Source: a virus. From it: a DNA stretch of 64,000 bases. Below the pieces are notes generated by a model. The model saw nothing but the letters and a program-made list of their open reading frames with translations, was not told the DNA's origin and did not search any database. Of this stretch, positions 1 through 64,000 are shown one piece after another (the first letter of the stretch is position 1; each line of letters starts with the position of its first letter). The stretch is taken from IMG/VR virus record IMGVR_UViG_3300020204_000036, positions 1-64,000 of that record; one strand, written 5' to 3'. The translations under genes and the position numbers were made by a program.

Positions 1-3000
1 CAGATTATAAAGGTTTAACATTAAGAAGACCAAGTTTATTTGCCCCTAAACCTAACTTTTATGGTGGTGGTGAATCTGACGACTTATTTTCTACTATAAT
101 ATCTCCAATAGAAGCACAAGCGTTAGATAGAAATGGAGACCCAAGTGGTGGTCCTGTATATTCTGTTGGTGAAATTGGAAAATTCTATGAAGGTGAAAAT
201 TTTCAAAAGTATAAGTTTGGATTAAATACTAAAAGTTTTTCAGATGGAACAACAACAATTGGTGGTGGGTTTACATGGTCATCTAAAAGAGGTTATTTTA
301 AAGTCGGGGAAAGGGCGGGTCCTGGTGGATTACAAAAATTTGGTAGTAACAGTGTTTTTACAAAAAACTTTGAATCAGCGTTTAAAGATACTGAATCTTG
401 GAAAATAGAGGAAAATAATGTTTGGAGAGACGGTTCAATATTAGATATCACACAAAAATTAGTAGATTCTGCAGATAGAAACGGAATTAGAAAATTAGAA
501 CACGTTGGAACGGCAATTAACCAAATATCAAAAGTATTCAACGACGGTTATGTTGAAATGACTAAAGGTTCAAGAGTAATAAAATACACAACTAAAAACT
601 CAATTGATAGTAAAGGTGGTGCGTTACGAGGGTTTGAATATTGTAGATTGTTTACAAAAGATAACCCATACTCATTGTATTCACAATTACAAAAAACCCA
701 AGGAAATATAAGGAAGTATTCATATTCTGTTTTAGACAACACTTTCAATTTAAACATTGCACCATTTAACGATAAAAATGGACAACCAACAAATATTGTC
801 GATGGACAAGTAAAAAAATATATGTTATCTCTTGAAAACTTAGCATGGAGAACATCCAACAAACCTGGATTTACAACTGAAGATTTACCAGCATGTGAAA
901 GAGGACCTAATGGTGGAAGAATAATGTGGTTTCCACCGTATAATTTAGATTTTAGTGAAGATTCTGATGTGCGTTTCGAAGATGTCAGTTTTATAGGAAG
1001 ACCTGAAATGATTTATACATATAAAAATACTCAAAGAAGTGGAAGTATTTCTTTTGAAGTATTTGTAGACCACCCATCTATTTCTAATTTACTTGTAGAC
1101 CAAGAATTCAAAGATATAAGACCTGAGTCTGAAATTACAAAAGTTCTCGATTCATTTTTTGCTGGATGTCTCAAATATGATTTATACACTTTAACTAAAA
1201 GATTTGCATTTTTAGCCCCACAAGATATACAAACAGCAATTAATTTAATTAAATATCCAGAGCAAGCAACAACAATTGTTACTGAAACCCCACCAACAAC
1301 ACCTGTAAAAACAGAACAAGGTGCGGCAACCCCACCTGCGGCTACAGATGACGCTGAAAACCCGAAATTTCAAGAAATATTTTTATTTTTCGAAAATGCT
1401 GAACCAAACGATTCTGCTGGAAGCACAACGACACAAAATTTTGAACACTGGTATAATTCTTATGTGGCAAATCAATCAGACTATTCAACTAACCCGTTAG
1501 ATATAGTTTTTAAGTATCAAGACCCTACCAAAACACCAATAAACCCACTAGCTCCAAGTTTTTCATACAAGGATAATGTTGACGCAAGAAAAGATAGTAT
1601 ATCAGATTTCTTTTCAAAAATAACACAAGAGTTCCAAGACCTGAAAGATTTTTTAAGTGAAGTTTTCAAAGTTTTAGATTCAGGAGGTGAAGTAAGTTTT
1701 GACCTTTTGGCTACTGCTAGCTCAACCAACCAAACTGGAAATCAAAAGTTATCAGAAAGAAGAAATGATGCTGTTTTAAAATTTATAGACGAATTCAAAG
1801 TTAACGGCAAACCTCTAAAACAATTTAGAGATGCTAGTCCTCCTAAATTAGTAATAACCCCAAAGGCTGAAGGTTCAAGCGGTAAAGTTAATGACCCTAA
1901 CTATTCAGAAATTGATTGCTCGAAGACTTTTATTGATCCTTACGTTGAAGGAATTTATTCAGTACAGGCTATGGCATGTAGAAGAACAAAAATTAGTAAT
2001 GTTGACATTAAAAGAGCAACACCCCCACCAACCCAAACACCACCCGCACAAGTAGAAAGTGTTAGTCCAAACCCTAACGCAGCGGACCCTACAACGGCAC
2101 CTGTAACACCACAAAATGAAATAATAAATAATTTTAAACAAACACCACAATATAAAGATTTAGCTAAAAAAATAATAAGAAGACTTTTAACTGAGTGTAA
2201 TTATTTTCAAATGATAAAGGAATCTAATCCATTTGTTTATGACAATATTAGAAGTAAATTTCAATACTTTAATCCCACATTTCACTCTATAACACCTGAA
2301 GGGCTAAATTCAAGACTTGTTTTTTTACAACAATGCGTTAGACCTGGAGACACCATACCTACTGTATCACAAAATGCGGGAGGAAGTTATACTCCAGATT
2401 ACAGCGACGCATTCAACAGCGCATTTGGTTCACCACCAATTCTTGTTTTAAGAATTGGAGATTTTTTTCATACTAAAATAGTTCCTACAAGATTAACTTT
2501 CAAGTATGAAGGACAGTCAGGGCCTCTTTTTGACTTAAACCCCGAAGGTATTGGTGTTCAACCAATGGTTGCCAAAGTTGATTTAAGTTTTAACATGATT
2601 GGAGGACATGGTTTGGCGGGGCCTGTAGCTCAATTACAAAACGCATTATCATTTAATTATTATGCAAATACAGAAATGTATGATGAGAGAGCAACAATCA
2701 CAGAAGATGTGACATCTCAATACGACGCCGAATTTTTTGAAGCAATTAGAACTAATCCTTTTGGTAAACCACAGGAAGTTATACAAAATAAAATTGGGAC
2801 AACAATTGGTAAACAAGATTCATCAAAATATGATGCAAACTTAAGTGGATTTACTGGCGTTCTTTCTTATAAGGAAAACATGAAAAATTTCATAGACCTA
2901 ACAAAAGATTACGCTCAAACTGTTTTCCAAAATCTTAAAAATATAAACTCAAAACTATTAATTGGCGGATTACTTATATTCACAAAAGATAGAAAATATC

Positions 3001-3995
3001 AAAATGGATATTTTAACAATATCAACCAACCAACTACAAACTTGGTTAAAATTTTTGGTAAGAGTGAATATGAACAAAAAGTTGATTTACTTTTTTCGAA
3101 AGCAAAAGATGATGTTAAAAATGAAACAAGTCCTGTTTTAAATTTTTTGAATATACAAAACTTTACAAATATATCTACAAGAAAAATAAAAAGAAAATTA
3201 AAAGACATGATAGATGATAGACAATCAAACTATTTGGCTATTTTAAACGAAGCTTCGAATAATATTGTGAACAGTGAGGTTAATGAAACAAAAATGATTG
3301 ATGTTTTAGACCAATTAAATTATGTATGTAATGCTTTTGATGGATATGCTAATGATAAAAAAGAAATTATAGTTTTTTCATTAACGGGAACAACACCTGT
3401 GGATGCATCAAACACGTCTTACGCGAACACATTAGATGAATTACGAGGTGATTTACAAATTATAGGGAGCGGTGTATCGGCATTCACCAATAATTTAGAA
3501 ACTTATAAATTAATACCAACATCAAACGAAGAGTCTTGGAATGATAATTTTCAATTTAATACGTTCATAGACTCAGACCCTTTAGCTATTTCCGCAGAAG
3601 AAAATAGATTTTTTATGATTTTTGGAAAAGAAATAATAGACGATTATAATAAGTTTGTTAATGAAGTTGTTGATGTGGTTAACAATAATGAAAGAAAAAC
3701 TGAATGGACAAATTACATACTAACTAATTTGGGCATCGACACACCAACAGGGATATTTAAACAATATAAATCATCAAAAGATTTTGTAGATAAAAGGTTC
3801 GATGAATTCGAAACTTACTACAACACTGTTTTTTGTTCAACTTGTAGTTATAATATTAACAAAGATAAAGAAAGAAAAATGAATTTCTCTCAAGTATTGT
3901 TTCCTAACCAAACGGAAGTTGACAATATGAAAGCTATAAATTCATCAGTCAATTCTACAGGAGATGAATATAACCTAAAAATATCTTTTAATTAA
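1..3995 (+). CDS. Baseplate tube-initiator-like structural protein with inserted OmpA-like domain (5' truncated)
   Basis: The frame of ORF 558..3995 appears open back to position 3, so the true start is probably outside the window. FPPYNLDFSE..FIGRPEMIYTYKNTQRSGSISF and PPILVLRIGD..PMVAKVDLSF resemble contractile-tail tube-initiator motifs; NQKLSERRNDAV..CRRTKI is OmpA_C-like. Confidence 0.6.
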   Translation, partial: DYKGLTLRRPSLFAPKPNFYGGGESDDLFSTIISPIEAQALDRNGDPSGGPVYSVGEIGKFYEGENFQKYKFGLNTKSFSDGTTTIGGGFTWSSKRGYFKVGERAGPGGLQKFGSNSVFTKNFESAFKDTESWKIEENNVWRDGSILDITQKLVDSADRNGIRKLEHVGTAINQISKVFNDGYVEMTKGSRVIKYTTKNSIDSKGGALRGFEYCRLFTKDNPYSLYSQLQKTQGNIRKYSYSVLDNTFNLNIAPFNDKNGQPTNIVDGQVKKYMLSLENLAWRTSNKPGFTTEDLPACERGPNGGRIMWFPPYNLDFSEDSDVRFEDVSFIGRPEMIYTYKNTQRSGSISFEVFVDHPSISNLLVDQEFKDIRPESEITKVLDSFFAGCLKYDLYTLTKRFAFLAPQDIQTAINLIKYPEQATTIVTETPPTTPVKTEQGAATPPAATDDAENPKFQEIFLFFENAEPNDSAGSTTTQNFEHWYNSYVANQSDYSTNPLDIVFKYQDPTKTPINPLAPSFSYKDNVDARKDSISDFFSKITQEFQDLKDFLSEVFKVLDSGGEVSFDLLATASSTNQTGNQKLSERRNDAVLKFIDEFKVNGKPLKQFRDASPPKLVITPKAEGSSGKVNDPNYSEIDCSKTFIDPYVEGIYSVQAMACRRTKISNVDIKRATPPPTQTPPAQVESVSPNPNAADPTTAPVTPQNEIINNFKQTPQYKDLAKKIIRRLLTECNYFQMIKESNPFVYDNIRSKFQYFNPTFHSITPEGLNSRLVFLQQCVRPGDTIPTVSQNAGGSYTPDYSDAFNSAFGSPPILVLRIGDFFHTKIVPTRLTFKYEGQSGPLFDLNPEGIGVQPMVAKVDLSFNMIGGHGLAGPVAQLQNALSFNYYANTEMYDERATITEDVTSQYDAEFFEAIRTNPFGKPQEVIQNKIGTTIGKQDSSKYDANLSGFTGVLSYKENMKNFIDLTKDYAQTVFQNLKNINSKLLIGGLLIFTKDRKYQNGYFNNINQPTTNLVKIFGKSEYEQKVDLLFSKAKDDVKNETSPVLNFLNIQNFTNISTRKIKRKLKDMIDDRQSNYLAILNEASNNIVNSEVNETKMIDVLDQLNYVCNAFDGYANDKKEIIVFSLTGTTPVDASNTSYANTLDELRGDLQIIGSGVSAFTNNLETYKLIPTSNEESWNDNFQFNTFIDSDPLAISAEENRFFMIFGKEIIDDYNKFVNEVVDVVNNNERKTEWTNYILTNLGIDTPTGIFKQYKSSKDFVDKRFDEFETYYNTVFCSTCSYNINKDKERKMNFSQVLFPNQTEVDNMKAINSSVNSTGDEYNLKISFN

Positions 3996-4000
3996 AAAAA

Positions 4001-4318
4001 ATGCAATATTATAATAGATACCAAAATTTTCTAATAAATGGTCAACAAACTGTTGTTCCATTTGTTAATCTACCCCAAAGAGCATCAGACCAAAGATATT
4101 TTTATGTAAAAAATAAAAGTAGATTAGATAAAATTAGTTTCGAAAAATATGGAACACCATATTTTGGTTGGTTGATTTTGACCGCCAATCCTATTTACGG
4201 TGGATTGGAGACTAATATACCCGATGGTGCAATATTAATAATACCTTATCCATTAATAAGTGCTTTGCAAGGCTACAAAAGCGCATTAGATACACATATT
4301 TTTTATTATGGCCGTTAA
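4001..4318 (+). CDS. LysM-like baseplate wedge protein (T4 gp53/P2 gpX-like)
   Basis: RLDKISFEKYGTPYFGWLILTANP..IPDGAILIIP; lies between tube-initiator and hub genes. Confidence 0.75.
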   Translation: MQYYNRYQNFLINGQQTVVPFVNLPQRASDQRYFYVKNKSRLDKISFEKYGTPYFGWLILTANPIYGGLETNIPDGAILIIPYPLISALQGYKSALDTHIFYYGR

Positions 4319-7300
4319 TGACATAACAAAATTTAGACAAATCTATAATCAAGAAAATAATATTTATGTAGAAGCAGACTACGATAATATTATTTTAATT
4401 GACCCAAACAAAGTTATAGATGCAAACAAGAACGTAAAAGATAGATACGTTCAACAAGAAAACCTTGTAATGTATGCAAACTTAGAAACTCAAATTATAC
4501 CTAGAACAAAATTGGCAATTGGAGATACTTTTGATAGTCCTGTAGTGAATTCTCAAATTGCGTCCCTATCGAATTTTCCCGATGATTTAAAACTTAATTT
4601 TCTTAAACCTAAAGGTAAAAAAGCTTTTGATACAAGTTGGTCTGATGAATTTACGGGAAGAGGAGCCCGTGTTGGGAAAGGAATAAACCAAAACGCCGAA
4701 TACAAAACTTTACAAAACGGTGAAAACGTATTCAAGCAAAAAGTTTTGAATTATGAAGACACCCAAACTTTGGGTATAACAAGAATAGAGGTGAAAATAA
4801 AACCCGCAAATGTCACTGAGGTTACTATAGATTTGATTGATATAAGAGGAAGAGCCTTATTTGAACAAGGTGACAACTCATTATATTCGGTTTTTTTTAA
4901 TTTGCCATACCCTCCTTTTTTTCTTATATTAAAAGGGTATTATGGTAAAGCAATTAGATACCAACTTAGTTTAGTTGAATTTAATGCAAGTTTTGAACCT
5001 GATTCGGGTAACTTTAAAATTTCGTTGAAATTATTAAGTCGTAATTCTGCCATTTTGGCCGATAGTATTATTGCATACGCAAAACACTCACCTAAAATGT
5101 TTCAAACAGAAACAATAATTACAACCAATACATCAAACTCTTTTAATAATGGCGTTAATACTAATAATGTTCAAACTGTTGTTGAATCTATTGGTGTTCA
5201 AAAAATGAAAGAAGCGTATTCGGTATATAAGAGTAAAGGATTAATTACTTCCGATTTTCCTGAAATAACTATCGAAGAATTTATTGCAAAAATTGAAAAC
5301 TTACCGGCTAATTTTCAAGCCGAATTAAAAAAGGCTGATTTTACAGTAATGAAAGATGTTCAAGATTTTCAAACAAACGTTATTAAACTAAGAAATGCTG
5401 TTTTTGCAAATTCTGTAAATGAATTTTTAGACCCTTCTGAAAAAATATTAAAAGGTCAAATACTCTACCCATACAAAGAAAGTATTTCCTATGATGATAG
5501 AATAAAATATAAAAACAGAGTTGAAACAGACATAAAAACCTACGTTGATGCTCTTAAGGCTAATAAAAGTTTTGGAACTAACGGAGAATATAAATTACCA
5601 AACGCAGGTAAAATACCAGGTGAAATACCTATAAAAATATCAATTACAGATGTTTTTGAAAAGGTAGATTTTAACAAACTTACTGATGATGAATTTAGAC
5701 AAAGTTATGCAATTAACTATGGGAACAATCCAACAGATAACCAACTAAACAAATATATTACTGATTTTAAATCAACGAATCCAAACTTTATTTATAACGA
5801 AAAAACAAATCAGCTTGAAGATGTGCGTCCTGACTTTTATAAATTTGGTGATAAAGTTGGAAATTCTCCAAATTATGTTCCTGACAGTTTTTTAGACAAA
5901 ATTCAAAAAATTAGTGACGAGTTAAATAGGAAAAATCAACAAATAGAGCAAGAGCTAACAGAATTTTTAGCCGACAAAGTAGTGAATGGGCCAAATTCTT
6001 TAGGATTTATACCAACTATACGAAACGTATGTGCAGTGATATTTGCAGGTCTTGATGGTTTTTACAGAATGATGGAAAACACACATCAGAGTGCATGGAA
6101 TCAAAGAACAAACCCTACAAGATTAGCATCAATTATTCCCCCAACAAAAAAGTTTGGAGTCGACTCAAAAAATCTTGTAAACGGAACAAATTTATTGAAT
6201 GATTTAAACGTTGTTTATCCTTGGCCACAATATTTTGAAAAAGAAAAACAAAAAGATGGGACAGAGTTGTATGTGATTAAATATCCTGGTGACCCATCTG
6301 TTATAAATACAACTAAAGGATTTGACGGCACTGTTTGGCCTGAGGTTGCATTTACTGAAGCTTACATGAATGCAATAACCCAAAAAATCGTACCACCAAA
6401 TCCAAACTCGTATCCAAACTCAAAAAGTCTAAATGATGTATTATCCATAAATGCTCTTGAGTATCCATTCAAAGTAATCCCATACACTAACACGCAAGAA
6501 CAAAGTTATTTGTATGAAATATTTGAAAGAAGTTACGTTGGTGCTCACTATGCTAAAATGAATAGAACAGGTTACAATACTGAAAACATATCAACATTTT
6601 TAGGTAACTTAGAGGCAAAAAATATTACAACAACAGCAGTTAAAAATAATACTCTTACACAACTACTAAAAGATTTCAGATTTACTTATACGACTTTTTT
6701 AAGTACACTTAGAAAAATATCTAACAATGGAACTGGTACAAATTGGACCTTATATTCTGATTCTAGTTTTGTTACAGAATATATTAAAAATCTTTTGGAA
6801 TTAGATAGTGGAACAAAAACTTTAGACGTTTATAACAATGTTTATAGTTTTGATACTTTAAAAAATAGTTCGGTTGCAATCGATAAATCCATACCTTTAC
6901 CTGACTCCATTAAAAATTTTATCAATGGTTCACAAGCAAACGACACATACTATTTAGATAATTACCCAATAACAAATGTTAATTGGTTAAAAACTAATTT
7001 ACAAGGAGGTCAAAATATAACAACAGTTAATGATTTTAACAAAACACAAACGTTTTTATACTTGGATGAGAAAAAAACTTTGGGTAGAATAGACGAAACT
7101 GAAACTTTAAAAAACATTGGGGCCTTTGTTTCTAAATACGGATTTAAAAACTTTACCCAACCTTTTATGACAAATGTCACTAATAATGTGCCGGTAAATT
7201 CGCAAACCTCACTTAGTAGTTTTTATTCTACTAGATTAGAAAAAGACCTTTATTTAACTGAAAGTATTTTTGATTATGGAAATAGTTATAGTGGCCAAGT

Positions 7301-10300
7301 TGGTACAAAAATACAAACAACATCACTAATCAATACACCATATTTTGTAAATGCAATTGTTGAAGGAGTCGAAAATCAAAAAAACAATGTGACTAACCCA
7401 TATGTTGCATTAGGTTATTTATACCTTAATTCACTTCCATTAATAACAACAAGAGAAAAATTAAAAACTTTCGATGAAACAAGTTCGATACCAACAGACT
7501 TGGATTATTTGGCATCAACTTTTAACAAATTTTCTGCAATTCATAAATTACCTTACGCATGGGTTTTGAAATATGGTAGTATATGGCATAGATATAAAAA
7601 GTATGTCGAAACGAATGTTGATATTTTAGATAATAAAATATGGAACAATTTTGACTATTTGAAAAGTTACGACACAACAGGAACTACCCCAAGTAGCGCT
7701 CTTAAAATAATTGTACCGGCATACACAGGCGGCTCAACACAAGTCGAAATCCAACTTCAAACAACCATACCTTTAGTAGTAAACCCAAGTCAAACTTTAG
7801 ATAATATTACATTGGGTTTTTACCCTAAAGTTATAAACAATGTATATAGGTATTTTTACAGTAAAGATTTACCAATACTCACAACACCGACATATCAATC
7901 TTTTTTAGACGCTTACAATAATAACGGATTTAGAACAGCAACTAATCAATCGTCTGGTAAATTCTATACCTTTGGTTTTGATTTAACAAACCCAAATCGT
8001 TCATTGGGTAATAAAAACTATTACACATTTTTTGATAATCCCGAAAACAGTCAAAACTTTTTAATAATACCATCACAAGGAGGTATTAAAATTAATCAAA
8101 CTAACTTTGAATGTTTTAATACTTTAGACCAAATAAAAGAAGAAGTTTTTAATAATAATTCTGTTTATAATGGTAGTGTAAGAACACTATGGGGTATTTC
8201 ACAATTTGGTTACTTTAACAACTCACTTATTAGAAAACCACTACATAATGAATATCTCAAAACAATTTATACAGATAACTCTAAAAATTTAGATTTTGAA
8301 CTAAGAAATACTACATCAACATACTCAAACATTGAAGAAATTTTTTCAGTGTTTGAACCTGAAATATTAGACAAATTTGAAAAGTTATTTTTAAGTTTTT
8401 GTAACCCAACACCATCAGTATCAGACATTGTTTTAATTGATGAAGTTACAAATTCAAATTATACTAACGTAGGCGGAGTAAGCAACGTTAAAGAAAAAAG
8501 ACTATTTCATCAAATGGAAGCGCTATTTATGGTTCCAAAAAATAGTGTTTCACTTTTGAACGATGAAGCTCAAGACGGAATTCGTTTAGCTGAAAAACAA
8601 ATATCTAATTTTTTCCCTAAGTTGGTAGATTTTTTAAACTTTGATTGTGTATTAAAGTTAGGTAACCCAGGAAATTTCAAAAGAAGAGTTTTTAATTACT
8701 TTAGTGGAAATGCTGCTTTCACACCTTTGAACCCATTAACAGTCCCAAATTATGTAAATGGAACACTACCGAGTGACGGCACAATTCTACCCCCAACTCT
8801 AATACAAAGTATCGCAGCGAAACCGGCCGAATGGAAAGCGTTAAAAAAATATGTTGGTGAATTCACTCAAGATGGTATTAAATATGCAGACTCAGGAAGT
8901 ACAATTACTGATTTTTTTACTGCTAATAAAGGTATGGATGTTGAGTTTACTGTTTCAAACATAGAAACATTTTACCCACTAATTAGGTTATTTGCAAAAC
9001 AAAAGTTAGAAGACCCAACCCTTAATAAAACTAAATTTCAACAGAGTATATCGAATTTTTTATTACAACAACAAAATTTTAACTCAGAAAATTTAACTCA
9101 AACCTTTACAAAACTTAATGCAGACCTACCAACAGTAACAGTGAAAAATTCAGGTATAGTTTATTCGTCTGCAGGTAATGTTGCGAAATTAGAAACGTAT
9201 TCGTTACTTAAAACAATGAATGATAAGTGGATTAGCGGAACCGACTTTTTGAATAAAACAATTTTTGAAGATTTTTTATTTCAAGATAAGGCCGGAAGAG
9301 ATGTTGGTAACGAAATTACAATAGATTTAGAAAAAATTAAAGATTTACTTAAAAGTAATGACAATTCAAGTATGTTGGCGGTTGTAAGTAATATATGTGC
9401 AAACAACAATATGATTTTTTACGCACTTCCCGCTTACGTTAATTTTTATGGAATCCAACAGGCGGTTGCAACAAACCAAAGCATACCTGTTGATGCAACA
9501 GAAACACTATTTGGAACTTTTTTAGATGTTGACTATATAAAGGCAACCCCCAAATTTCTGTTGATGTATGTTGGTAAACCTTCCGAATTTACAGCATCTA
9601 ACGCAGCATACTCAAGGTTTGCTGATGACAGTTTTGACATACGTAAGTCTTCAGACAATCCTTTAAGGCGCCCATCAAGTCCAAACGAAGATTATTCAAA
9701 GAAAAATAGAGTAGTTGGTTTTAGTGTTGATTACGGAACTCAAAACCAAAGCATATTTAAAAGTGTATCGATAGATATGTCTGAGAAAAAAAATACGGCG
9801 GAATCTAATAAGTTGTTTGCACAACTTGGAGCTTCAGTAGCTGGTGATAAAGTGGCTCAACAAACAGTATCATTATATAGTATTTACAAAAGTAGAAGTT
9901 ATGTTGCAAAAGTTGATATGATGGGAAATGCCATGATACAACCGACCATGTATTTTAATTTAAGACACGTTCCTCTTTTCTATGGTCCTTACATGGTTTT
10001 GAGCGTATCACACAGCGTAGCGCCTGGTAAATTTGAAACATCATTGGAAGGTGTTAGAGTATCAAGATATAGTCTACCACAACCGAATAGTTTGATTGAC
10101 ACATTAAATCAAAATTATTTAAATGTCTATAAAGAATCGATATTGAAAGAAACAAAAGTATCAGAGGCTGTGGTAAATGTAGATACCAAACAAGGGACAG
10201 TTGAAGCGGGTTCATTACAGGCTCCTGAAAACATATGTTTGACCGCCACAACTTTCACTACGGTTCCTTTTGTAGACATTAATCTTACACCAATAACTTC

Positions 10301-10883
10301 CACGGATTTACAAACATTATTAAATAGTAAAATAACGACCGCCCTTGCAAAACTTAAACCATTATATTATGGAATTGCTTTTACAAGAATTAATAACAAA
10401 GTTGACTTAATTTCCTGTAGCGCTCCAAATTATAACTTGTTTGAAATATCAACATCAAACAATTATGGTGGTAGTATGAATAGTTTAATTACTCAACAAG
10501 TGTGTTTAACAACGGCCTTAGAAGACACTAGTGTTTCTAAACCATACGCAGTATTCGAAAGTTTTGAAAAAGGGTTAGAATTTTTTAATTCCTTAAATCA
10601 AGCATTTTTACCAATAATTGAAAGTTTAAAAAATTCAAGTACAGAAACAACAGATGCTAAAAAATACGCAGAAGCATACTCACTTTATACTTTATTTAGA
10701 GTTGAAGGTCGATTTGTGAGTCCTGCTGGTGGTGTAGTACTTTACACTAACTTACCAACAAGCGCCGCTGATTTTACACTTAGAAAAGCACAAAAAGTTA
10801 ATTCAAGTTTTCCGGACATACTAGATATTTATAATAGGTATAAAACGGTTTTCGAGAACGCATATGTGTTATTTTTCCCATAA
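4308..10883 (+). CDS. Giant baseplate hub-like protein (gp27/gpD-like)
   Basis: 2191 aa; LGITRIEVK..VTIDLIDIRG near the N-terminus and AKVDMMGNAMIQPTMYFNL..GPYMVLSVSHSVAPGKFETSLEG hub motif near the C-terminus. Confidence 0.6.
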   Translation: MAVNDITKFRQIYNQENNIYVEADYDNIILIDPNKVIDANKNVKDRYVQQENLVMYANLETQIIPRTKLAIGDTFDSPVVNSQIASLSNFPDDLKLNFLKPKGKKAFDTSWSDEFTGRGARVGKGINQNAEYKTLQNGENVFKQKVLNYEDTQTLGITRIEVKIKPANVTEVTIDLIDIRGRALFEQGDNSLYSVFFNLPYPPFFLILKGYYGKAIRYQLSLVEFNASFEPDSGNFKISLKLLSRNSAILADSIIAYAKHSPKMFQTETIITTNTSNSFNNGVNTNNVQTVVESIGVQKMKEAYSVYKSKGLITSDFPEITIEEFIAKIENLPANFQAELKKADFTVMKDVQDFQTNVIKLRNAVFANSVNEFLDPSEKILKGQILYPYKESISYDDRIKYKNRVETDIKTYVDALKANKSFGTNGEYKLPNAGKIPGEIPIKISITDVFEKVDFNKLTDDEFRQSYAINYGNNPTDNQLNKYITDFKSTNPNFIYNEKTNQLEDVRPDFYKFGDKVGNSPNYVPDSFLDKIQKISDELNRKNQQIEQELTEFLADKVVNGPNSLGFIPTIRNVCAVIFAGLDGFYRMMENTHQSAWNQRTNPTRLASIIPPTKKFGVDSKNLVNGTNLLNDLNVVYPWPQYFEKEKQKDGTELYVIKYPGDPSVINTTKGFDGTVWPEVAFTEAYMNAITQKIVPPNPNSYPNSKSLNDVLSINALEYPFKVIPYTNTQEQSYLYEIFERSYVGAHYAKMNRTGYNTENISTFLGNLEAKNITTTAVKNNTLTQLLKDFRFTYTTFLSTLRKISNNGTGTNWTLYSDSSFVTEYIKNLLELDSGTKTLDVYNNVYSFDTLKNSSVAIDKSIPLPDSIKNFINGSQANDTYYLDNYPITNVNWLKTNLQGGQNITTVNDFNKTQTFLYLDEKKTLGRIDETETLKNIGAFVSKYGFKNFTQPFMTNVTNNVPVNSQTSLSSFYSTRLEKDLYLTESIFDYGNSYSGQVGTKIQTTSLINTPYFVNAIVEGVENQKNNVTNPYVALGYLYLNSLPLITTREKLKTFDETSSIPTDLDYLASTFNKFSAIHKLPYAWVLKYGSIWHRYKKYVETNVDILDNKIWNNFDYLKSYDTTGTTPSSALKIIVPAYTGGSTQVEIQLQTTIPLVVNPSQTLDNITLGFYPKVINNVYRYFYSKDLPILTTPTYQSFLDAYNNNGFRTATNQSSGKFYTFGFDLTNPNRSLGNKNYYTFFDNPENSQNFLIIPSQGGIKINQTNFECFNTLDQIKEEVFNNNSVYNGSVRTLWGISQFGYFNNSLIRKPLHNEYLKTIYTDNSKNLDFELRNTTSTYSNIEEIFSVFEPEILDKFEKLFLSFCNPTPSVSDIVLIDEVTNSNYTNVGGVSNVKEKRLFHQMEALFMVPKNSVSLLNDEAQDGIRLAEKQISNFFPKLVDFLNFDCVLKLGNPGNFKRRVFNYFSGNAAFTPLNPLTVPNYVNGTLPSDGTILPPTLIQSIAAKPAEWKALKKYVGEFTQDGIKYADSGSTITDFFTANKGMDVEFTVSNIETFYPLIRLFAKQKLEDPTLNKTKFQQSISNFLLQQQNFNSENLTQTFTKLNADLPTVTVKNSGIVYSSAGNVAKLETYSLLKTMNDKWISGTDFLNKTIFEDFLFQDKAGRDVGNEITIDLEKIKDLLKSNDNSSMLAVVSNICANNNMIFYALPAYVNFYGIQQAVATNQSIPVDATETLFGTFLDVDYIKATPKFLLMYVGKPSEFTASNAAYSRFADDSFDIRKSSDNPLRRPSSPNEDYSKKNRVVGFSVDYGTQNQSIFKSVSIDMSEKKNTAESNKLFAQLGASVAGDKVAQQTVSLYSIYKSRSYVAKVDMMGNAMIQPTMYFNLRHVPLFYGPYMVLSVSHSVAPGKFETSLEGVRVSRYSLPQPNSLIDTLNQNYLNVYKESILKETKVSEAVVNVDTKQGTVEAGSLQAPENICLTATTFTTVPFVDINLTPITSTDLQTLLNSKITTALAKLKPLYYGIAFTRINNKVDLISCSAPNYNLFEISTSNNYGGSMNSLITQQVCLTTALEDTSVSKPYAVFESFEKGLEFFNSLNQAFLPIIESLKNSSTETTDAKKYAEAYSLYTLFRVEGRFVSPAGGVVLYTNLPTSAADFTLRKAQKVNSSFPDILDIYNRYKTVFENAYVLFFP

Positions 10884-10888
10884 CCTAA

Positions 10889-10896
10889 TATTTATA
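10889..10896 (+). promoter_or_regulatory. TATTTATA putative late-promoter element
   Basis: Recurrent intergenic motif, 11 nt before ATG 10908. Confidence 0.55.
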
Positions 10897-10907
10897 ATAA
10901 AAAAACT

Positions 10908-11132
10908 ATGGAAATTAAAATGTTATTAGACAACTATCTTAGAAAAGATACTAAAATCGCGCAAAAAGACAAAGGTAATGGATACCAAGAAGTTTGCGAT
11001 TTGGACACAGGTGATTGTTACACAATAAGAATAAAAGACGGTCTTATTGAACGCGTAGACAACACAATTAAAACAAATAAAACGTTAAAAGTCGAAACCC
11101 CAACAGGGACTAAAACATTGTTAAATGGATAA
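10908..11132 (+). CDS. Hypothetical protein
   Basis: 74 aa ORF with A-rich leader and upstream motif. Confidence 0.7.
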   Translation: MEIKMLLDNYLRKDTKIAQKDKGNGYQEVCDLDTGDCYTIRIKDGLIERVDNTIKTNKTLKVETPTGTKTLLNG

Positions 11133-11135
11133 AAA

Positions 11136-11816
11136 ATGAATATAGAAAAACAAATCCTTGAAGAGTTAAGAAGATTTAATCAAATCACAAGTTACATTAA
11201 TGAACAAGAAGTTTCACCGGCACCTGACACAGGAGCACCAACAGCACCTGACACAGGAGCACCACCAGCACCTGAAGCAGGAGCACCACCAGCACCTGAA
11301 GCAGGAGCTGCACCCGCACCTGATGCAGGAGGAGCTGAAGCAATTCCAGAGCCTGTTGATGTCAAGTCAGACCCTGATGTAGAAGAAGTAGATACAGAAA
11401 AAAAAGATGAAGAAGAAGAAACTGAAGAATTGGACATAACTGATTTGGTGACAACACAACAAGAAATTAAAACAAAACAAGAAGAATTTATGGACGGAAT
11501 GTTCCAAAAAATTAATGACTTGGAAACCAAGTTGAACCAAATGGACCAAATAATGTCAAAAATAAATTCTATCGAAAGTAAAGTTGAAAAATATAGAACA
11601 AAAAGTCCTGAAGAAAAACTTATGTTACGTTCATTAGATTCATACCCATATAATCAAAAACTTACAGATTATTTTGAAGACAAAAAAGAAGATTTTGAAA
11701 AACAAGGTAAAGATGAATATATTTTAACTTCCGACGAGGTTGAAAACTTTTCACCAAACGAAGTTAAAAAAACTTTTGGAATTTTTGACCAAGATGAAGA
11801 CGAAAATACATTTTAA
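11136..11816 (+). CDS. Acidic, Pro/Ala-repeat, coiled-coil protein (head/scaffold-like)
   Basis: N-terminal ILEELRRFNQITSYINEQ, APxxGAPx repeats, acidic tract, coiled coil. Confidence 0.55.
   Translation: MNIEKQILEELRRFNQITSYINEQEVSPAPDTGAPTAPDTGAPPAPEAGAPPAPEAGAAPAPDAGGAEAIPEPVDVKSDPDVEEVDTEKKDEEEETEELDITDLVTTQQEIKTKQEEFMDGMFQKINDLETKLNQMDQIMSKINSIESKVEKYRTKSPEEKLMLRSLDSYPYNQKLTDYFEDKKEDFEKQGKDEYILTSDEVENFSPNEVKKTFGIFDQDEDENTF
11220..11339 (+). repeat. Five imperfect 24-bp tandem coding repeats
   Basis: gcacctgacacaggagcaccaaca / ...ccacca / gcacctgaagcaggagcaccacca etc.; encode AP(D/E)(T/A)GAPx. Confidence 0.9.
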
Positions 11817-11840
11817 TTTTTAAATTGATGTTATAAATTG

Positions 11841-11865
11841 AGGGAAGAATTATCTTCCCTTTTTT
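11841..11865 (+). terminator. Intrinsic terminator
   Basis: AGGGAAGA-atta-TCTTCCCT followed by a T-run. Confidence 0.85.
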
Positions 11866-11866
11866 A

Positions 11867-11897
11867 TTTGACAAAATCTATTTTTCAGTTATATTCT
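11867..11897 (+). promoter_or_regulatory. Early/middle-type promoter for the SSB operon
   Basis: TTTGACAAA at 11867; TATATTCT at 11890 (19 nt after TTTG). Confidence 0.6.
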
Positions 11898-11933
11898 TAT
11901 AAAGATAAAAGAGTAATAATTAAAAATTTATTT

Positions 11934-12788
11934 ATGGCAAATTCAGTATTAGATTCAGTACTAGCACAGTACGAAAAGAACTCAACAACTACGAGTTCAC
12001 AAAAAACAAACATTTCTCAAGAAGACAGATTAAAGAAGTATTTTTCAGCAATTCTTCAAAAGAATGAAAAGTCGGCATCACGAAGAATTCGTATCCTACC
12101 TACCAAAGATGGTTCATCACCATTTGTTGAAGTTTGGTATCACGAAATTCAAGTAAACGGACAATGGGTTAAGTTGTATGACCCTGATAAAAATGACAAT
12201 GAACGTTCACCATTAACTGAAGTTTATAATGAACTTATTTCCACAGGAAAAAAAGAAGACAAAGATTTGGCGTCACAGTATCGTTCACGTTTATTTTATA
12301 TTGTTAAAGTAATCGACCGAGACAACGAACAAGATGGAGTTAAATTTTGGAGATTTAAACACAACTACAAACAAGAAGGCGTATTGGACAAAATCTTACC
12401 CATTTGGAAAGCAAAAGGTGATGTAACAGACGCCGAAAAAGGACGTGATTTAATTATCGAACTTATAAAGGCAAAAACCCCACAAGGAAAAGAGTATACC
12501 GTAATTCAAACTATTATGTATGATGACCCACAAATATTACATACAGATAAAGTTATCATGGAGGATTGGTTACAAGATGAACTTACTTGGAATGACGTAT
12601 ATTCAAAAAAACCTGTAGAGTATTTAGAGGCTGTCGCTGTTGGAGAAACTCCAATTTGGAACTCTGAACTTAAAAAATATATCTATGGTGAAGAGGCTGA
12701 AATTTCACTTGGAGGTGGAAAACAAACAAAACAACCGGTTATTGACCTACAGGCTAACGACGAACCTGCAGAAGATTTACCATTCTAA
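11934..12788 (+). CDS. Single-stranded DNA-binding protein (T4 gp32-like)
   Basis: RIRILP..PFVEVWYH..YIVKVIDRD..VKFWRF..DAEKGRDLII, acidic EDLPF tail; start moved to ATG 11934 because the longer ORF spans a terminator and a promoter. Confidence 0.85.
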   Translation: MANSVLDSVLAQYEKNSTTTSSQKTNISQEDRLKKYFSAILQKNEKSASRRIRILPTKDGSSPFVEVWYHEIQVNGQWVKLYDPDKNDNERSPLTEVYNELISTGKKEDKDLASQYRSRLFYIVKVIDRDNEQDGVKFWRFKHNYKQEGVLDKILPIWKAKGDVTDAEKGRDLIIELIKAKTPQGKEYTVIQTIMYDDPQILHTDKVIMEDWLQDELTWNDVYSKKPVEYLEAVAVGETPIWNSELKKYIYGEEAEISLGGGKQTKQPVIDLQANDEPAEDLPF

Positions 12789-12802
12789 TTCAAACTAACT
12801 AT

Positions 12803-12829
12803 ACGGGCTCGGTAAATGAGCCTGTTTTT
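12803..12829 (+). terminator. Intrinsic terminator
   Basis: ACGGGCTC-ggtaaat-GAGCCTGT followed by TTTT. Confidence 0.75.
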
Positions 12830-12855
12830 ATTAACTTTCAAAAAAAACAAAAAAA

Positions 12856-13077
12856 ATGAACAGATTTATTGCAGAAAAACTAAAAGACGCTCTTGTAAAA
12901 AAATATGAATCAGACATTGCAGATGCTGAAGCTCGTTTATATGTTTATTTTACAAATCCTGTTGGGATTGGAGAACACCCACAACACACAGAAGAAATGG
13001 ATAATTTGGTTGAACAGCTAGCAAATGCAAAAGATAAATTAGACACAATTAACAACTTAGAAATTTACGAAATATAA
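12856..13077 (+). CDS. Small hypothetical phage protein
   Basis: 73 aa helical ORF with NPVGIGEHP motif. Confidence 0.75.
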   Translation: MNRFIAEKLKDALVKKYESDIADAEARLYVYFTNPVGIGEHPQHTEEMDNLVEQLANAKDKLDTINNLEIYEI

Positions 13078-13079
13078 TC

Positions 13080-14078
13080 ATGGCTATTAAAAAAAATGAT
13101 TTTAGTTCACTGAAGAAAAAGTTTTCAACTTCAGCGAAGTATAAACCACAAAGATTTTTCGATTTAGGTGGTGATTTTCTTGATGCTGTTGGTCTACCAG
13201 GACCAGCTATTGGACACCTTAATATGTTTTTAGGTCACTCAGATACGGGTAAAACTACCGCTCTTGTTAAAACTGCGGTTGATGCTCAAAAAAAAGGAAT
13301 ACTTCCTGTTTTTATAATTACAGAACAAAAATGGTCTTTTGAACATGCAAAACTTATGGGTTTTGACTGTGAAGAAGTTGTAGATGAAGAAACAGGCGAA
13401 GTTGATTGGGATGGATTTTTTATTTTCAACAACGACTTCGAATACATCGAACAAATAACAGATTACATTAATAGTTTATTAAACGCTCAAGAAAAAGGAG
13501 AGTTAGAATATTCACTATGTATAATGTGGGACTCTGTAGGTTCTGTTCCATGTAAAATGACATATGAAGGTCGTGGCGGGAAACAACATAACGCTGCGGC
13601 TTTGGCGGATAAAATTGGTATGGGAATAAACCAAAGAGTTTCTGGTTCTCGTAAGTCAGACTCTAAATATGAAAATACTTTGATAATTGTAAACCAACCT
13701 TGGGTAGAGTTACCTGACAATCCATTTGGACAACCTAAAATAAAAGCAAAAGGCGGCGAGGCTATTTGGTTGAATTCATCTTTAGTATTTTTATTTGGAA
13801 ATCAAAAAGGCGCGGGAACAACTAAGATTACGGCAACTAAAGACAAAAGAACCGTTAAGTTTGCCTCAAGAACTAAAGTGTCTGTGATGAAAAATCACAT
13901 AAATGGTCTTGGATATGATGATGGTAAAATAATTGTAACGCCGCATGGTTTTATTGCTGGTAAAGACACAACTGAAGAAAAACTAAATATAGAAAAATAC
14001 AAAAAAGACTATGCAGATTATTGGAAAGACATAATTGGTGTGGATGGCGATTTTGATTTGAAAGAAGAAAAAGAATGA
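13080..14078 (+). CDS. uvsX: RecA/UvsX-like recombinase
   Basis: Walker A GHSDTGKTT, Walker B IMWDSVG, LIIVNQ, KAKGGEA, VMKNH. Confidence 0.9.
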   Translation: MAIKKNDFSSLKKKFSTSAKYKPQRFFDLGGDFLDAVGLPGPAIGHLNMFLGHSDTGKTTALVKTAVDAQKKGILPVFIITEQKWSFEHAKLMGFDCEEVVDEETGEVDWDGFFIFNNDFEYIEQITDYINSLLNAQEKGELEYSLCIMWDSVGSVPCKMTYEGRGGKQHNAAALADKIGMGINQRVSGSRKSDSKYENTLIIVNQPWVELPDNPFGQPKIKAKGGEAIWLNSSLVFLFGNQKGAGTTKITATKDKRTVKFASRTKVSVMKNHINGLGYDDGKIIVTPHGFIAGKDTTEEKLNIEKYKKDYADYWKDIIGVDGDFDLKEEKE

Positions 14079-14107
14079 GTAGAGTAGTAACAATTAAAAA
14101 TTAGTGA

Positions 14108-15115
14108 GTGTCAAAGACATTACTCGTAGACGGAAATAATTTATTGAAAATTGGTTTTCATGGTGTTAGAGAATTTTATCACGATGGAAAACACATCGGA
14201 GGTATTTGGCACTTTTTGAATACTTTACGTAAATTTTTAGAAGAGTCTAATTTTGACAAAGTTGTTGTGTTTTGGGACAGTAACAGGAGCACGTCACGAA
14301 GAAGATTGATTTACCCTAAGTATAAGTTGAACAGAAAAAGTTCAGAAAACGAATTAAAAGAAGAATCTTTCAACATTCAAAAACAAAGAGTAAAACAATA
14401 CTTGGAAGAAATGTTTGTGAGACAATTAGAGGTCGAACATTCAGAAGCGGATGACTTAATAGCATACTATTGTAGTATATCTGAAGACGAACATAAAACA
14501 ATATTCTCAAGTGATAGGGACCTAACACAGCTCATTTCAGACAAAGTTACTATATATTCACCATCCAGCAAAACTTATTTCAAATTAGGGGATAAAATTA
14601 AACTTTATGAAAATCTAATTCCCCACTATAATGTTAAAACAGTTAAAATAATAACGGGTGATGATTCAGATAATATTGATGGCATATTTTATCTTGGTGA
14701 AAAAACATTACTGAAATTTTTTCCTGAACTACTTGAAAAACAAATTGAGTTCGACGATATTTTAACAAAAGGTGAAGAATTAATCAAAGAAAATAAAGAT
14801 AATGTCGCACTTCAAAATCTATTAACTGGAAAAACTAAAGAAGGTATATTTGGATTAGAGTTTTTTGAAATAAACAAAAAACTTGTAGACTTAAGTAATC
14901 CTTTAATTGACGAAGACGGTAAAAAGATGGTCTACCGTTACTATTTTGAAAGTTTAGACCCCGATGGAAGAGGTTATAAAAACCTTATAAGGATGATGAT
15001 GGAAGATGGTTTATTTAAGTTTTTACCTAAAACTGATAATAATTGGACATATTTTCTAACGCCATTTTTAAAACTAACAAGAAAAGAAAAAACAAAATTT
15101 AAAAGAAAAAACTAA
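14108..15115 (+). CDS. 5'-3' (flap) exonuclease, T4 RNase H / PolI N-domain family
   Basis: LLVDGNN, EADDLIA, SSDRDLTQL, GDDSDNIDG..GEKT; GTG start. Confidence 0.9.
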   Translation: MSKTLLVDGNNLLKIGFHGVREFYHDGKHIGGIWHFLNTLRKFLEESNFDKVVVFWDSNRSTSRRRLIYPKYKLNRKSSENELKEESFNIQKQRVKQYLEEMFVRQLEVEHSEADDLIAYYCSISEDEHKTIFSSDRDLTQLISDKVTIYSPSSKTYFKLGDKIKLYENLIPHYNVKTVKIITGDDSDNIDGIFYLGEKTLLKFFPELLEKQIEFDDILTKGEELIKENKDNVALQNLLTGKTKEGIFGLEFFEINKKLVDLSNPLIDEDGKKMVYRYYFESLDPDGRGYKNLIRMMMEDGLFKFLPKTDNNWTYFLTPFLKLTRKEKTKFKRKN

Positions 15116-15119
15116 AATT

Positions 15120-15572
15120 ATGAAAGAAAATCAAGACATTACAAAAATTGAATTTTTAATTACCTTAAACGATAACTTTGTAGTCCAAAGATTTTTTAAT
15201 GTAAGAGGATTCAACCCAAAGGCTAAAAATAGTCTTGAGTTATTAAACTACGTTACGAGTTTATCAAATGACTTACAAACAAAACTAAGAAATAAGTCGG
15301 TTTTTTATATGTTGGAAAATCGATATCAAATCGAACAAGACCCTTCCATATTAGAAACCGCAAATACAGATGGTCCAGAATATTTTAATATTATTATAAA
15401 AATAGGAAATGAGACAATTTGTCATAGAACTATAGACGCTAAACTATACCCACCAAAGGCTAGATATACTCTGGATATAAGACCAACAATAAAAACCATA
15501 CTAAAGGATCTAACTGACATTTTTTCATCTAAAAATTTATATTACAAATACTTAAACTATTCACTCGATTAA
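15120..15572 (+). CDS. Hypothetical protein
   Basis: 150 aa ORF in the replication operon. Confidence 0.7.
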   Translation: MKENQDITKIEFLITLNDNFVVQRFFNVRGFNPKAKNSLELLNYVTSLSNDLQTKLRNKSVFYMLENRYQIEQDPSILETANTDGPEYFNIIIKIGNETICHRTIDAKLYPPKARYTLDIRPTIKTILKDLTDIFSSKNLYYKYLNYSLD

Positions 15573-15603
15573 GAATATTTATCAAATATTAAAAAAAAAT
15601 AAT

Positions 15604-16983
15604 ATGTCAGACAAAAAAAACTTTGGTTATTTAGGTAATACTTTTCAAATCCAACTACTTAATAATATTATCCTTTATAAGGACTTTTCCAACTCAATCT
15701 TAGAAGTAATTGACCCACATTATTTTGATAACCAGTATTTCAGAATTATATGTCAGATGGTTAAAGAGTTCTATTCAAAATATGAACACACACCAACTTT
15801 TGACACATTGGAACAACTTACCAAGTCAGAAATATCATCACCAATGGCTCAAAAAAGTATTTTAGATACTATTGAACAGGTCAAAAACGTATCAGATGAA
15901 GGCTCTTCTTTTGTTCAAGAAAAATCATTAAAGTTTTGTAAACAACAAGAGTTACAAAAGGTAATGACAAAGGCTCAATTCATTATCGATAAAGGTGACT
16001 TTGAAAGTTATGACCACCTTGAAGAAATGGTAAGAGGGGCTCTACAAGTTGGTGAAGTTGATAAAGGAACAACAGATGTATTTTTCAACTTAGATGAGGT
16101 GTTAGATGACGATTATAGGCACCCAATTCCAATAGGTATCTCTGGTATTGATAATTTATTAAGGGGAGGTTTGGCAAAAGGAGAAATTGGTGTTATTTTA
16201 GCGCCCACAGGTGTCGGTAAGTCTACATTTACAACTAAAATTGCAAATCACGCATTTAATTTAGGTTACAATGTATTACAAATATTTTTCGAAGATAATT
16301 CGAAAATTATTCAAAGGAAGCACATTACTTTATGGACCGGTATACATCCTGATGATTTGTCAGAAAACAGAAAAAGTGTTATTGAAAAAGTAAAACATAT
16401 TCAATCATCAAGAAAAAACAAATTGATTTTAAAAAAGTTACCGTCAGATACAGTAACAATGAATCAAATTAAGAATCAAATTAGAAAAATGATTGCTGAG
16501 GGCAATAAAGTAGATATGATTATTTTAGATTATATTGATTGTGTGGTTGCTGATAAAGTGTTGAAAGACGAGTGGAAAAGTGAAGGGTCGGTTATGAGAG
16601 CTTTCGAGGCCATGTGTCATGAGTTAGATTTAGCGGGTTGGACAGCAACACAAGGTAATCGTAATTCGATTTCATCTGAAGTGGTTACAACAGACCAAAT
16701 GGGTGGGTCAATCAAAAAAGCACAAGTTGGACACGTAATTATAACGGTAGCTAAAAGCCTACAACAAAAAGAAATGAACTTGGCAACAATAGCAATTACA
16801 AAGTCAAGAATAGGTAAAGACGGAATTGTATTTGAAAACTGTAAGTTTGATAATGCATTATTAGAAATAGACACAGAACAAAGTATGACTTTTTTAGGTT
16901 TGGAAGAACAAAAAGAAGAAAAAAACAAAAATCGTGTCAAAGAACTCTTAGAAAAAAAGAGATTAAAAGAACAACAATCTTAA
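15604..16983 (+). CDS. DnaB-like replicative helicase (gp41-like)
   Basis: APTGVGKS, IILDYID, WTATQGNR, ITKSR; TATTTAT at 15576 upstream. Confidence 0.92.
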   Translation: MSDKKNFGYLGNTFQIQLLNNIILYKDFSNSILEVIDPHYFDNQYFRIICQMVKEFYSKYEHTPTFDTLEQLTKSEISSPMAQKSILDTIEQVKNVSDEGSSFVQEKSLKFCKQQELQKVMTKAQFIIDKGDFESYDHLEEMVRGALQVGEVDKGTTDVFFNLDEVLDDDYRHPIPIGISGIDNLLRGGLAKGEIGVILAPTGVGKSTFTTKIANHAFNLGYNVLQIFFEDNSKIIQRKHITLWTGIHPDDLSENRKSVIEKVKHIQSSRKNKLILKKLPSDTVTMNQIKNQIRKMIAEGNKVDMIILDYIDCVVADKVLKDEWKSEGSVMRAFEAMCHELDLAGWTATQGNRNSISSEVVTTDQMGGSIKKAQVGHVIITVAKSLQQKEMNLATIAITKSRIGKDGIVFENCKFDNALLEIDTEQSMTFLGLEEQKEEKNKNRVKELLEKKRLKEQQS

Positions 16984-16995
16984 TTTAATTAAACT

Positions 16996-17943
16996 ATGGA
17001 AAAAATATTAACAGAAAACACTGGACGTTTTGTCATCTTCCCAATTGAACACAACGACATATGGGAATACTATAAACAACATCAAGCGGCATTTTGGACG
17101 GCAGAAGAAGTTGATTTAACAAAAGACATCAGAGATTGGGAAAATCTAACTGATAATGAAAAATTTTTTATTAAAAATGTTTTGTCATTTTTTGCCGCTT
17201 CAGATGGTATTGTAAATGAAAATTTAGCCGAAAACTTTTATCGTGAAGTACAATACCCCGAAGCTAAGTTCTTTTATGGTATGCAGTTAGCAATGGAAAA
17301 CATTCACTCTTTAATGTATTCATTATTGATTGATACATACATTAGTAACCCAAAAGAAAAAGATGAATGTTTCAACGCAATTGACAGACTACCAGCAGTT
17401 AAGAAAAAAGCAAAATGGGCTTTGAATTGGATTAAAAACGCATCGTTTGCCGAAAGATTGGTTGCGTTTGCGGCGGTTGAAGGTATTTTCTTTTCAGGTT
17501 CTTTTTGTTCTATCTTTTGGATGAAATCAAGAGGAATTATGCAAGGTCTATGTAACGCAAACTCACTTATTTTTAAAGATGAAAACTTACATTGTGATTT
17601 TGCCATTCACCTATTGAATAACCATGTTGAAAATAAACCATCTGAAAAAAGAATAAAAGAAATAGTCCTTTCAGCTTTAGAAATTGAAAAAGAGTTTATC
17701 ATTGAATCATTACCGATTTCTTTAATTGGGATGAACTCAGATTTAATGAAACAATATCTTGAGTTTGTAGTTGATGGGTTACTTGTTAAACTTGGATGTT
17801 CTAAAGAATATAACGTAGAACAACCATTTAAATTTATGGAACAAATCGCAGTTGAAACAAAAGGAAATTTCTTCGAGTCTAGAACTGTTGAATATCAAAA
17901 AGCAAAGTTGAACGAAACAATAACATTTACAGAAGATTTCTAA
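16996..17943 (+). CDS. nrdB: Ribonucleotide reductase class Ia beta subunit
   Basis: [44 protein letters not shown]. Confidence 0.97.
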
Positions 17944-17953
17944 ATTATAAACT

Positions 17954-20377
17954 ATGTCATTGAAAATTATTAAAAGAGCGGAAGAAAATGTCGCTTTTAA
18001 TCCACAAAAAATTTACAATAGAGTTAAACGCTCAGCAAAAGGTCTGAATGTAAATTCTGATGAAATTTTTATAAAAGTAATAACATCTGTCCCTACAGAA
18101 GGAGAAGTAACGACAAAAGAGCTAGATAAGTTAATTTATGAAATAGCGGCATCATATACTGGTAGTCATCACGATTATTCAAGATTGGCATCATCAGTTG
18201 CAATTTCTTCTTATCACAAAGAAACTTCGGATAGTTTTTCAGAAACCATTAAAGAATTATATTCTGACGGAATTATTCATGAAGAATTAATTAAAAAAAT
18301 TGATGAATATGGTTCTAGTCTAATCGACTCAGTAATTAATCATGATAACGATTATAACTTTGACTACTTTGCTTGGAGGTCACTACAAGAAATGTATTTG
18401 TTGAAAAAACCAAATGGTAAAGTAATTGAAAGACCACAACATATGTATATGAGAGTTGCTCTTTGGGTTACAGATACTTTCGAAGATGCGGTTGATTATT
18501 ATAAGTCTTTATCTAATCAGTTAATTTCAAAAGCAACTCCCATAATGATTAATTCAGGAACCAAAGTTCCACAATTAGCATCTTGTGTTTTACATTACAA
18601 TAACTATGACTCAAGACAAGGTTTATTAGGCACAATAAATGACATATCAACTTTTTCTTCCGATGCTGCTGGTATAGGTCTTTCAATGTCTAACATTAGA
18701 AGTAAAGAAAGTAGAATTACAACCTCAGGTGGTTATGCGGGTGGATTATTAAAATACCTTAAAATTGTAAATGAATCATTAAGATTTTTTAACCAACAAG
18801 GAAGACGACCTGGCTCAGCGGCCATTTATTTAGAACCATGGCACAAAGATATTTTTGATTTATTAGACATTAAAAAGAATACAGGTGCCGAAGAATTAAG
18901 AGCTCGTGACTTATTTACTGCACTTTGGATTCCTGATAATTTTATGAGAGCTGTTAAAAATAACGGAGATTGGTATTTGTTTTGTCCAAACGACATTAAA
19001 AAAGCGGATTTAAAACCATTACAAGAATGTTATGGTGATGAATACGAGGAGGTATACAATAATGCGGTTCAAATGGGATTGGGTAAAAAAGTTTCAGCAC
19101 AAAGAATTTGGTCAAAAATTGTAGAATCACAAATTGAAACTGGCGTTCCTTACTTGTGTTCAAAAGATAACGCTAATAAAAAAACCAATCACCAAAACAT
19201 AGGTGTCATTAAACAATCAAATCTTTGTAATGAAATTTACCAATATACAGATGAAAACACTACTGCAATTTGTACACTATCTTCTATGGTTTTAAAAAAC
19301 TTTGTAAATGGAAATAAATTTGATTTCGAAAAACTTTTTAATGAGGTTAGAAAAGTTGTAAGAGCCTTGAATAAGGTTGTAGACATCAATAACTACTCAA
19401 CGAAAAAAGGGTTAAAAGGAGGTCTTGAGCAAAGAGCAATTGCTATCGGAACTCAAGGGTTGGCCGATGTATTTTATTTAATGGACTACATTTTCACATC
19501 TGATGAGGCAAGAAAACTGAACAAAGAAATCTTTGAAACAATTTATTACGCGGCCATTTATGAAAGTAACCAACTTTGTATAAAAGGTAAGTACAGACCT
19601 TACAAATTTTTCAAAGGGTCACCAATGTCAAAAGGTATTTTCCAATTTGATATGTGGGGAATTGATGAAACAAATCTTTCTGGAATGTGGAATTGGAGTA
19701 AACTGAAGAAAAGTGTTTCTGACTATGGTATTTGTAATTCTTTATTTACCGCTCAGATGCCTGTTGCGTCATCGGCTAAAATTACAGGTTCATTTGAAAT
19801 GACTGAACCAGCACATTCAGCATTATTTAACAGAAGAGTTGTTGGTGGAGAAATAATGATTGTAAACAAATACCTCATAAATGACTTTGAAAAAATTGGT
19901 ATTTGGTCAGAAGACTTAAAAAACGAAATTATTATAAATGAAGGTTCAATTCAAAATATTAATTTTAACAATTATTTAGACACTGAAGACAAAAATTACA
20001 ATAAGAAAGTTAAAAGAATTGAACATTTAATTCCTAAATACAAAACAATTTGGGAGATTTCACAAAAGCAACTTATTGATATGGCATCAGAACGAGCACC
20101 ATTTATTGACCAATCACAATCAATGAATATATATATGGCAAACCCAACATTATCAAAGATTACATCATCACATTTTCACTCATGGGAAAGTGGTTTGAAA
20201 ACACTTTGTTATTATGTTAGGACAAAGGCAATATCAACAGGAGCGAAACATTTGGCCTTAGATATGTCAAAAAAACAAACCCCACCTTCACCAAAACCTG
20301 ATAGGGTATTTAATGAAGGTATTTTACCTAAAAGACCAACAGATTCTGAATTTGAGTGTTTTGGTTGTTCTTCTTAA
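17954..20377 (+). CDS. nrdA: Ribonucleotide reductase class Ia alpha subunit with ATP cone
   Basis: ERPQHMYMR, QLASCVL, QGRRPG, SNLCNEI, GLKTLCYYVR, C-terminal CFGC. Confidence 0.97.
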   Translation: MSLKIIKRAEENVAFNPQKIYNRVKRSAKGLNVNSDEIFIKVITSVPTEGEVTTKELDKLIYEIAASYTGSHHDYSRLASSVAISSYHKETSDSFSETIKELYSDGIIHEELIKKIDEYGSSLIDSVINHDNDYNFDYFAWRSLQEMYLLKKPNGKVIERPQHMYMRVALWVTDTFEDAVDYYKSLSNQLISKATPIMINSGTKVPQLASCVLHYNNYDSRQGLLGTINDISTFSSDAAGIGLSMSNIRSKESRITTSGGYAGGLLKYLKIVNESLRFFNQQGRRPGSAAIYLEPWHKDIFDLLDIKKNTGAEELRARDLFTALWIPDNFMRAVKNNGDWYLFCPNDIKKADLKPLQECYGDEYEEVYNNAVQMGLGKKVSAQRIWSKIVESQIETGVPYLCSKDNANKKTNHQNIGVIKQSNLCNEIYQYTDENTTAICTLSSMVLKNFVNGNKFDFEKLFNEVRKVVRALNKVVDINNYSTKKGLKGGLEQRAIAIGTQGLADVFYLMDYIFTSDEARKLNKEIFETIYYAAIYESNQLCIKGKYRPYKFFKGSPMSKGIFQFDMWGIDETNLSGMWNWSKLKKSVSDYGICNSLFTAQMPVASSAKITGSFEMTEPAHSALFNRRVVGGEIMIVNKYLINDFEKIGIWSEDLKNEIIINEGSIQNINFNNYLDTEDKNYNKKVKRIEHLIPKYKTIWEISQKQLIDMASERAPFIDQSQSMNIYMANPTLSKITSSHFHSWESGLKTLCYYVRTKAISTGAKHLALDMSKKQTPPSPKPDRVFNEGILPKRPTDSEFECFGCSS

Positions 20378-20381
20378 ATTT

Positions 20382-20407
20382 AATCCGAGATTACTCTCGG
20401 ATTTTTT
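20382..20407 (+). terminator. Intrinsic terminator
   Basis: AATCCGAGA-ttac-TCTCGGATT followed by TTTT. Confidence 0.85.
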
Positions 20408-20454
20408 GTTTTATGTTATTTAACTAAAAATATTGAATATTATATTTATTAAAT

Positions 20455-20919
20455 ATGGCACAAGGAAATACTTATGGAGTTATTTTTCCATTTAGAGAAA
20501 GTCCTCTAAATTATTACTTCGGTTTGAGTGAAAACGCTGGTGATGAAATTAGAGCTAATCTTCTACATCTACTATTAACCGCAAAAGGAAGTAGATATTA
20601 TAATCCTGATTTTGGAACTAGGATATATGAATATATTTTTGACCCACTTGATGGCGAAACTTTTGATGCTATAAAATCAGAAGTCCAACAGCAAATTGAA
20701 AAATACATACCAAACTTAACCATTAATGATATAAGTGTTGTGCCGTATTTGCAGTCTGACGAGGCGCCAGGAGAATTGAATCAAGATTTATTAGGAACTA
20801 GTGAGATATATAAAATTCCTGGTAAAGAAACACAAGAATATACCGCTAAACTTACTATAGATTATACTGACGATAATAGTGCTTTTGGTTCAAGGGAATT
20901 TATAATACTTAATATATAA
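20455..20919 (+). CDS. Baseplate wedge/sheath initiator (gp25-like)
   Basis: IRANLLHLLLTAKGSRYYNPDFGT; TATTTAT at 20443. Confidence 0.9.
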   Translation: MAQGNTYGVIFPFRESPLNYYFGLSENAGDEIRANLLHLLLTAKGSRYYNPDFGTRIYEYIFDPLDGETFDAIKSEVQQQIEKYIPNLTINDISVVPYLQSDEAPGELNQDLLGTSEIYKIPGKETQEYTAKLTIDYTDDNSAFGSREFIILNI

Positions 20920-20920
20920 T

Positions 20921-22759
20921 ATGGCAACACAAAAAATTAACTATACTAGTAGAGATTTTGATAGTCTAAGAAAAGACCTGATTAATTACACACAACAATA
21001 CTACCCCGACATAATCCAAAATTTTAACGACGCTTCAATTTTTTCAGTGTTGATGGATTTAAATGCCGCTATAGGTGATAATTTACATTTTCATATTGAC
21101 AGAAGTATACAAGAAACTGTTTTACAATATGCTCAGCAAAGGTCCTCTATTTTTAATATTGCAAGAACATATGGATTAAAAATTCCAGGTTTTAGACCAT
21201 CAGTTGCCCTTGCAGACATTTCGATACAAGTTCCGGCATTTGGAGATAATGAAGATACTCGTTATCTTGGTATCTTAAGAGCAGGTGCTCAGTTTAATGG
21301 AGGGGGTCAAACTTTCGAAACGGTTTATGATGTTGATTTTTCAACTCAATATAATAATGAAGGGTTTAATAACAGAACTAAAGTTCCTATTTTTGACGCT
21401 AACAATAAAATAATTAGTTATATAATGACTAAAAGAGAAGTGGTCGTTAATGGCGTGACTAAAGTTTATAAACAGGTTGTTAATGCTTCAGACGTTATTC
21501 CATTTTATAATTTCTTTTTACCTGAAAAAGATGTGTTGTCTGTGACAACTATAATTCAAAAAGACGGAACACAATATCAATCAACACCAACTAATGCGGA
21601 ATTTATAACAAGCCCAAATAAATGGTACGAAGTGGATGCTTTAGCAGAAGACACCGTCTTTATCGAAGACACTACAAAACCAATTGATAATGCGGGTATA
21701 AAAGTTGGAAGATATATTAAAACAGATAATAGATTTATTTCTGAATACACACCTGAAGGGTATATGAAAATTCAATTTGGTGCGGCAACAACAACACCAA
21801 ATCAACAATTACAACAGTTTGCAAATATTGGAATACCCTTGAAAATACAAAACTACCAAAATAACATAGGATTAGGTTTAACTGTAACACCAAATACCAC
21901 CTTATTTGTTCAATACCGAGTTGGTGGTGGAACGGCGTCAAATGTTGGTGTTGGAGCCATTAATCAAGTAGGGTTGATTGACTTAGCGGTTAACGGGCCA
22001 TCACCCCAAATTAATCAAAGCGTTATTCAGTCAATTAAAGTAAATAATGTTACAAGTGCTGTCGGTGGAGCAAATCAACCAACAATCGAAGAAGCAAGAA
22101 ATATGGTTGCATTTAATTTTGCGGCACAAAAAAGAGCCGTAACCGTAAATGATTATAAATCCTTGATTGACACAATGCCTGGTAAATTTGGAGCGCCGGC
22201 AAAAGTTGCAATTACAGAAAATAATAACAAAGTAACCGTTCAAATTTTATCTTACGACGGAGATGGTAATTTAACACAAACAGTTCCAAACGCACTTAAA
22301 ACAAATCTTGCAATTTACCTTTCTAAATATAGAATGATAAATGACTACATATCTATTGATGTCGCTAAAGTAATTGACTTGGAATTTGAAATTTCAGTTG
22401 TGATAGAAAACAATACCGCCCAAAGTCAGATAATTGCCCAAATAATAGACCAAGTTTCTAAATATATGAACCCTCAAAACAGGGACTTAGGGCAAAATGT
22501 AAATGTTTCAGATGTTAGAAACTTAATACAAAATACTGCCGGTGTCAGTACCTTAACGGATTTGAAAATTTACAATAAGGTTGGAGGGCAGTATTCTTCA
22601 TCAGAAACATCACAAAGATACGCCGACATTGAAACAAAACAAATTCTTTTGATTGACGATACTATTTTTGCAGAACCTGACCAAATTTACCAAATTAGAT
22701 TTGACTCAAGAGACATCAATGTCAGAGTCAAACAACTAAGAACTGTAGACTTCTACTAA
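20921..22759 (+). CDS. Baseplate wedge subunit (gp6/BaseplateJ-like)
   Basis: YTSRDFDSLRKDL, IQFG, YRVGGG, GGA..EEARN..AQKRAVTVNDY. Confidence 0.9.
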   Translation: MATQKINYTSRDFDSLRKDLINYTQQYYPDIIQNFNDASIFSVLMDLNAAIGDNLHFHIDRSIQETVLQYAQQRSSIFNIARTYGLKIPGFRPSVALADISIQVPAFGDNEDTRYLGILRAGAQFNGGGQTFETVYDVDFSTQYNNEGFNNRTKVPIFDANNKIISYIMTKREVVVNGVTKVYKQVVNASDVIPFYNFFLPEKDVLSVTTIIQKDGTQYQSTPTNAEFITSPNKWYEVDALAEDTVFIEDTTKPIDNAGIKVGRYIKTDNRFISEYTPEGYMKIQFGAATTTPNQQLQQFANIGIPLKIQNYQNNIGLGLTVTPNTTLFVQYRVGGGTASNVGVGAINQVGLIDLAVNGPSPQINQSVIQSIKVNNVTSAVGGANQPTIEEARNMVAFNFAAQKRAVTVNDYKSLIDTMPGKFGAPAKVAITENNNKVTVQILSYDGDGNLTQTVPNALKTNLAIYLSKYRMINDYISIDVAKVIDLEFEISVVIENNTAQSQIIAQIIDQVSKYMNPQNRDLGQNVNVSDVRNLIQNTAGVSTLTDLKIYNKVGGQYSSSETSQRYADIETKQILLIDDTIFAEPDQIYQIRFDSRDINVRVKQLRTVDFY

Positions 22760-22833
22760 ATCATTTATTTTATTTCTTAGATGATTAGTTTTTAATAAAA
22801 AACCTAAATTATCTATTTATTTTAAAATAATTA

Positions 22834-25800
22834 ATGACAAAAACATATAGACTTAAGGCTCAACCACTAAAGGACCAAAATTTAAGAATCAGTGTAACCC
22901 AAGATTTTGACTTTTTAGAAATACTTTCTCTCAAATTGAGACAAGAGGATGTATACACTAGATTTTGTGCCGATTATGGTGTAGTAGCAGGAAGAGTTGT
23001 AGTTAACGGTGGTTATGGTGTCCCCAACGCCAATGTGTCAATTTTTGTCCCTTTGGATGTTTTTGATGAAAACGACCCAATAATATCAACATTATACCCT
23101 TACAAAAGACCTGAACAAAAAAACGAAGATGGTTTTAGATATAATCTACTACCATACGTTCAAGAGTATGGCGGTCACATGCCTACTGGCACGTTCCCAG
23201 ATGTGGAGGACGTTCTTAAAAGAAAAGAAGTACTACAAATTTACGAAAAATATTATAAATACACCGTCAAAACAAATGAAAGTGGTGATTTTATGATTGT
23301 TGGAGTGCCTTTAGGTATTCAAACTGCTGTATTGGATTTAGATTTATCTAATATTGGTTGTTTTTCATTAAGACCTTCAGACCTAATAAGATTAGGTCGA
23401 GGAAGTTCAGAACAATTTGATGGAGACAAATTTAAATCATCAACCGACTTAGATTCTTTACCACAAATTGTTGGACAAAAAAAAGACATTGATGTTGCAT
23501 CTTTTTGGGGTGAAGAAAATATTTGTAATGTTGGTATCACAAGAGTTGATTTTGATTTAAGAGATTTAGGAATCGAAATAACACCTCAGGCGGTTTTTAT
23601 GGGGTCTATATTTTCTACAAGTGAAGAGGATTTTCTAAAATCAAACTGTAAACCAAAAAAAGACTCTGGAAACTTATGTGATTTAGTAACAGGGCAAGGT
23701 AGGATTTTAGCCATTAGACAAACAATTAATTATGATGTAAACGGTAGACCCGCTTTGGAACAGTATTCTTTACCTGAAGGTGGAAAAGTTATTGACGACA
23801 ACGGGACTTGGTTGGTAAATGTTCCCATGAATTTAGATTATGTTACAACAAATGAATTCGGAGAACAAGTGTTGTCAACAGACCCGAATGTCGGAATACC
23901 AACAAAAGGTAAATATAGATTTAGAATTCAATTCCAAAATGAAGATGGTATGAGGGCTAGTGTATTAAGAGCCGATTATCTCGTCCCAAACGTAAAAGAA
24001 TGGGGATGGACAAATGCAAATGTAGATACACCAACAGACCCCGCTGCGCAGTTAAAATCATATGCCTTTAGTTTAGAGTGGGATGACTACGGAGATGTTA
24101 ATACCACAATAGGTCAACAAATGATTCAAGAGGCCGTCAATTGTCAAGATAAATTTTACGAGTTGCATTTCAACAAGGTTTATACTATTTCTAATTTTAT
24201 TGATAGGTGGAAATGGGGATTTAATAGAAGTAGACACTTGGGAATTAAAGAAATAACAGACAGAAGATGCACAACAACAACAAATAGATTTCCAGTCAAT
24301 GATGGTGTAAGAAACTTTGACTTTATTTTTTTCCTATTTAGTTTATTAACAATTTTAATGACCCCAACGTTTATAACTTTAATAATTATTTTACATGTAT
24401 TGGCCTTTTTATATCCGATAATACGAATTATTATAAATTTAATAATACGGTTGATTAATGGTGTCATTTATGGTATTTGTTTGGCGATAAGATTTATAAC
24501 TTTTGGAGCAAGACCGAAAGGTGGTTGTAAAAGAGAGCCGATAAAACCTTTAGATAAAACCAACCCTTTTAAAAGAATATCCTTACCGATGTTGTCTTAT
24601 CCTGATTGTGAAGCTTGCTCTTGTACCGATGAACCACTAACAGAAGACGCGACACAATCCCCGTTTGCACAGACTGCAAACGCTTCAATATCGTCACAAA
24701 ATAATAGCTCACTTGGAGACACAAATTCCACAGTTAGTTTCAGCACCTATAATTCGATATTAGCGGCAAACTCTAATGATGTTCCTGCTTACAACAATGG
24801 GGTTGCACAAGCAATGGCGGGTTACCAATTTCAAAATTTAGGAAATAATGATGATAAACTAATAAAAACACCAATTGCTGAAATTCCTGCTCAAGGTGGA
24901 ATAAAATTTTTAGCAAATGACATTACATTGTCACAATCTTTAAATCTTGCAAATTTAAGACAAAGATATTTTGATGGGGAAAACCTCATTCAAACCACTG
25001 TTAGAAACACAATTCCAAATACAATAACAGTTGATGCGTCACAACCATTTACCGATAGTGTATTAATGTTATTTGTCGATAGTGGAACATTCAATGGATT
25101 ACCACCTGGACAAATATTAACATTCCAAGATGTTAGTAAAATTAATGACCCTAACTTAACAGGAATTACAAACGCTAATCAATTTAACACTAATAGTATT
25201 ACAGGCACAACCTTGTTTAACGCATCAAGTTTAGTTACGGTTCCTGTGAATTATATAAATCAATCAGGAACACAACAAACCGCAAACTTGAAGTTAAAAA
25301 TCTCTGAAGATGGAAAAGATTATAAATTTCCTGCCGGTGTCGAATACTTTCAAGTAATTACAGGAGGGACTGTAACACAGTTTTCTGGTTTGACAAATAC
25401 CTCGGGAGGATTATTAAATAAATACCTATTTAAAAAAACACAAAGATTTTGTTATGGTCTGTTACCTCAACAGTGTGACTATGTATTCCCAATTAAATTT
25501 ATTGATGATTTTGCAAATTACGAGGTAATTTTCTTAACAAGAGGAACTGACCCATATACAGAAAAACAAAATATCAAATATGACTTATCAAAACTATTTG
25601 GTTACAACTTAGGAACTGGACCATTTGTTGAGGGTAGTTATTACTTGAATATACCAATTCAACAAAATACGGGTAGTGGTTTGTGGTTTAATGATTATAA
25701 AACACCAGAATCACATTTAGTTGCAAATAACACGAACGTTTCTCTTTATCATCCGTCATTTGGATTTACTCCTGACGCTACATTATTTTCGGCGTTTACA

Positions 25801-27687
25801 AATAACAGCCCATATTATTATAACTCGACCGATAAATCACAAAGCACGTTTAAAGCTTATAGTTCAGATGTTCTTAGTTTGGGGTATTTTACATTACCAC
25901 AAGGTGTGTATTCTAATATTCAACCAAGTGTTTGGAATAATAGATTAGCATTCCAATGGACAAACGGTGTTTTAACTCCTCAAGGTAATATTGAAGGTGG
26001 TTCATTAATCGCGTCTACTGCAGTTCCTGGAACTCCATTAAACACTACAAATACAACAACAAGAGTTTACTCACCAGCCTACCACACAACAGTAAATACA
26101 AATATTACAGTATCAAACTCAACAAATATTGTTTTCAGGTCAGATAGATTGCCAACTTCAGATATAACAGAAGTAAGTGGTAATAGTTCTTTTAGTTTAT
26201 TTTTAAACGACAACTTTTTTATATACACTGTTGATGGTGGTGGAGGAGTTACTTTAGCTCCCACAACTAATGGACCTGGTGATACAACAAACAACGCTCA
26301 AGACATTACAGGAGACACACCAAGTCAAATTTCAAATACTATTTTAGCATCATTAAACTGTGAAAATATGACAGTATTAAAATGTTACCAAGGTGGAGGA
26401 ACATCATTTTCAGTTCAAAATCCTTGTAGTGAAAACCCCAACGGTAAAAGAATGTCTGGAGGTTGTTATAAGTTTGTTGATAACCCACTGATTGTTTCAA
26501 TACCAAAAGACATAACTTACTTTTTTGAATGGAAGACTAGATTTAGAATGGTATTTGCCGCATGTAGAGGAATTTTCTCTCACGTATTTCAAAACAATTG
26601 GGTTAATGGAACATTATATATGTTTTCATTAAAAAAACAAACAATTTTTAGTATTACAGGACAACCTAAAAAATATAAGTTTTGTGGAACACCTGATAGT
26701 ACATTACGACCACATCAAGGACCAATATTTTACACTCGTGGAACTACCAATTCACTTTTCTATAGAAGTGCAGTATACGATGGAAATAACTTTATTGGTC
26801 AAAAACCAAGACAGGGAACATTCTTAAACCCAACATTACAAGATGCTAACTTTAAAGGGATGAATACTCGTAATCTTTTTTTTCCAACGACAATTATGGA
26901 TTTGGGGCCAAGAGATGAATTCACAAAACAAATTTGTACTAACCCTAATTTCGAAGGATATTTAATTGAAACAATCAAAAGCACATCATATAATGACAGT
27001 TCAGAAATTTTACAACTTTTTATCATATCAAGACTTATAAACTCAAACTTTTGGGGACAAGTTTTAGGTTTAGGAGATGCATCGATAAATAAAATGTTTT
27101 CGAGAAGTGAAGATAGAATAGATGGTGATGTTGCACAAATGTTTTCAATAAACTCTGAATACGGTATAGAAGAATTTGATGAAGACAACTATTCTGACAA
27201 TGAACTTTATTTAGGAACGGGAGATGCACTTATGGGGATATTTTTTAGTTCTAATACGGTAAACAGACTAACCTTGAGTCCAGGTATTCAAACCTTTACA
27301 CCATCACTAACAAACTTTTTCGGGTATCCAAAAACACAAGTTGTTCCAACATATCAATGGAAATCAGATGTAACTACAACAATATTTGGTTCAGATAAAA
27401 ACGATTGGTATACTAACGTATTATCAAGTGGTGGGTTTTATTCACAACCATATCAAAGATTTAGTTTCAAACCGCCAACAACACCATATTTTAATTCTTC
27501 AACAACAGGAAGAAGAGGTTTTATATACAACCAAACAACACAAGGCTTAGCAAATCCTAATTGGCCCGCAGGAACACCTCAACAGTATGTTGTTGGTGGT
27601 CCAAATCATTTTTATTATGGATTAAATAAAGGTAAAAGTGCGATAAACAGATACATTAAATTATACATTTTAAATCAAGATGAGTAA
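22834..27687 (+). CDS. Large structural protein with carboxypeptidase-regulatory-like N-domain and internal hydrophobic hairpin
   Basis: GRVVVNGGYGVPNANVSI..TNESGDFMIVGVPLG; about 60 aa hydrophobic segment; baseplate context; TATTTAT at 22814. Confidence 0.6.
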   Translation: MTKTYRLKAQPLKDQNLRISVTQDFDFLEILSLKLRQEDVYTRFCADYGVVAGRVVVNGGYGVPNANVSIFVPLDVFDENDPIISTLYPYKRPEQKNEDGFRYNLLPYVQEYGGHMPTGTFPDVEDVLKRKEVLQIYEKYYKYTVKTNESGDFMIVGVPLGIQTAVLDLDLSNIGCFSLRPSDLIRLGRGSSEQFDGDKFKSSTDLDSLPQIVGQKKDIDVASFWGEENICNVGITRVDFDLRDLGIEITPQAVFMGSIFSTSEEDFLKSNCKPKKDSGNLCDLVTGQGRILAIRQTINYDVNGRPALEQYSLPEGGKVIDDNGTWLVNVPMNLDYVTTNEFGEQVLSTDPNVGIPTKGKYRFRIQFQNEDGMRASVLRADYLVPNVKEWGWTNANVDTPTDPAAQLKSYAFSLEWDDYGDVNTTIGQQMIQEAVNCQDKFYELHFNKVYTISNFIDRWKWGFNRSRHLGIKEITDRRCTTTTNRFPVNDGVRNFDFIFFLFSLLTILMTPTFITLIIILHVLAFLYPIIRIIINLIIRLINGVIYGICLAIRFITFGARPKGGCKREPIKPLDKTNPFKRISLPMLSYPDCEACSCTDEPLTEDATQSPFAQTANASISSQNNSSLGDTNSTVSFSTYNSILAANSNDVPAYNNGVAQAMAGYQFQNLGNNDDKLIKTPIAEIPAQGGIKFLANDITLSQSLNLANLRQRYFDGENLIQTTVRNTIPNTITVDASQPFTDSVLMLFVDSGTFNGLPPGQILTFQDVSKINDPNLTGITNANQFNTNSITGTTLFNASSLVTVPVNYINQSGTQQTANLKLKISEDGKDYKFPAGVEYFQVITGGTVTQFSGLTNTSGGLLNKYLFKKTQRFCYGLLPQQCDYVFPIKFIDDFANYEVIFLTRGTDPYTEKQNIKYDLSKLFGYNLGTGPFVEGSYYLNIPIQQNTGSGLWFNDYKTPESHLVANNTNVSLYHPSFGFTPDATLFSAFTNNSPYYYNSTDKSQSTFKAYSSDVLSLGYFTLPQGVYSNIQPSVWNNRLAFQWTNGVLTPQGNIEGGSLIASTAVPGTPLNTTNTTTRVYSPAYHTTVNTNITVSNSTNIVFRSDRLPTSDITEVSGNSSFSLFLNDNFFIYTVDGGGGVTLAPTTNGPGDTTNNAQDITGDTPSQISNTILASLNCENMTVLKCYQGGGTSFSVQNPCSENPNGKRMSGGCYKFVDNPLIVSIPKDITYFFEWKTRFRMVFAACRGIFSHVFQNNWVNGTLYMFSLKKQTIFSITGQPKKYKFCGTPDSTLRPHQGPIFYTRGTTNSLFYRSAVYDGNNFIGQKPRQGTFLNPTLQDANFKGMNTRNLFFPTTIMDLGPRDEFTKQICTNPNFEGYLIETIKSTSYNDSSEILQLFIISRLINSNFWGQVLGLGDASINKMFSRSEDRIDGDVAQMFSINSEYGIEEFDEDNYSDNELYLGTGDALMGIFFSSNTVNRLTLSPGIQTFTPSLTNFFGYPKTQVVPTYQWKSDVTTTIFGSDKNDWYTNVLSSGGFYSQPYQRFSFKPPTTPYFNSSTTGRRGFIYNQTTQGLANPNWPAGTPQQYVVGGPNHFYYGLNKGKSAINRYIKLYILNQDE

Positions 27688-29395
27688 TCAAAATGAAATA
27701 AGAATAGTTCTCGGCTCTGAAAGAAGTGCTGGTAGTGTCGATAGAGATGTTTTGATACAACCACCATTGATTGGGGATAGAAGAGAGTTGATTGAAGGAG
27801 ATAGAAGTATTTTAGTAAATCAACAAACTGTTTTCAATCAAGAAAGACAATCAAGTGATAAGTTTAGAGTTGCTGGTAAAATTACAAACCTTTTTGATAA
27901 CGTAGTTACCGGTAAAACTTCATATACGCCATTTAAAAATTATCTGTATTATACAAATGCCATAACAAACGCCACTAATAATTCTAATTTTTGGGAAGGA
28001 AATCCACAATTTGATGAATTTACAATGGTAAGAGTGAGTGGTATCACAGGTCATATTCCTTTTGTGACTAAAAGTGCGTCATCATATAATTGGTCATTTT
28101 ATATTAGTTATGCGTTTTCTAGCACTACTGCTCAAACAATGTCCTATACTGATGAAAAGTTTGGTGTAACAAATAGTGGTTTTTTGGCTGGTAACGGTAT
28201 ACCTTATGTTTTGACTACAGGTAAGTTTAACGGTAAACAACTTGTTTATTTTTATTGTGGGACAATTCACAACTTAAAAATTGGAGATTTTGTTGAACTA
28301 TCGGTCCCGATTAACAATAGAACAATTTTTCAAGTTTATTCTTTAGGTGATGGAACCATTAATTCAGAAGAAAAAGTTTTTACGATTTATGATTTAAAAT
28401 ACCCACCCGTTGATGTTCAAACAGGTATATATGGAAATTTAAAAAGAATTACTGAAACTTCGAACTCTGCAGAAACAAAATCAATATACTACGTAAGATT
28501 ACATAAAATAATAAAAAACAGCGAACAATGTAATATTGCTAAAATTGGTTTTGAAAACAATCCATTTGCTATTGATAGAAAATTAGAATATTCAGCACTT
28601 ACACCTAATCAAATACAAAGAGTTTCGATAAAAAATAATACTCAAAGTTTTTCATTCACATTTGACAAAGATATAAAAATTGCCCCTTACATTGACAACA
28701 ATGGAAAACCAATAACTGAATTATTTTTTACCGTGGTAAACAGAGGATATATGGGATGGTTTAACAAACCTTTTCCAAATCAAAATGGAACACTTAGCGG
28801 TATTGACATTGGATGGAACTTTAACTTTTTAGAAAATTCTGTTGATACTTGGTGGAATCACAGCAGTTCTTTGAACAAAGATAACATACCAACATTATCT
28901 TATTTCTATAACGGTCAAACTTTTTACTATAATGACATATTAAATGAAAATGATGTTATTTTTGGAGATTTTTGCGAATACAATTATATCGAGCAAAAAG
29001 AATATGTTTTGTCAAAAATAGTACATAAATATTCATTTAATGATATATTGTTTCAAACTTCAGGAACTCAAAACTATCCTGATGGTTATTTATATAACCC
29101 CCACCACTCAATACAAATTAGAGCTTTTAGCGATTATGTTGAAAATGGTGATAGACAATCTGTAGATGGTATACCAGGATATTCTTGGTTTAGTGAGTTC
29201 AATAATAAATGGTTATGGAGAGATTTATATACATATGGGTTTATTGATAGTGACGGTATAGGGGTTAATAACCCATTCATAAACGGAGCTCATTATCCAT
29301 TTCTAAATTGTATATTTTTACAATACCCAATTCAAAGAAATAACAATACATTCTCTAATGAATATCAACAAATTATAAACGACGATTGTGAATAA
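27680..29395 (+). CDS. Putative baseplate/tail structural protein
   Basis: 571 aa, overlaps its neighbours in the structural operon. Confidence 0.55.
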   Translation: MSNQNEIRIVLGSERSAGSVDRDVLIQPPLIGDRRELIEGDRSILVNQQTVFNQERQSSDKFRVAGKITNLFDNVVTGKTSYTPFKNYLYYTNAITNATNNSNFWEGNPQFDEFTMVRVSGITGHIPFVTKSASSYNWSFYISYAFSSTTAQTMSYTDEKFGVTNSGFLAGNGIPYVLTTGKFNGKQLVYFYCGTIHNLKIGDFVELSVPINNRTIFQVYSLGDGTINSEEKVFTIYDLKYPPVDVQTGIYGNLKRITETSNSAETKSIYYVRLHKIIKNSEQCNIAKIGFENNPFAIDRKLEYSALTPNQIQRVSIKNNTQSFSFTFDKDIKIAPYIDNNGKPITELFFTVVNRGYMGWFNKPFPNQNGTLSGIDIGWNFNFLENSVDTWWNHSSSLNKDNIPTLSYFYNGQTFYYNDILNENDVIFGDFCEYNYIEQKEYVLSKIVHKYSFNDILFQTSGTQNYPDGYLYNPHHSIQIRAFSDYVENGDRQSVDGIPGYSWFSEFNNKWLWRDLYTYGFIDSDGIGVNNPFINGAHYPFLNCIFLQYPIQRNNNTFSNEYQQIINDDCE

Positions 29396-30230
29396 TAATT
29401 ATTACAGATTTAGTAATACACCAAATGATACGTTCATTAACATACCTGTTGAAGTGACTTTCGATATGGCAGGAAGAAATGATGGGATAGTTGAATTTGA
29501 AAATAATATATTACAAGATTTAATAAACGGTATTGATGATTTTGAAACCACAAGGTTTGCAAATAAACCTTATCCACAAACCCCTGATAAAACCGATATA
29601 AACTATGATTTTTACTTTTTAGATTCAACCGTTCAAGTTACAATGGCAACTTCAAGTGATTGGTCTGTTGATTACGCAAACGCGACATTCAAAGACTCTG
29701 AATTATTTTATTTTGCAAATTCATTTAAAGGTAGTTTTTTCAAATTGGATTTTTATGATACTAAAACAAATGAAAATCAAAAAGCATATTTCAGTGTAAT
29801 ATTACCAACACAACAAGGACAAACAAGGGTTGGGTTTTTGGGGCCATTAAATAACCAAACACAAGTGAAAGTAAAAAAACCAAAAATGAAATTGGACTAC
29901 ACAGGCGCAGATAAGGAAGGGTTTTTTATTTATTGGTTAAAAGAAAGAGATTTTATTAACATTACAGAACTTTATATGACTGCAAAGTTTTTTAACGCAA
30001 AAACAGGTCAATTTGTTAGATTTATGAATGAGCCACAATCCACATTCTCTGCGGGAAATAAATTTAATTTTGATAAATCACAATATTTTTATTATAAAGT
30101 GGAATTAGATTATACAAACTACGAATACCAAGTTTATAAAGAAATACCACAACAGAACCAATCCCCCACATTATTTAGAGTTGGCGACACGACAAATGTC
30201 ATAAAATGGTATGAATACGGAAACCCATAA
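29388..30230 (+). CDS. Putative structural protein
   Basis: 280 aa, aromatic/beta-rich, coupled to neighbours. Confidence 0.55.
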   Translation: MNNNYYRFSNTPNDTFINIPVEVTFDMAGRNDGIVEFENNILQDLINGIDDFETTRFANKPYPQTPDKTDINYDFYFLDSTVQVTMATSSDWSVDYANATFKDSELFYFANSFKGSFFKLDFYDTKTNENQKAYFSVILPTQQGQTRVGFLGPLNNQTQVKVKKPKMKLDYTGADKEGFFIYWLKERDFINITELYMTAKFFNAKTGQFVRFMNEPQSTFSAGNKFNFDKSQYFYYKVELDYTNYEYQVYKEIPQQNQSPTLFRVGDTTNVIKWYEYGNP

Positions 30231-31318
30231 TGGAAGCAGAAAAATACTCAATTGTTGTATCTCCCGAAAACATTGTATCGGATATTTTTATAAAAACATA
30301 CAGTGGAGATAGTGGACTTCAAACATTTGGTGTTTATTCAGGTATGTCCTATATTTTAAGTGGTGGAACAGGTGGGACTTCATTACTTACGGGATTAACA
30401 ATTCCTATAATGCTAACTCAAACAATGAATGACATTGGTTTTTATAGTGAGTTTGACGGATTATTATTACAAAAAGATGTATTAACAAATTTGTTATTTT
30501 CTGCAAATACTTTAAGTCCATATGACGTATATTTTTATAATACGTCGGGAGATATTGAAATATCGTTCATCAAACTCTCGAATTATTTTGTGGATTGGGG
30601 CGACGGTAGTCCCATACAACAAGTTTCAAACCAACAAATAAATCACTTATATCCAACAACTCCTAGTGGATATACTATAACTTTTTCAGGTCAAAACACT
30701 TTTGGAATGACCGTAATTCAAAAACCTATTTTTGTTCCACTTACTGGCGTAACTATAACAAATTTACAAGGTAATTTTACTTTTACACCACAAGGTGGTG
30801 TGTGGTCAGGAATTCCAATTAGTTATGATTTTATCGCGACAGGTGATTCACAAAACAATGTTGTTTCACAAATATCAAGTTCATATACAAATGTTCCGTT
30901 TCCTGTTTCAGGATTTACAAAATCAAAATTAACTCAAGTAAAAAGATATGGACCTAATCCATACACAATAGGATACACATTCATAAAAAATGGAGCACCA
31001 TACGGTCAAATTGATTCAATTACCCCTTCATTTACTTCATACACAATTAATGATATAACATATTACGATTTTCCAAATGGGCAAACACTTTATTTATTAC
31101 AAAGTTCAGGATTTACTCAAAATGACTTATTATTTTCTGCCATAACAAAAAATGAATACCTATTAGATTTTGTTATGGACCCTGAAGTTCAAAGTGATGT
31201 TTATATTGAAAGAGGTAAATATACCGCATTTGAACCTTTACAAAGACTGAACGAAGTTGATAATTTAGGTGACATGATTAGATACGGTTATGGTTATTAT
31301 AAAATTAATGAAACATAA
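30230..31318 (+). CDS. Putative structural protein with PKD-like domain
   Basis: YFVDWGDGS..INHLYP..YTIT PKD signature. Confidence 0.6.
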   Translation: MEAEKYSIVVSPENIVSDIFIKTYSGDSGLQTFGVYSGMSYILSGGTGGTSLLTGLTIPIMLTQTMNDIGFYSEFDGLLLQKDVLTNLLFSANTLSPYDVYFYNTSGDIEISFIKLSNYFVDWGDGSPIQQVSNQQINHLYPTTPSGYTITFSGQNTFGMTVIQKPIFVPLTGVTITNLQGNFTFTPQGGVWSGIPISYDFIATGDSQNNVVSQISSSYTNVPFPVSGFTKSKLTQVKRYGPNPYTIGYTFIKNGAPYGQIDSITPSFTSYTINDITYYDFPNGQTLYLLQSSGFTQNDLLFSAITKNEYLLDFVMDPEVQSDVYIERGKYTAFEPLQRLNEVDNLGDMIRYGYGYYKINET

Positions 31319-31350
31319 AAAAAGACATAAACTATTTATAAAATAAAAGA

Positions 31351-32259
31351 ATGGCACTTGGCACATATGGAATAACAAGACCCGCGGATGTTTCTCCGTC
31401 AGATGTTGAAATTATCTTACATTACACAACTTCAAGAGACGTAACTGATAATTTTTTATTAAAAAAATTAAATACTGCAAATATATTAACACCATATTTT
31501 CATAATTCTAACACAGGTGGAAATAACAATGTAGAAATTTTAGGCGGATTATATAATCTCAAATTACCCGCTACTGAATTTAGTAAGTTAGGAATTTATA
31601 CTTTATTGATTAGGCCTGCCGAAATAAGAACAAAAATAACTGATTGTGGTGTTTTGTCTGCATTACCAAACGTTAAAGGGATAATTATTGACATTAATGG
31701 TGTTCCTTCACAATATAGAAACAAGTTTGTAACACAAGGACTTGTTGGGTTTAGAGTTGAATATTTAAATTCAGACGGGTCAAAAATACCAAATTTTTAT
31801 AGAATTGTAACATCTTCATTTTACTGTGAACCGGTTGTTACAGAACAAGTAAACACATCACAAAAGGCAATCAGATATAGATACGTCGACAACCCAACAG
31901 ATTTAATTTTTTGTACTCTGTCACCATCATCATCACCATCCAACAAACCAAACGCAATACCTTTCATTGGTCAACCAAATCAAAATATAATTATTACAAA
32001 TACTTTTTTTAATCCAATTACAATAGACATACAAATGGCTGAATACGATATTGATACGTTGGCGATTGCTCTTTACGGAAATCAAACTAAAAGTATTGAA
32101 GATGGTATATACACTTTATACGACACGGCGGGTAATATATACAAACAATACAATCTATTTGAAATTAGAGATACGTTTAACGAATTACTTTATGAAGTTA
32201 GACAAAATAGAAATAACAATATCGATTACAGTAAAAACTTTACTAATATAATTGAGTAA
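31351..32259 (+). CDS. Putative structural protein
   Basis: 302 aa; TATTTATA at 31333. Confidence 0.55.
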   Translation: MALGTYGITRPADVSPSDVEIILHYTTSRDVTDNFLLKKLNTANILTPYFHNSNTGGNNNVEILGGLYNLKLPATEFSKLGIYTLLIRPAEIRTKITDCGVLSALPNVKGIIIDINGVPSQYRNKFVTQGLVGFRVEYLNSDGSKIPNFYRIVTSSFYCEPVVTEQVNTSQKAIRYRYVDNPTDLIFCTLSPSSSPSNKPNAIPFIGQPNQNIIITNTFFNPITIDIQMAEYDIDTLAIALYGNQTKSIEDGIYTLYDTAGNIYKQYNLFEIRDTFNELLYEVRQNRNNNIDYSKNFTNIIE

Positions 32260-35207
32260 TGGCAAAACAAATTTTTAGATATCCGCCAGCACCACCTGTA
32301 GGTAATTCAACCGCATTTGATAATATAGTTGGATTTCAATTGGTTACGGGTGGAGGTCTGACTCAAGGTAATTTTCAATTTACTACCGCCATATATGAAA
32401 AGGTAAATAGAAATTTCGACTTAGGTGTTTTTTCACGACTTTATAATTTAGAAAATTTAAATATTGAAGATATTGAACAAACCAAAAAAATAATTCAAAA
32501 AAACTTTGCGGTATATCCTAATTTTGATATTTCACAAATAACAAGTTTTACTCTCTATGGTTCGTTACAAAAAAGGTTGTCAGCATCAATTACAAAAATT
32601 ATAAGTAATTTTCCAGCGGCATTAGACGTTAGAAATCAAACGCTTTCACTTACATCAGGATATACTGCAGTAAACATTACTTTCGACCCAATAGAGGATT
32701 TAACGACTTTTGATGTTAATGTTCCTTGGATTGTAAACCCATTTGATATTGATTACTCATCAAACGCTAGAAGAAATTTAGCCGTTAGACCTATCAAAAC
32801 ATCAAATTTTAGGGACCTAACAAATAATTTTGAGTTTTACAGTTTATATTTTTCTAGTGTAACGACAGAATACCCGTTGGTTGATTTTATACCATCACAA
32901 ACACTTACCGCAGGGACGATTACCATGACAGTAGTTGGTAATCCATTTTCAGGTGCAACCGCATCTAAAGATAATTTAATTATAAAACCAAACACACAAA
33001 AAACCGCTGAGATATTTCAAAATGAATTTGATGAGGTTGAAGATTTTATTTTGAATAGAAATACCCAACCAAAATATACATCAACATTTCAGTATCCTTA
33101 TTATGACTCGAACGAAGACTATACTTTAAAAATAGAAAGTGTTACTTGGTTTTTGAATGGTAGTTGGAACTTAGATATAGTATCATCTCAGTTTGACACA
33201 TACTTAGAAAAATTAAGTAGCATTGCTATGTTTTTGGATGATTATAAAACAAATTTAATATCAAGATTTTTAACTACAGGTTCCCTCAAAGACTTTGACA
33301 CGCAAGACCAAAGAATGGAAAAAATCTTGCAAATATATGGTAGAAGTTTTGACGAAGTTAAAAAGTTTATAGACGCTCTTGCAAATATGAACTCAGTAAA
33401 CTATGTTGTTGGAAACGATATACCTTCACAACTTTTAGTAAATTTAGCACAAACACTTGGAGTTAATACAAATATTTCACCAATAAACAATGACCAATTA
33501 TTAGAAGCGGTATTTAGTTCCCAAACAAACAAAATATATACAGGACAAGCTCAAAATCAAACCCCTTCAGAATTGAATTATCAATATTATAGAAATGTTA
33601 TATTAAACTCGGCGTATATGTTTAAATCTAAAGGAACAAGAAATTCTTTAGAATATATAATGAGACTTATTGGTGCTCCTGAGGCCATTACAGAATTTAA
33701 TGAAGTAGTTTATTTAGTTGATTCTAAAATTAATGTCGACCAATTTAAAGAAAATTATGCTAAAATAAGTGGCGGAACTGTGTATGTTGAAAAACCGGCA
33801 TTAGACCCAACAAACGTATTTTCAATTCATGGAAAAACATACACAGGTTTTACAACAGATGGAAATGTTGAAACGGTATCAACCACTTTTAATGATTATG
33901 GTATATCAAACGATGGCTACCCAAAATCGCCAAGGCAAACTGATGATTTCTTTTTTCAAAAAGGTTCAGGATGGTTTGAGTCAAGCCCAAAACATAGGGC
34001 ACCTCAAGTTGTTGATTTAGAAAACTCACAGTTAAATCAAAACGTACCAAGTGTTGTTACACAATTACAACCACCATCTTTTGGTCAAGAATATTTAGAT
34101 AGGTTCACAAAATTTCCTTTTTTAACTGAAGGATACACAATAACAAAAATATTTGACAATCAAAAGTCTTGGTCTGTTGATGACATTGGAAATAGAAAAA
34201 ATAATTCCAACTTCAATGGTGTTGATTACACAATTACAAGTGATAAGCAAATTATAAATTCCAAAAACATTGAATTGAATATCAATATGGGTCAAGGTTT
34301 GGTTTACGATGTTTGGGATATGTGTGTAAAATACGATTACCCAATACCAAATTCAGGATTAACTTCACCTTACCCATATCCTGGAGCCATTGATTGGACT
34401 TTTGTAAATCCAAAACCAAAAGAAAAAACCTTTTTTGAATTTGCTCAATCATTTTTTATGAACATGATTAATGTTCGGAACAGACAAACAATATTTGACG
34501 GTAAGACAGGAGGATACCCAACTTTACAATCGGTATATTGGAAATATCTTCAGTCCCAACAAACCGTAGGCATTCCATCTAATCAATTTACATATCAAAA
34601 AATGATTGATTATACTTTGGGTATTGGTGATTATTGGCAAAGGTTATTGGAGCAATTAGTTCCAGCAACAACACTTTGGCTTACGGGTCAAAAAATGGAA
34701 AACTCAATATTCCATAGGCAAAAATTTGTTTGGAGAAGACAAAGAGGTTGTCAATTTATTCAAGTAGAATGTGTTCCTTGTACGTTCGATGGGCAGTTAT
34801 TTGGGTATGATTGTATTGACCAAACTCTCTCTTGTGGTTTGAATATACAAAGTCCACAAACTTACTTGACTCAAGTTTTAAATTCGGTAATTGCTCAAAG
34901 TGGTTATACACAATCAGACTGTGATTTAACAAGTATTGTTTCAGACTGGTTTATAGACTGTAGATTGGATAATACCATATTGGTCCAAGAGCAATTTTAT
35001 ACGGGTTATGGATATTACGACACACCAACATTTGTTCAAATATCCGATGCTATTAATAATGAATTGGTTGGTTTATATAATCATGGTTTAAATTATTATT
35101 TTGCTGGTAAAACTTTGGTTATTAGTAATTCCACTTGTTATGATGACTTCACAAATAAAAAACTATACCTAAATATAGGAATAAACCTTAGCATAAATTG
35201 TAATTAA
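32259..35207 (+). CDS. Baseplate wedge protein (gp7/P2 gpI-like core)
   Basis: LLVNLAQTLG..AYMFKSKGTRNSLEYIMRLIG..EFNE motif; LEQLVPATT. Confidence 0.65.
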   Translation: MAKQIFRYPPAPPVGNSTAFDNIVGFQLVTGGGLTQGNFQFTTAIYEKVNRNFDLGVFSRLYNLENLNIEDIEQTKKIIQKNFAVYPNFDISQITSFTLYGSLQKRLSASITKIISNFPAALDVRNQTLSLTSGYTAVNITFDPIEDLTTFDVNVPWIVNPFDIDYSSNARRNLAVRPIKTSNFRDLTNNFEFYSLYFSSVTTEYPLVDFIPSQTLTAGTITMTVVGNPFSGATASKDNLIIKPNTQKTAEIFQNEFDEVEDFILNRNTQPKYTSTFQYPYYDSNEDYTLKIESVTWFLNGSWNLDIVSSQFDTYLEKLSSIAMFLDDYKTNLISRFLTTGSLKDFDTQDQRMEKILQIYGRSFDEVKKFIDALANMNSVNYVVGNDIPSQLLVNLAQTLGVNTNISPINNDQLLEAVFSSQTNKIYTGQAQNQTPSELNYQYYRNVILNSAYMFKSKGTRNSLEYIMRLIGAPEAITEFNEVVYLVDSKINVDQFKENYAKISGGTVYVEKPALDPTNVFSIHGKTYTGFTTDGNVETVSTTFNDYGISNDGYPKSPRQTDDFFFQKGSGWFESSPKHRAPQVVDLENSQLNQNVPSVVTQLQPPSFGQEYLDRFTKFPFLTEGYTITKIFDNQKSWSVDDIGNRKNNSNFNGVDYTITSDKQIINSKNIELNINMGQGLVYDVWDMCVKYDYPIPNSGLTSPYPYPGAIDWTFVNPKPKEKTFFEFAQSFFMNMINVRNRQTIFDGKTGGYPTLQSVYWKYLQSQQTVGIPSNQFTYQKMIDYTLGIGDYWQRLLEQLVPATTLWLTGQKMENSIFHRQKFVWRRQRGCQFIQVECVPCTFDGQLFGYDCIDQTLSCGLNIQSPQTYLTQVLNSVIAQSGYTQSDCDLTSIVSDWFIDCRLDNTILVQEQFYTGYGYYDTPTFVQISDAINNELVGLYNHGLNYYFAGKTLVISNSTCYDDFTNKKLYLNIGINLSINCN

Positions 35208-37513
35208 TGGCTTGTTATACAGGATTAACAGACGGTGTTTATTCTTACGTTGATTGTTGTGGCGTCACAAGAACAGGGGCGTCTTTAGGTGAAAGTATTT
35301 GTTTGGACGGAGCTTTTTCTGGTTCGTCTTTTGGTATATATATTGACGAAACAAGTTCATGTAGTCCTACTTGTGAAGAACAACCTTTAGGAATATCATT
35401 TTCCGTAACAGGTGTTTGTTCAGACCCAATAGGGTCAGTAACTTTTTCACCTTTTGGTGGTATACCACCATATACTATCGATAATGTAATACCTGGTGGT
35501 ATAAGTGCTCAAACTTCGTCATCACCAATAACATTCACAGGTCTAACTGCTGACACTTATGTTTTTAGATTAAACGACTCTTTGGGTTATGAAAATAATG
35601 AATTATACATAAATGTTATAATAACAGGTTGTTTTTATACCGATATTATAGAAGTCACAGGAACAAACTGTGGTGAAAATAACGGAACTTTAACTGTAAG
35701 TGCAGATTCACAATCATCGCCTTATACTTTGTTTTTGAAAAATAGTGGCACGACATTACAATCGCAAACAACAACTATTTTTCCATATACTTTTACAAAT
35801 CTTTCTGCGGATACCTATTTTGTTCAAGTTGTTGATTACGGATTATCCACAGCCACAACAGCAAATGCAATTATTTCGGGAAGTAGTTCTTTAGATTTTG
35901 GTTTTTGGAAAGTAAATACATCAACTTGTGTTATTAACCAAGGTAAATTATCGGTAACTGGAGTCACAGGAACACCACCATATACATATCTTTGGAGTAA
36001 TGGAGAAACAGGACAAACAATAACAGGACTTACTTTAGGTGAATATAGTTGCACAGTAACGGATGCGAATGGTTGTGTGACAACAAAAAGTGAAACTATA
36101 GGTCAGGCCGACCCATTAGGTGTTGGGATTGTAACTTCAGAAAATCCTACATGTTTTTCATCAAATGGCAGTATAACTTTTACAATCACGGGAGGTAGTG
36201 TTCCATATTATTATTCGGCTAGCACTTCACAAGTTGGATACACATTAAGCAATACTTTAACACTTTCAGGTTTATCAAGTGGAAATTACAATTTAGAAAT
36301 AACTGACGGTAATTTTTGTAAAGAAACAATAAGTGCTTTCATAAATGCTACAAATTCATTTTTTGTTGTTGATACGCAAGTTATTAATTCAAACTGTAGT
36401 CAACAACTAGGCTCAGTTTCGATTTCACTTCAAGGCTCTAATAACTTTTATACATATATTCTATCAGGACAAACTAATGGTTTATACTACACTAATACAA
36501 CACAAAGTTTAACAAGTTCATTTTCAGGATTAACAAATGACACTTATGATTTGACAATATCGGCAACAGGAACCAATTGTGCATATACAACTTCATTTAT
36601 TGTATCTTCAACCGATAAGTTCAGTATAACAACATCAACAACTGGCTCGACTTGTTCTCAAAATGACGGAATTTTATACATCGAGGTAAGTAGCGGATAT
36701 ACTTTACCGTTAGATTATATATTAAGTGATGGTCAGTCGGTAATTGATACATCCGCAACGGCATACACCTTCAATAATTTGGTTGCGGGTAGTTATTCAA
36801 TAATAATAGTTGATGGCGACGGTTGTCAAATTGAAGAAAGAGTTACCATATCAACAGGAGGTAGTTTATTGTCTGCAATTTCAACAACACAATGTTATAA
36901 CGGTCAAAACGGAACTGCTGAAATTTTGATTTATGCGGGAGAACCAACATTTACTTATGATTGGTCAAATAATGTACCATCAGGACAAACTGGCTCTACA
37001 ATATCAGGATTAACCGCCGGAACTTATTCAGTGGAAGTTTTAGATAGTAGCGGGTGTTCACAAATACATGATTTTACAATAACTTGCTTTGGAAATAATG
37101 TTTCCACTTATTCACTTGTAACTCTTTGTGAAAATACTTTTACGACAACAGTGGGGGATAAACGAGGGTTTTTAGAAATGTTAAATGAAGGGTATATCGA
37201 TGTAACAAGTGGATATACAGGTTGTAGTTTGAATACTGCTGAATTCATACTTGAGTTAGATATAAATGGTTCAGGATACACCCAAACATTTTATACTGCG
37301 ACAACACTAAATGATGTCCCACAAGATATACTATGGCAATCAACAATAGAAAGTGTTTTAAGTGGTATCACAGACATTAGTCTTTATACTATTAGTTTAA
37401 CTGATAATACAATCCACATTGAGTCAAATTGTGAAGGAGATTATGACCCATTATCTGACGCCAATTTTACTTTGGAATTAACAATCGAATACGATGTAAC
37501 TTGTTTTACTTAG
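35207..37513 (+). CDS. SprB-repeat, Cys-rich tail adhesin-like protein
   Basis: Multiple C..G.I...GG.PPY.Y.WSNG...GL..G.Y...V.D.NGC units. Confidence 0.8.
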   Translation: MACYTGLTDGVYSYVDCCGVTRTGASLGESICLDGAFSGSSFGIYIDETSSCSPTCEEQPLGISFSVTGVCSDPIGSVTFSPFGGIPPYTIDNVIPGGISAQTSSSPITFTGLTADTYVFRLNDSLGYENNELYINVIITGCFYTDIIEVTGTNCGENNGTLTVSADSQSSPYTLFLKNSGTTLQSQTTTIFPYTFTNLSADTYFVQVVDYGLSTATTANAIISGSSSLDFGFWKVNTSTCVINQGKLSVTGVTGTPPYTYLWSNGETGQTITGLTLGEYSCTVTDANGCVTTKSETIGQADPLGVGIVTSENPTCFSSNGSITFTITGGSVPYYYSASTSQVGYTLSNTLTLSGLSSGNYNLEITDGNFCKETISAFINATNSFFVVDTQVINSNCSQQLGSVSISLQGSNNFYTYILSGQTNGLYYTNTTQSLTSSFSGLTNDTYDLTISATGTNCAYTTSFIVSSTDKFSITTSTTGSTCSQNDGILYIEVSSGYTLPLDYILSDGQSVIDTSATAYTFNNLVAGSYSIIIVDGDGCQIEERVTISTGGSLLSAISTTQCYNGQNGTAEILIYAGEPTFTYDWSNNVPSGQTGSTISGLTAGTYSVEVLDSSGCSQIHDFTITCFGNNVSTYSLVTLCENTFTTTVGDKRGFLEMLNEGYIDVTSGYTGCSLNTAEFILELDINGSGYTQTFYTATTLNDVPQDILWQSTIESVLSGITDISLYTISLTDNTIHIESNCEGDYDPLSDANFTLELTIEYDVTCFT

Positions 37514-37723
37514 ATGCCATACTCAATCGACATAACAAGTTTAACAGGAGGAACTACTCCAATTGATTATTATGTTTGTGACCAAAACGGTAACAACTGC
37601 TCACTTCTTGGGACATCATTAGGTGTTTATGTTTTGAGCGCATATTACAGTAGTGCAAGTTCATTAATAATAAGGGCTATTGACAATAATGGTTGTGAAA
37701 CATTTCATGAAGTAAATTGTTAA
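37514..37723 (+). CDS. Stand-alone single SprB-like unit, paralog 1
   Basis: ITSLTGGTTPIDYYVCD..IRAIDNNGCE. Confidence 0.7.
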   Translation: MPYSIDITSLTGGTTPIDYYVCDQNGNNCSLLGTSLGVYVLSAYYSSASSLIIRAIDNNGCETFHEVNC

Positions 37724-37726
37724 ATT

Positions 37727-37951
37727 ATGATAATAGAAATAACAGGAGTCACAAGCGGAACAAGTCCTTATGATGTATATATATGTGACCCAACAAATGT
37801 ATCTTGTTTTTATGTATCGGGAGTAACATCTATTCCACCAAATGTTGTAATTGATTCATCAATTTTTTTTCCAAATGAGGATATTGTTTATATAAAAGTC
37901 ATAACTGCAGATGGATGTCTAGAAGAAATTCAAATAGACTGTAGTAGTTAA
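37727..37951 (+). CDS. Stand-alone single SprB-like unit, paralog 2 (possibly truncated by a nonsense codon)
   Basis: ITGVTSGTSPYDVYICD..IKVITADGCLE; frame continues LLQENGFIIKIT after the TAA. Confidence 0.7.
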   Translation: MIIEITGVTSGTSPYDVYICDPTNVSCFYVSGVTSIPPNVVIDSSIFFPNEDIVYIKVITADGCLEEIQIDCSS

Positions 37952-38072
37952 CTACTACAAGAAAATGGATTTATAATCAAAATAACTTGATAACTTTATA
38001 AAATACCAAGCGGCCTCATGAAATGTGTCCGCAATTCTATCTTTAATTGTAACAATAAATAAAGTGAGTTAA
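37952..38072 (+). pseudogene. Relic of an adaptor tail and the 3' end of a deleted fibre gene
   Basis: 37952-37990 reads LLQENGFIIKIT*; 38001-38072 reads KYQAAS*NVSAILSLIVTINKVS*. Confidence 0.45.
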
Positions 38073-38126
38073 TATGTACTTTATTTAGTTTTTTTATTTT
38101 TTACTTTTTTACAAAAGTTGTTATTT

Positions 38127-39368
38127 ATGAAAATATTTGTTCAAATTGCGTCATACCGCGACCCCGAACTATTACCAACAATTAGAGATTGTATCAATAA
38201 AGCAAAACATCCTCAAAATCTAACATTTGGCATATGTTGGCAAAGAGATGAAAATGAATCATTAGAAGAATTTCAAAACGACGAAAGGTTCACAATTTTG
38301 GACTATCATTGGACTAAAAGTAAAGGTTTATGTTGGGCCAGAAGTCTCATTCAAAAACTATGGAAAGGTGAAGAGTACACAATGCAATTAGACTCACATC
38401 ATCGGTTTTTACAAGATTGGGATGTGGAATTAATTGAAATGATGAAATTAACTGGTGTTGAAAAGCCAATAATCACTACTTATGCAGGAATGTATGACCC
38501 AAAAACTAATACGTTATTAAATGAAGAGCCATATAAATGCACGGCAAGAAAGTTTTCAGAATACGGCACAATTTTCTTTTATCCTGAACAAATACCAAAT
38601 TGGCAAAAATTAGAAAAACCAATACCGGCAAGATTTGTAAGTGGTCATTTCTTTTTTACATTAGGAAAACATTGTGAAGAATACAAGTACGACCCAAATA
38701 TATATTTCGCGGGAGATGAAATAAGTTTATCAATTAGGTCTTATACGTTAGGTTATGATTTATTCCACCCTCATAAGACAGTTGTTTGGCATGAATATAC
38801 AAGAATAGGTAGAATTAAACATTGGGATGATTTTAATGAAGAAAATGTAAAAAAAGGATTAATTGAAAAAGAATGGCATGTAATTAATTCAGAAGGGTTG
38901 GTTAGATTAAGACATATGTTACAAGAAGAAGATAATAATATTGATTTAGGGGAATTTGGTTTAGGTGATGTAAGGTCGCATAGGGATTATGAGTTATATG
39001 CTGGTATTGATTTTAAAAAAAGAAGATTACACCCCAAAACATTAAAAGGAACCGACCCACCAATAAACGACGACTCAAATTGGTTTGAAACTAAACTAAA
39101 TAAATTCACATACAATATAGTTGTACCAAGAATTGAGGCGCCAGTTGATGATTATGATTTTTGGGCCGTTTCATTTTTAGATGAATTCGGTGGGGAAATA
39201 TTTAGACAAGATGCCGATGAAGAAGAATTAAAGACTTGTTACGCAGTTAAAGGTGATTACGTTCAAATTAAAAGAACTTTTATGGTTGATGATTCTGCAA
39301 AATCTTGGTCGATATGGTTACACCATAAAGAAAACGGTTGGGTTAAACAAATAACAGGAGAAATATGA
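38127..39368 (+). CDS. GT60-like polypeptide/Skp1 alpha-GlcNAc transferase (Pfam GlcNAc family)
   Basis: IFVQIASYRDPEL, SKGLCWARS, MQLDSHHRFLQDWD, FVSGHFFF, YDP..YFAGDEISLSIRSYTLGYDLFHP..VWHEY. Confidence 0.85.
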   Translation: MKIFVQIASYRDPELLPTIRDCINKAKHPQNLTFGICWQRDENESLEEFQNDERFTILDYHWTKSKGLCWARSLIQKLWKGEEYTMQLDSHHRFLQDWDVELIEMMKLTGVEKPIITTYAGMYDPKTNTLLNEEPYKCTARKFSEYGTIFFYPEQIPNWQKLEKPIPARFVSGHFFFTLGKHCEEYKYDPNIYFAGDEISLSIRSYTLGYDLFHPHKTVVWHEYTRIGRIKHWDDFNEENVKKGLIEKEWHVINSEGLVRLRHMLQEEDNNIDLGEFGLGDVRSHRDYELYAGIDFKKRRLHPKTLKGTDPPINDDSNWFETKLNKFTYNIVVPRIEAPVDDYDFWAVSFLDEFGGEIFRQDADEEELKTCYAVKGDYVQIKRTFMVDDSAKSWSIWLHHKENGWVKQITGEI

Positions 39369-40162
39369 AAATAGGTGCATTTTATCAATCGGGGCATAAA
39401 CTTGTTGCTTGTTATAAAGCACTAGAACAATTAAGAAATATTTATCCAAAAATTCCAATCGTATTATATGAAGATGGTTCTGAAATATTGGAACCTGTTG
39501 CAAAAAAATTTAATTGTGATTATAATTGGATTGAACAACAAGGATTTAATTATCCTCACTCTGGTAGGGTATTTTCAAGTGAAAACGGACCTTTAGATTG
39601 GTTAAAAAGAATTTATGACGCTTGTATAACAACATTAAAAGATGTGGATTGGGTTATACATTATGAAGATGATGTTTGGTGTAAACGTGAAATAACAAAA
39701 CCACCAACATTCGATATTGCAGGAGCAAATGGACCTATGTACACACCTGAACTTTACAAGTATTTAAAAAATAAATTCAATATAACAGACGAATCACGAC
39801 ATTATTGGAGTGAGATTGGTTCATTAGAAGGTTATGGTGCTTGTGGGGGTGCAATATTCAATCGTAAAAAATTTATCGAAATATATCACAGATTGAACGA
39901 AGTCCCGTGGGGTGAAATATATCACTTAGATACAAGACCAATTGAGTGGTGTGATGCAACACTTTCATTTCTTTTTCAATTTTTCGGTTACACAAGCGGT
40001 GTTTGGGATGATTGGGCAGAATACGATTCAAAAAATCAAGGAGATTGGTGGGATAAAAGTGGTTGGTCAATACCTATGGAAAAACAACCTGATGTTGCTT
40101 TTATTCATGCGTATAAACACTTTTATAACTATCTCCCTGAAGAAATAAACCTTGAGTTGTAA
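39365..40162 (+). CDS. GT-A fold glycosyltransferase
   Basis: LRNIYPKIPIVLYEDG, DWVIHYEDDVW (DxD-like), GACGGAIF, WCDATLS, FIHAYK; ATGA overlap with the GT60 gene. Confidence 0.75.
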   Translation: MKIGAFYQSGHKLVACYKALEQLRNIYPKIPIVLYEDGSEILEPVAKKFNCDYNWIEQQGFNYPHSGRVFSSENGPLDWLKRIYDACITTLKDVDWVIHYEDDVWCKREITKPPTFDIAGANGPMYTPELYKYLKNKFNITDESRHYWSEIGSLEGYGACGGAIFNRKKFIEIYHRLNEVPWGEIYHLDTRPIEWCDATLSFLFQFFGYTSGVWDDWAEYDSKNQGDWWDKSGWSIPMEKQPDVAFIHAYKHFYNYLPEEINLEL

Positions 40163-40207
40163 ATAAAATAAACATAAGCTTATTTATATTATAAAGTTAA
40201 TTTTTCT

Positions 40208-41815
40208 ATGGCAGATATTCTTTTAGAAAGTTGTTGTTATCCTGGGTTACAATATTATACCGATGAGTCAAATTGGACGGGAGCCACTTCTGCAGTGACA
40301 ACGGTTTTTTCTGTTACTTATGATTCTGTCGTAGTTTCAGGTTGTTATACAATAGTATCTGCGTTCACTTCCGGATTTACATCAACTAGCATAGTCCCTG
40401 ATGGGGTATATACTCAAGTAACAGGATGCACAGACCCATTTTGTGCAACAGGACAATGTTGTTCAAATGAGTATTGTGTTCAAATTAACGATGTAAATTT
40501 TTCAGCATATAGTGGTAGTTATGTTGTGGCCGGAAGTTATAATTCCTTACCTTTTTTTACAGGTGGAACACAACCTGGATACATTTATAAAGGACCAACA
40601 AAATGGTGTTTAGGAACTTCTGCAGGCACAGGTTGTTATTTCTTTGGGCAAGACCCAACTCTATCACCTTGTCCAAATTTATACACGGACTTGTTTTATG
40701 AAGGTCCTTGTGGAACACCACTACCAACTCCAACGCCCGTTTGTGATATATTTGATTTTGAAGTTGACGTGTTATGTGTGACACCAACTCCGACTCCAAC
40801 ACCAACACCAACACCAACTCCGACCCCTACACCCACACCATCACCAACACCTGATATATGTTCAGGATTTACTGTTGATATTACGGTTAGTGGAACAACA
40901 CCAACTCCTACGCCAACACCTACTCCCACCCCTACTCCAACGCCAACAATTAATTTAACGGGAGAAACGGTAACATTTACAATAGATGATGGAAACTTTG
41001 TATGTTTTAGAGTTAAAGAGTTAAGAGATTGTAATGAAAACGTAACTTATTATGTTTCGGGTTCTTTAGATATATCAGGAACACCAATAACAACAGGTCA
41101 GACGTTCTTAGGAGTTATTAATGACCAATTGAAATGTGCAACTTACATACAAGATACAACTGCAAGTCCAAATGCTACAATTAAACTTGTTGTTTCGGCA
41201 TACACAGGATGTACGGTTTGTCCAACACCAACACCTACACCAACACCTACACCAACTCCCACACCAACTCCGACACCTACACCAACTCCAACGCCTACAT
41301 TCGCGCCAGGAACTTACTTTGTGTTTACATCTTGTACTACAACATCGATGATTACACAAACAGCTTATCCACCAACTAATCTTGACCCAGGAGAAGTAAT
41401 TAGAGATTATTCTGGAAATTGTTATAGTTATGTAGGATATTTTATAAATTATATTCCACCTTCAGGTTATATTGTGGTAAATGAAGACAGATTTACAGCG
41501 ACAACAGCAACAACATACGTTGATTGTGCTGAATGTTTATTAGTCGAACCGCTAGTTGTAACATTTAATACTTGGATTGGAAGTGGGGCATATTCGGTAA
41601 ATTGCCCTGGATGCCAATTAACTAACTTTGGTCTACAAACAATATTCTATACACACCCATCGGTTAATCAAATACAAACAGGAGTGACCGTGTATAGTAA
41701 TTCGTCATTGTTATATCCGTTAACAATTGACTATATCAGATACGGAAATAAAATTTATAGTGTTAATAATAGTGGTGTTATCACTGAGTTTTGCACAGTA
41801 AACGGAGTTTGTTAA
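40208..41815 (+). CDS. Cys-rich tail-associated protein with mucin-like (Pro-Thr)n linkers
   Basis: Three long (PT)n tracts and one short one separating Cys-rich domains; TATTTATA at 40181. Confidence 0.75.
   Translation: MADILLESCCYPGLQYYTDESNWTGATSAVTTVFSVTYDSVVVSGCYTIVSAFTSGFTSTSIVPDGVYTQVTGCTDPFCATGQCCSNEYCVQINDVNFSAYSGSYVVAGSYNSLPFFTGGTQPGYIYKGPTKWCLGTSAGTGCYFFGQDPTLSPCPNLYTDLFYEGPCGTPLPTPTPVCDIFDFEVDVLCVTPTPTPTPTPTPTPTPTPTPSPTPDICSGFTVDITVSGTTPTPTPTPTPTPTPTPTINLTGETVTFTIDDGNFVCFRVKELRDCNENVTYYVSGSLDISGTPITTGQTFLGVINDQLKCATYIQDTTASPNATIKLVVSAYTGCTVCPTPTPTPTPTPTPTPTPTPTPTPTPTFAPGTYFVFTSCTTTSMITQTAYPPTNLDPGEVIRDYSGNCYSYVGYFINYIPPSGYIVVNEDRFTATTATTYVDCAECLLVEPLVVTFNTWIGSGAYSVNCPGCQLTNFGLQTIFYTHPSVNQIQTGVTVYSNSSLLYPLTIDYIRYGNKIYSVNNSGVITEFCTVNGVC
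40781..41299 (+). repeat. Three hexamer tandem tracts encoding (Thr-Pro)n
   Basis: acN-ccN repeats at about 40781-40852, 40898-40948 and 41222-41299 with varied third codon positions. Confidence 0.92.
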
Positions 41816-41816
41816 T

Positions 41817-42107
41817 ATGCCAACAATTGTCACAATAAATACAATAACTTCAGGAACAAGCCCATATGATGTTTGGGTGTGTGATGCATGTGGAATTTAT
41901 GGCACTTGTCAATATATAGACACATTTATAACAACACCCTATTCATTTACATTACCTGTTTCCTTTGAATCTATGGATAGTTATGTTGTTAAAGTAATTG
42001 ATGATAATGGTTGTGAATTCTGTTATGATGGACTTTGTAATTATAAACAGTTTCAAGACTTAATATGTTTTGAATTCGAAGACGGAATACCTTATGATTT
42101 TCAATAA
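41817..42107 (+). CDS. Stand-alone SprB-like unit, paralog 3, with acidic/aromatic tail
   Basis: ITSGTSPYDVWVCD..VKVIDDNGCE plus KQFQDLICFEFEDGIPYDFQ. Confidence 0.7.
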   Translation: MPTIVTINTITSGTSPYDVWVCDACGIYGTCQYIDTFITTPYSFTLPVSFESMDSYVVKVIDDNGCEFCYDGLCNYKQFQDLICFEFEDGIPYDFQ

Positions 42108-42132
42108 ACTATGATATATATAAAATAAAAAA

Positions 42133-43710
42133 ATGGCAACTTTAACATCGAGGACATTGACTACTGGGGCATCACTAAATGACCTTATACACATTGTAAT
42201 AACGGGAGACACATCACAAAGTCCAAGTGGCTCATCATATAAGGCATCATTAAGTCAGTTGGTGCCTTTGTTTGGAGGGTCACCTGACGTATATTTAACA
42301 GGGGGGACTGCGGTTTCTTCAGGAGGAACAATTACGTTTACAAATAGTACAGGTGGAACCTTTACAGTTTCAGGGCTTACAACACCATTTACAGGTGGTT
42401 CGGGAAATTGTATTACAAGTTTTTACACTGAAAATATTCATGCATGTGTTGATGAAATAACAGTACATAATAGAGTTCAATCAACAGGTTCTGACGCTCA
42501 ATCACTTTTAAGTTTTGCTTTTGGTGGAAATGTTCAGGCTTTAAACAGATACACACATGCCGAAGGAATTGATACTATAGCCTCTGGAGATACTTCACAT
42601 GCCGAGGGCTCAGGAACTAAATCATTTGGACAATTTTCACATAGTGAAGGTACTGATACAAGAGCAGGTACAAACACTGCATATTTGGCGACAGGTTTAA
42701 CTTCAGGTGTTTTTTATTTGGACAGTACCTACGGTAATGTTAGCGCAAACTTTACCTCTGATTTATTTATATGGATTCACGATTTACCATTTGGTGGTTC
42801 TTTGACAGATAGCTTTAAAAAAGTGTCAGGAAGTACCTTTAGTGGCGGTCAAACTTTAGTTTATTTGTACGATACAGGTTTGACTGCAACAAATAACTTA
42901 TACATAGGAGATACTGCAATACCTGATTTGTGGCAGGGTAATGAGACTGCTGGAGGTAGAAGTGCATCTGTTAAAGGTTTTGCGTCAGGTGCTATTGGCA
43001 CAAACTCATTTGCTTCAGGACAAGGTAGTTTTTCAATGGGTTGGAATTCATTTACGGCTAATAAAGGGAATAAGGCGTTTGGAAATGCATCGACAGCTTT
43101 TGGAACATCAAATAATGTCTACGGAACAAGTTCAGTCTCTTTTGGAGACTCAAACATATTGGAAGGAGCGTCTTCAATAACAACAGGAAATAGTAATGAA
43201 GTATATGGTGATTTTTCATTCGCAGGCGGTGCTGACAATATTATAAATGGACAAACATCTTTTGTATTTGGTCAACAAAATACAACAAATAATGAACAAG
43301 GTGCTATTTTAGCGGGCAATAATAATCTTGTACAGAGCGGAGACACTACCAATTCAACAATTTTAGGTGGGAAAAATAACACAATAACTGGCTTGGCACC
43401 AAGTGACCCCGTATATGACTCTTCAGTAATAGGTGGTTCGGGCAACACTGTACAATCTTATAGTTCGGTGATTGTTGGAGGTGAAGGAAATACTTTGACA
43501 GGTAGTAGAAGCGTTGTCCTTGGTGGTACTGGAATAAGTGCTACCGCATCAGACACAGCATACGCCCCAAATATTGTTTTAGCATTTTCAGGAACCCCAT
43601 CAGGTAGTTTAGACACATTAGGAGAACCTGGTTCTTTACTATGGGACGATAGTTATTTTTACTATAAAGACAACACAGGTTGGAAAAGATTAAGCGGAGC
43701 AACTTGGTAA
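42133..43710 (+). CDS. Tail fibre/receptor-binding protein with YadA-head-like beta-roll repeats
   Basis: THAEG/SHAEG/SHSEG and S.A.G..N repeats; C-terminal GSLLWDDSYFYYK..GWKR. Confidence 0.75.
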   Translation: MATLTSRTLTTGASLNDLIHIVITGDTSQSPSGSSYKASLSQLVPLFGGSPDVYLTGGTAVSSGGTITFTNSTGGTFTVSGLTTPFTGGSGNCITSFYTENIHACVDEITVHNRVQSTGSDAQSLLSFAFGGNVQALNRYTHAEGIDTIASGDTSHAEGSGTKSFGQFSHSEGTDTRAGTNTAYLATGLTSGVFYLDSTYGNVSANFTSDLFIWIHDLPFGGSLTDSFKKVSGSTFSGGQTLVYLYDTGLTATNNLYIGDTAIPDLWQGNETAGGRSASVKGFASGAIGTNSFASGQGSFSMGWNSFTANKGNKAFGNASTAFGTSNNVYGTSSVSFGDSNILEGASSITTGNSNEVYGDFSFAGGADNIINGQTSFVFGQQNTTNNEQGAILAGNNNLVQSGDTTNSTILGGKNNTITGLAPSDPVYDSSVIGGSGNTVQSYSSVIVGGEGNTLTGSRSVVLGGTGISATASDTAYAPNIVLAFSGTPSGSLDTLGEPGSLLWDDSYFYYKDNTGWKRLSGATW

Positions 43711-43711
43711 T

Positions 43712-45286
43712 ATGGGATTATTAAGTGGAAATAGTTGTAATATAATAACACTCCTACCTTTGGGGTTAGATTGTGACAGCATTAATGCATCAACACCCGA
43801 TTCCACAAATGGTCTTATAACTCTTTATGTTACAGGAGGAACACCACCATATAATATTTCTTGGAGCAATGGGGCCCAAGGGTCTTTAATAACAAACTTA
43901 CTACCTGGCGATTATACCGCAACCGTTATAGATTATTATGGTGATTTTACAGGAAGGACAACTTGTAGTGTTGACTATGATAGTTTTTACTTAGAACAAT
44001 TTGAAGATTGCCAAAATTCAGGAAACTTTGTTTATTATGTTGCAGATTTACCATCTACTTTTGTTGATGGTAAAGTTTATAGTTTAACAACACAAACAGG
44101 TTGTTGGACACATAGTGGTCAAACACTTTATACAGGACAATCATATGTAAATAATTTTGCAGTCGTGTCAACAGGGCCATTTGATACTTGTTCAGATTGT
44201 TTACCACCACCAGTACCACCTCCGGTTTATCCACAAAATCTTTGTTTTGAATATACACCATCACCGAATACAACTTATTTAACTACCTACTCGAGTGGGT
44301 CTACAATTAATGGTTATCCATCTTGGACAAGTTCAACTACAACAATGTATTATAATACAGGAAACACAAGATGGGAAATTAGTGGATGGACTAATTCAGG
44401 AGTTCCTGCATTACTTCAACCCACAACACCACCAACAGGTAATTGGTCACTACTTGGAACACTACCTGCAACGATATTTGTTAGCACAGGAGTTTGTACA
44501 ACACCACCACTTACATTATCAGTAACAACAACACAACCGACTTGTTCAAATACAAGTAATGGTGTGATAAACGTTACAGGTTATGGTGGAGTTCCTTCAT
44601 ACACTTACTCAATAAATGGGGTAAATTATCAAGTATCAAATGTATTTTTAGGTTTGGGGGCTGGAAATTATACAGTTTACATTAAAGATACTAACAATAC
44701 GGTAACAGCACAATCGGTTACGTTGACGCCTCAAAACGCATTCACTAATTACGTTTTGAATTTAAGTTTGACGCCTTTGGCAAATCAAATAAATGTTGGT
44801 ACAACGGTAACGAAAACTTGGTATTATCAAATAAATGTAACGCCAACACTTCCAGCAGGTCGAACAGTAAATTTCACAATTAATACAGCGGTTGGTTTCA
44901 CGGGGAAAACATTCATAACAAACTTACCAATAATTACAAACTCAATAACAGCAACAACTACAGGAAGTGCAACATTAAGCTCTCCTGTTAACTCAACTGT
45001 TATATCAACAGGATTAAGTAGACCATCTTGTTTAACTTCATTTATTTATTACAGTTCTTACACAAATACTTATACTGCGACCATTTCATCGGGAGGTATT
45101 ATTAATGGAGTTATCACACAATTTATTGATACACCAACAATGGAGTTTAGAGGATGTGAATTAGAAGGATATATATTGGATTCCGTTTCAATTACAAATG
45201 TTACTATAACTCCATCAACATGTAGTGGTATAAGTGTAAATGGTTCGCCTAAAACAATGCCTTTACAAAAAATAGGTTTGTCTTAA
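43712..45286 (+). CDS. SprB-repeat, Thr-rich tail protein
   Basis: GGTPPYNISWSNG..LLPGDYTATVID; PTC..NGVINVTGYGGVPSYTYSING..GLGAGNYTVYIKD. Confidence 0.78.
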   Translation: MGLLSGNSCNIITLLPLGLDCDSINASTPDSTNGLITLYVTGGTPPYNISWSNGAQGSLITNLLPGDYTATVIDYYGDFTGRTTCSVDYDSFYLEQFEDCQNSGNFVYYVADLPSTFVDGKVYSLTTQTGCWTHSGQTLYTGQSYVNNFAVVSTGPFDTCSDCLPPPVPPPVYPQNLCFEYTPSPNTTYLTTYSSGSTINGYPSWTSSTTTMYYNTGNTRWEISGWTNSGVPALLQPTTPPTGNWSLLGTLPATIFVSTGVCTTPPLTLSVTTTQPTCSNTSNGVINVTGYGGVPSYTYSINGVNYQVSNVFLGLGAGNYTVYIKDTNNTVTAQSVTLTPQNAFTNYVLNLSLTPLANQINVGTTVTKTWYYQINVTPTLPAGRTVNFTINTAVGFTGKTFITNLPIITNSITATTTGSATLSSPVNSTVISTGLSRPSCLTSFIYYSSYTNTYTATISSGGIINGVITQFIDTPTMEFRGCELEGYILDSVSITNVTITPSTCSGISVNGSPKTMPLQKIGLS

Positions 45287-45319
45287 AATAAATTTATAAA
45301 AAAAATATATTTATAAAAT

Positions 45320-47533
45320 ATGTCATATATAATCAAAAATACCTCAGCGTTAATTAACACCATAATCACTGACGCGGCCAGAAAAAAAATATCGCAAGGT
45401 AAATTTGACATTTCTTATTTTGAATTAGGTGATAGTGAAGTTTGTTATAATTGTACAAGTAATACGGATTATGTCCAACTTAATGTTTTGATGCCCCAAT
45501 ACAACGCACAAAACTTAGCTCCGATTCCTGAAAAAAATAGAATGCAAGTTAAATATCCATTGTTTGTGGACTCAACATCAGGTAGCACCTTGGGAGTTCC
45601 ATTTGATGCGTCTTACATAGATAATGTATTTAATAGTGCTGCTCCTCGTGGATTCTTAACAGGTTCAACAGGCTCTCCTGTTGTTTTTAGTGCCTATACA
45701 TCTTCAGCATATACGATTAATCCTAATTTTCTTGTTTCTAATTCGGCGGTAACTTCGGGAGATGTATTAACATTAACATATTCAAGTATTGACCCAACAG
45801 TTTCAGGCACAGTTACAAATGGAATGTTTTTATTTTTATTTGGAACAGATAACATACAACCATTTACAGGAGCTGCGCCAATTTTTAGTTATGTTGTAGT
45901 TGGTGTAACAGGTGATACATCTACAGCGACCACTGTAAATATTCAAGTGGATAGACAATTACCTAACTTTAGTGGGATGGGATATACTGGTGACTCGAGA
46001 GTTATCTTCTATCCATCAGGTATGACAGTAATTTATGACTCTTTTACTCCTGAACCTTATTGGCATCCAAATGTCTTCAATTTTGAAACAAATTGTGATG
46101 TTTCACAAAATGATGTTAAAGTTTGGAATATGAACATTCCTTGGACAGAATCACCTGCAGGAATATTCAACACTGTGAATCAAGATTTTAACCAATTTGC
46201 ATCTACAGGATATACAGGTTCTAAAGAATATTTGGGTTACTATTCCGATAGTGGTCAAACAGATACAGATTCGGTATATTTTTATAATTCATTTTCTGAA
46301 AAAATAACTCTAAAACCATCTGAACAAAAGGCCATTGCGATTGTACATTATACAAATCAAGCGATTGATAACTATTATGGTGAAAAGTTTGCAATGCAAG
46401 ATTTTGACGCAAATAATCCAGGGAATACAGGTCAAGCAAGAAACTTTAAACTTTCCATTCCGTGGTTAATGTGGCACAAAAACCCAAGTGGTACAACAGG
46501 TGAAGTATTTTACACAGACCCATCAGGTTTTACTAGTTTAAATTTATTTACACCTCATTACATTGAGTCTAAAAAAAGTATAAACTTTAATGCCCCTGGT
46601 TTAAGATACTACCATCTTTGGGACACTCACCCAAATACAAATGGAATACCTAATAGAATTGGTAAAGTTTTCACTGATTTGAAAATTATAGTTTTTGATG
46701 ATGATGAAATAGTGGCAGCACTTAATTACAAGTCAAATAGAAGTTGGACTTTACCGGCACCTAAATTGGGGTTAGTAACTCCTAATACCTTTAGTGGTGT
46801 TTTAGGTGGGGTTCAGGGATTATTAACAGGAAATACTGAAACATTATTTTTAACATATAGATTTAATAACTCAGCATTTACAAATTCACTTCACTGTAAT
46901 TACTACCAAACAATCACAGGGAACGACCAAAGTTTATTACCGGGAGCTTCTGATATTCTTGTTAGATTCGGGAATGAGTTTCCATTTTTACAAGTTCCTT
47001 CAGTTGGATTACCTTCAGGATTTACTGCAAATGAAATTAAGTTATTGGCTCAAAAAGTCACAACTGCAACAACAAGACCCGATGTGACCCAATGGAGAGA
47101 AATTGATGTAACATCACAATTATCAGCAACAACCGTTGGTGGTTATTTAACGGTAACAGGTTTAACTGGAACAACCTTGCAGTTAACCAAAAACATGTAT
47201 GACACTGCACCAATATATGACCTTAATGATTATATAACGTTACCCGTATTAAATCAAACAGGAATAACCTTAAACTTTGGTGGTGAATTCTTCTTTTTTG
47301 GGACAATTGAAACAGATATTCAAGCAACAATATATGTTATGAACTTCTTATGTAATTTAGGTCAAACACAATTCTTCGATTCTTCAAACCCAACTTGGGA
47401 CGGAACAACACCACCTTACGTTACTGAAGTTGCACTTTACAATGCAAACAAAGAACTTATGGTTATTTCTAAGATACAATCACCTGAAAAAAGACAAGGT
47501 GTCCAGCAGTATCCTATTAAGTACGATTTTTAA
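45320..47533 (+). CDS. Tail-fibre attachment/collar-type protein
   Basis: N-terminal IITDAARKKISQG..ISYFELGD and C-terminal YVTEVALYNANKELMVISK, the two halves of a P2 gpH-like N-domain; TATTTATA at 45308. Confidence 0.6.
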   Translation: MSYIIKNTSALINTIITDAARKKISQGKFDISYFELGDSEVCYNCTSNTDYVQLNVLMPQYNAQNLAPIPEKNRMQVKYPLFVDSTSGSTLGVPFDASYIDNVFNSAAPRGFLTGSTGSPVVFSAYTSSAYTINPNFLVSNSAVTSGDVLTLTYSSIDPTVSGTVTNGMFLFLFGTDNIQPFTGAAPIFSYVVVGVTGDTSTATTVNIQVDRQLPNFSGMGYTGDSRVIFYPSGMTVIYDSFTPEPYWHPNVFNFETNCDVSQNDVKVWNMNIPWTESPAGIFNTVNQDFNQFASTGYTGSKEYLGYYSDSGQTDTDSVYFYNSFSEKITLKPSEQKAIAIVHYTNQAIDNYYGEKFAMQDFDANNPGNTGQARNFKLSIPWLMWHKNPSGTTGEVFYTDPSGFTSLNLFTPHYIESKKSINFNAPGLRYYHLWDTHPNTNGIPNRIGKVFTDLKIIVFDDDEIVAALNYKSNRSWTLPAPKLGLVTPNTFSGVLGGVQGLLTGNTETLFLTYRFNNSAFTNSLHCNYYQTITGNDQSLLPGASDILVRFGNEFPFLQVPSVGLPSGFTANEIKLLAQKVTTATTRPDVTQWREIDVTSQLSATTVGGYLTVTGLTGTTLQLTKNMYDTAPIYDLNDYITLPVLNQTGITLNFGGEFFFFGTIETDIQATIYVMNFLCNLGQTQFFDSSNPTWDGTTPPYVTEVALYNANKELMVISKIQSPEKRQGVQQYPIKYDF

Positions 47534-47539
47534 TTTTAT

Positions 47540-48145
47540 ATGGGAACAAAATCAGATTTAAAGAACTCACCAAAAGTTCTTGGCTTAGACATATCAACAA
47601 AAACAATCGGGTGGTCTTTATTTGACATTCAATCAAAAGAATTATTAGAATTAACACATTTTTCACCAATAATAAAACCTAAACCTGAAGATAAAATTCA
47701 AGAATTATTGTTGAAAGTTGTTTCTTTCGAAGAAAAACTTCAAAATTACAGAAACCTTGGAATAACTAAAGTTGTTATTGAAGAACCATTATTAAATTCA
47801 AATAACGTATGGACGGTAGGAACACTACTTAGATATAATTCAATGATTACAAAATCCATATACGATGTATTAGGAATTGTCCCAAATTATATTTCAACAT
47901 ATAACTCAAGAAAATACGCTTGGTCTGATTTGGTTCAAAAAAACGACAAAGACAAGTTTGTATTATTTGGTGGATTACCAAAAGATGTCGATAAAAAAGA
48001 AATTATTTGGAAAAAAGTTTCAGATAAAGAACCACAAATTACATGGCAACTTACAAGAAATAATACTTTAAAAAAAGAGTGTTATGATATGGCCGATTCT
48101 TATACTTGTGTTCTTGGTTATATGAAAGAACAAAAAATTTGGTAA
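47540..48145 (+). CDS. RuvC-like Holliday junction resolvase
   Basis: VLGLDISTKTIGWS, VVIEEP, DMADSY. Confidence 0.8.
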   Translation: MGTKSDLKNSPKVLGLDISTKTIGWSLFDIQSKELLELTHFSPIIKPKPEDKIQELLLKVVSFEEKLQNYRNLGITKVVIEEPLLNSNNVWTVGTLLRYNSMITKSIYDVLGIVPNYISTYNSRKYAWSDLVQKNDKDKFVLFGGLPKDVDKKEIIWKKVSDKEPQITWQLTRNNTLKKECYDMADSYTCVLGYMKEQKIW

Positions 48146-48186
48146 ACTAAATTTTATTTATCGTTTTATTAGCCGATAATATTACA

Positions 48187-48218
48187 TTTGACAAACCCAC
48201 CCTATACACCTATCTTTT
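48187..48218 (+). promoter_or_regulatory. Promoter for primase
   Basis: TTTGACAAA at 48187, TATCTTTT at 48211. Confidence 0.65.
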
Positions 48219-48222
48219 AAGG

Positions 48223-49140
48223 GTGGAAGCAGAAGAACTAATCATAGACCTTATAACAAACATTTTTGGAGAACCAAAGATGATAAATGAAATCAGAGGA
48301 CAAATCTCTGTTGATTGTCCTGTATGTTCGCACGAGATAAAAGGATTAGATAAAGGCGATGGTAAAGGTAACCTTGAAATAAATTACCAACAACACATAT
48401 TCAAATGTTGGTCTTGCGGTGAAACTCACGGAACTCACGGACATTTAGGAAAACTTATTGATAAGTTTGGTTCAAAAAAAGACAAGAAAATCTATAAGTT
48501 AATTAGACCTGATGAATTTGAAAAAAAAGAAAAAGTCTATAAAAAACTTGAATTACCAAAAGAGTACAAAAAGTTTGATGAGGTCCACCCACTTCATATT
48601 CCAAGAAAAGAAGCCATAAATTACCTACATAAACGGGGAATTTCCGATTATATAATCGAAAAATATCAAATTGGTTTTTGTTTGGAAGGTGAATATGCTG
48701 GAAGAATAGTAGTTCCTTCGTTTGATAAAAAAGGAGAACTCAATTTCTTTGTTTCAAGGTCTTGGAACCTAAGAAGTAAATTAAAATACAAAAACCCTGA
48801 AGCATCAAAAGACTTTTTAATTTTTAATGAAAGTTTAATTGATTGGAAAAAAGACATTTATTTAGTTGAAGGTGTATTTGATAGTTTCTTTTTAGATAAC
48901 TCCATTTGTTTATTAGGAAAGTTTCTAAATGACAACCTTTGGGAAAAATTATACACAAAAGCAAAAAAAAATATAATAGTTTGTTTGGATGGTGATGCAT
49001 ACACCGATGCAAAAAACTTATATGATAAACTAAACGGCGGTGTACTTTACAATAGAGTGAAGTTAGTAAAACTACCAAAAGATAAAGATGTCTGTGATTT
49101 AAAAGGAGACATAGAAAAATATTACGTAGAATTCAAATGA
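48223..49140 (+). CDS. DNA primase (Zn finger plus TOPRIM)
   Basis: CPVC..CWSC, YLHKRGI, GRIVVP, KYKNP, LVEGVFD, LDGDA, KDVCD; GTG start. Confidence 0.9.
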   Translation: MEAEELIIDLITNIFGEPKMINEIRGQISVDCPVCSHEIKGLDKGDGKGNLEINYQQHIFKCWSCGETHGTHGHLGKLIDKFGSKKDKKIYKLIRPDEFEKKEKVYKKLELPKEYKKFDEVHPLHIPRKEAINYLHKRGISDYIIEKYQIGFCLEGEYAGRIVVPSFDKKGELNFFVSRSWNLRSKLKYKNPEASKDFLIFNESLIDWKKDIYLVEGVFDSFFLDNSICLLGKFLNDNLWEKLYTKAKKNIIVCLDGDAYTDAKNLYDKLNGGVLYNRVKLVKLPKDKDVCDLKGDIEKYYVEFK

Positions 49141-50006
49141 TTGATTTAAAAGAAGTTGCAAAAGAAATAAGAGAAATAATAACACAAAAACAAAGTGAGT
49201 TTCAATTAACTTTCGAAGAAGACAAACACAAGTACACCATGGTAGATACTAATGGTGAAGTAAGAGATGATTTTCCATCTGTATCTAAAGTCATGAAATT
49301 GTTTTATGATGAGTTTCCAACTGAAGATGTTGCAAGACAAATGGCTAAAGGGAGCCCATATGTAATGCATACACTATTAGAAGAGTGGAAACAAAGTGGT
49401 ATTATATCTACAAACATGGGTAGTAGGGTCCACTATGAGTTGGAATTAGAAACAATCAATAAATTCAAAATTGATAAAGAAGTAAGACAACCAGTTTTTG
49501 ATTGTGATTTAAAATTAATCACAAAAAGTGATAAAATGATTAAGGGTGGTAAAAAGTTTTTACAATTAATGGAGGAAAGAGGGGCGGTTTTACTTGATAC
49601 AGAGATAGTATTAGGTCATCCAGAACTTGGATACACCGGTCAACCCGATAAGGTTTGGATAATGCTCAACAAACAAAAAACAGGTTTTGGATTTGTTATT
49701 ACTGATTGGAAAACAAATAAGAAAAAAAACATGGAGGTTAATGATTATACAAAACCCATGAAAGAACCATTTCAAAATCTACCAAATAATGCTCTTGGTC
49801 ACTACAACACCCAACTACCATTTTACGGTAAACTACTTTTAAAAATGTTGGAAGGAACAAAATATGAAAATATCCCGTTGTTAGGTGGGGTTATTGTTCA
49901 CTTATCAGAAGATACCGAATTCAAAGAATATAGAATACCAAAAGAAATTGTTGATACAATTTTAAAAATGGATATGACAAAGTATTTGACAAAAACAAAT
50001 CAATAA
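49137..50006 (+). CDS. PD-(D/E)XK exonuclease
   Basis: PSVS, GSRVH, TE..GQPD..DWKT, QLPFY. Confidence 0.8.
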   Translation: MIDLKEVAKEIREIITQKQSEFQLTFEEDKHKYTMVDTNGEVRDDFPSVSKVMKLFYDEFPTEDVARQMAKGSPYVMHTLLEEWKQSGIISTNMGSRVHYELELETINKFKIDKEVRQPVFDCDLKLITKSDKMIKGGKKFLQLMEERGAVLLDTEIVLGHPELGYTGQPDKVWIMLNKQKTGFGFVITDWKTNKKKNMEVNDYTKPMKEPFQNLPNNALGHYNTQLPFYGKLLLKMLEGTKYENIPLLGGVIVHLSEDTEFKEYRIPKEIVDTILKMDMTKYLTKTNQ

Positions 50007-50016
50007 GTTATATTTT
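49985..50016 (+). promoter_or_regulatory. Promoter
   Basis: TTTGACAAA at 49985, TATATTTT at 50009. Confidence 0.65.
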
Positions 50017-50019
50017 AAT

Positions 50020-50112
50020 ATGGAAAAAAATATTACACTATTATGGTATACCAACACTAGTTGGGACAATTTAATGAAGTTAAAATTAAACGTTAATTAT
50101 ATAATCAAATGA
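50020..50112 (+). CDS. Possible 30-aa leaderless peptide
   Basis: MEKNITLLWYTNTSWDNLMKLKLNVNYIIK; ATGA overlap with the next gene. Confidence 0.4.
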   Translation: MEKNITLLWYTNTSWDNLMKLKLNVNYIIK

Positions 50113-50327
50113 GTAAAGAAATCATCAGCCCAAAAATAGACTTACGACAACAAGAAACCGTTAAGTGTGAAAAGTGCAAATCAACATACTTTAAAGAAAT
50201 TACTTTATTAAAAAAAGTTTCGAAATTATTAACAGGAAGTCACGAAGACACCATTGTCCCTTTTCCAACATACATGTGTAATGATTGTGGACATGTAAAC
50301 AAAGACTTACAATTATTTGATAAATAA
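50109..50327 (+). CDS. Zinc-ribbon protein
   Basis: CEKC..CNDCGH. Confidence 0.75.
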   Translation: MSKEIISPKIDLRQQETVKCEKCKSTYFKEITLLKKVSKLLTGSHEDTIVPFPTYMCNDCGHVNKDLQLFDK

Positions 50328-50473
50328 TGGAAATAGGTAAAATGACAGTATCACAAGCATATCCACACCTAAAAACCGTGGCCTTAGCTTATGGATTAAA
50401 ATTAAACAGAGCTAAAGAATTTAAGTTCGCAAGAATTGTATTAGTAAACCTTTATTGTAGAGAATTATGTTAA
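50327..50473 (+). CDS. Small hypothetical protein (48 aa, not in ORF track)
   Basis: MEIGKMTVSQAYPHLKTVALAYGLKL...; TAATG coupling; fills the gap. Confidence 0.55.
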   Translation: MEIGKMTVSQAYPHLKTVALAYGLKLNRAKEFKFARIVLVNLYCRELC

Positions 50474-50709
50474 GTTATAAAGAATTTTATATTTGGTTGG
50501 AAGGTTACCTATATGGTAAACTTGAAAATAAACATATTGACATCACACCAATTGTTGAAAAAATGGGGCAAGTTAAGGATGAACCAAAGATTAACATTGC
50601 AGAACCATACCGAGTACCAATACCAATTAACCCTTTTCCAAAAAATGATGACCCATATAAACCACCATTCGAAGTATATTGTGGAAATAAAACACAATTA
50701 AACGATTAA
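50467..50709 (+). CDS. Hypothetical protein
   Basis: 80 aa, EFYIWLEGY motif, Pro-rich tail. Confidence 0.65.
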   Translation: MLSYKEFYIWLEGYLYGKLENKHIDITPIVEKMGQVKDEPKINIAEPYRVPIPINPFPKNDDPYKPPFEVYCGNKTQLND

Positions 50710-50710
50710 A

Positions 50711-50932
50711 ATGCAAACATTAATTTTTAACACAACAACAAAAGATGTAACCTTGTTAGAAGGTTCAATAGGAAAATCAAATGTATTATTAACTTTTGAA
50801 AATATATCAACCGTTAAGTGTAGTGAACTTGGTTTTTACGAAGTCATGAAAAAAGTTGACGAGGACTCATACACGTCAATTCCTGTGTTCAGAGCACCAA
50901 TCGCAAATACAAATATGAGAATTGAAAAATAA
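50711..50932 (+). CDS. Hypothetical protein
   Basis: 73 aa ORF tightly packed between neighbours. Confidence 0.65.
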   Translation: MQTLIFNTTTKDVTLLEGSIGKSNVLLTFENISTVKCSELGFYEVMKKVDEDSYTSIPVFRAPIANTNMRIEK

Positions 50933-50933
50933 T

Positions 50934-51713
50934 ATGATTAAAAAACTAATTCACTTTTCTGATTTACATATTCGTCTTTTCAAAGACCACGACCTTTATA
51001 GGTCAATTTTGGAAGACGCAATCAACCAATGGAGAGAGTTGGAGCCCGATAGAATTATTTTCACTGGTGACCTTGTTCATTCTAAAAATCAAATGACACC
51101 TGAACTTATTGAAATGGTTAGTTGGATTTTAACTGAATGTTCGTTTATTGCAAAAACAATTATTATCCCTGGTAACCACGACTTCTTGGTAAATAATACG
51201 GAAAGATTAGATGCTCTTACGCCAATTATCAATTCACTAAATAGTAAAAATATTGTTTACTACAAAGATAGAGGTGTCTACGAAGATGAAAATATTAGTT
51301 GGTGTGTGTATTCGCAGTACCAAGGAAATATTCCACCTGACATCACAGAGTCGAAGGGGACTAGAATTGGATTATTTCATGGACCAATACAAGGAATGAA
51401 AACTGACCTTGGGTTTGACTTTGGTGAAGAGGCATACGATGTTGAAAAGTTTGATGGTCTTGAAACTGTTTTGTGTGGAGATATTCACAAACGACAAGAG
51501 TTTAAGTTTAAAACCGGTAAAGGTTATATGATTGGAAGTCCAATTCAACAAAACATAGGTGAAAGTATTAAAAGACATGGTTATGGAATTTATGATGTTG
51601 AAACAAAAGAATATTCTTATGTTGATTTGCAAAATCCAAAACCTTTTTTAAAGTTTTCCATAAAATCGTTTGAAGATATTGAAAATGGAACAGAAAAACT
51701 CCAAAATCTTTAG
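50934..51713 (+). CDS. SbcD/Mre11-like metallophosphoesterase nuclease (gp47-like)
   Basis: SDLH, TGDLVH, PGNHD, LFHG, GDIH, GSPIQQN.GE. Confidence 0.9.
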   Translation: MIKKLIHFSDLHIRLFKDHDLYRSILEDAINQWRELEPDRIIFTGDLVHSKNQMTPELIEMVSWILTECSFIAKTIIIPGNHDFLVNNTERLDALTPIINSLNSKNIVYYKDRGVYEDENISWCVYSQYQGNIPPDITESKGTRIGLFHGPIQGMKTDLGFDFGEEAYDVEKFDGLETVLCGDIHKRQEFKFKTGKGYMIGSPIQQNIGESIKRHGYGIYDVETKEYSYVDLQNPKPFLKFSIKSFEDIENGTEKLQNL

Positions 51714-52329
51714 TAAGGAAATAATGCAGACGGTGTCTGCATTTTGTGAAGATGAAAATATTAAAGATATTGACAACTTCATGTATCTATGTTTTAAACA
51801 AGGGTTTGATATTAAAAGATATGGACTTTTGGGAAAAACACTTAATGAAGGTGAAAAAGACTCAAAAATAGGTAGTGAAGGAGAAAAACAAGTGGAAATT
51901 GAGGTAATTGTTGAAAAACGAGTAGAAATACCGGTTGAAGTAATAAAAGAGGTAGAGAAAATTGTTGAGGTCATTAAAGAAGTTGAAAAGATTGTTGAAG
52001 TTCCTGTTGAAAAAGTTGTCACAAAAATAGAATATATTAGTGACAAAACAACAGAAGATGAACTTGGCGAAATAATTGTCAAGTTGGAAAATGAAATGTC
52101 TAAAAAAAATGAAGAATTAGACAAACTAAGACAAAGTTTAGACATTTCTAAACAAAATGTGGGTGATGATAGAGTGGCTCTGTTTCAACAAACAATACAA
52201 AAATTGAATGAAGAGATAAGAGAATTAAAAATTAAAAATAAAGAATTAGAAAAAAAATTATCGGAACAACCAAAAGACACGGGGTTTTTAAGGGCTAGGT
52301 TTCACGGGAGTTCCAATCTAAACAGTTAA
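51670..52329 (+). CDS. Coiled-coil protein with V/E/K-rich repeats
   Basis: EVIKEVEKIV repeats followed by a coiled coil. Confidence 0.7.
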   Translation: MKILKMEQKNSKIFSKEIMQTVSAFCEDENIKDIDNFMYLCFKQGFDIKRYGLLGKTLNEGEKDSKIGSEGEKQVEIEVIVEKRVEIPVEVIKEVEKIVEVIKEVEKIVEVPVEKVVTKIEYISDKTTEDELGEIIVKLENEMSKKNEELDKLRQSLDISKQNVGDDRVALFQQTIQKLNEEIRELKIKNKELEKKLSEQPKDTGFLRARFHGSSNLNS

Positions 52330-52340
52330 AAAATAAAAAT

Positions 52341-52682
52341 ATGAGTATTGTAGTTTGGTTTATTTTAAGTTATGGTTTAATGAACATAATGGTTTATGGT
52401 TCAATCTTTCGAGGATTAAGGAATTTTTTCAATAAATGGGGTGAAAACAAGGATGCACCTTTAAATTCTTTAGGTGAGTTTATATCAGGAATAATATCTT
52501 GCCCTATGTGTTTTTCTACTTGGGGAGGTTTTGTGCTATCCTTATTGATTTATTCACCAACAAATGCTACTTTTAACACACCCTTATGGTGTTCTTGGTT
52601 TTTTGACGGAATACTATCATCAGGGGCAGTTTGGGCAATCAACGCAATTGTTGAGTGGTTCGAACAAAATAGACCAAAATGA
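52341..52682 (+). CDS. Membrane protein with CxxC (DUF1360-like)
   Basis: Three hydrophobic segments, SCPMCFSTW. Confidence 0.65.
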   Translation: MSIVVWFILSYGLMNIMVYGSIFRGLRNFFNKWGENKDAPLNSLGEFISGIISCPMCFSTWGGFVLSLLIYSPTNATFNTPLWCSWFFDGILSSGAVWAINAIVEWFEQNRPK

Positions 52683-52831
52683 AAAAAGTAAAGTTTGTAT
52701 ATTCGGATACAATCCAAGAATCAATTATTTTTTATGATGATTTATTCTTAGGTGGGAAAAAAGTTGTGCAAATTTTTGAAAATGGCATTACTGGTTATAC
52801 CTCAGTGAAACTTGTAAAAATTATAAATTAA
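52679..52831 (+). CDS. Small hypothetical protein (50 aa, not in ORF track)
   Basis: MKKVKFVYSDTIQESIIFYDDLFLGG...; ATGA overlap. Confidence 0.5.
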   Translation: MKKVKFVYSDTIQESIIFYDDLFLGGKKVVQIFENGITGYTSVKLVKIIN

Positions 52832-52836
52832 ATAAC

Positions 52837-53097
52837 ATGGGAAAAAAAGCAAAAGAACACAGAGCAAAAGTTCAAAAAAGAAATCAGAGAGTAGAACAAG
52901 AAAAAAACATTTTAAAAAAAAAATGGAATGAAATGTTTGAAAAAAAAATGGGAGAGTTACAAGAAAGTTTTTCTGAAATGAGTGGAGACACTGAATCAAA
53001 TGAAGAGGAGTCGGCAAAAATAAACAAAGAATTTGAACCTGAGTATGATAGTGCGGGTTTCACAATCGAAGACAGAGAATTACCGACTGAAGAATAA
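52837..53097 (+). CDS. Hypothetical protein, basic N-terminus and acidic C-terminus
   Basis: 86 aa ORF. Confidence 0.65.
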   Translation: MGKKAKEHRAKVQKRNQRVEQEKNILKKKWNEMFEKKMGELQESFSEMSGDTESNEEESAKINKEFEPEYDSAGFTIEDRELPTEE

Positions 53098-53099
53098 AA

Positions 53100-55472
53100 A
53101 TGGATTTATTCAATCCACCAAAACAGTACAATTACAATATTATGATTAAAGACATTGATTTTTCAAAGTTTGCAAATCCTACTATACAAGTGGTTTGGGA
53201 AGACTTTCCTGAAAACTTCACACAAGATAAAATCAAGTCAGTTAAACACTATTTCACAAAGAAATATAACACAAACAATGTGAATGTTTTAACAAAGGCT
53301 AAAACAACAAATGAAGAAGAAACACAAAGTATCGATGTTTCAGTTAATATATCTGACGAAAACTATCAATTGGGGTTAATTAAACAATTTATAGACATTA
53401 AAGAATTATCATGTAATTTGGATGATGTGTTAACCATCAATAGGATTGTTGAAAATAAAATAGTAGAAAAACAAGAAGAAACCACAAAATTTAAAAAGTG
53501 GTATATTAAAAACATTGAGTTTTCAAACTTTTTATCTTACGGAGAAAATCAAAAATTAAATTTTGAAAAACTTAATGGTATTGTAGTTGTTGAGTCAGAC
53601 CCACCTAACTTTGGTGGCAAGACCGTTTTATCTGTGGACCTATTAATGTTTTTGTTTTTTAATGAAACCACAAAAACAACAAAGGCTGAAGAAATATTCA
53701 ACAGGTTTACGACAAAAGATAAAGTCCATGTTAGAGGCGAAGTTTCAATTGATGGTGAAGATTATATCATCATTAGAAATATTGAACGAAAGATTTCCAA
53801 AAAATGTGAATGGAATGTTAAAACCGATTTAGACTTTTTTAAAAAACTATCTGATGGAAGTTTGCAAAACTTTACAGGAGAACAAAGAAGAGAAACTGAA
53901 GCGTTTATAAAATCATCTATTGGAACAAAAGAAGATTTTTTGATGACCATTCTCACAACAGCATCAAATCTTGAAGAATTGTTGGAAGCAAAACCAACAG
54001 CAAGAGGTCAAGTCTTATCAAGATTTATGGGTCTTGAGTTTTTAAAAAAGAAAGAAGAGGTCGCCAAGGAAGTCTATAGTGAGTTTTCTAAATCTAAAAT
54101 GTCTAATGTTTATTCTTCACAACAATTAAAAGATGATATTATCTCAAGTGAAGAAAAGATAAAAGAAATTAAAAGTCGAATTGAAGAAAAAGTTTTAGAA
54201 CTACAAAGTGTAGAAGATGCCATTACAAAAGGAAAAACTTATCGCGATGACATGTTAAAAAAAAAACATTCCAATATAGACAAAGAACTATTACTTTTAA
54301 ATCCAACCAAAACCCAAGAAGAAATCAACACAATTGATTTCGAAAAAAAGGGTTATATTTCCAAAATCAACGAACTTAAAGTTGTTCAACCAAGTGAGTT
54401 TTATAACGAAGACAAACACGATGAGGTTAAAGAACAACACAACAAAGTTTATAAAGAGACTGTTCAAATTGATACAGAAATTACATCAATAAACAAATTA
54501 AAATGTGAAGTGGAAGGTGGAATTAAATGTGAACACTGCGGAATTGAGTTAATGAGTGCTGCAATTACAAACGCTAAAATTGCAGAATTAGATGGGTTAA
54601 TCGTGCAAAAAACCACAAAAACAACACTTATGAAAGATTTATTCGGTAAAGAACAAAGTTTTGTTCAACTAAAAAAAGAGTTTGATGAATATGAAAAAAA
54701 CAAACTAATTAGAGAAAAGTATGAAGTAAGTGTGGAGTCTTGTGATTTAAAAATTGAAAACCTTAAACAAAAAATTAAAAGTTGGGAAGAAGTTCAAGAT
54801 AAGATACAAGAAAATCAAAAAATTGAGTCTATGTTAATAAAGGCCGATTTAAGATTAGATGAACTTGAAACACAAAAAAATAATATAAATAATACAATAT
54901 CCAACAACAAATTCAGTATCAATTCTATTGACGAAAAAATAGAAAACAACAAAAAATTGATAATAAGAATTCGAGAAGAAGAAGAAAAAGAAAAAATATA
55001 CAAAATATATTTGGAGTTATTCGGTAAAAATGGTATTTCAAAAATGATAATGAAAACCATGATGCCACTAATAAATTCAGAACTTCAAAGGTTAATGGAG
55101 GATAGTTCATACTTCAAACTTGAAATTAGAATTTCAGATAAAAATGAAGTAGAGTTTGTTATGATTGATAACGGAACAGGTATTGAAAAATTGATGGTTT
55201 CTGGTTCAGGATTTGAAAGAACAATTGCGGCGCTTGCTCTTCGTTCGGTGTTAAGTAAGATATGTAGCCTACCCAAGCCCAACGTGATTGTGTTCGATGA
55301 GGTATTTGGAAAGATTTCTAATGATAACCTTGAGATGGTTTCTGAGTTTTTTATTAAAATTAAAGAATACTTTGATAAAATTTTTATTATAACTCATAAT
55401 CCACTCGTGAATCAATGGAGTGATAGTGTTGTGAAAATAAAAAAAGAAAATAATGTGTCGAAAGTTTTGTAA
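53100..55472 (+). CDS. SbcC/Rad50-like ATPase (gp46-like)
   Basis: IEFSNFLSYG, NFGGKT, coiled coil with CEHC zinc hook, GSGFE, VFDEVFG, IITH. Confidence 0.9.
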   Translation: MDLFNPPKQYNYNIMIKDIDFSKFANPTIQVVWEDFPENFTQDKIKSVKHYFTKKYNTNNVNVLTKAKTTNEEETQSIDVSVNISDENYQLGLIKQFIDIKELSCNLDDVLTINRIVENKIVEKQEETTKFKKWYIKNIEFSNFLSYGENQKLNFEKLNGIVVVESDPPNFGGKTVLSVDLLMFLFFNETTKTTKAEEIFNRFTTKDKVHVRGEVSIDGEDYIIIRNIERKISKKCEWNVKTDLDFFKKLSDGSLQNFTGEQRRETEAFIKSSIGTKEDFLMTILTTASNLEELLEAKPTARGQVLSRFMGLEFLKKKEEVAKEVYSEFSKSKMSNVYSSQQLKDDIISSEEKIKEIKSRIEEKVLELQSVEDAITKGKTYRDDMLKKKHSNIDKELLLLNPTKTQEEINTIDFEKKGYISKINELKVVQPSEFYNEDKHDEVKEQHNKVYKETVQIDTEITSINKLKCEVEGGIKCEHCGIELMSAAITNAKIAELDGLIVQKTTKTTLMKDLFGKEQSFVQLKKEFDEYEKNKLIREKYEVSVESCDLKIENLKQKIKSWEEVQDKIQENQKIESMLIKADLRLDELETQKNNINNTISNNKFSINSIDEKIENNKKLIIRIREEEEKEKIYKIYLELFGKNGISKMIMKTMMPLINSELQRLMEDSSYFKLEIRISDKNEVEFVMIDNGTGIEKLMVSGSGFERTIAALALRSVLSKICSLPKPNVIVFDEVFGKISNDNLEMVSEFFIKIKEYFDKIFIITHNPLVNQWSDSVVKIKKENNVSKVL

Positions 55473-55496
55473 ATGAATTTATTTTAGGTAAGTTTG
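55466..55496 (+). promoter_or_regulatory. Bacteroidota-type -33/-7 promoter
   Basis: TTTG(55466)-N19-TAAGTTTG(55489). Confidence 0.6.
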
Positions 55497-55527
55497 TTTC
55501 ATATTAAAACAACGTCAAAAGATATTT

Positions 55528-56118
55528 ATGATAAAGAAAAAAACAGAAATGAAGTCAGAAGGAAAACAATATATGTTATTCATGTTTGGTGATTTTGCAG
55601 ACAACGAAACCTTTGTTACTGACGTATCATATCAACTAGTCACAGTTGTGAGTTCTAAATTTATGAAGTTTAACTATGGTGAGTTTGGTATGGTTATTAA
55701 TTTCAGAACAAAAGAAACTTTTGAAGACTTAAAGGAGTATATTGATATGTGTATGAATGAAGTGGTTGAACAATACTTCTTAATGGAAGTTACTGCAAAC
55801 ATGGACATAAAAATGGACCAAAAATTGAAGAGAGATTTTTTAAATATAGACGGAGTAAAAAAACCAACCAAAACTAAAGGAGTAAGTAAAGATGATATAT
55901 CAGAAGAAAAAAAGAAAAGAATAAGCGGAATGATGGAATTTATTTTCCCTCTAACAGAGGACATGATTAAATTCCCATTTTACAGAGAAGAAAAAAAAGA
56001 GAAACCGACAGTAGACCAGATTTTAGATAAAATATCAGAAAAAGGAATAGAGTCATTAACTGAGGAAGAAAAACAAATATTAGACAATTATGGAAAGAGA
56101 GAAGACCGAGGAAATTAA
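55528..56118 (+). CDS. Hypothetical protein with C-terminal DUF6576-like helical motif
   Basis: VDQILDKISEKGIESLTEEEKQIL; start may be ATG 55549. Confidence 0.6.
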   Translation: MIKKKTEMKSEGKQYMLFMFGDFADNETFVTDVSYQLVTVVSSKFMKFNYGEFGMVINFRTKETFEDLKEYIDMCMNEVVEQYFLMEVTANMDIKMDQKLKRDFLNIDGVKKPTKTKGVSKDDISEEKKKRISGMMEFIFPLTEDMIKFPFYREEKKEKPTVDQILDKISEKGIESLTEEEKQILDNYGKREDRGN

Positions 56119-56905
56119 ATCCACAAATCCAATTAACCAAGACGAAATTCAACTGTATCTAAAAGACATCCGAAAATTAAAAGTAATGACACCTGAAAGG
56201 GAAAAGTTGCTTTCACAAAAAATTTCAGATGAAAGTTGTACAGAAAGAGAAAAAGAGTTAATCTATAAAGAACTCTTAGAAGGTAATTTACGATTTGTTA
56301 TTACCGTTGCTAAACAATATCAAAATCAAGGAATTGACCTATCTGATTTAATTGCTGAGGGTAATTATGGTTTGTTAAAGGCAATTAAGAATTTTGATTG
56401 GACAAAAAATAATAGATTTATTTCATATGCCGTTTGGTGGATTAAACAATCAATTTTACAATCCTTAAATGACAATTCAAGAACGATTAGACTTCCGGTC
56501 AATGTTGTTCAAGACATGCATAAAGAGAAAAAAGAATTGGAAAAAACAAATGGTGAACTATCCGCTAAATTTGCATCACTTCCAAAGATTGTTGACTTAG
56601 ATATGCACATTAATGAAGATGGTGATACTTTAATTGATGTTATTAAAAATGACGGAGCGTCATTACCTGATGAAATATTTTCAACACAAGACACATTAAA
56701 ACAGAAAATGAATGACATTATGTCAATGTTAGATTCAAGAGAAAAAATAATTGTTGAAGATTATTATGGTATTTCAGGAACACCAAGAACTTTGGAAGAC
56801 ATCGGTTCAGATTTTGGTTTAACTAAAGAAAGAGTTCGTCAAATTAAAGAAAAGGCTCTTCGTAAACTTAGAAATGAATGTTCATATTTATTTGAATATT
56901 TATGA
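56090..56905 (+). CDS. RpoD/sigma-70 family RNA polymerase sigma factor lacking region 1.1
   Basis: YLKDI, NLRFVITVAKQY, DLIAEGNYGL, FISYAVWWIKQSI, RTIRLP, TLEDIG..LTKERVRQIKEKALRKLR. Confidence 0.95.
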   Translation: MEREKTEEIKSTNPINQDEIQLYLKDIRKLKVMTPEREKLLSQKISDESCTEREKELIYKELLEGNLRFVITVAKQYQNQGIDLSDLIAEGNYGLLKAIKNFDWTKNNRFISYAVWWIKQSILQSLNDNSRTIRLPVNVVQDMHKEKKELEKTNGELSAKFASLPKIVDLDMHINEDGDTLIDVIKNDGASLPDEIFSTQDTLKQKMNDIMSMLDSREKIIVEDYYGISGTPRTLEDIGSDFGLTKERVRQIKEKALRKLRNECSYLFEYL

Positions 56906-56912
56906 TAAAATG

Positions 56913-56944
56913 TTTGGCAAATGCCAACTTTTATATTATCTTTG
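56913..56944 (+). promoter_or_regulatory. Bacteroidota-type -33/-7 promoter driving ncRNA 1
   Basis: TTTG(56913)-N20-TATCTTTG(56937). Confidence 0.65.
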
Positions 56945-56949
56945 TATCA

Positions 56950-57092
56950 CAAACGACGAGAGATATCCTCAAGTTTGTCGGGAAGCTTACTCCTGGGGTC
57001 GTAAGTCGTCGAGACACCGCGGTTAGTGTGTCGGGTTTAAAATCCTCAAGTCGTACTGAAAAATTAAAGGGTGAGTTTTTCTCACCCTTTTT
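56950..57092 (+). ncRNA. Unassigned structured RNA 1 (about 140 nt)
   Basis: GC-rich island bounded by promoter and terminator; closing stem 56953-64/57042-54; hairpins 56985-57006 and 57010-57033. Confidence 0.6.
57066..57092 (+). terminator. Intrinsic terminator
   Basis: AAAGGGTGAG-ttttt-CTCACCCTTT followed by TT. Confidence 0.85.
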
Positions 57093-57105
57093 GTATTTAT
57101 ATAGT

Positions 57106-57642
57106 ATGAAACTATTATTCACATTAAAGAATATAATTATAAACGAGCAAAATAACAAACCTAGAGGAACTACGATATTTTCTACAGTATCAAACGATAA
57201 ACTTATACAGTTAAAATCGACTTACCACCAAAGAAATGAAAGACATGGAAATGAAACATATAAAGAAATAGTTGATAAATACAACGATTTTTTATATACC
57301 AAGAAATCAAAGTTTAGACAACCACCAAGATTTGCGGTTCCTGATACCATGATTAAAAATTTTTTCAGTGATAATGTTGATAAAATATATGGAGCATTTG
57401 AAAACGAACAACCAAAAAATAATAAAATCATTTTTGTTCACAAAAGAAAAAACAACGAAGATGAAGAAAATTTTGACTTTATTGAAGTTCTATTACAAAA
57501 AGACGGTAATTTTTTTAATATCATCACTTCATCATTTTCTAAAGATGGTCAATTTTTGAAAACTAAAAGAGAAGATGATAACGCGCAAAGAGTAAGAGTT
57601 GAACAAAAAAGAATTGATAATTATATTGTGATATATATTTAA
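57106..57642 (+). CDS. Hypothetical protein, possibly a BECR/RelE-like endoribonuclease with head-protein-like leader
   Basis: True start probably ATG 57106 after TATTTATA (57094); MKLLFTLKNIIINEQ leader; STYHQRNERH and C-terminal beta-meander ending NIITSS. Confidence 0.55.
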   Translation: MKLLFTLKNIIINEQNNKPRGTTIFSTVSNDKLIQLKSTYHQRNERHGNETYKEIVDKYNDFLYTKKSKFRQPPRFAVPDTMIKNFFSDNVDKIYGAFENEQPKNNKIIFVHKRKNNEDEENFDFIEVLLQKDGNFFNIITSSFSKDGQFLKTKREDDNAQRVRVEQKRIDNYIVIYI

Positions 57643-57644
57643 AA

Positions 57645-57776
57645 TATGGGTTGAACCGAGATTACCCATACAACTCGGCGGAATGGGACACGAAGCTCTC
57701 TGGGTGAAAATCCCCAATTCTACATGAATGATAGAATGAAACCACACTACCCCCATTGGCGCTCGTGGGGGTTTTT
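57645..57776 (+). ncRNA. Unassigned structured RNA 2 with H-type pseudoknot
   Basis: TATGGGT/ACCCATA stem; loop CCGAG pairs with downstream CTCGG; GGGT-GAAA-ATCC tetraloop hairpin; ATTCTA/TAGAAT stem; terminator. Confidence 0.6.
57749..57776 (+). terminator. Intrinsic terminator
   Basis: ACCCCCAT-tggcgctc-GTGGGGGT followed by a T-run. Confidence 0.8.
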
Positions 57777-57812
57777 ATTTATCTTTAGTATTTATTAATT
57801 ATAGTTGATGTT

Positions 57813-58967
57813 ATGAAAGATAAAATGTTACCTTGGTTTTTACTATTTTGTGCGATTGGATTATCAGGAACTGCGGCCTATTATAGTGTGGTCGGTTTAT
57901 CTGTGGTTTTTGTTGGTGTTGCAATTCCTGTAATTATTTTGGGTTCATTTTTGGAACTATCTAAAATTGCAATTGCTACATATCTTCACGACAAGTGGAA
58001 AGAAACATATGGAGGGTTAAAAATATATATGACAATTGCTCTTATAACTTTATCAATTATTACATCTTTAGGGATTTATGGATTACTTAGCACAGGTTTT
58101 TCTGCTAACATTTCTAAATTGGAAATTAATGGTAAAAAAATTAAAAACATCGAAATAAAAAAACAAAGATTTGAAGAAATCAAAAAAGAATACCAATCTG
58201 AAAAAACCATTTTAGATAAAGATATAACAAATCTAAGAAACGCTCTATCATCAAACACCACTACACAATCAATTGATAGGAACTCAGGTCAAGTCATTAC
58301 AAGAGCAAATGCCGGAAACAGAAAAGCTTTTGAAACACAACTCAAAGTTGCTCAACAAAATAGGGACATTGTGTCCAATAAAATCGAATCATTAAATGAC
58401 AGTATCACAAACTTAGAGATTGAAATATTAAATTTAGAGTCTGCTGAAATATCAGGAAACGAACTTGGGACAATTAAATACATGAGTGAGTTACTAGATT
58501 GGGATATTAAAAAAACTGCAAATTTATTCATATTAATATTAATCTTTGTTTTTGACCCATTGGCGATTACTTTAGTTATTGCAACAAATCAAGCTTTTAA
58601 ATCAAATAAAAAAAACGAAGAGACCCCTCAAGTCACCCCTCAAGTTCAAGAAGATATGAATGACCCTTTTGAGGAATATTTTGAAAAACACATAGACTTT
58701 ATGGATGAAGACATCTACGAAGATGACTACGACGAAAATATCGATTATTTAGATGAAAATTTTTACCAAAGAAGTGAAGAATCAGTAGAAAATGATGAAA
58801 TCATTAATGTAGATAACGATTATGGTATTTTCGATGATTATAAGCCAAACACCGTTGAAACTGAAAATGTAGTTGAAAACAAAACACCACAACCAAACCC
58901 TGTAATTAACAGAAGACTTTCTTATACAAAAAATGATACAGGAAATTTCAAAATTAATAGAATATAA
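57813..58967 (+). CDS. Membrane protein: 3 TM, long coiled coil, TM, acidic tail
   Basis: Hydrophobic helices at the N-terminus and FILILIFVFDPLAITLVIA; TATTTAT at 57776 and 57789. Confidence 0.75.
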   Translation: MKDKMLPWFLLFCAIGLSGTAAYYSVVGLSVVFVGVAIPVIILGSFLELSKIAIATYLHDKWKETYGGLKIYMTIALITLSIITSLGIYGLLSTGFSANISKLEINGKKIKNIEIKKQRFEEIKKEYQSEKTILDKDITNLRNALSSNTTTQSIDRNSGQVITRANAGNRKAFETQLKVAQQNRDIVSNKIESLNDSITNLEIEILNLESAEISGNELGTIKYMSELLDWDIKKTANLFILILIFVFDPLAITLVIATNQAFKSNKKNEETPQVTPQVQEDMNDPFEEYFEKHIDFMDEDIYEDDYDENIDYLDENFYQRSEESVENDEIINVDNDYGIFDDYKPNTVETENVVENKTPQPNPVINRRLSYTKNDTGNFKINRI

Positions 58968-59541
58968 CGTCTTGTTTCAAAACGACAACAAACGTCAAAT
59001 AATATTGGCTGACACTAAAAGGCCCTACAAAAATTATATACAGTCATTAATCAACAGATATAATAAAAAAAATCCCTACTTACCAAATTATATAATAAAT
59101 AAAAAAGGTGAGATTTTTATGGTTACAGAACCAAACACGTATTCTAAATTCATGAACAATCAAAGTTTAGATAAAAATTCAATAGTAATAGTTTTAGAAA
59201 ATCTTACTTGGTTAAAAAAAATACCAATAGAACTTCAATATTTAAACTGGATAGGTGATATTTATAAAGAGAAAGTTTTTGAAAAAAAATGGAGAGACCA
59301 ATTTTTTTGGGACCCCTATAGTCAAAAACAAATTGAAAGTTTGGTTTTATTAACACATGATATATGTGAAAACTTTGGCATAGAAAAACAAACAACAAAA
59401 ACAAATGTCAAGTTACATGGTGTTGAAAACTTCAATGGAGTTACAACAAAAAGTAATCACATATCTAATTGTAAGGATATAAACCCTTCTTTTGATTTTA
59501 AAAATTTTGAAAAATTATTAAACGAGTATGAACCAATATGA
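58933..59541 (+). CDS. Amidase_2/PGRP-fold protein, apparently lacking catalytic residues
   Basis: QIILADT, PNYIINKKGEI, SIVIVLEN, YSQKQIESLVLL..ICENFGI, KDINPSFDF. Confidence 0.7.
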   Translation: MIQEISKLIEYNVLFQNDNKRQIILADTKRPYKNYIQSLINRYNKKNPYLPNYIINKKGEIFMVTEPNTYSKFMNNQSLDKNSIVIVLENLTWLKKIPIELQYLNWIGDIYKEKVFEKKWRDQFFWDPYSQKQIESLVLLTHDICENFGIEKQTTKTNVKLHGVENFNGVTTKSNHISNCKDINPSFDFKNFEKLLNEYEPI

Positions 59542-60067
59542 TGAAATTAAAACGTTGTTGAAAAGGTCAAGACTTTTACAAGAACAAGTGGGCCCCACAA
59601 ATTTGGCAAAAAGCATTGAAGACAACATCGTACAAGACGAAGAAAAAGAAATTGATGTTGATAAAGTTAAAAAAGACAAAAGCAAAACCTATAGAATATC
59701 AGGAGGTCTTTTAACTCTTCACGGAAAAGATAAAAAAGATTTGGAACTTACAAGTGATGAAAAACAATCTTACCAAGAAACAATGGAAGAGTTTGTTGCA
59801 GAAGTGTCTGACCTTTCTGACTTTGGTGTTTTAAATGTATATAATAACTCTGTGCAGTGGAGCGGTAAAATAGTTGATGCCGACATTGAGTTTTTCTATT
59901 CTATTGGTGAAAATAATGGTGTTTATATAAATGGAGATATGATAAAACTAGACCAAGAATTGGTAGATTTAACAACTAAGTTAAAATCTTTTTTTGAAAA
60001 GTTTAAAAGTAAATGGGCTAAAATTATTTCAGTAAGAAAGAAAACTAAATTTACAGAAGAAGAATAG
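59528..60067 (+). CDS. Hypothetical, probable head-associated protein
   Basis: N-terminal DEIKTLLKRSRLLQEQ motif. Confidence 0.6.
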   Translation: MNQYDEIKTLLKRSRLLQEQVGPTNLAKSIEDNIVQDEEKEIDVDKVKKDKSKTYRISGGLLTLHGKDKKDLELTSDEKQSYQETMEEFVAEVSDLSDFGVLNVYNNSVQWSGKIVDADIEFFYSIGENNGVYINGDMIKLDQELVDLTTKLKSFFEKFKSKWAKIISVRKKTKFTEEE

Positions 60068-60068
60068 T

Positions 60069-60419
60069 ATGGAATATATAAAAAAATATTGGAAATGGGT
60101 TGTTGGTATTATTTTGTCGATACTTGTTTTATACCTTGTTGTTTATTTGGCAACTCCAAAACCACAAATGTCAGAATTAGACAAGTATAAAATAGACCAA
60201 CTTAATAAAAAAATTGAAGAATTAAAAAACCTTCAAAAAAGTTTGAACGACTCCCTTAATGTTTACCAACAAAAAATAGATAAAATTGATGACAAAATAT
60301 CGAACATTAAGATTGAAAAAAAAGAGGTAAATAATTATTACACACAAAAAAAAGAAGAAATAAAAACCGCAGATAAAAAACAAGTGGATAGTCTGTTGAG
60401 AAAAAGATATAATTTTTAA
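60069..60419 (+). CDS. N-terminal TM plus coiled coil (i-spanin-like)
   Basis: KKYWKWVVGIILSILVLYLVVYLA followed by a coiled coil. Confidence 0.5.
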   Translation: MEYIKKYWKWVVGIILSILVLYLVVYLATPKPQMSELDKYKIDQLNKKIEELKNLQKSLNDSLNVYQQKIDKIDDKISNIKIEKKEVNNYYTQKKEEIKTADKKQVDSLLRKRYNF

Positions 60420-60422
60420 ATT

Positions 60423-60839
60423 ATGAAAAAAATTGTTTTGTTTACATTAGTGATGTTAGTTAGTTTTTTTGGAATGACTCAAAAAATAAAACCAACTGAC
60501 ACATCAGAATTATGCATACCATATCATGTTGCACAAAAAATATTATTGGACCTTAATGATTACGACAGATTAAAAGAACTATCCAAGTTAGATAAAGAAG
60601 AAATAAAACAATTGAATAACAAAATTTATTTTTTAGATAAAAGTATTCTTGTTTGGAAAGAAAAAGATTCATTGAGTAATAAAATAGTTAATAATACGGA
60701 AGAAAAATTTAAAATAATTTCTGACCAAAATGATGAGTTGAGAAAAGAAGTTAAAAAATTAAAAGTTAGAAATACAATGACTCAAATAATTAGTGGGGTT
60801 CTTATAACAACATTAACGGTATTTAGTATTATGAAATAA
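60423..60839 (+). CDS. Secreted coiled-coil protein with C-terminal hydrophobic anchor (spanin-partner-like)
   Basis: Signal peptide MKKIVLFTLVMLVSFFGMT/Q, coiled coil, IISGVLITTLTVFSIMK. Confidence 0.5.
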   Translation: MKKIVLFTLVMLVSFFGMTQKIKPTDTSELCIPYHVAQKILLDLNDYDRLKELSKLDKEEIKQLNNKIYFLDKSILVWKEKDSLSNKIVNNTEEKFKIISDQNDELRKEVKKLKVRNTMTQIISGVLITTLTVFSIMK

Positions 60840-61090
60840 TGGCACTTTCTCAAACAGATAAGAAAGAAGTTGAAAGAATTATAAAAAAAGAAATACAAAA
60901 CTTTTTTAATTCAAACACATTGAAACAATTTGAAAATCAGATGGTTGAATTAATAAAAAAAGAAATACAAAAAGGAAAGTTAAGAGGAGACATTACTGAG
61001 TTTATTTCCAAAGCATTCACTGAATTTTACTTTGAACTTTATAGACAAAGAGCTAATTGGACCGGTACAATTAAAAATTTAAAATTATAA
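60839..61090 (+). CDS. Hypothetical protein
   Basis: 83 aa, TAATG coupling. Confidence 0.65.
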   Translation: MALSQTDKKEVERIIKKEIQNFFNSNTLKQFENQMVELIKKEIQKGKLRGDITEFISKAFTEFYFELYRQRANWTGTIKNLKL

Positions 61091-61092
61091 TT

Positions 61093-61662
61093 ATGAGAAA
61101 TATAAGTCCAGAAAAATTAATAGAAAACGCACTCAAAGAAATTTTACAAGAAAAATCGGCAACAATCAGTAGACCTATATTTAGTTTATTTTCAAAAGAC
61201 GAAAAGGCAAAAAAAGAATATAAAAGAATAAAAAAAGAACCAAAAGAAGGTATGGGTGCAAGCTCCGCAGGTAGTTTTTCACCGGCAATTAGTTTTAGTG
61301 AAGAAGAAGATGAGGGTCAAAAAATTGAAGCAACTGAAGCTACCGGGGCATCGTCTTCAGGTTCTTATGAGGGAGCCTCTTTTTTGGCTAAAAACCTTGA
61401 TAATTGGGGGCCATCAAAAAAAACACAACTACCTGGCGGTATGTTTGTAAAACCAAAAGAAAAATGTAAGACTTTTCCGTACTGTAACCAAGGGGATATC
61501 AATTCATTAGATTTTAGTAAAACAGGTGATTTTGGCTTTAAACTAACAAAAAAAACTCCAAAAAAGAAAAAATCGAAACTAAAAGAGGCCATTATAAATG
61601 TTTCATATAGAACTGGTTTAACTGAAGAAAAAATACTAAAAATCCTTATTGATAATATTTAA
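61093..61662 (+). CDS. Hypothetical, probable head-associated protein
   Basis: ALKEILQE, duplicated ExxGASSxGS(F/Y), CKTFPYCNQGD. Confidence 0.6.
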   Translation: MRNISPEKLIENALKEILQEKSATISRPIFSLFSKDEKAKKEYKRIKKEPKEGMGASSAGSFSPAISFSEEEDEGQKIEATEATGASSSGSYEGASFLAKNLDNWGPSKKTQLPGGMFVKPKEKCKTFPYCNQGDINSLDFSKTGDFGFKLTKKTPKKKKSKLKEAIINVSYRTGLTEEKILKILIDNI

Positions 61663-61694
61663 GGTTTTTTTCTTTAACACTAATATTTATTAAT

Positions 61695-63338
61695 ATGGAT
61701 GATTATATAAAAAACGTTACAAAACAAATAATATCTGAGGAATTAGATAAAAGGATTTTAAGTATAAAAAATAAAATATTTGAAAATAAAGACATGAAAA
61801 AACAAATGTGCTCAGAGTGCGGAAGTAAGATGTACGAAGGAGAATGTATAGAATGTGGAGATAAGTACGAAGGAAATATTCAAGAATTAGGAGGAATGGA
61901 TGACGGACATCCATTATTTGGTGATTTAAATTTTTCCAACATGAACCCCGAAAAAAGAAAAAAAATTAATAAGTACCTTGGTATGGAAGATGAATATTCT
62001 GATTTTGATGATGAAGATGATAAGTGGAACGCCCCATCACCTGACGAAGATAATAAAGACAAAGGTGGTTTGGATGAAACTTTCAAATACAAAGGAAGAA
62101 TAGGGAAACTTAAAACTAAAATGTATCCCAACAAGTTAAAACATGGGGTTACTGAAACAGGTGAGGATGAAATCTCAGATGGTTGGATGCATGAAGATGA
62201 CTACGAGGGTTTTACGGATGGTAGAAGAAAAATTGATAAAGCCAAACCATACGGAAAAATTACAGGTGCAGATTTTAAAGCTCTAAGCTCTATGAAAAAA
62301 GAAGTTGAAGAAACTTTATATGAATTAGATTTAGAAGAAGAAGATGTTGAAGAAGGTAACGCATTTTCAGGAGCATTATCATCGGCACGTGAAAGAGGTT
62401 ATAAAACTTTTAAGGTTGGTGGTAAAACATATCCTGTTGAAGAATCTTACATCACTGAAAAATGGAAAGGAGATGTTGAGGTAAAACAAACTGGTGAATA
62501 TGCCGACATGACTATTGAAGAAGTTGATTCAGCAATTAAAAAATTAAAGAAAAGAAACGCCGAACTCAAAAGATTGGGCAAAAAAGTACCGAGTTCAAGT
62601 AGAGAAAAAATGGGACAACTTTATTTTGCTAAAAGAGCAAAAAAAGATTGGCCAGGAAAAGGTAAAGCAAAAGTCGAGGAATCTAGATTAATTTTTACTG
62701 AAAGTGAAATCATTAACATAATTGAATCAATTGTTATGGAAGAAAAAAGAAAAAAATCAATAAAGGCCGATACATACTTAAAATCTTCACTTGAACAATC
62801 AAAAAAACAAGAAAAGGATTATATTGATAGTGTTGTTAAAAAAATGAAAGATTACCTTAAAACAGGTTCTAAAGGTAAATACGAAATGTCACCCAAAGGG
62901 TTTCCCAAAGGTAATGGAGAACTTGTTAAAATGGATAAAATGGCTTATGTCCCATCTAAGACTGTTGATGAGTATATAACAAACTATACCGCATTTTCTT
63001 TAGAGAATTTAGATTACGATACTTTCGAACCAAACGATGAGAGAGTTTCTAAGTACATTAAGGGGTCATCTGAAACAGGAAATAACCCTAAGTGGGCAAA
63101 TGCTGTTGAAACTCCTGTTAACGACATTAGAGATAAAGTACGTAAAAATAATTATTTAGCTAAACTCAAGAAAAAGGCTTATAACAAAGCACCGCAACCT
63201 GTGGTTTCAGATAAGAGCGGTTCTGAGTCGGGCGCTAATAAAATTATGATGAAATTAGAGTCAGTTAATGGTAGTGAAGTTATCACTGAAATGGAAAAAA
63301 TGAAAAGTTTAATTGGTTATAGTAGGAAAACACAATAA
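61695..63338 (+). CDS. Modular acidic head/internal protein
   Basis: CSECG..CIECG, acidic tracts, EEGNAFSGAL..FKVGGKTYPV, FTESEIINIIESIVMEE, EMEKMKSLIGY; TATTTAT at 61684. Confidence 0.6.
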   Translation: MDDYIKNVTKQIISEELDKRILSIKNKIFENKDMKKQMCSECGSKMYEGECIECGDKYEGNIQELGGMDDGHPLFGDLNFSNMNPEKRKKINKYLGMEDEYSDFDDEDDKWNAPSPDEDNKDKGGLDETFKYKGRIGKLKTKMYPNKLKHGVTETGEDEISDGWMHEDDYEGFTDGRRKIDKAKPYGKITGADFKALSSMKKEVEETLYELDLEEEDVEEGNAFSGALSSARERGYKTFKVGGKTYPVEESYITEKWKGDVEVKQTGEYADMTIEEVDSAIKKLKKRNAELKRLGKKVPSSSREKMGQLYFAKRAKKDWPGKGKAKVEESRLIFTESEIINIIESIVMEEKRKKSIKADTYLKSSLEQSKKQEKDYIDSVVKKMKDYLKTGSKGKYEMSPKGFPKGNGELVKMDKMAYVPSKTVDEYITNYTAFSLENLDYDTFEPNDERVSKYIKGSSETGNNPKWANAVETPVNDIRDKVRKNNYLAKLKKKAYNKAPQPVVSDKSGSESGANKIMMKLESVNGSEVITEMEKMKSLIGYSRKTQ

Positions 63339-63377
63339 TTAAATTCATTTTTATTAAACTTATGTTATATTTTTCCC

Positions 63378-63872
63378 ATGTCGTTATCTAATAACATGGG
63401 GAATTTTTTTGATTGGTTAGCCAAACCAATGGAAAAAGAAGACGTTGTTGCTTGGTATTTGGCAAATAATATCATACCAGAGTATACAGAACTATTCAGA
63501 GATTTTTGTTTTTCTTTTTATGGTTTAATTAAAATCACATATTTGGGTGATGACCATAACGAACCTACAGAAACCAAAATTGGAATGACAGAACAACAAA
63601 ATAAAGAACATTTCAATTGGTGTTTAAGCAAAACAGTAGAAAGTTTTAAAAAAGAAAATATTCAATTCAATTTAAGTGATAAAGACATTATTTTTTTCGA
63701 AAGTTTTTTCTTTGATACTTTTTATAACCAAAAAGATGAAAAAGTAAAAGAAACAATTGATAAATTTTTCAATCAAATGTTTGATTTAGACACACCTAAA
63801 AGTAAATCTGACATTGAAATTTTTACAGAAATATATAAGATGTTGGAAAGGTCTGTAAATCTTATAGACTAG
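63378..63872 (+). CDS. Hypothetical protein
   Basis: 164 aa, Phe-rich helical ORF. Confidence 0.7.
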   Translation: MSLSNNMGNFFDWLAKPMEKEDVVAWYLANNIIPEYTELFRDFCFSFYGLIKITYLGDDHNEPTETKIGMTEQQNKEHFNWCLSKTVESFKKENIQFNLSDKDIIFFESFFFDTFYNQKDEKVKETIDKFFNQMFDLDTPKSKSDIEIFTEIYKMLERSVNLID

Positions 63873-63933
63873 TGTTTACAATATTTAACCAGTGGTTAAA
63901 TTAGAAAATAAATAAATGAATAAAAACTTATGA

Positions 63934-64000
63934 ATGGAAACTTTAGAACAAATTAAAGCATTAGTTGAAGAACTATCAGTCGACACTACAAAATTTTACA
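63934..64000 (+). CDS. Histone H1-like Hc1 family protein (3' truncated)
   Basis: METLEQIKALVEELSVDTTKFY resembles the N-terminus of short Bacteroidota Hc1-like proteins; promoter-like TTTACA(63875)..TAAATTAG(63897) upstream; only 22 codons visible. Confidence 0.4.
   Translation, partial: METLEQIKALVEELSVDTTKFY

Follow-up and report, generated by a model that had tools for sequence, protein, structure and literature searches.

A GT60-led glycosyltransferase cassette beside a candidate Pro-Thr-rich acceptor in the tail module of a giant phage

Introduction

Why would a phage carry two glycosyltransferase genes in its tail module, immediately before a cysteine-rich protein with long (Pro-Thr)n tracts? 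Very few cases of glycosylated phage particles are known, and islands of several glycosyltransferases in large phages are usually taken as serving DNA or host-surface modification. The locus studied here belongs to an uncultured giant phage and lies in a 64,000-nucleotide stretch of a record (G000) that is 29% complete; we call this stretch the window. A preliminary description had proposed that the phage O-glycosylates its own fibers in a mucin-like fashion, with a GT60 initiator, a GT-A extender and a (Pro-Thr)n acceptor. Judging from gene content and its comparison across relatives, we find it likely that the phage glycosylates proteins of its own tail module, probably on threonine.

Results

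The cassette lies in a late structural gene block

The two glycosyltransferase genes, GT1 and GT2, and the gene of the Pro-Thr (PT) protein (Table 1) share one strand of a late block of structural genes, lying between genes of the baseplate module and those encoding SprB repeats. A baseplate wedge gene was found at 20921-22759 (PHROG 219, 8e-22), Pfam recognized SprB repeats in the proteins starting at 35207 and 43712, and the latter protein also matched a PHROG annotated as virion structural protein. These matches confirm the proposed placement of the glycosyltransferase genes inside a tail/adhesin module, which has replication genes on both sides.

Table 1. Coordinates of the cassette and its flanks in the window
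Feature	Coordinates	Strand	Remarks
Cys protein just upstream of the gap	37727..37951	+	74 aa
Gap before the GT60 gene	37952..38126		175 nt
GT1, GT60-family glycosyltransferase	38127..39368	+	413 aa from ATG
GT2, GT-A-fold glycosyltransferase, unnamed family	39365..40162	+	265 aa; optional second (extending) enzyme
Cys-rich "beads-on-a-string" PT protein, candidate acceptor	40208..41815	+	ORF, 535 aa
PT tract 1	40781..40852	+	residues 192-215, 24 aa
PT tract 2	40898..40948	+	residues 231-247, 17 aa
PT tract 3	41222..41299	+	residues 339-364, 26 aa

The small Cys protein has homologues of 133 to 378 aa with tracts of 8 to 32 aa in eight related loci (L020, L085, L113, L118, L121, L129, L140 and L141), and a tract of the relative G014 (64205-64287) also falls in such a homologue. 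Because these homologues are longer and carry PT tracts, we regard the small Cys protein as the other flank of the cassette. Neither GT1, GT2 nor the PT protein has an N-terminal hydrophobic stretch or membrane segments, which fits an action in the cytoplasm.

GT1 is a member of family GT60

GT1 matched the Pfam profile PF11397 ("GlcNAc") with an E value of 1.7e-64 and 218.9 bits (cut-off, 21), the alignment spanning profile positions 2-44 and 95-351 of 352. This profile, the sole Pfam domain found in GT1, corresponds to CAZy family GT60 (passages of PMC6939170), and the family first proposed for this enzyme is thus correct. GT1 also matched PHROG 24687 "glycosyltransferase" (1e-105). At E ≤ 1e-10 it matched 6743 database proteins, and all of the 120 matches listed are unnamed; a sequence search against PDB chains gave no match at E up to 1. 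An upstream TTG start at 38118 is unsupported by the alignment of 26 homologues.

The protein consists of a catalytic domain (residues ~1-300) and a C-terminal domain of ~100 aa without family assignment, and the nearest relatives of the two domains differ. Across the 26 homologues (41-95% identity), D89-S90-H91, G196/E198/I199/R204, G209-Y210-D211 and W221-R226 are invariant, as is H222. These are candidate catalytic motifs, namely a putatively metal-binding D-x-H and downstream acidic/His motifs. According to passages of PMC6939170 and PMC8724618, characterized GT60 enzymes are polypeptide alpha-GlcNAc transferases whose acceptors are the Skp1 hydroxyproline or Ser/Thr-rich mucin domains. 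By analogy, GT1 is a putative initiating polypeptide HexNAc transferase.

GT2 is coupled to GT1 and predicted to adopt a GT-A fold

The ATG of GT2 overlaps the stop codon of GT1 by 4 nt (ATGA), and we therefore consider the two genes translationally coupled, in line with the preliminary description. GT2 had no Pfam or PHROG match, and the best 120 of its 124 homologues are all unnamed or "hypothetical" and have no Pfam domain. Its AF2 model (pLDDT 93.8) was compared with the PDB. Foldseek found 389 matches at E up to 0.001, all those among the matches listed being glycosyltransferases, and placed GT6 enzymes first (E 4e-8, TM ~0.5). VIA-align, over residues 1-255, returned mostly GT-A glycosyltransferases and several nucleotidyltransferases of similar fold (Z 14.1 to 9.5), led by CHSY3 (Z 14.1, rmsd 3.3, 196 aligned residues), C1GalT1 (Z 12.8), and B3GalT5 and Manic Fringe (both Z 12.4); BoGT6a reached Z 10.5. 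In the 44 homologues compared, an acidic DxD-type motif shows E101 and D103 without exception and D102 with at least 90% conservation, and this motif comes after strand 96-100, the fourth of the model. According to its model, GT2 has a GT-A Rossmann-like fold. GT2 lacks a Pfam hit, and its fold rankings are split between GT6 (Foldseek) and GT31 (the VIA-align leaders CHSY3, C1GalT1, B3GalT5 and Fringe); its chemistry may be retaining or inverting.

Selection acts on the peptide of the PT tracts

The protein encoded directly after the glycosyltransferase pair contains 28 Cys, 98 Thr and 59 Pro, and harbors the three (PT)n tracts as first described. Tract positions are kept across 29 aligned homologues, tract 3 being swapped for a non-PT segment in L114, L115, L116 and L122. 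The structural model contains beta-rich domains at residues 1-170, 266-338 and 365-535 (block pLDDT mostly 72-92), and pLDDT falls below 50 in the PT regions. Compared with PDB folds, the model gave nothing above Z 4.6. Since the globular domains match no known fold, we infer the place of the protein in the virion from gene order only.

Third codon positions vary within the tracts and match the genome's own Pro/Thr codon usage, and the DNA repeats detected there by TRF are only 78-89% matching. Residue identity in the tracts is 64-97% across 28 homologues, compared to 44-57% outside the tracts for the 25 homologues with less than 60% identity there, while 46-71% of the conserved tract codons carry synonymous differences. 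Tract sequence and length are thus conserved with synonymous sites scrambled, and therefore selection acts on the peptide, as the third-position variation had suggested.

GT60 and PT tracts are linked in the phage group

A GT60 gene was found within 10 kb upstream in 53 of 80 marker loci, and all 53 also contain a homologue of the PT protein. Tracts of 16 aa or more occur in 44 of these 53 loci versus 3 of the 27 loci without GT60, and one of those 3 (L125) has GT60 just beyond the locus edge. After clustering at 90% marker identity, the counts were 19/6 versus 2/13 (Fisher p 2e-4, uncorrected for phylogeny). The 292-kb record of G014 (99% complete) contains four (PT)5+ tracts, each of them located in one of the two genes on either side of the GT60-GT2 pair, and whole-record scans of G000, G015 and G007 placed every tract within ~5 kb of GT60.

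The genes that follow GT60 are far less constant. GT2 is present in only 19 of the 53 GT60-bearing loci; of the proposed "GT-A extender", the fold is supported by both structure searches, but the enzyme is an optional, exchangeable part. The PT protein of L100 is 93% identical to that of the window, whereas its GT60 is only 52% identical, and an HtrL_YibB gene takes the place of GT2 after it. The cassette has been exchanged at a fixed slot. Elsewhere, GT60 is followed by no such gene or by HtrL/YibB-type, GT25, GT2-family, GT32-like, GT34 or GT10/GT11/GT61 glycosyltransferases, a sulfotransferase or a methyltransferase, and in L038, L042 and L046 it adjoins different PT-tract proteins. In relatives, the slot before the PT protein accommodates a variable glycan-building cassette with GT60 at its head.

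Several of these partners come from Pfam families associated with LPS (HtrL_YibB, GT25), and clusters of multiple glycosyltransferases in cyanophages are usually interpreted as modifying the cell surface (passages of PMC12801897). Both would suit an acceptor that is not a protein, such as a host envelope glycan, LPS or capsule, or a free or lipid-linked glycan made for host takeover or superinfection exclusion. We consider this very unlikely, since the GT60 enzymes characterized in the cited passages (PMC6939170 and PMC8724618) act on polypeptides, the cassette proteins lack membrane segments, and the genes share the strand of a late structural block. The specific co-location with PT tracts would also be left unexplained.

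A second alternative, which we regard as unlikely, is that the cassette glycosylates phage structural proteins at other sites (further Ser/Thr-rich surfaces, the small Cys proteins or a collagen-like protein of relatives), the PT tracts being plain spacers. PT linkers are indeed common spacers in secreted and fiber proteins. GT60 is present without any (PT)5+ tract in G009 (98% complete), G010 and G011, although a 1314-aa protein upstream of GT60 in G009 has four degenerate T/P-rich stretches, and 16 of 60 GT60-first viral loci have no tract of 8 aa or longer within 8 kb. Likewise, no PT protein is encoded within 8 kb of the GT60-GT2 pairs (GT2 identity, 62-77%) seen in other phage backbones (L073, L074, L080, L081 and L091-L093). 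Further counter-cases to our own reading are L114, L115 and L124, which keep PT tracts with no glycosyltransferase in the slot or anywhere in their 30- to 32-kb contigs. At the position of the gap before GT60, relatives carry an extra collagen-like ORF of 259 to 268 aa (23.8-24.7 bits against PF01391, under the cut-off), located immediately before GT60 in L005, L007 and L100. Fiber-gene regions are also common sites of accessory-gene insertion, and some of the adjacency that our own reading builds on could thus reflect a shared hypervariable location. Against the spacer alternative, the window has no collagen-like gene, every tract of the G014 genome flanks the glycosyltransferase pair, mucin-type GT60 enzymes act on Ser/Thr-rich mucin domains (passages of PMC8724618), and the linkage was recovered when PT tracts were the starting point and in bacterial VgrG loci, as described below. 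The linkage favors PT tracts as acceptor, but they would not be the only possible one.

The linkage extends to other viruses and bacteria

Of 120 viral loci (1.13 Mb) collected by their PT tracts, 9 proved to contain GT60. Five of the 9 represent distant lineages, in all of which Pfam identified the gene as PF11397. Among GenBank phage records, taken as a reference, 4 of 50,697 matched GT60. GT60 is separated from the PT protein by 0 to 3 genes in four of the distant lineages and by ~11 kb in the fifth (L221). Among bacteria, a (P[TS])5+ tract lies within 8 kb in 13 of 80 GT60 loci, compared to 0 to 3 of 80 for six control dipeptide repeats, and it forms the tail of a VgrG spike in three Burkholderiales. 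GT60 and PT genes are hence linked in the phage group, in other viral lineages and in bacteria, and the proposal withstands a comparison that could have separated them. Our literature search found no description of a GT60 and PT-tract protein pairing.

The Xanthomonas phage XacN1 encodes a full-length homologue of GT1 (ORF334, 37.7% identity). Its sole (PT)5+ tract is in the 3313-aa ORF325, 9.3 kb from the GT60 homologue with a GT9 gene between, whereas GT60 and the only such tract of Xoo-sp13 are 136 kb apart. At least two virion glycoproteins of XacN1, ascribed to phage glycosyltransferases, are reported in passages of PMC5852040 that do not name the proteins.

In both XacN1 and Xoo-sp13, the homologue is near DNA polymerase, RNase H and carbamoyl transferase genes, and phage GT-A and GT-B enzymes that glycosylate 5hmC are known (passages of bioRxiv 10.1101/2023.12.21.572611). 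Glycosylation of phage DNA, by hypermodification of hydroxymethyl-pyrimidines, is nevertheless extremely unlikely. In the same passages, which do not mention GT60, the 5hmC glycosyltransferases adjoin C5-methyltransferase/5mYOX or ThyS genes. The only ThyA-family gene (PF00303) detected was that of G014, at a distance of over 220 kb from the cassette, with none in G009, and Tet_JBP (PF12851) had no match in G000, G009, G014 or G015, a search that was also empty in every control genome.

Threonine is the most likely acceptor

Gnt1, a characterized GT60 enzyme, is specific for hydroxyproline (passages of PMC6939170), and a host or unrecognized phage hydroxylase followed by GT60 could likewise place alpha-GlcNAc on hydroxyproline. 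In another viral lineage (L307), a PF13640 2OG oxygenase is encoded between the PT protein and GT60, and G009 has two PF13640 proteins, distant from its GT60. We judge this route improbable, since other GT60 enzymes use Ser/Thr of mucin domains (passages of PMC8724618) and this P4H-type oxygenase profile had no match in the record of the window, in G014 or in the 76%-complete G015. The preliminary description had noted no prolyl hydroxylase in the window; the same result now covers the full record and a 99%-complete relative. Because no prolyl hydroxylase was found, the acceptor is most likely threonine.

Discussion

We propose that the phage O-glycosylates proteins of its own tail module, in the cytoplasm of the host and ahead of assembly. 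GT60 would transfer a first sugar, by family analogy an alpha-linked GlcNAc or another HexNAc, from a UDP-sugar donor to hydroxyls of the (Pro-Thr)n tracts in the adjacent 535-aa protein, and the coupled GT2 would then add a second one. Globular Cys-rich domains would then be joined by extended linkers that display dense, mucin-like glycans of short length. Neighboring fiber proteins of relatives would likewise be modified on their PT tracts. GT60 would act as the constant first enzyme and the genes after it are swapped, so that each phage would obtain its own type of glycan. The benefit could be linker stiffening, protease protection or surface masking.

A broader reading, which we put forward only tentatively and hold to be doubtful, is that GT60-led cassettes form a widespread but so far unrecognized "glyco-serotype" system of contractile-injection machines. 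Phages and type VI secretion (T6SS) VgrG spikes would carry mucin-like brushes on (Pro-Thr)n stalks, and their glycan would be diversified through exchange of extenders and of the C-terminal docking domain of GT60, all at a fixed slot by the acceptor gene. In a parallel branch, the tract would initially be modified by a prolyl hydroxylase and a radical-SAM/SPASM enzyme. The brush would set fiber stiffness and recognition by host, defense or grazer.

If our proposal is true, phages commonly make use of a mucin-initiating enzyme of protist type, a function is found for the (Pro-Thr)n linkers in fiber proteins, and the hypervariable gene slot in jumbo-phage tail modules is explained. Phage fibers would also be linked to T6SS spikes, and soluble enzymes for mucin-type O-glycosylation in the bacterial cytoplasm could be of use to glyco-engineers.

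The protist GT60 polypeptide alpha-GlcNAc transferases that start mucin-type O-glycans (Dictyostelium, Trypanosoma cruzi) are in the same Pfam family as GT1. The candidate phage acceptors are likewise dense Thr/Pro-rich tracts, and GT1, like the protist enzymes, has no ricin-type lectin domain such as that of animal GT27 enzymes (passages of PMC8724618). However, the likeness is by family profile, GT1 has its own exchangeable C-terminal domain, and in the phage the sugars would be placed on strict (PT)n linkers in a protein of the tail module. In addition, the phage enzyme has no membrane anchor and should therefore act in the bacterial cytoplasm. In this it resembles the Skp1 pathway (PhyA, Gnt1, PgtA and later glycosyltransferases), in which a cytoplasmic GT60 is followed by soluble glycosyltransferases extending a short protein glycan (passages of PMC6939170). 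Here, by contrast, the prolyl hydroxylase is missing from the record of the window and from the 99%-complete relative, the target would be repeated tracts rather than one proline, and the extending enzymes are unrelated and variable.

Related enzymes occur in other settings. The GT60 of the Xanthomonas jumbo phage XacN1 (ORF334, with homologues in Xoo-sp13, Stenotrophomonas CM1 and RAS14) adjoins a carbamoyl transferase near replication genes, unlike in the window. In bacteria, GT60 genes occur within 8 kb of a contractile-injection protein, VgrG, with a (PT)n tract of 32 to 118 aa; these loci are cellular, and the tract forms a C-terminal tail instead of linking domains. The chlorovirus PBCV-1 encodes glycosyltransferases that reportedly glycosylate, at least in part, a structural protein of its own (passages of PMC5852040), but it is a eukaryotic virus, the target is the major capsid protein and the enzymes belong to different families.

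As in the virion type of phage glycosylation, the glycosyltransferase genes described here are placed among structural genes. A mycobacteriophage reportedly carries glycans on its own virion proteins, at the C termini of capsid and tail-tube subunits (Freeman et al. 2023, as summarized in passages of PMC12619734). The candidate sites proposed here are instead internal PT linkers of a tail-module protein, and the system would combine a GT60 initiator with a hypervariable set of extenders in a different host group.

A GT60-GT-A gene pair within a phage tail module

The viral record that begins with the window measures 83.8 kb in IMG/VR and is rated 29% complete, and the phage is thus probably a jumbo phage of ~290 kb. 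The GC content in the window ranges from 27 to 38%, and all long ORFs are on the plus strand. The glycosyltransferase genes lie within a block of large proteins that starts with a baseplate wedge gene, reaches ~47.5 kb, and is flanked on both sides by replication genes; one of its proteins matches the PHROG annotation "virion structural protein." Two proteins of this tail module carry SprB repeats (PF13573, E 8e-15 and 1e-8), which are known from a Bacteroidota gliding adhesin. These repeats, together with fold matches in BFVD to a Cellulophaga phage, point to a Bacteroidota host. By blastn, the locus had no DNA-level match to GenBank phages. A Bacteroidota-type promoter pattern occurs 12 times in the window against 8.0 expected, which is no enrichment (17 of 100 shuffles reached 12), and has no match in the gap preceding the GT60 gene.

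Coordinates of the features discussed (window unless a locus is named)
Feature	Position	Strand	Remarks
Baseplate wedge gene	20921-22759	+	Start of large-protein block
SprB-repeat protein	35207-37513	+	PF13573, E 8e-15
Small Cys protein	37727-37951		74 aa; upstream border of slot
Gap preceding GT60	37952-38126		175 nt
GT1 (GT60)	38127-39368	+	PF11397, 218.9 bits
GT2	39365-40162	+	265 aa; no Pfam or PHROG match
PT protein	40208-41815	+	535 aa, 28 Cys; tracts of 24, 17, and 26 residues
SprB-repeat protein	43712-45286	+	PF13573
Marker protein	at 45320		737 aa, conserved
Collagen-like ORF	L005:7131-7934; L100:2032-2808		259-268 aa
UDP-galactopyranose mutase	L091:8807-9907		PF03275, E 7.6e-73
Radical-SAM/SPASM, GT60, and PT-tract protein	L307:3-4232; L298:754-4096; L262:841-5807		Other viral lineages
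Burkholderiales VgrG with C-terminal PT tract	L396:13078-15573; L399:10270-13131; L374:11903-14461		Tracts of 92, 118, and 32 aa; GT60 homologue within 8 kb
XacN1 GT60 neighborhood	L004 / AP018399.1 203370-223508		~20 kb

The preliminary description had noted a GT60 gene, a coupled GT-A gene, and a Cys-rich protein with (Pro-Thr)n tracts (the PT protein), and this observation was confirmed. The first enzyme, GT1, is a GT60 enzyme by its match to PF11397, the family classified as CAZy GT60 according to PMC6939170; a PDB sequence search with it gave no match at E up to 1. Its residues 1 to 300 are 79 to 81% identical to the homologues in three related loci (L015, L017, and L020), and its residues 318 to 413 are only 18 to 23% identical to the same three. 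Toward the homologue in another related locus, L100, the C-terminal domain is 59% identical and the catalytic domain only 47%. Since the two domains resemble different relatives, the GT60 of the window is, judged from these identities, a domain chimera.

The stop codon of GT1 and the start codon of GT2 share nucleotides within the sequence ATGA. The best 120 of 124 database relatives of GT2 were all unnamed proteins, and a PDB sequence search returned three chance-level matches only (E 0.6 to 0.9). Its predicted model (pLDDT 93.8) has a GT-A fold; Foldseek ranked GT6 enzymes on top (E 4e-8), while VIA-align gave a different order, headed by CHSY3, C1GalT1, B3GalT5, and Fringe (Z 14.1 to 12.4). 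The confident model and these structural matches settle the predicted fold of GT2 as GT-A, in line with a GT-A enzyme coupled to the first. In the homologue alignment, E101 and D103 never vary, and conservation of D102 is 90% or higher.

The Pro-Thr tracts are kept as peptides

The model of the PT protein is a string of three beta-rich domains (residues 1 to 170, 266 to 338, and 365 to 535; block pLDDT mostly 72 to 92), with the PT regions as low-confidence joints between them. The domains match no solved fold, as the best hit in a wide, whole-protein PDB fold search (Z 4.6) was within noise, and a resemblance of residues 451 to 535 to phage neck proteins (Z 4.2 to 4.4) was discarded for the same reason. 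The BFVD fold search retrieved uncharacterized phage proteins only, including those of a Cellulophaga phage and virus NIOZ-UU157.

Codon variation in the tracts had been taken as a sign of selection on the protein, and the homologues agree. Tract residues are 64 to 97% identical among 28 homologues, versus 44 to 57% for the rest of the protein in the 25 homologues whose identity outside the tracts is below 60%, and tract positions and lengths are kept in the alignment. At the same time, 46 to 71% of the conserved tract codons differ synonymously across homologues; in L005, whose PT protein is 93% identical, the synonymous difference is 0.65 in the tracts versus 0.28 in the rest. Selection thus acts to keep the tract peptide. 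The Pro and Thr codons of the tracts match the genome's own usage, and the tracts are imperfect repeats at the DNA level.

The third tract is swapped for a non-PT segment in four relatives (L114, L115, L116, and L122; alignment columns ~362 to 392), and the remaining tracts of L115, which has no glycosyltransferase in the slot, carry Thr-to-Pro/Ile changes.

GT60 is linked to Pro-Thr tracts in phages and bacteria

We fetched 80 related viral loci by the conserved marker protein. GT60 lay at most 10 kb upstream of the marker in 53 of them; all 53 had a PT-protein homologue and 19 had GT2. The slot for GT60 is bordered by the small Cys protein on one side and the PT protein on the other. Where GT60 occupied it, the longest tract reached at least 16 aa in 44/53 loci, versus 3/27 where it did not, one of the three (L125) being an artifact of the locus edge. 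Clustering the markers at 90% identity gave 19/6 versus 2/13 (Fisher p 2e-4), a table that is not phylogenetically independent because the group without GT60 is mostly one distant subclade.

Scans of whole records are clearer on the linkage. In G014, a 292-kb relative that is 99% complete, the two genes flanking the GT60-GT2 pair hold all four (PT)5+ tracts, and in the window's own record and two others (G015 and G007) each tract lies within ~5 kb of GT60. Unrelated PT-tract proteins adjoin GT60 in L038, L042, and L046. When viral loci were collected by (PT)7 tracts, 9 of 120 contained GT60 among the matches listed (1.13 Mb), and five of these, among the same matches, were distant lineages confirmed by PF11397; GT60 and the PT protein are 0 to 3 genes apart in four and ~11 kb apart in the fifth (L221). 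For comparison, 4 of 50,697 GenBank phage records match GT1. In bacterial genomes, a (P[TS])5+ tract was found at most 8 kb away at 13/80 GT60 loci, whereas six control dipeptide repeats reached 0 to 3/80. The tract (32 to 118 aa) forms a VgrG spike's tail in Paraburkholderia ferrariae, Ralstonia sp. 25C, and Paraherbaspirillum soli, so that a link to the type VI secretion system (T6SS) was borne out.

There are also counter-cases. A tract of at least 8 aa is missing within 8 kb in 16 of 60 loci collected by GT60, and some GT60-GT2 pairs sit in different phage backbones that have no PT protein close by. Three records with GT60 (G009, G010, and G011) contained no (PT)5+ tract, the protein before GT60 in G009 having four degenerate T/P-rich stretches. 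Conversely, PT tracts persist in L114, L115, and L124, where the slot contains no glycosyltransferase, and the sole tract of Xoo-sp13 lies 136 kb away from its GT60. The co-occurrence of the two genes, proposed as a check, was found in the phage group, in distant viral lineages, and in bacteria. Action of the cassette on host glycans would leave this linkage unexplained, as well as the polypeptide specificity of the characterized GT60 enzymes cited (as described in PMC6939170 and PMC8724618).

A fixed slot with exchangeable contents

In relatives, the slot holds GT60 alone; GT60 with GT2; a GT60 of 41 to 52% identity that stands alone or is joined by an HtrL_YibB protein; GT60 with DUF3431, two unassigned proteins, and HtrL_YibB; GT60 with a sulfotransferase-like protein, GT25, and an HtrL fusion; or GT60 with a 567-aa GT34/DUF273 protein. 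L100 shows a cassette swap: its PT protein is 93% identical to that of the window, but identity drops to 52% for GT60, and GT2 is missing. In the more distant G009 (98% complete), GT60 is located elsewhere, just after a 1,314-aa Laminin_G_3 protein, and heads a run of GT10, GT11, an FkbM methyltransferase, GT25, and GT61 plus a kinase and an aldolase. Glycosylation of DNA by the cassette was rejected because no partner enzyme was found beside it; the TET search, which covered four records, is weak evidence here, since the control genomes gave no match to it as well.

Directly before GT60, some relatives carry a collagen-like ORF (PF01391 at 23.8 to 24.7 bits, below the cutoff), at whose place the window has just the short gap. 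In L091, on another phage backbone, a UDP-galactopyranose mutase follows the GT60-GT2 pair, which hints at galactofuranose in the glycan.

GT60 could also act via hydroxyproline: a PF13640 oxygenase accompanies it in another lineage (L307), but none was found in the window's record or in G014. In L307, this 2OG oxygenase, of the prolyl-hydroxylase type, lies between GT60 and the PT-tract protein, and there, as in L298 and L262, a radical-SAM/SPASM enzyme joins the two; such loci may represent a variant of the GT60-PT system that works through hydroxyproline or a peptide maturase. The proposal that the phage O-glycosylates its own fibers, with GT60 initiating on the PT tracts, is partly supported: what stands is a strong comparative case, drawn from gene content and conservation.

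Comparison with known systems

Our literature search found no paper linking GT60/PF11397 to Pro-Thr proteins in phages, and one preprint names GT60 merely in a list of viral CAZy genes. For phage XacN1, PMC5852040 reports at least two glycoproteins in the virion and two glycosyltransferases, of which ORF334 is the homologue of GT60. We found that this homologue shares a single XacN1 neighborhood with a GT9, a carbamoyl transferase, and a 3,313-aa protein in which the one (PT)5+ tract of the genome lies. The moraphage paper, on jumbo phages from aquatic habitats whose predicted hosts are Bacteroidota, describes four glycosyltransferase orthogroups and cites virion glycosylation in mycobacteriophages (PMC12619734). 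The GT60-PT system would be a form of such virus-encoded glycosylation of virions.
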